Assembly (NCBI GenBank): GCA_049699855.1
Contig: JBNAWM010000041.1
Location: forward strand, 1-12,788
Length of the DNA: 12,788 nt
Source: Candidatus Cryosericum sp.
Lineage (GTDB): Bacteria; Caldisericota; Caldisericia; Cryosericales; Cryosericaceae
Direction: 5' to 3'
The notes under the pieces are model-generated. The model saw only the letters and a list, made by a program, of their open reading frames with translations, was not told where the DNA came from and ran no database searches. The translations under genes were made by a program, and so were the position numbers. Of this stretch, positions 1 to 12,788 are shown piece by piece. Each line of letters begins with the position of its first letter. The stretch's first letter is position 1.

Positions 1-1837
1 ACGCAAAGCGTTCGATGTCTAGACCTGGGAAGAGGTGACTGGTCGTGCCCAGCAATTCGATTTCAGCTCCTTGAGCTCGTCGCAGACAAACTGTCTGAAA
101 CGGGTCAAGGTGAAGAGCGGTTGCTCCGGCAAGCAACTTCCCATCGTTATAGTACGTACCCGGTTCCAGATCGACCATGGTGGGCCGTCCTCCGAGATTT
201 GCCGCGACAACGAACGTACTGCTGTTGGCATCCAAGGTGATGCGCCACGCCTCACCCATCTGCCTCGCTTCGACAAGTGTCTTGGAGGAGACAGGGAACT
301 GTGAGAGATACAGTCTCAGCTGGTCGTCGGAATAGGCTGAAATGTCGTCGGATGTGAAAAGCAGCCCCCCAAGGGCTTGATTGAGCAGAAACAGCGTGTG
401 ACGCTGTTCCTGGGTCAGGCTGTTCCCGGTCGTTCGAAGAATGCTTACATCAGGATCGTTCCAGAATACCGTTCCATTCAAATGCCGTCTGCCAATGGTG
501 TTTCGCAGTGCAGCAACCGTGGACACGCGCTCCCGATAGTGCACTGCAGCAAGGAGGCGGTCCTCCCATTTTGGCGAAACATCTCCGCCGATGCGGCAGA
601 AATCGACCTGGCCAAATGCAGAGCCAAGCGGGACACCACACGCAAGGATCAGGCCCTGTCCGGCAATACTCCGCAGGAATTGCATGGACTCGGACATCAC
701 CTGTCCCCGTGTCATGCCCTCCGGGGGTTTTCGACAGGCTGCGTAGAGAAAGTCCAGCTTGACGAGGTCGAAATGCCATTGGTTCAGAACAAGGTCAAAA
801 ACCTCGGTAAGGTATGACTGGACTGCGGGATTGGAGAAGTCGAGCGAGTAGAAGAAGCCACTCCATCCGGGATTATGTCCAGCCTTCACAAGGGTTCCAT
901 CACCGTTCCTCAGAAACCAGTCTGGATGGTCATGCAGGAGTTCGGACTTCTCTTCGGCGATGAATGGTGCCAGCCACAGGCCGGCTTTGTACCCGCGTTT
1001 ATGGATCTCGTCAGCCAAAGTACCCATGCCACCGGGAAATCTTGAATTTGTCTTCAGCCAGTCTCCCACCGCGTGTTCCCACCCATCATCGATCTGAACG
1101 ACATCGAGAGGGACTCGGTGACTGCTGAGTGCCTCAAGGTTGTGGAGGATGATTTCGGGAGTGATGTCGGTGTAGTAGTTGTACCAGCTTGTCCATCCAG
1201 TCAGAGGCGGGGTTCGAAGGGGAGGAAGTTGAAGAAGGTTGAAGTAGCTGCCAAAGGTATCGGCATCCGTTCCTTCTCCCATGAAGACATCATAGAGGAG
1301 ATACGAGCCCGTGGGCGCAACGCCGCCGCATTCTTTCTGAAGCGTCACTCTGCCGGCGGAAGCCGTGACGGTGACCAGCGTCATGCCCGTCCTTTCCGAC
1401 AGCGAGCCAAACAAGGTCAGGCGATCCGGCTCAGTACGCACATAGCCATACGTCCAGCCGTGGAATCTTCCCGGGAAGCCGGGATTGGTGACAAACTCGT
1501 AGTCGCCGTACATGGAGCACCGCGAGCGGGCCAACCTGTTGAGAGGCGCAATACGCTCTCTTGGGGCCAGTTCGCGAGACTCTGTCCAGGTCTGATAACC
1601 GTTCACGAAAATGCGGCTCGTCGCCGGAATGAGAAGGGGAACTCGTAACTCAGCTGTGAGCAGTTTCACTGGCATTCGAGGTTCCACCGTGATTGTCCAC
1701 CGTTCTCCCGGGCCAGCGGCAGTGACAACGGGCGCAATGACAAGGTCGTCGTTCTGGGATGGTTTGTCGAGGTTGAAATCGATGGTTGCGACAACCCCTT
1801 CCCGCCGGTAGGTGAGTTTTCCGCGCACGTTCTCCAT
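1..1837 (-). CDS. Alpha-galactosidase, glycoside hydrolase family 36 (Thermotoga GalA-like); 3' end lies beyond the left edge of the window (at least 612 codons)
   Basis: Translated by hand. ATG at 1837 follows GGAGG (ACGGAGGATTAGC-ATG), 1 nt after the galK stop. One frame carries FVNGYQTW, GWTSWYNYY, VQIDDGW, GLWLAPF, LVKLDFLY (nucleophile Asp, 752-754), CRIGGD (acid/base Asp) and NDPD, and is still open at the edge (...FPGLDIERFA). Confidence 0.92.
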   Translation of the reverse strand, partial: MENVRGKLTYRREGVVATIDFNLDKPSQNDDLVIAPVVTAAGPGERWTITVEPRMPVKLLTAELRVPLLIPATSRIFVNGYQTWTESRELAPRERIAPLNRLARSRCSMYGDYEFVTNPGFPGRFHGWTYGYVRTEPDRLTLFGSLSERTGMTLVTVTASAGRVTLQKECGGVAPTGSYLLYDVFMGEGTDADTFGSYFNLLQLPPLRTPPLTGWTSWYNYYTDITPEIILHNLEALSSHRVPLDVVQIDDGWEHAVGDWLKTNSRFPGGMGTLADEIHKRGYKAGLWLAPFIAEEKSELLHDHPDWFLRNGDGTLVKAGHNPGWSGFFYSLDFSNPAVQSYLTEVFDLVLNQWHFDLVKLDFLYAACRKPPEGMTRGQVMSESMQFLRSIAGQGLILACGVPLGSAFGQVDFCRIGGDVSPKWEDRLLAAVHYRERVSTVAALRNTIGRRHLNGTVFWNDPDVSILRTTGNSLTQEQRHTLFLLNQALGGLLFTSDDISAYSDDQLRLYLSQFPVSSKTLVEARQMGEAWRITLDANSSTFVVAANLGGRPTMVDLEPGTYYNDGKLLAGATALHLDPFQTVCLRRAQGAEIELLGTTSHLFPGLDIERFA

Positions 1838-1838
1838 G

Positions 1839-3005
1839 CTAATCCTCCGTCTCCACTTCGTGCACGCCGTTTGCCGCGCGTGTCACGTAGAAGGCAGGTT
1901 CGAGGTTGGTCGCCGCAACGTACCCAGCTTGAACCGATACGGTGAAGGCCGGCATCGCTTCCTGGTGGACGAGAGCGATGGCACAACCGCCAAATCCAGC
2001 CCCTGTCATGCGTGCTCCAAGGCATCCCGGTGCTTGAAGTGCTGCGTTCACGATGGCATCAAGATGAGGCCCCGTGACCTCATAGTCATCACGGAGAGAA
2101 ACATGAGATGCCGTCAGAAGCTCGCCGAACGTCTTCAGGTCCCCGTCCGCGAGAACCCGGACCGCCTTGTCTACCCGTGCCTGTTCAGAGATCACGTGGC
2201 GTGCTCTTCGCAGAAGGACAGGATCTGAGACGTGTGCCGTCACCTGACTCCACGAGGCGTGGGCAAGTCCATCGCGGGGTGCTTCGGCTCCAAGCAGTTC
2301 AAGCACGGCGTCACACTCTGCCCTTCGCTCGTTGTACTTCGAATCGGCCAGCTTTCGCTGCCACCGCGTGTCCATGATCGCCAGCACGTAATCCCCCAGC
2401 ACGAGCGGAACGTAGCTGTACTGATGGGAATCACAGTTGAGCACCATGGCATGGTCCTGCCTGCCCAGCGCGACAGCAAACTGGTCCATGATGCCGCAGT
2501 TGACACCGACAAACTGGTTCTCGACCTTTTGTGAGAGGAGGGCAATTGCCGCAAGATCGATGGGCGCATGGCCGGCCAGAGAAAGGAAGGAGAAGGCTGT
2601 CAGCACTTCCATGGCGGCGGATGAGGAAAGGCCGGCCCCCTGGGGCAGGTCGGAGGTAAACAGAACGTCGGCTCCGGGGACATCAATGTTCTGGAGCAGA
2701 AGTTCTCTGATGACTCCAGCTGGATAGTTGCCCCATCCGCGTGCGGGGTCTGGGTCAATGGGCTGGGTCAGGTCGAGGTCCACTGCCAGGGCATCTCCCT
2801 TGGAACGCATGCACACGTGGCGGTCAGAGCGCAAGCGGCACGTAGCGGTGATTCCGAGGTTGACGGCCGCTGGCATGACCAGACCGCCGTTGTAGTCGAT
2901 GTGCTCGCCAATGAGATTGACTCTCCCTGGGGCAAAAAAGGTGCGAAGCGCCCCCGGAGCCCTTCCGTAGGCCTGCTGAAAGGCTTCTTTGATTTCATTC
3001 CGCAT
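1839..3005 (-). CDS. galK: Galactokinase (GHMP kinase), 388 aa
   Basis: Motifs APGRVNLIGEHIDYNGG, PQGAGLSSSA, CGIMDQF, GARMTGAGFGG. Start moved from 3044 to ATG 3005 (MRNEIK), which follows GGAGGAG and lies 2 nt after the galT stop. Confidence 0.96.
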   Translation of the reverse strand: MRNEIKEAFQQAYGRAPGALRTFFAPGRVNLIGEHIDYNGGLVMPAAVNLGITATCRLRSDRHVCMRSKGDALAVDLDLTQPIDPDPARGWGNYPAGVIRELLLQNIDVPGADVLFTSDLPQGAGLSSSAAMEVLTAFSFLSLAGHAPIDLAAIALLSQKVENQFVGVNCGIMDQFAVALGRQDHAMVLNCDSHQYSYVPLVLGDYVLAIMDTRWQRKLADSKYNERRAECDAVLELLGAEAPRDGLAHASWSQVTAHVSDPVLLRRARHVISEQARVDKAVRVLADGDLKTFGELLTASHVSLRDDYEVTGPHLDAIVNAALQAPGCLGARMTGAGFGGCAIALVHQEAMPAFTVSVQAGYVAATNLEPAFYVTRAANGVHEVETED

Positions 3006-3007
3006 GG

Positions 3008-3997
3008 CTATGGCTCCTCCTGCATCTGCGCAAACCTTTGACAAGCGTCAGCAAGGGCAGGCGCCGTCTCTTCTACCCGCACGGGGTTGGCCGCTGCCCA
3101 GGCTCCCATCTCGGAGGAAGCATAGTACTTGACGGTTGTGGCGTTGCGCAGCGGAGGATAGAACTCAATGTGGAAGTGATAGTATTGGTCGCAGCCGGCA
3201 TCCTCAGGGCTGTTTACAGGAGCTTGATGGATGCACATCATGTAGGGGAAGCGACGATTGAACAAGAGATCGAAGCCCCCGGTGAGTGTCTTCAGGATGC
3301 GGGCCAGGTCGGTTTGTTCCGAGGCCGTGAAGTCCATGAACGACTGCTTATGGGCACGGCTGGTCACGAACACGCCATAGGGGTAATCCGTGAATGAGGG
3401 AATGAACGCTACAAAACTCTCATTCGAGAGGATGATGCGGCGGCCGTCCGACAGTTCGTTCGCGGTCAAGTCGCAGAAAAGGCAGCTTCCGTGCTCATCG
3501 TGCCAAGCACGGGCGCTGTCAAGCTCGGTCCGTATCTTGAGAGGGACATATGGGTAGGCATAGATCTGGCCGTGAGGATGCAGCATGGTCACGCCAACTT
3601 CCTCTCCACGGTTTTCAAATGGGAAGATGTACTTGATGCGAGGGTCGGCAGCAAGGACACGCTGGCGCTCAGTCCACAGTTCGACAAGACGCGTGATGTG
3701 GGCAATGCTCAGGTCATGCAGACTGGCATTGTGATCGGAGGAATACAGGATTACCTCGCATTTGCCATAGTTGGGAGCGACAGGAGAAAGCTCGGTACCC
3801 ACGGGATCCGGAGGCCCTGGGTCGAGTGTCAGCGCCGGAAAATCGTTGTCGTACTCCAGGACGTCATAGGCATCAGGCACCCTTCCCGATCCCGGACAGA
3901 AAGGACAGCCATCGACCCGTAGATTTGGTCGAGCCTGCCTGTTACTGGCCACCATTGTCCACGTACGAAGAAGCGGGTTCCATCGCAATTCTGCCAT
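3008..3997 (-). CDS. galT: Galactose-1-phosphate uridylyltransferase (class I), 329 aa
   Basis: ELRWNPL, CPFCPG zinc motif, NDFPAL, FENRGEEVG, active-site HPHGQ, YHFHIEFYPP; RBS AGGAGG upstream. Confidence 0.96.
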   Translation of the reverse strand: MAELRWNPLLRTWTMVASNRQARPNLRVDGCPFCPGSGRVPDAYDVLEYDNDFPALTLDPGPPDPVGTELSPVAPNYGKCEVILYSSDHNASLHDLSIAHITRLVELWTERQRVLAADPRIKYIFPFENRGEEVGVTMLHPHGQIYAYPYVPLKIRTELDSARAWHDEHGSCLFCDLTANELSDGRRIILSNESFVAFIPSFTDYPYGVFVTSRAHKQSFMDFTASEQTDLARILKTLTGGFDLLFNRRFPYMMCIHQAPVNSPEDAGCDQYYHFHIEFYPPLRNATTVKYYASSEMGAWAAANPVRVEETAPALADACQRFAQMQEEP

Positions 3998-4046
3998 TGT
4001 TTTCCTCCTGTTGTCCTGCCGTGCGCCTTCTAAGACTCCATGCTGC

Positions 4047-4075
4047 AGTATAGCCCAACCGCTTCATTCGTACAG
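4047..4075 (-). promoter_or_regulatory. Possible sigma70-type promoter for galT-galK-GH36
   Basis: TATACT on the minus strand (4047-4052) about 50 nt before the galT ATG; the hexamer 17 bp upstream (CTGTAC) is a poor -35. Confidence 0.35.
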
Positions 4076-4091
4076 CTTCGGCGGTCTTGTC

Positions 4092-4120
4092 TTGTTCAGA
4101 CGGTATGGGCGGACTATACT
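4092..4120 (+). promoter_or_regulatory. Predicted sigma70-type promoter for galE
   Basis: TTGTTC (4092-4097) - 17 bp - TATACT (4115-4120); GGAGG at 4152-4156. Confidence 0.55.
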
Positions 4121-4161
4121 CAATGTGTATCATGACAACTGCTGAAGGGCTGGAGGTACTG

Positions 4162-5145
4162 ATGAACGGAACAGTTCTAGTGACAGGCGGGGCGGGGTAC
4201 ATTGGGTCGCATACAGTGCGGAGATTGTTGCACAACGGGTATCAGGTTGCGGTGCTGGACAATCTCTCGAAGGGGCACCGATGGGCGGTTCCGGCTGACG
4301 TGTCGCTCATTGTCGGCGATATTGCCGACACTGCCCAGGTCGCCATGACGATCAGGCAGTTGCATGTGACAAGCGTCATTCATTTTGCGGCGTTCAGTCT
4401 GGTGGGCGAGTCCATGATCGAACCGCGCGCGTACTATGCCAACAATGTTGCAGGCACACTGCATCTGCTTGATGCTCTGCGCGTGGCAGGGGTGGACAGG
4501 ATTGTCTTCTCAAGCTCGGCGGCTGTCTACGGAGAGCCCGCCAGGGTTCCAATTGATGAAGACAGCCCGCTCACACCGACAAGCGTCTACGGCCGCACGA
4601 AGATGGTCATCGAAGGAATCCTGCACGATTACGCGGTTGCTTACGGTCTCCGCTCTGTCTCGTTAAGATACTTCAATGCTGCCGGGGCTGACTCGCAAGG
4701 TGGCATCGGTGAGGACCATGATCCGGAGACGCACCTGATACCACTGGTTCTTCAGGCCGCAGCAGGCCGCAGGCCATCCGTGAGCATCTATGGAGATGAT
4801 TACCCGACCAGCGACGGCACCTGCATTCGCGACTACATCCATGTAAACGATCTTGCGGATGCACACATCCTCGCCCTGGAGTCGCTCGAGCGACAGGTCG
4901 AGGCAACCTACAACCTTGGGAACGGCGAAGGGTTCTCGGTGAAGCAGATTGTCGAAACTGCCCAGCGTGTTACAGGCCGAGAAATCCCTGTTGTTCATGC
5001 GCCACGCCGTGCTGGAGACCCCGCCGTCCTGGTGGCGAGCAATGCCCGAGCCCGTCGCGAGCTGGGATGGGCGCCCCAGTTGACCGACCTTGAGGCCATT
5101 GTACAGACAGCCTGGGATTGGGAGCTCCATCGACCCATCTCTTAG
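4162..5145 (+). CDS. galE: UDP-glucose 4-epimerase, 327 aa
   Basis: TGGAGYIG Rossmann motif, HFAA, VGES, FSSSAAVYG, YGRTK (YxxxK), LRYFNAAGA, RDYIHV. Start set at ATG 4162 after GGAGG rather than TTG 4087. Confidence 0.96.
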   Translation: MNGTVLVTGGAGYIGSHTVRRLLHNGYQVAVLDNLSKGHRWAVPADVSLIVGDIADTAQVAMTIRQLHVTSVIHFAAFSLVGESMIEPRAYYANNVAGTLHLLDALRVAGVDRIVFSSSAAVYGEPARVPIDEDSPLTPTSVYGRTKMVIEGILHDYAVAYGLRSVSLRYFNAAGADSQGGIGEDHDPETHLIPLVLQAAAGRRPSVSIYGDDYPTSDGTCIRDYIHVNDLADAHILALESLERQVEATYNLGNGEGFSVKQIVETAQRVTGREIPVVHAPRRAGDPAVLVASNARARRELGWAPQLTDLEAIVQTAWDWELHRPIS

Positions 5146-5183
5146 TTGATCAGATCCCGTGAACGTCTTTCCTTCGTTCCCGT

Positions 5184-5211
5184 TTGACGAGGGCACATAA
5201 CATCCTAGAAT
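5184..5211 (+). promoter_or_regulatory. Predicted sigma70-type promoter for the Na/Pi cotransporter
   Basis: TTGACG (5184-5189) - 16 bp - TAGAAT (5206-5211); GGAGG at 5253-5257. Confidence 0.6.
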
Positions 5212-5262
5212 GAAGTGGCTCCGATAGTGGGCCGACCTGAAAACTGACTTTCGGAGGAATAA

Positions 5263-6879
5263 ATGCGCGGGCAGTACGTCTCCTTAGCCATGAATCTCGT
5301 CATCGGCCTCTCCTTCTTCCTGTACGGCATGAAACTGCTTGGGGATGGGCTTCAGAAGGCGGCTGGAGACTCGCTCAGGCGCATCCTTCAGACTCTCACC
5401 AACAAACCCATCCGTGGTGTCGTTGTCGGCATGATCGTCACTGCGATCATTCAAAGCAGCAGCGCTACCACCGTGATGATTGTTGGTTTTGCGAATGCTG
5501 GGCTCATGACCTTGAGGCAAGCCATGGGCGTCATCTTTGGAGCCAACATAGGCACGACGATCACCGCCCAGATTATCGTGCTCAAGCTGGACAAGTTTGT
5601 GTGGCTCTTCATGCTGGTGGGCGTCATGATGGAGTTTTTCGTGAAGCGCAAGACCAGCAAGGCAGTGGGCGAAGCCATCCTTGGCTTTGGCATCCTGTTC
5701 TTTGGTCTATATTTCATGGCGGACACCCTTGCACCACTCAGAGACAATCAGAGCTTCATCAACTTCCTCGTGCGTTTCGGACAAGTTCCCGTTCTGGGTG
5801 TCGGTGCCGGAGCGGTCTTTACCGCAGTTATCCAGAGTTCCTCGGTAACCACCAGCCTGGTTGTTGCGCTCGCCATGAAGGGCATGATTACGTTGCCCTC
5901 AGCCATTGCGCTGGTCCTGGGCGCCAATATCGGAACGACCGTTACTGCGGCAATCGCCAGTCTCGGGGGCAATATTACCAGCAAACGGGCCGCCCTCACC
6001 CATTTCCTGTTCAACACGATGGGTACCGTTCTCATGTTTCCCTTTCTCAAGCCGTTTGCCAAGCTTGTGGAGCTGACAGCATCGACACTGCCGCACCAGG
6101 TGGCCAATGCGCACACAATCTTCAACGTTCTTATGACAGCTGTTGCTCTTGTTTTTATCAGTCCATTCGAGAAACTGGTCGTCCATCTTCTGCCCTCCAG
6201 TGAAAAGCAGATCGAGACCAGGGTGGTTCAGTTCATCGATGATCGGGTGCTTGTGACTCCGTCAGTTGCTCTTTCGCAGGCGACGCAGGAGCTCTATCGC
6301 ATGGGCCACATTGCATATGAGATGGTCGACAACTGCAGAACTGCCCTCTTTCAGAACCGCATGAGCCTGTTGGAGAATGTTCTTGGGAACGAGGATCTGG
6401 TGAACTCGATGCAGAGGGAGATTACCGGATACCTCACGAAGATCACAGAGCACGATCTCTCCGAGGCGCAGGGTACCCGTGTCATGGCCTTGATGCATGC
6501 AGTCAATGACATCGAACGAGTGGGCGACCACGCAACCAACCTCGTGGAGCTCATTCAGATCAAGGACGACAAGAGGCTTAAATTCAATACGGCGACACAG
6601 GAAGACCTGAAGGAAGAGTTCGATCACGTTCTGAAGACGCTGGATGAGGCCATGGATGCGCTCAGGGACTACGATGTCGAGCGAGCCCACCGGGTCAAGG
6701 AAATGGAAGACCGCTGCGACTTGATGACGAAGGAATGCATGTCCCGCAACATTGCCCGGCTCAATGCGCACGAAGTGGACCCTCAAGTGGGTGTCGTTGT
6801 CGTCGACCTGTTCACCAACCTCGAGCGCATCTCAGACCACTCTGACAACATCGCCGACGTCGTTCTGGGCGTGTACTAG
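5263..6879 (+). CDS. Na+/phosphate cotransporter family protein (NptA/YjbB-like) with C-terminal PhoU domains, 538 aa
   Basis: Two internal repeats each with QSSS and GANIGTT; hydrophobic N-terminal ~310 aa; soluble C-terminus with PhoU-type DIERVGDHATNL and LERISDHSDNIA. Confidence 0.93.
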   Translation: MRGQYVSLAMNLVIGLSFFLYGMKLLGDGLQKAAGDSLRRILQTLTNKPIRGVVVGMIVTAIIQSSSATTVMIVGFANAGLMTLRQAMGVIFGANIGTTITAQIIVLKLDKFVWLFMLVGVMMEFFVKRKTSKAVGEAILGFGILFFGLYFMADTLAPLRDNQSFINFLVRFGQVPVLGVGAGAVFTAVIQSSSVTTSLVVALAMKGMITLPSAIALVLGANIGTTVTAAIASLGGNITSKRAALTHFLFNTMGTVLMFPFLKPFAKLVELTASTLPHQVANAHTIFNVLMTAVALVFISPFEKLVVHLLPSSEKQIETRVVQFIDDRVLVTPSVALSQATQELYRMGHIAYEMVDNCRTALFQNRMSLLENVLGNEDLVNSMQREITGYLTKITEHDLSEAQGTRVMALMHAVNDIERVGDHATNLVELIQIKDDKRLKFNTATQEDLKEEFDHVLKTLDEAMDALRDYDVERAHRVKEMEDRCDLMTKECMSRNIARLNAHEVDPQVGVVVVDLFTNLERISDHSDNIADVVLGVY

Positions 6880-6940
6880 AGACGCAGAGAGTCGCTGGAT
6901 ACCGTCCCACCTGCGGTTCCTCAGGAACACCGAAGGGTGA

Positions 6941-7810
6941 CTATGTCGTGTTGTTTCCGGGAGAGAGCGTCATTGCCCGCAGGTCCTTTGCATTCTGAAC
7001 CGCCTGACCACGATGGCAGTTGTTGGTCATGATGAACATCAGCGGAGCATGTGAAGCCATCGTCTGAATGGCAGGCAGTATCTGCTCGAGTTCCTGGCGG
7101 GAATAAAGGTAGTCATACCGCTCTTCACGACTGGCACCAAACCAGTGTGGATTGCGTCCATGCAGTCTTAGATAGGCGACGTCGCTGGTTACGGCAGGGA
7201 CCAGGGGCAGGAGATTGCGCAGCTGCGGTTCGTCGACGGCAACATAGCCCAGATGTTCCTGCCTGAGAAAAGTCAGGGCATTGTTTTCATGCCAGCTTTG
7301 GTCGCGAAACTCGATGGAGAGAGAAAGGCGGGGCAGCAGGTCGCGTGTCACGAGGAGAAGTCTGCGATTCTCAGGCGTGTCGTGAAACCAAGGCGGGTAC
7401 TGCAGAACGACCGTTCCAAGGCGGCCGGCATCGGCCATGGGAGCGACAGCCTCCCAGAATGCCATAAAGGATGGTGCCAGCTGTGCCGTGGTCTTGAGCC
7501 CCTGCTTCAGATCAGGAAAAGAAGGTCCTCCGGAGGAGGCCGGCTTCATGACATTCCAGATGTCGTGTGTCATGCTTCTGTGTGCTTTCACGGTAAAGAG
7601 AAAGCCTGGCGGCGTCTTCTGCATGAGCGCCTGGACCAGTGGAACCGTAGGCATGTGATAGAAACTGCTGTCCAGTTCAACTGCCGTGAAACCCAGGGTG
7701 CGCGCATAGTAGACAAGATAGAGCGATGGGCGCAGGTTGGGTGGGTAAACAGTGCCTCTCCAGTCGGGAAATGAGTATCCGCAGGTGCCAATGCGCAGAT
7801 CTGTATTCAT
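6941..7810 (-). CDS. DUF72 (YecE/YunF-like) TIM-barrel protein, 289 aa
   Basis: IGTCGYSFPDWRG..YP, VELDSSFY, FTVKA, LQYPPWF, EFRDQSW, VDEP, YLRLHGRN, RYDYLYS..EL, NNCHRGQAVQNA. ATG overlaps the upstream TGA (ATGA, 7807-7810); RBS AGAGGAG. Confidence 0.92.
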   Translation of the reverse strand: MNTDLRIGTCGYSFPDWRGTVYPPNLRPSLYLVYYARTLGFTAVELDSSFYHMPTVPLVQALMQKTPPGFLFTVKAHRSMTHDIWNVMKPASSGGPSFPDLKQGLKTTAQLAPSFMAFWEAVAPMADAGRLGTVVLQYPPWFHDTPENRRLLLVTRDLLPRLSLSIEFRDQSWHENNALTFLRQEHLGYVAVDEPQLRNLLPLVPAVTSDVAYLRLHGRNPHWFGASREERYDYLYSRQELEQILPAIQTMASHAPLMFIMTNNCHRGQAVQNAKDLRAMTLSPGNNTT

Positions 7811-8586
7811 AGCGATAGCTCCTCTCCTGGCTCCTCTGCCACCAGTCCAGGTGGCTCCTCTGCCAGTCTACCATCAACCAGCGAATAATGGAGAACAGTT
7901 TCACGCTCAGGTGGCGCAAGCTTGTTCTTGACGACATGTACACGAATAGCGAAAGAGGTTGGATCTCCTTCGTCCAGGCTCAGCTGTTCCTGTGTCATTT
8001 TCAGGCGCAATGAGGCAAAACTGCGCAGAGCTCCCCCGCCGATGGACGCGACTGAACCAGGAACAGCCATCAGATAACTGCGGCTGAGAAAAAGCATGAC
8101 GCAGTTGCGGCGGGCAACCAGTGTTGTGAGTTTTCGCAGTGCACGGCCAACCATCTCGGCACGTGCCATATTGAGCGGGGTGCCTTCGGGCCGGTGCGAT
8201 GGATTCATGGCGATTGCCGAATCCATGACGAGGAGATCGATGCTGGCACGTTCCAGAAGGATGACAGCCATGTCGACAGCATCTTCTGCTGTTTCCGGCT
8301 CGAGCAGCAGGATATCTTGTGCCGACGGGCCAAGGTTCTGTGGAAGTTTGGCTGTCAGGCTGTGTTCCAAGTCGATCCAGACGACAGTCAGCCCCAGGGC
8401 TGCTGCATTCAGACAGCAGGCCACTGCAAGAGCAGACTTGCCTGAACTGGCTGTTCCAAACAACTCAGTGATGCGCCCGCGCGGATACCCACCGATGCCC
8501 GTTATCCGGTCTATCGAGGAGATACCGCTTCCAAGGACGGCTACGGGTGCAGTGAATTGTTGCTGAATGCTTTTAAGCATATTCAT
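7807..8586 (-). CDS. Truncated RecA paralog / ImuA-like RecA-fold ATPase (~257-259 aa)
   Basis: GIGGYPRGRITELFG, Walker A GTASSGKS, WIDLEHSL, Walker B LLVMDS, ALRKL, GGGALRSFASLRL, VVKNKLAPP. No RecA C-terminal domain. Start probably ATG 8586 or 8580, overlapping the dnaE2 stop; the 8685 start adds out-of-frame dnaE2 sequence. Confidence 0.85.
   Translation of the reverse strand: MNMLKSIQQQFTAPVAVLGSGISSIDRITGIGGYPRGRITELFGTASSGKSALAVACCLNAAALGLTVVWIDLEHSLTAKLPQNLGPSAQDILLLEPETAEDAVDMAVILLERASIDLLVMDSAIAMNPSHRPEGTPLNMARAEMVGRALRKLTTLVARRNCVMLFLSRSYLMAVPGSVASIGGGALRSFASLRLKMTQEQLSLDEGDPTSFAIRVHVVKNKLAPPERETVLHYSLVDGRLAEEPPGLVAEEPGEELSL
7828..7865. repeat. 14-bp direct repeat TGGCTCCTCTGCCA at 7828-7841 and 7852-7865 (24-bp period)
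   Basis: Read directly from the sequence; encodes the two AEEP units in the acidic tail of the RecA paralog. Confidence 0.8.
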
Positions 8587-11500
8587 AGAAAAGGGGCGCA
8601 TCCTTGGCACCCGGAACAAACTGCAGGCCATCCAGCCGCTTGACGATGACCGTGGGACTCCCCTCGGCATTCTGAAGTTCGCCATACAGGCGCATCATGC
8701 TGTTTTGCTTGAGCGCCGCCGCATACTTGCGCTGGACGTCCTCAAACATGACCGCTTCTATCATGCCGTCTTCATCCTCCAGGGTGATAAAGAATACCCG
8801 CTTGCCGGATTTGGTCGGAGGAGTCTGGATACGGACAACAACCCCTCGCACCCACACGTTTGAACCGTGTGGCCACGAGGTCAACTGGACACTGTGCAGG
8901 GCAGGCGCGCGCATCTGCACGGGCGTTGGTTCATTGGCAGTCTTGACAGCAGCCAGGTCCAGCAGGACAGCCAGGCTTGTTGATACAGGATAGCCTATGC
9001 CGGATATCTCTCCCAGGACAGCACGCAATTGCAGGTTGGGAGAGGCACTCAGAATGCGGTCGATCTCGCTGGGTTCCAGCCCAAGTTCATCAGCGACGGC
9101 CAGAGGAGTTCCAAGGTCGTCGAATGCCCCAGCCAGCACGAGGCGTTGAAGCGCCCGTTTATTGACATGCGTCCGCTTCAGGAAATCGGTGGCTGAGTCA
9201 AAGGGGTGTTTCTCTCGCGCAGCCACAATGGAATCAGCATCCTTTGCCGAAAGGCTGCTGAAGGTGTTCAGCCCGAGTTTCAGTACCATGCCATGCGCGG
9301 TCGTTCGGACCATACTGCGTGTTACCAGCGGCTTTTCGACCAGAACGTGGCAGCGGCGCGCTTCATCCAGCAAGATGAACGGAGGATAGAACCCCACGGG
9401 CATCGCGTTGAGCAGTCCCGCAATGTAGTGAGCCGGCCAGTGTGCCTTGAGATAGGCAGTGCGGTAGGCCAGCAATCCAAACGAAGCGGCATGCCCTTTG
9501 TTGAATCCGTAGCTGGCAAAGCTCTGGAGCTGGCTGTAAATGCGCCGGGCAGTTTCCGGGGTGGTGCCTTTGGCAGCAGCTCGCTCCAGGAAGAGCTTTT
9601 CAAATCGAGCAAGGTCAGCCTTGGGGGTGTGCTCTGTCATGGCACGCCGGAGGACATCCGCTTCTGCGAATGATAAATCGGCGACTGCATTGGCAACTTG
9701 CAGAACCTGCTCTTGGAAAACGATAATGCCATAGGTCTCATTCAGAATCGGCTCCAGGCGCGGATCCTCGAATGTCACTGGGGCTGTTCCATTTCTTCTG
9801 GCCAGATACAGCTTGTCCATGTTCATGGCCATGGGACCCGGGCGGAACAGCGAAACGTTTGCCATGATATCGGCATAACAGGTGGGCTGCAGCTTGAGCA
9901 AAAGGTTCCGCATCCCTGGCGATTCCAGCTGGAACACACCAAGCGTGCGGGCCTCACGTAACAGGCGATATGTCGACCGGTCGTCCATGGGGATAGTCGA
10001 AAGGCTGATCTCAGCACCTGTTTCGGCTTGTACCATCGCTGTTGCATCTACTGCGGCGGACAGCGTACGCAATCCCAGCAAGTCCATCTTGACCAGGCCC
10101 AATCGCTCTACGTCGTCTTTGTCATACTGTGTCATAAGGTGACCCGTTCCAGATGGTTCAAGAGGAACAAGGTCAGTGAGTGGAAAAGGGGCGATGACCA
10201 GTCCTGCAAGATGTGTGGACAGGGTTCGCGGGAGCCCTCGTATGCGTTCAGCCAGGGAGACCCATCTCTCTATACTGCCATAGGGAAATGTGGCCAGTTC
10301 CGGCAATTTGGCGATGACCTCAGTGATGCGGTGGTGGCTGTACCAGGGCAGAAGACGGGTGGCGTCATCAATTTCCTCCCGGCTGTATCCCAGCGCTCCT
10401 CCGACATCACGAAAAGCTCCACGGATGTTGTATGTGTTGACGTTGGCTACACGGCAGACCCTGTCTTCACCATAAACGTTGAATAATTCGGACACGACCT
10501 CATCACGGCGTAGTGCATCAAAGTCAATGTCGACATCTGGCAGACTTTGCCGCCCCTCATTGAGAAAGCGCTCGAACAGCAGGTTATGCCGAAGTGGATC
10601 GACCTGCGTAGCATCGATACAGTAACAGACGATGGAATTGGCGCCCGAACCACGTCCGGAGTAGGCAATTCCTTTGCGCCGCGCTATCTCGATGATGTCG
10701 CGTACGATAAGGAAGTACTCATCCATGTGCATATGCCGGATGGTGCCCAGCTCATGCTCGATACGCTCTGCTACAGTGGCAGTAATGGTGCCATATTTCT
10801 CCCGGGCTCCGGCATAGACGATATCGTGGAGACTGCGCGTTGCTGTCAGTATCGAACTGGGAGTCTTGAAACCATGCAAAGGCAACTCCACCCGACATTG
10901 GGCGGCGACGTCTCCGCTGACGGCCAGTGCTTCAGGCCAATCTGCAAACAGTTCAGCCATCTCATCGGCTCCCCTGAACCAGTTTTCAGCATTGACATGT
11001 TGTGTCTGCCGACTGCGGGTGTCGACATCTTCCAGCGAACCAATGGCCAGGAGCATCTCACGAACTTCTGCATCGACACGGCGCAAATGGGTAACGCCCC
11101 CAGTGGCGCAGGCGGGAACGCCGGTTTCGTCAGACAACTGATGCATACGGTACAGGAGACGCGTCGAATCGGGAAACATGGGATTCTGAACGTCCAGGTA
11201 CAAATTGTTGGAGAAAAGTGCGCGCATTTTTTCCAGGAGAAGGCGTGCCTTATGCAGATGGCGCGTTGACAGGAACTGATAAAGCAGACTTTCGGGACTG
11301 CCATACAATGCGACAAGGTGTTCAGCATATGGCGCAAGCTGCTCGGGCGTCAGTCCTGGATGCACCCGGCCGCGTGCCTGGGCAATAGTCACCAGACGGC
11401 AGAGGTTGCTGTAGCCCTCCAGGTCGCGCGCAAGAACAACAATGCGGTCCTCCGTTTCATTGTCAAGCAGTGTCAACTCACAGCCGAAGATGGGAACAAT

Positions 11501-11674
11501 TCCAGCAGAGCGCGCTGCATGGTCGAAGCGGATGGCGCCGGCGAGGGTGTTCCTGTCGGTGATGGCGCAGAAGGAGTAGCCCAGCTCGCGACTGCGCTGT
11601 ACCAGGTCTTCAATGCGGATCGAACTTTCATGGAAGCTGAAGCCCGTATGAAGATGCAAATGGACGAAAGACAT
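8573..11674 (-). CDS. dnaE2: C-family DNA polymerase alpha subunit, error-prone DnaE2 (ImuC) type, 1033 aa
   Basis: PHP start HLHLH/TDR/GCE; GRGSGANSIVCYC, LLFERFL, catalytic PDVDID and KMDLLGL, VFQLESPG, HAASF, MPVGFYPP (DnaE2-type), OB-fold QTPPTKSG..FFITLEDEDG; no tau-binding C-terminal domain; lies in a lexA operon. Confidence 0.88.
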   Translation of the reverse strand: MSFVHLHLHTGFSFHESSIRIEDLVQRSRELGYSFCAITDRNTLAGAIRFDHAARSAGIVPIFGCELTLLDNETEDRIVVLARDLEGYSNLCRLVTIAQARGRVHPGLTPEQLAPYAEHLVALYGSPESLLYQFLSTRHLHKARLLLEKMRALFSNNLYLDVQNPMFPDSTRLLYRMHQLSDETGVPACATGGVTHLRRVDAEVREMLLAIGSLEDVDTRSRQTQHVNAENWFRGADEMAELFADWPEALAVSGDVAAQCRVELPLHGFKTPSSILTATRSLHDIVYAGAREKYGTITATVAERIEHELGTIRHMHMDEYFLIVRDIIEIARRKGIAYSGRGSGANSIVCYCIDATQVDPLRHNLLFERFLNEGRQSLPDVDIDFDALRRDEVVSELFNVYGEDRVCRVANVNTYNIRGAFRDVGGALGYSREEIDDATRLLPWYSHHRITEVIAKLPELATFPYGSIERWVSLAERIRGLPRTLSTHLAGLVIAPFPLTDLVPLEPSGTGHLMTQYDKDDVERLGLVKMDLLGLRTLSAAVDATAMVQAETGAEISLSTIPMDDRSTYRLLREARTLGVFQLESPGMRNLLLKLQPTCYADIMANVSLFRPGPMAMNMDKLYLARRNGTAPVTFEDPRLEPILNETYGIIVFQEQVLQVANAVADLSFAEADVLRRAMTEHTPKADLARFEKLFLERAAAKGTTPETARRIYSQLQSFASYGFNKGHAASFGLLAYRTAYLKAHWPAHYIAGLLNAMPVGFYPPFILLDEARRCHVLVEKPLVTRSMVRTTAHGMVLKLGLNTFSSLSAKDADSIVAAREKHPFDSATDFLKRTHVNKRALQRLVLAGAFDDLGTPLAVADELGLEPSEIDRILSASPNLQLRAVLGEISGIGYPVSTSLAVLLDLAAVKTANEPTPVQMRAPALHSVQLTSWPHGSNVWVRGVVVRIQTPPTKSGKRVFFITLEDEDGMIEAVMFEDVQRKYAAALKQNSMMRLYGELQNAEGSPTVIVKRLDGLQFVPGAKDAPLFYEYA

Positions 11675-11698
11675 ATCGCATCACTCATCGTGTTCGTA

Positions 11699-11977
11699 TC
11701 AATCCATCAGGCGAATCATATACCAGTGTCGATGAACATTGTCTCTTGCAACGGTCGCTATCATCTTGTCATCGCTCATGATCGTGTAGTAGGTGGCATC
11801 CTCCGTATGGTCAGAGGTAAACTGTCCGCTGGCCCACATCTTGAGGATGCGATCGACATGTTTGACTTCACCACGGAACACAAAAGCGGAAAGGTGACCG
11901 TTTCGTTCTTCCACGTAAAGCAGTGGCAGCTTTTCGGACAACGTCATGGAGGTTGGCAAATCGGACAGGGAGTTCAT
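11699..11977 (-). CDS. Small stand-alone ImuB C-terminal-domain-like (DUF6504-like) protein, 92 aa
   Basis: ATG 11977 follows GAGAAGG, 10 nt after the lexA TGA. G..SAFVFRGEVKHVDRILKMW...YYTIMSDD...VARD...HWYMIRLMD fits the F-x-[WF]-R-G..V...W / YY / W..D-stop pattern recalled for ImuB-C/DUF6504; it fills the lexA-dnaE2 gap. Confidence 0.75.
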   Translation of the reverse strand: MNSLSDLPTSMTLSEKLPLLYVEERNGHLSAFVFRGEVKHVDRILKMWASGQFTSDHTEDATYYTIMSDDKMIATVARDNVHRHWYMIRLMD

Positions 11978-11987
11978 GCGTGCCTTC

Positions 11988-12578
11988 TCAGGAAAGGCGT
12001 TCACGAACAAGGCCGACAACTTTGCCAATAATGGTGACTTCATTGGTGACGGGGATGGGGTGGTACGCAGGATTGGCTGGCATGAGAAAGATGCCGTCTC
12101 CCCCCTGGTGCAGTTTTTTGACGGTCGCCTCGTCTCCAAAGAGAGCGACAACAATGTCTCCGTTGTCTGCCGTTTGCTGTTTGTGGACAATAACGATGTC
12201 TCCCGGCACAATATGTTCATTGATCATGGAGTCCCCCTTGACCTTGAGGCCAAAATAATCGGCTGTTGCAGAGGTGGGAGGAGTAACAAAGATCCACTTC
12301 TCGATATTCTCCTCGGCCAGAATGGGCGTGCCTGCAGCAACAGTGCCCAGGACCGGGATCATCAGCGATGGAGTGGCCGGTGTTCCCTTGATAAGGTCCG
12401 GCTGAGGAAGATATCCCTTGCGTTCGAGCGTCTTGACATAGACGACGACCGAATTGAGCGAGTTGAATCCAAAGTGGCGCCGCACATCTTCCAGACTGGG
12501 ACGGAATCCTGTCTGGCGCGCGCGCGCCTCGATGAATTCCAGAACGGCTTGCTGCTTGCTGGTCAACTCTTCCATCAT
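11988..12578 (-). CDS. lexA: LexA repressor, 195-196 aa (start 12578 or, better spaced from the RBS, 12575)
   Basis: LTSKQQAVLEFI..PS..LERKGY HTH domain; IPVLGTVAAG-TP Ala-Gly cleavage site; catalytic Ser in GDSM and Lys in ATVKK; GGAGG RBS. Confidence 0.95.
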   Translation of the reverse strand: MMEELTSKQQAVLEFIEARARQTGFRPSLEDVRRHFGFNSLNSVVVYVKTLERKGYLPQPDLIKGTPATPSLMIPVLGTVAAGTPILAEENIEKWIFVTPPTSATADYFGLKVKGDSMINEHIVPGDIVIVHKQQTADNGDIVVALFGDEATVKKLHQGGDGIFLMPANPAYHPIPVTNEVTIIGKVVGLVRERLS

Positions 12579-12589
12579 CTGCCTCCATG

Positions 12590-12625
12590 GTAGTGTAGTT
12601 ACTACAACTGTAGTGTATACACTAT
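12590..12625. promoter_or_regulatory. Two 16-bp palindromic sites (RTAGT-N6-ACTAY), putative LexA operators
   Basis: GTAGT-GTAGTT-ACTAC at 12590-12605 and GTAGT-GTATAC-ACTAT at 12610-12625 (contains perfect 14-bp palindrome TAGTGTATACACTA, 12611-12624), 20-bp period, overlapping the predicted -10 and start site. Confidence 0.7.
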
Positions 12626-12640
12626 TTCATAGAAATGCAA
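12612..12640 (-). promoter_or_regulatory. Predicted sigma70-type promoter of the lexA operon
   Basis: Minus strand TTGCAT (12640-12635) - 17 bp - TACACT (12617-12612) in an AT-rich patch. Confidence 0.65.
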
Positions 12641-12663
12641 GAGGTTAGCGGAGGAAGACGACC

Positions 12664-12701
12664 GATAAACAATGCTGTTAGGCTGCGCAGCCTGACAGCA
12701 T
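12664..12701 (-). terminator. Probable intrinsic terminator upstream of the lexA promoter
   Basis: Minus strand ATGCTGTCAGGCT-GCGC-AGCCTAACAGCAT (12701-12672; 13-bp stem, one mismatch) followed by TGTTTAT, about 25 nt after a TAG at 12726-12728. Confidence 0.65.
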
Positions 12702-12725
12702 CTGTGGTTTGTGAAGGAGGCAGTG

Positions 12726-12788
12726 CTACAAGTCTTTGTCGTACCTTCCGGCAACCGTACAGCTCATCAGGAAGCGATATAGCTCCAC
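12726..12788 (-). CDS. Possible 3' end of an upstream gene (…VELYRFLMSCTVAGRYDKDL*), product unknown
   Basis: Frame is open from the window edge to TAG 12726-12728 and is followed by a terminator-like hairpin; only 20 codons are visible. Confidence 0.4.
   Translation of the reverse strand: MELYRFLMSCTVAGRYDKDL

What the first reader, a model, noticed from the sequence alone, without database searches (positions are those of the whole stretch)
6941..12640. Mutagenesis cassette without ImuB: lexA - imuB-C - dnaE2 - RecA paralog - DUF72
Seen: five co-oriented genes separated by 10 nt, 24 nt, an 8-14-nt overlap and a 4-nt ATGA overlap, behind one predicted promoter with palindromic sites, flanked by an upstream hairpin and a convergent gene. 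No room is left for another gene. Established: the usual cassette is (lexA)-imuA-imuB-dnaE2, where the inactive Y-family protein ImuB bridges the beta-clamp, ImuA and DnaE2; split forms with a separate ImuB-C gene are known but generally keep a Y-family-like gene nearby. Inference: this is a minimal, self-regulated mutasome in which the Y-family scaffold is absent, only its small C-terminal module is kept, a RecA duplicate fills the ImuA role, and DUF72 is added as a possible lesion-processing subunit.
Basis: partly seen in the sequence, partly recalled or inferred. Interest (0 to 1): 0.82.

Follow-up and report, generated by a model that had tools for sequence, protein, structure and literature searches.

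The report
DnaE2 operon with RecA paralog, ImuB-free
A conserved five-gene operon in one bacterial genus encodes a likely damage-inducible, error-prone DNA polymerase with its small ImuB-C partner and a private, trimmed RecA-like protein, yet no Y-family scaffold gene is found in the genome, so the RecA-like subunit would have to be recruited by a route other than the one known mutasomes use.

Summary
Five co-oriented genes (lexA, 92-aa ORF, dnaE2, RecA paralog, DUF72) lie at the stated spacings. The same order appears in all 16 relatives examined (homologues are named Ca. Cryosericum), and all five genes are under purifying selection. The 92-aa protein is a diverged ImuB-C. The polymerase is a DnaE2 with intact catalytic aspartates, lost PHP metal ligands, no CTD and no clamp motif; replicative dnaE and canonical recA lie elsewhere. 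No Y-family gene was found in this 97.9%-complete genome, even with a custom profile of inactive PolY proteins; 1 of 23 genus genomes has one, unlinked. 'DnaE2 plus ImuB-C without PolY' is already published. What I did not find in print is a dedicated RecA paralog in such a cassette. It keeps the ATPase motifs, lacks RecA's N-terminal arm and C-terminal domain, and travels with dnaE2. In known mutasomes that subunit is tethered by the Y-family protein. Corrections: the paralog is not shown to be a duplicate of the host recA, and DUF72 is kept or broken independently of dnaE2, so it is probably not a subunit. Binding, induction and mutagenesis are untested. Verdict: new variant of a known kind.

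The parts
12672..12701 (.). Stem-loop upstream of the promoter (13 pairs); likely terminator of the gene beyond the contig end
   Evidence: relatives carry hairpin-like sequence of different letters at a similar place
12635..12640 (-). Predicted -35 hexamer TTGCAT
   Evidence: TTGCA in 13 of 13 lexA upstream regions; not called by the consensus scanner
12611..12624 (.). Perfect 14-bp palindrome TAGTGTATACACTA overlapping the predicted -10 hexamer TACACT (12617-12612, 17-nt spacer)
   Evidence: single copy in the genome even at 2 mismatches; largely conserved upstream of lexA in relatives
12601..12614 (.). Predicted LexA operator ACTACA-NN-TGTAGT (core CTAC-N4-GTAG)
   Evidence: core perfect in 10 of 13 upstream regions, 1 mismatch in 2, TTAC-N4-GTAA in 1; the 14-mer is single-copy in the genome
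11988..12578 (-). lexA, 196 aa, the genome's only LexA; cleavage site Ala82-Gly83, Ser117 and Lys154 present
   Evidence: TIGR00498 over cut-off; one match in G000; residues
11699..11977 (-). Stand-alone ImuB-C (DUF6504-like), 92 aa; the family's G-x-W-W loop motif is replaced
   Evidence: profile of 33 stand-alone ImuB-C proteins from dnaE2/PolY loci: only significant hit in the six-frame genome, E 2.2e-7, next 0.97; 11 of 15 orthologues match DUF6504 below cut-off; Atlas lead 0.89
8573..11674 (-). dnaE2, 1033 aa: PHP-polymerase-HhH-OB, no CTD; Asp380, Asp382 and Asp531 kept; several PHP metal ligands lost; no clamp-binding motif recognised
   Evidence: groups with DnaE2s apart from host DnaE1 at support 100
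7807..8586 (-). RecA paralog, about 259 aa: Walker A (GTASSGKS), catalytic Glu (DLEH), Walker B (MDS) and KNK kept; N-terminal polymerisation arm and C-terminal domain absent; loops L1 and L2 shortened; the INQ glutamine lost
   Evidence: alignment with canonical RecAs; conservation by region; 16 of 23 genus genomes, 0 of 61 other class genomes
6941..7810 (-). DUF72 TIM-barrel protein, 289 aa, close to Thermotoga TM1631
   Evidence: PF01904 E 3e-54; 1vpq E 2.3e-54
5263..6879 (+). Convergent Na+/Pi cotransporter gene; boundary, not part of the cassette
   Evidence: the same neighbour flanks the locus in relatives

Best explanation
This is a conserved lexA-imuB-C-dnaE2-RecA paralog-DUF72 operon in a genome with no detectable Y-family gene, and it likely encodes a self-repressed, damage-induced error-prone polymerase in which ImuB-C is predicted to hold DnaE2 and the RecA paralog likely serves as the ImuA-like ATPase subunit. 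Step 1 (inferred): LexA binds CTAC-N4-GTAG over the -10 region and represses its own operon, apparently its only strong target. Step 2 (inferred from the standard SOS mechanism; the residues are present): after damage the canonical RecA filament triggers LexA self-cleavage and the operon is expressed. Step 3 (sequence shown, activity inferred): DnaE2 can polymerise but cannot proofread or bind tau, so it extends primers across lesions or gaps with errors. Step 4 (inferred from the published ImuB-C/PHP model): ImuB-C docks on the DnaE2 PHP domain. Step 5 (inferred, weakest): the paralog has no N-terminal arm and cannot extend a filament, but it keeps the surface that receives such an arm and its ATP site. 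It would sit on ImuB-C/DnaE2 and accept the free arm of an end RecA protomer, damping recombination and admitting DnaE2. Step 6 (inferred): with no clamp motif in DnaE2, ImuB-C or the paralog, synthesis would be short-patch and largely clamp-independent. DUF72 is likely a co-induced UV-endonuclease-like repair enzyme, not an obligate subunit.
For: Order conserved in 16 of 16 relatives as far as contigs reach; dN/dS 0.03-0.16. PF00817 found in 0 of 1 own genome, with controls ringing in 11 of 14. A profile of 20 cassette PolY/iPolY proteins gives best E 0.097 in G000, while 12 of 12 left-out members score E below 1e-29. A similar profile gives no real hit in 23 genus genomes (two 31-32-residue matches in 872-aa frames). 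IMS is in 1 of 23 genus genomes against 15 of 18 other class genomes. dnaE2 is in 17 of 23 genus genomes and the paralog in 16 of those 17; the exception, G016, is cut by a contig end. The 6 genomes without dnaE2 also lack an intact paralog, three of them through deletions visible in place. ImuB-C identity. Paralog motifs. Operator conserved and single-copy; no BlaI/CopY repressor in G000 to own it. Literature: ImuB-C packs on the DnaE2 PHP domain and contributes to ImuA binding in models, and the ImuA3 group keeps Walker A and B (PMC12926913); M. xanthus ImuA binds RecA1 and inhibits its recombinase activity (bioRxiv 10.1101/2020.12.14.422803 abstract).
Against: In mycobacteria the RecA-NT motif of ImuB is critical for binding ImuA', ImuB-C only stabilises the complex, and the ImuB clamp motif is needed for mutagenesis (PMC11791113); both elements are missing here. 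This ImuB-C has lost the family's WW motif. ImuB-C-dnaE2 pairs occur with no RecA paralog nearby in outside lineages (0 of 28 loci carry one), so the paralog is not needed for such pairs in general. Joint loss of dnaE2 and the paralog is partly forced by adjacency, and the genomes are kin. The operon is lost or deleted in 6 of 23 genomes, two of them 94-96% complete (G004, G019). All genomes are incomplete assemblies. The canonical recA has no operator upstream.
Confidence: 0.5

Rival explanations
1. The polymerase is the known two-part DnaE2-ImuB-C type. The RecA paralog is a co-regulated but separate modulator of RecA filaments or of LexA cleavage and never touches DnaE2.
For: ImuB-C-dnaE2 without adjacent PolY in 6 of 28 outside loci and a RecA paralog in 0 of 28; a published DnaE2 group linked only to ImuB-C (PMC12926913); no Y-family tether exists to hold the paralog; ImuA can act on RecA directly.
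Against: The paralog overlaps the dnaE2 stop and occurs only with dnaE2 (16 of 17 against 0 of 6 intact). It is lost with dnaE2 while DUF72 stays.
Confidence: 0.27
2. The operon is an excision-and-refill repair module: DUF72 incises damaged DNA, the paralog acts as an ATPase or unwinding factor, and DnaE2 fills the gap, with mutagenesis a side effect.
For: DUF72 is a TIM barrel close to UV-damage endonuclease and is enriched near polB2 mutasome operons (PMC11791011); M. smegmatis ImuA is reported to be a helicase-nuclease (bioRxiv 10.64898/2026.08.14.744951 abstract); DnaE2 is linked to excision repair in non-replicating cells (PMC8102061, search listing only); the ATPA overlap-type coupling of DUF72 is conserved.
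Against: DUF72 persists without dnaE2 (G019, G022) and is broken beside intact dnaE2 (G001). DUF72 is also in 26 of 61 other class genomes that have no such cassette. No nuclease activity has been shown in anything I read.
Confidence: 0.12
3. A conventional mutasome whose inactive Y-family scaffold is unassembled or too diverged to detect.
For: Cassette iPolY proteins can escape Pfam altogether (L072's iPolY has 0 Pfam hits), and this lineage's cassette proteins sit on long branches (stems 1.09 and 1.79). The assembly is in 157 contigs.
Against: The custom profile recovers 12 of 12 left-out members at E below 1e-29 but finds nothing in G000 or, convincingly, in 23 genus genomes. No second operator lies before an unknown gene.
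Confidence: 0.07
4. A decaying remnant of an iPolY-ImuB-C-DnaE2 cassette that no longer works.
For: Deletions or frame breaks in G006, G019, G022, G018:C34 and G001; loss of the WW and clamp motifs.
Against: dN/dS 0.03-0.16 at synonymous distances of 0.7-3.1 for all five genes; catalytic residues invariant.
Confidence: 0.04

Closest known systems
DnaE2-[ImuB-C] module (fifth DnaE2B group, Arthrobacter alpinus; PMC12926913) and solo ImuB-C with DnaE2 without inactive DinB (PMC3765255)
   Same: DnaE2 next to a stand-alone ImuB-C with no Y-family partner.
   Different: Published as found only in Actinobacteria and linked only to ImuB-C. Here it is in Caldisericota, with lexA, a dedicated RecA paralog and DUF72. 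This DnaE2 does not group with the actinobacterial DnaE2s sampled.
DnaE2X-iPolY-ImuB-C-RecA; Deinococcus lexA-imuY-imuB-C-dnaE2 (PMC12926913, PMC6511836, PMC8072749)
   Same: lexA first, imuB-C directly before dnaE2; the nearest non-genus DnaE2s (about 40% identity) come from such ImuB-C-adjacent loci.
   Different: iPolY/ImuY is missing, and a RecA paralog is in the operon. PMC6511836 reports no imuA in stand-alone-ImuB-C operons or their genomes.
ImuA-ImuB-DnaE2 (DnaE2A), especially the ImuA3 type with intact Walker motifs (Myxococcus xanthus)
   Same: A RecA-like protein lacking the polymerisation arm, with Walker A and B, encoded beside dnaE2 under LexA.
   Different: No ImuB polymerase-like body, RecA-NT tether or clamp motif. 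The paralog follows dnaE2, is much closer to RecA (31-38% identity) than to ImuA (NF033429 22 bits against a cut-off of 150), and this DnaE2 is not in the sampled DnaE2A clade.
PolB2-PPB2-iRadA mutasome (PMC11791011)
   Same: Polymerase, small accessory protein and truncated recombinase paralog in one operon with no Y-family protein; lexA and DUF72 enriched nearby.
   Different: B-family polymerase, unrelated helical small protein and inactive RadA bound through a motif on the polymerase. An analogy, not homology.

Membership tests
DnaE2 | Second, non-replicative DnaE beside a DnaE1 | tested here: met
   DnaE on C5 groups with Caldisericia and other DnaE1; the window protein is in the other clade at support 100
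DnaE2 | No C-terminal tau-binding domain (PMC3919608) | tested here: met
   OB domain ends at residue 1013 of 1033; variable tail
DnaE2 | Catalytic aspartates intact, PHP metal site disrupted | tested here: met
   PDVDID at 379 and KMDLL at 529; several PHP ligands replaced relative to host DnaE1
DnaE2 | Error-prone, damage-induced synthesis | not testable with these tools
   needs an assay
DnaE2 subgroup A, B or X | Phylogenetic placement | tested here: inconclusive
   long stem (1.09) in a basal polytomy of 33 DnaE2 rows; not inside the sampled A, Streptomyces/actinobacterial or iPolY clades (FastTree only, my own group labels)
Stand-alone ImuB-C (DUF6504) | Sequence homology | tested here: met
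   custom profile E 2.2e-7 genome-wide; 15 of 15 orthologues match; hhalign E 3.7e-5, probability 71; Pfam itself below cut-off
Stand-alone ImuB-C (DUF6504) | Conserved C-terminal tryptophan and mainly beta structure (PMC3765255) | tested here: met
   F32, W85 and D92 invariant over 37 aligned rows; model with five strands and one helix, pLDDT 69.6
ImuA-ImuB-DnaE2 mutasome | ImuB (inactive Y-family body with clamp motif and RecA-NT) | tested here: not met
ImuA-ImuB-DnaE2 mutasome | ImuA family membership of the RecA-like protein | tested here: inconclusive
   NF033429 22.1 bits against cut-off 150; AU test does not reject a clade with two ImuAs (p 0.19); no ImuA3 sequence was in the tree
DnaE2X-iPolY-ImuB-C-RecA | iPolY/ImuY gene in the cassette or genome | tested here: not met
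DnaE2-[ImuB-C] module | DnaE2 linked to ImuB-C with no PolY | tested here: met
DnaE2-[ImuB-C] module | Linked only to ImuB-C; actinobacterial DnaE2B clade | tested here: not met
   RecA paralog in 16 of 17 dnaE2-bearing genomes; not grouped with the sampled actinobacterial DnaE2s (Arthrobacter itself not sampled)
Canonical RecA recombinase | N-terminal polymerisation arm, C-terminal domain, full L1/L2 loops and the INQ glutamine | tested here: not met
   TIGR02012 141.6 against cut-off 325.3
LexA SOS repressor | HTH plus S24 domain with Ala-Gly, Ser and Lys | tested here: met
LexA SOS repressor | Binds the upstream palindrome and is cleaved with RecA* | not testable with these tools
   conservation only

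The most novel reading that the evidence does not exclude
A further mutasome architecture beyond the 11 catalogued: DnaE2-ImuB-C-RecA paralog with no Y-family protein at all. An independently derived, ATP-competent ImuA-like subunit is held by the ImuB-C barrel and the DnaE2 PHP domain, caps the host RecA filament by accepting its free N-terminal arm, and delivers a clamp-independent polymerase. It is the only translesion system of nearly the whole genus and is controlled by a LexA with its own CTAC-N4-GTAG box.
Probability: 0.35. Interest if true: 0.75.

Novelty: new variant of a known kind. Interest (0 to 1): 0.55.

Why it matters
What ImuA does and why DnaE2 needs ImuB are open questions. 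In characterised mutasomes the Y-family protein is the hub: it supplies the clamp motif and the RecA-NT tether for RecA or ImuA. This genus has kept DnaE2, ImuB-C and an ImuA-like ATPase under strong selection without that hub. It is therefore a natural deletion experiment: three small proteins with which to ask whether ImuA-like subunits act on the polymerase or on the RecA filament, and whether DnaE2 can work without a clamp adaptor. It also adds a candidate SOS box and another link between DUF72 and damage-inducible polymerases. The limits are that the ImuB-free pairing is already known, the system was found in one genus known from draft assemblies, and no interaction is shown.

Tried and rejected
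Complex prediction: DnaE2 PHP 1-272, ImuB-C 14-92 and paralog 8-248, with the paralog as partner. The verdict was 'no answer': runs scored 0.76, 0.65 and 0.42; two partner-replaced controls scored 0.00; the control with PHP replaced and ImuB-C kept scored 0.56. It is not used as evidence either way, and the pairwise rerun the tool advises was beyond the cap.

RNA runs: none was listed, which is no evidence on expression.

Fold search of the ImuB-C model: best Z 6.3, nothing above background. The paralog was modelled (pLDDT 68), but its fold search never ran because the queue was full.

Profile search of 1.84 billion representatives with the 92-aa alignment: 5 hits, all close relatives; it was too narrow to reach ImuB-C, and the custom profile was needed.

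RecA-NT scan: a profile of RecA N-termini hit only RecA in G000 but also missed the motif in the control iPolYs, so it says nothing about a hidden tether.

The IMS_C hit at E 0.099 in G000 is a histidine kinase. The one genus IMS gene (G018) is an unlinked 510-aa polymerase with a YolD-like neighbour.

Wider regulon: of 12 other CTAC-N4-GTAG loci fetched from relatives, 4 precede a BlaI/CopY-type repressor gene, 3 are one intergenic site between unrelated genes and the rest lie in or near unrelated ORFs; the other 3 sites in G000 lie inside ORFs. A genome-wide SOS regulon is therefore not supported. The site also fits the TACA-NN-TGTA box of BlaI/CopY repressors (recalled, from no call), but that family is found in only 8 of 23 genus genomes and not in G000.

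Clamp motifs: no conserved QxxLF-like motif in DnaE2, ImuB-C or the paralog. A Q-x-M-x-L-F-like end in several DUF72 orthologues is absent in G000 and may be only a helix end.

The first DnaE tree timed out. The rerun dropped 9 of 29 intended scan loci because of a motif filter; 7 of them were added back. Erill et al. 2006 is not held, so older cassette variants described there could not be checked.

Full report
1. Observation. The window is the whole 12,788-base contig C41 of a 1.63-Mb assembly in 157 contigs, 97.9% complete. Close homologues of the cassette proteins are named Candidatus Cryosericum or Caldisericota. GC content of the cassette (0.51-0.59) resembles the flanks. LexA passes the TIGR00498 cut-off; the polymerase has PHP, palm, finger, HhH and OB domains; the RecA-like protein matches PF00154 but scores 141.6 against a recA cut-off of 325.3; the last gene is DUF72; the 92-aa ORF has no Pfam hit at E 0.05.

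2. The rest of the genome. It holds one other DnaE (C5) and one full-length RecA (C1). PF00817 finds nothing, while 11 of 14 control genomes ring, and the one weak IMS_C hit is a histidine kinase. Pfam is not enough here: an inactive PolY from a DnaE2 cassette of Limnochordales has no Pfam hit at all. I therefore sampled 201 genomes from each of two phyla for DUF6504 (54 and 33 with a match), took 20 PolY/iPolY proteins lying beside ImuB-C, and built a profile. It recovers 12 of 12 left-out members at E below 1e-29 in a genome-sized search, and its best hit in G000 is E 0.097. A similar 20-row alignment gives no real hit in 23 genus genomes. IMS is present in 1 of 23 genus genomes, as an unlinked polymerase with a YolD-like neighbour in G018, against 15 of 18 other genomes of the class. 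The Y-family scaffold was not found in those searched; these are draft assemblies.

3. Conservation. A dnaE2 at 66-87% identity is in 17 of 23 genus genomes and in none of 18 other class genomes. Of 16 relatives examined, 9 have all five genes in this order on one contig, and 7 match up to a contig end. The small gene is in 18 of 23 genus genomes and 0 of 61 others; the paralog is in 16 of 23 and 0 of 61. dN/dS is 0.03-0.16 for every gene in the 21 of 25 comparisons with measurable dS. Deletions are informative. G006 and G022 keep lexA and imuB-C but have lost dnaE2 and the paralog (DUF72 truncated in G006, retained in G022). G019 keeps only a stub of the paralog before an intact DUF72. One G018 copy stops after 19 codons of dnaE2. 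Conversely DUF72 is in two pieces in G001 beside intact dnaE2 and paralog, and in one of two G013 loci. So dnaE2 and the paralog share a fate (adjacency helps), while DUF72 does not. DUF72 also occurs in 26 of 61 other class genomes. Some of these breaks may be assembly errors.

4. The 92-aa protein is ImuB-C. A profile of 33 stand-alone ImuB-C proteins from dnaE2/PolY loci finds it as the only significant hit in the six-frame genome (E 2.2e-7; next 0.97) and matches 15 of 15 orthologues. F32, W85 and D92 are invariant over 37 aligned rows, while the G-x-W-W loop is replaced. Pfam DUF6504 matches 11 of 15 orthologues below cut-off, and the Atlas gives DUF6504 as a lead at 0.89.

5. The polymerase is a DnaE2. 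It groups at support 100 with ImuB-C-adjacent and other DnaE2s, apart from the host DnaE and other DnaE1s (FastTree, local support). It sits on a long stem in an unresolved basal position, so I cannot assign it to subgroup A, B or X. Its nearest outside relatives (about 40%) include Bacillota and Actinomycetota proteins, some annotated as error-prone polymerases. It keeps the three catalytic aspartates, has lost several PHP metal ligands and has no CTD; PMC3919608 gives these as DnaE2 features (passages). The linker after the HhH domain, where several relatives carry QLSL-like motifs, is short and has none.

6. The RecA paralog. Aligned with canonical RecAs it lacks the N-terminal helix and strand that link protomers and the C-terminal domain. 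It has loops L1 and L2 shortened by about 3 and 5 residues, and it has lost the INQ glutamine. It keeps Walker A, the catalytic glutamate, Walker B and KNK; two diverged members vary in Walker A. Column conservation among 19 orthologues is 0.86-0.94 for these motifs and for the altered L2, 0.76 for the arm-receiving strand and helix (no higher than the 0.75 average), and about 0.5 for the termini. It forms one clade on a stem of 1.79 within RecA. Grouping with the host RecA is rejected (AU p 0.018) and grouping with two ImuAs is not (p 0.19), both under long-branch caveats. It is ImuA-like in build, but its origin is open.

7. Regulation. All 13 upstream regions have TTGCA, followed 17 nt later in G000 by TACACT. 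The core CTAC-N4-GTAG is perfect in 10 of 13, one off in 2, and TTAC-N4-GTAA in the most diverged; three more loci have it perfect. In G000 the 14-mer and the overlapping palindrome are single-copy, and recA has no such site. In contrast, 13 of 16 lexA genes of other Caldisericia have a GTTCG half-site, the Gram-positive type of box as I recall it. This is the only lexA in G000. A self-contained switch is the simplest reading; binding is untested.

8. Outside the genus. Among 28 dnaE2 loci from other phyla, 0 carry a RecA or paralog in the fetched 5-15 kb. Six have ImuB-C and dnaE2 with no adjacent PolY (their genomes were not searched for an unlinked one), and 3 have DUF72 in the stretch, always on the opposite strand. 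A Rubrobacter plasmid has lexA divergent from imuB-C-dnaE with no annotated PolY within 5 kb.

9. Literature. PMC12926913 (passages; section 19 part 1 of 2) lists 11 module types. [quoted passage not shown] Its supplement, cut when stored, names Caldisericum but not Cryosericum. PMC3765255 (passages) already notes solo ImuB-C with DnaE2 with or without an inactive DinB. PMC6511836 (passages) found no imuA in such operons or genomes. PMC8072749 and PMC3901139 (passages) describe the Deinococcus and other cassette layouts. [quoted passage not shown] PMC11791011 (passages) links DUF72 to polB2 operons and to the UV-endonuclease fold. Two preprint abstracts report ImuA inhibiting RecA and ImuA as a helicase-nuclease. 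My searches returned no paper describing a RecA paralog in a PolY-free dnaE2 cassette or this locus. The library lacks most subscription papers, Erill 2006 was not held, and bioRxiv supplements were not seen.

10. Mechanism and verdict. Shown: the genes, their conservation and selection, the residue states, and the failure to find a Y-family gene. Inferred: self-repression, induction, error-prone synthesis, ImuB-C docking and the paralog's role. My best reading (0.5) is a three-protein DnaE2-ImuB-C-paralog polymerase in which the paralog also restrains the RecA filament, with DUF72 co-induced but separate. The main rival (0.27) is the known DnaE2-ImuB-C pair plus an independent RecA modulator. 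It works like an ImuABC or DnaE2X mutasome but is a member of neither, since the Y-family component was tested for and not found. New variant of a known kind, interest 0.55.

Noticed in passing
L032:3623-4393, L033:3461-4231, L034:9850-10620, L038:3776-4555 (relatives): In most relatives a Sir2-like gene (named from its sequence motifs by recall, not scanned) follows DUF72 in the same direction, about 36-60 nt away, and may extend the operon. G000 has no such gene here, and tblastn finds none in the genome.
   Followed up: partly
P0017 (138 aa): A database protein joins the first 62 residues of ImuB-C to the C-terminal part of the RecA paralog: a deletion of dnaE2 or an assembly chimera.
   Followed up: no
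L282, L284, L285, L287: BlaI/MecI/CopY-family repressor genes in some relatives are preceded by CTACAGTTGTAG, the same 12-mer as the predicted LexA operator of G000; cross-talk is possible in the 8 of 23 genomes that have this family.
   Followed up: partly
L229-L257 (other Caldisericia): LexA of other families is only 34-43% identical and has a GTTCG half-site upstream in 13 of 16 loci, so this genus has a different LexA or a shifted specificity.
   Followed up: partly
L258-L262, L069, L278: ImuB-C-dnaE2 pairs with no adjacent PolY also occur outside the actinobacterial group named in print, in the phyla of G084 and G085; their genomes were not searched for unlinked PolY.
   Followed up: partly
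G018 (L015, L214, L215, L064): This genome has two lexA genes, three imuB-C matches and a PolY-YolD pair; it may be a mixed bin or carry two cassettes.
   Followed up: partly
window 2-5145: Galactose utilisation genes (galE divergent from galT-galK-alpha-galactosidase) flank the cassette here and in relatives, so the cassette sits at a stable chromosomal site.
   Followed up: yes
DUF72 C-terminus in L032-L040, L213: Several orthologues end in a QAMLLF-like stretch that resembles a clamp-binding motif; G000 has RAMTLS instead.
   Followed up: no
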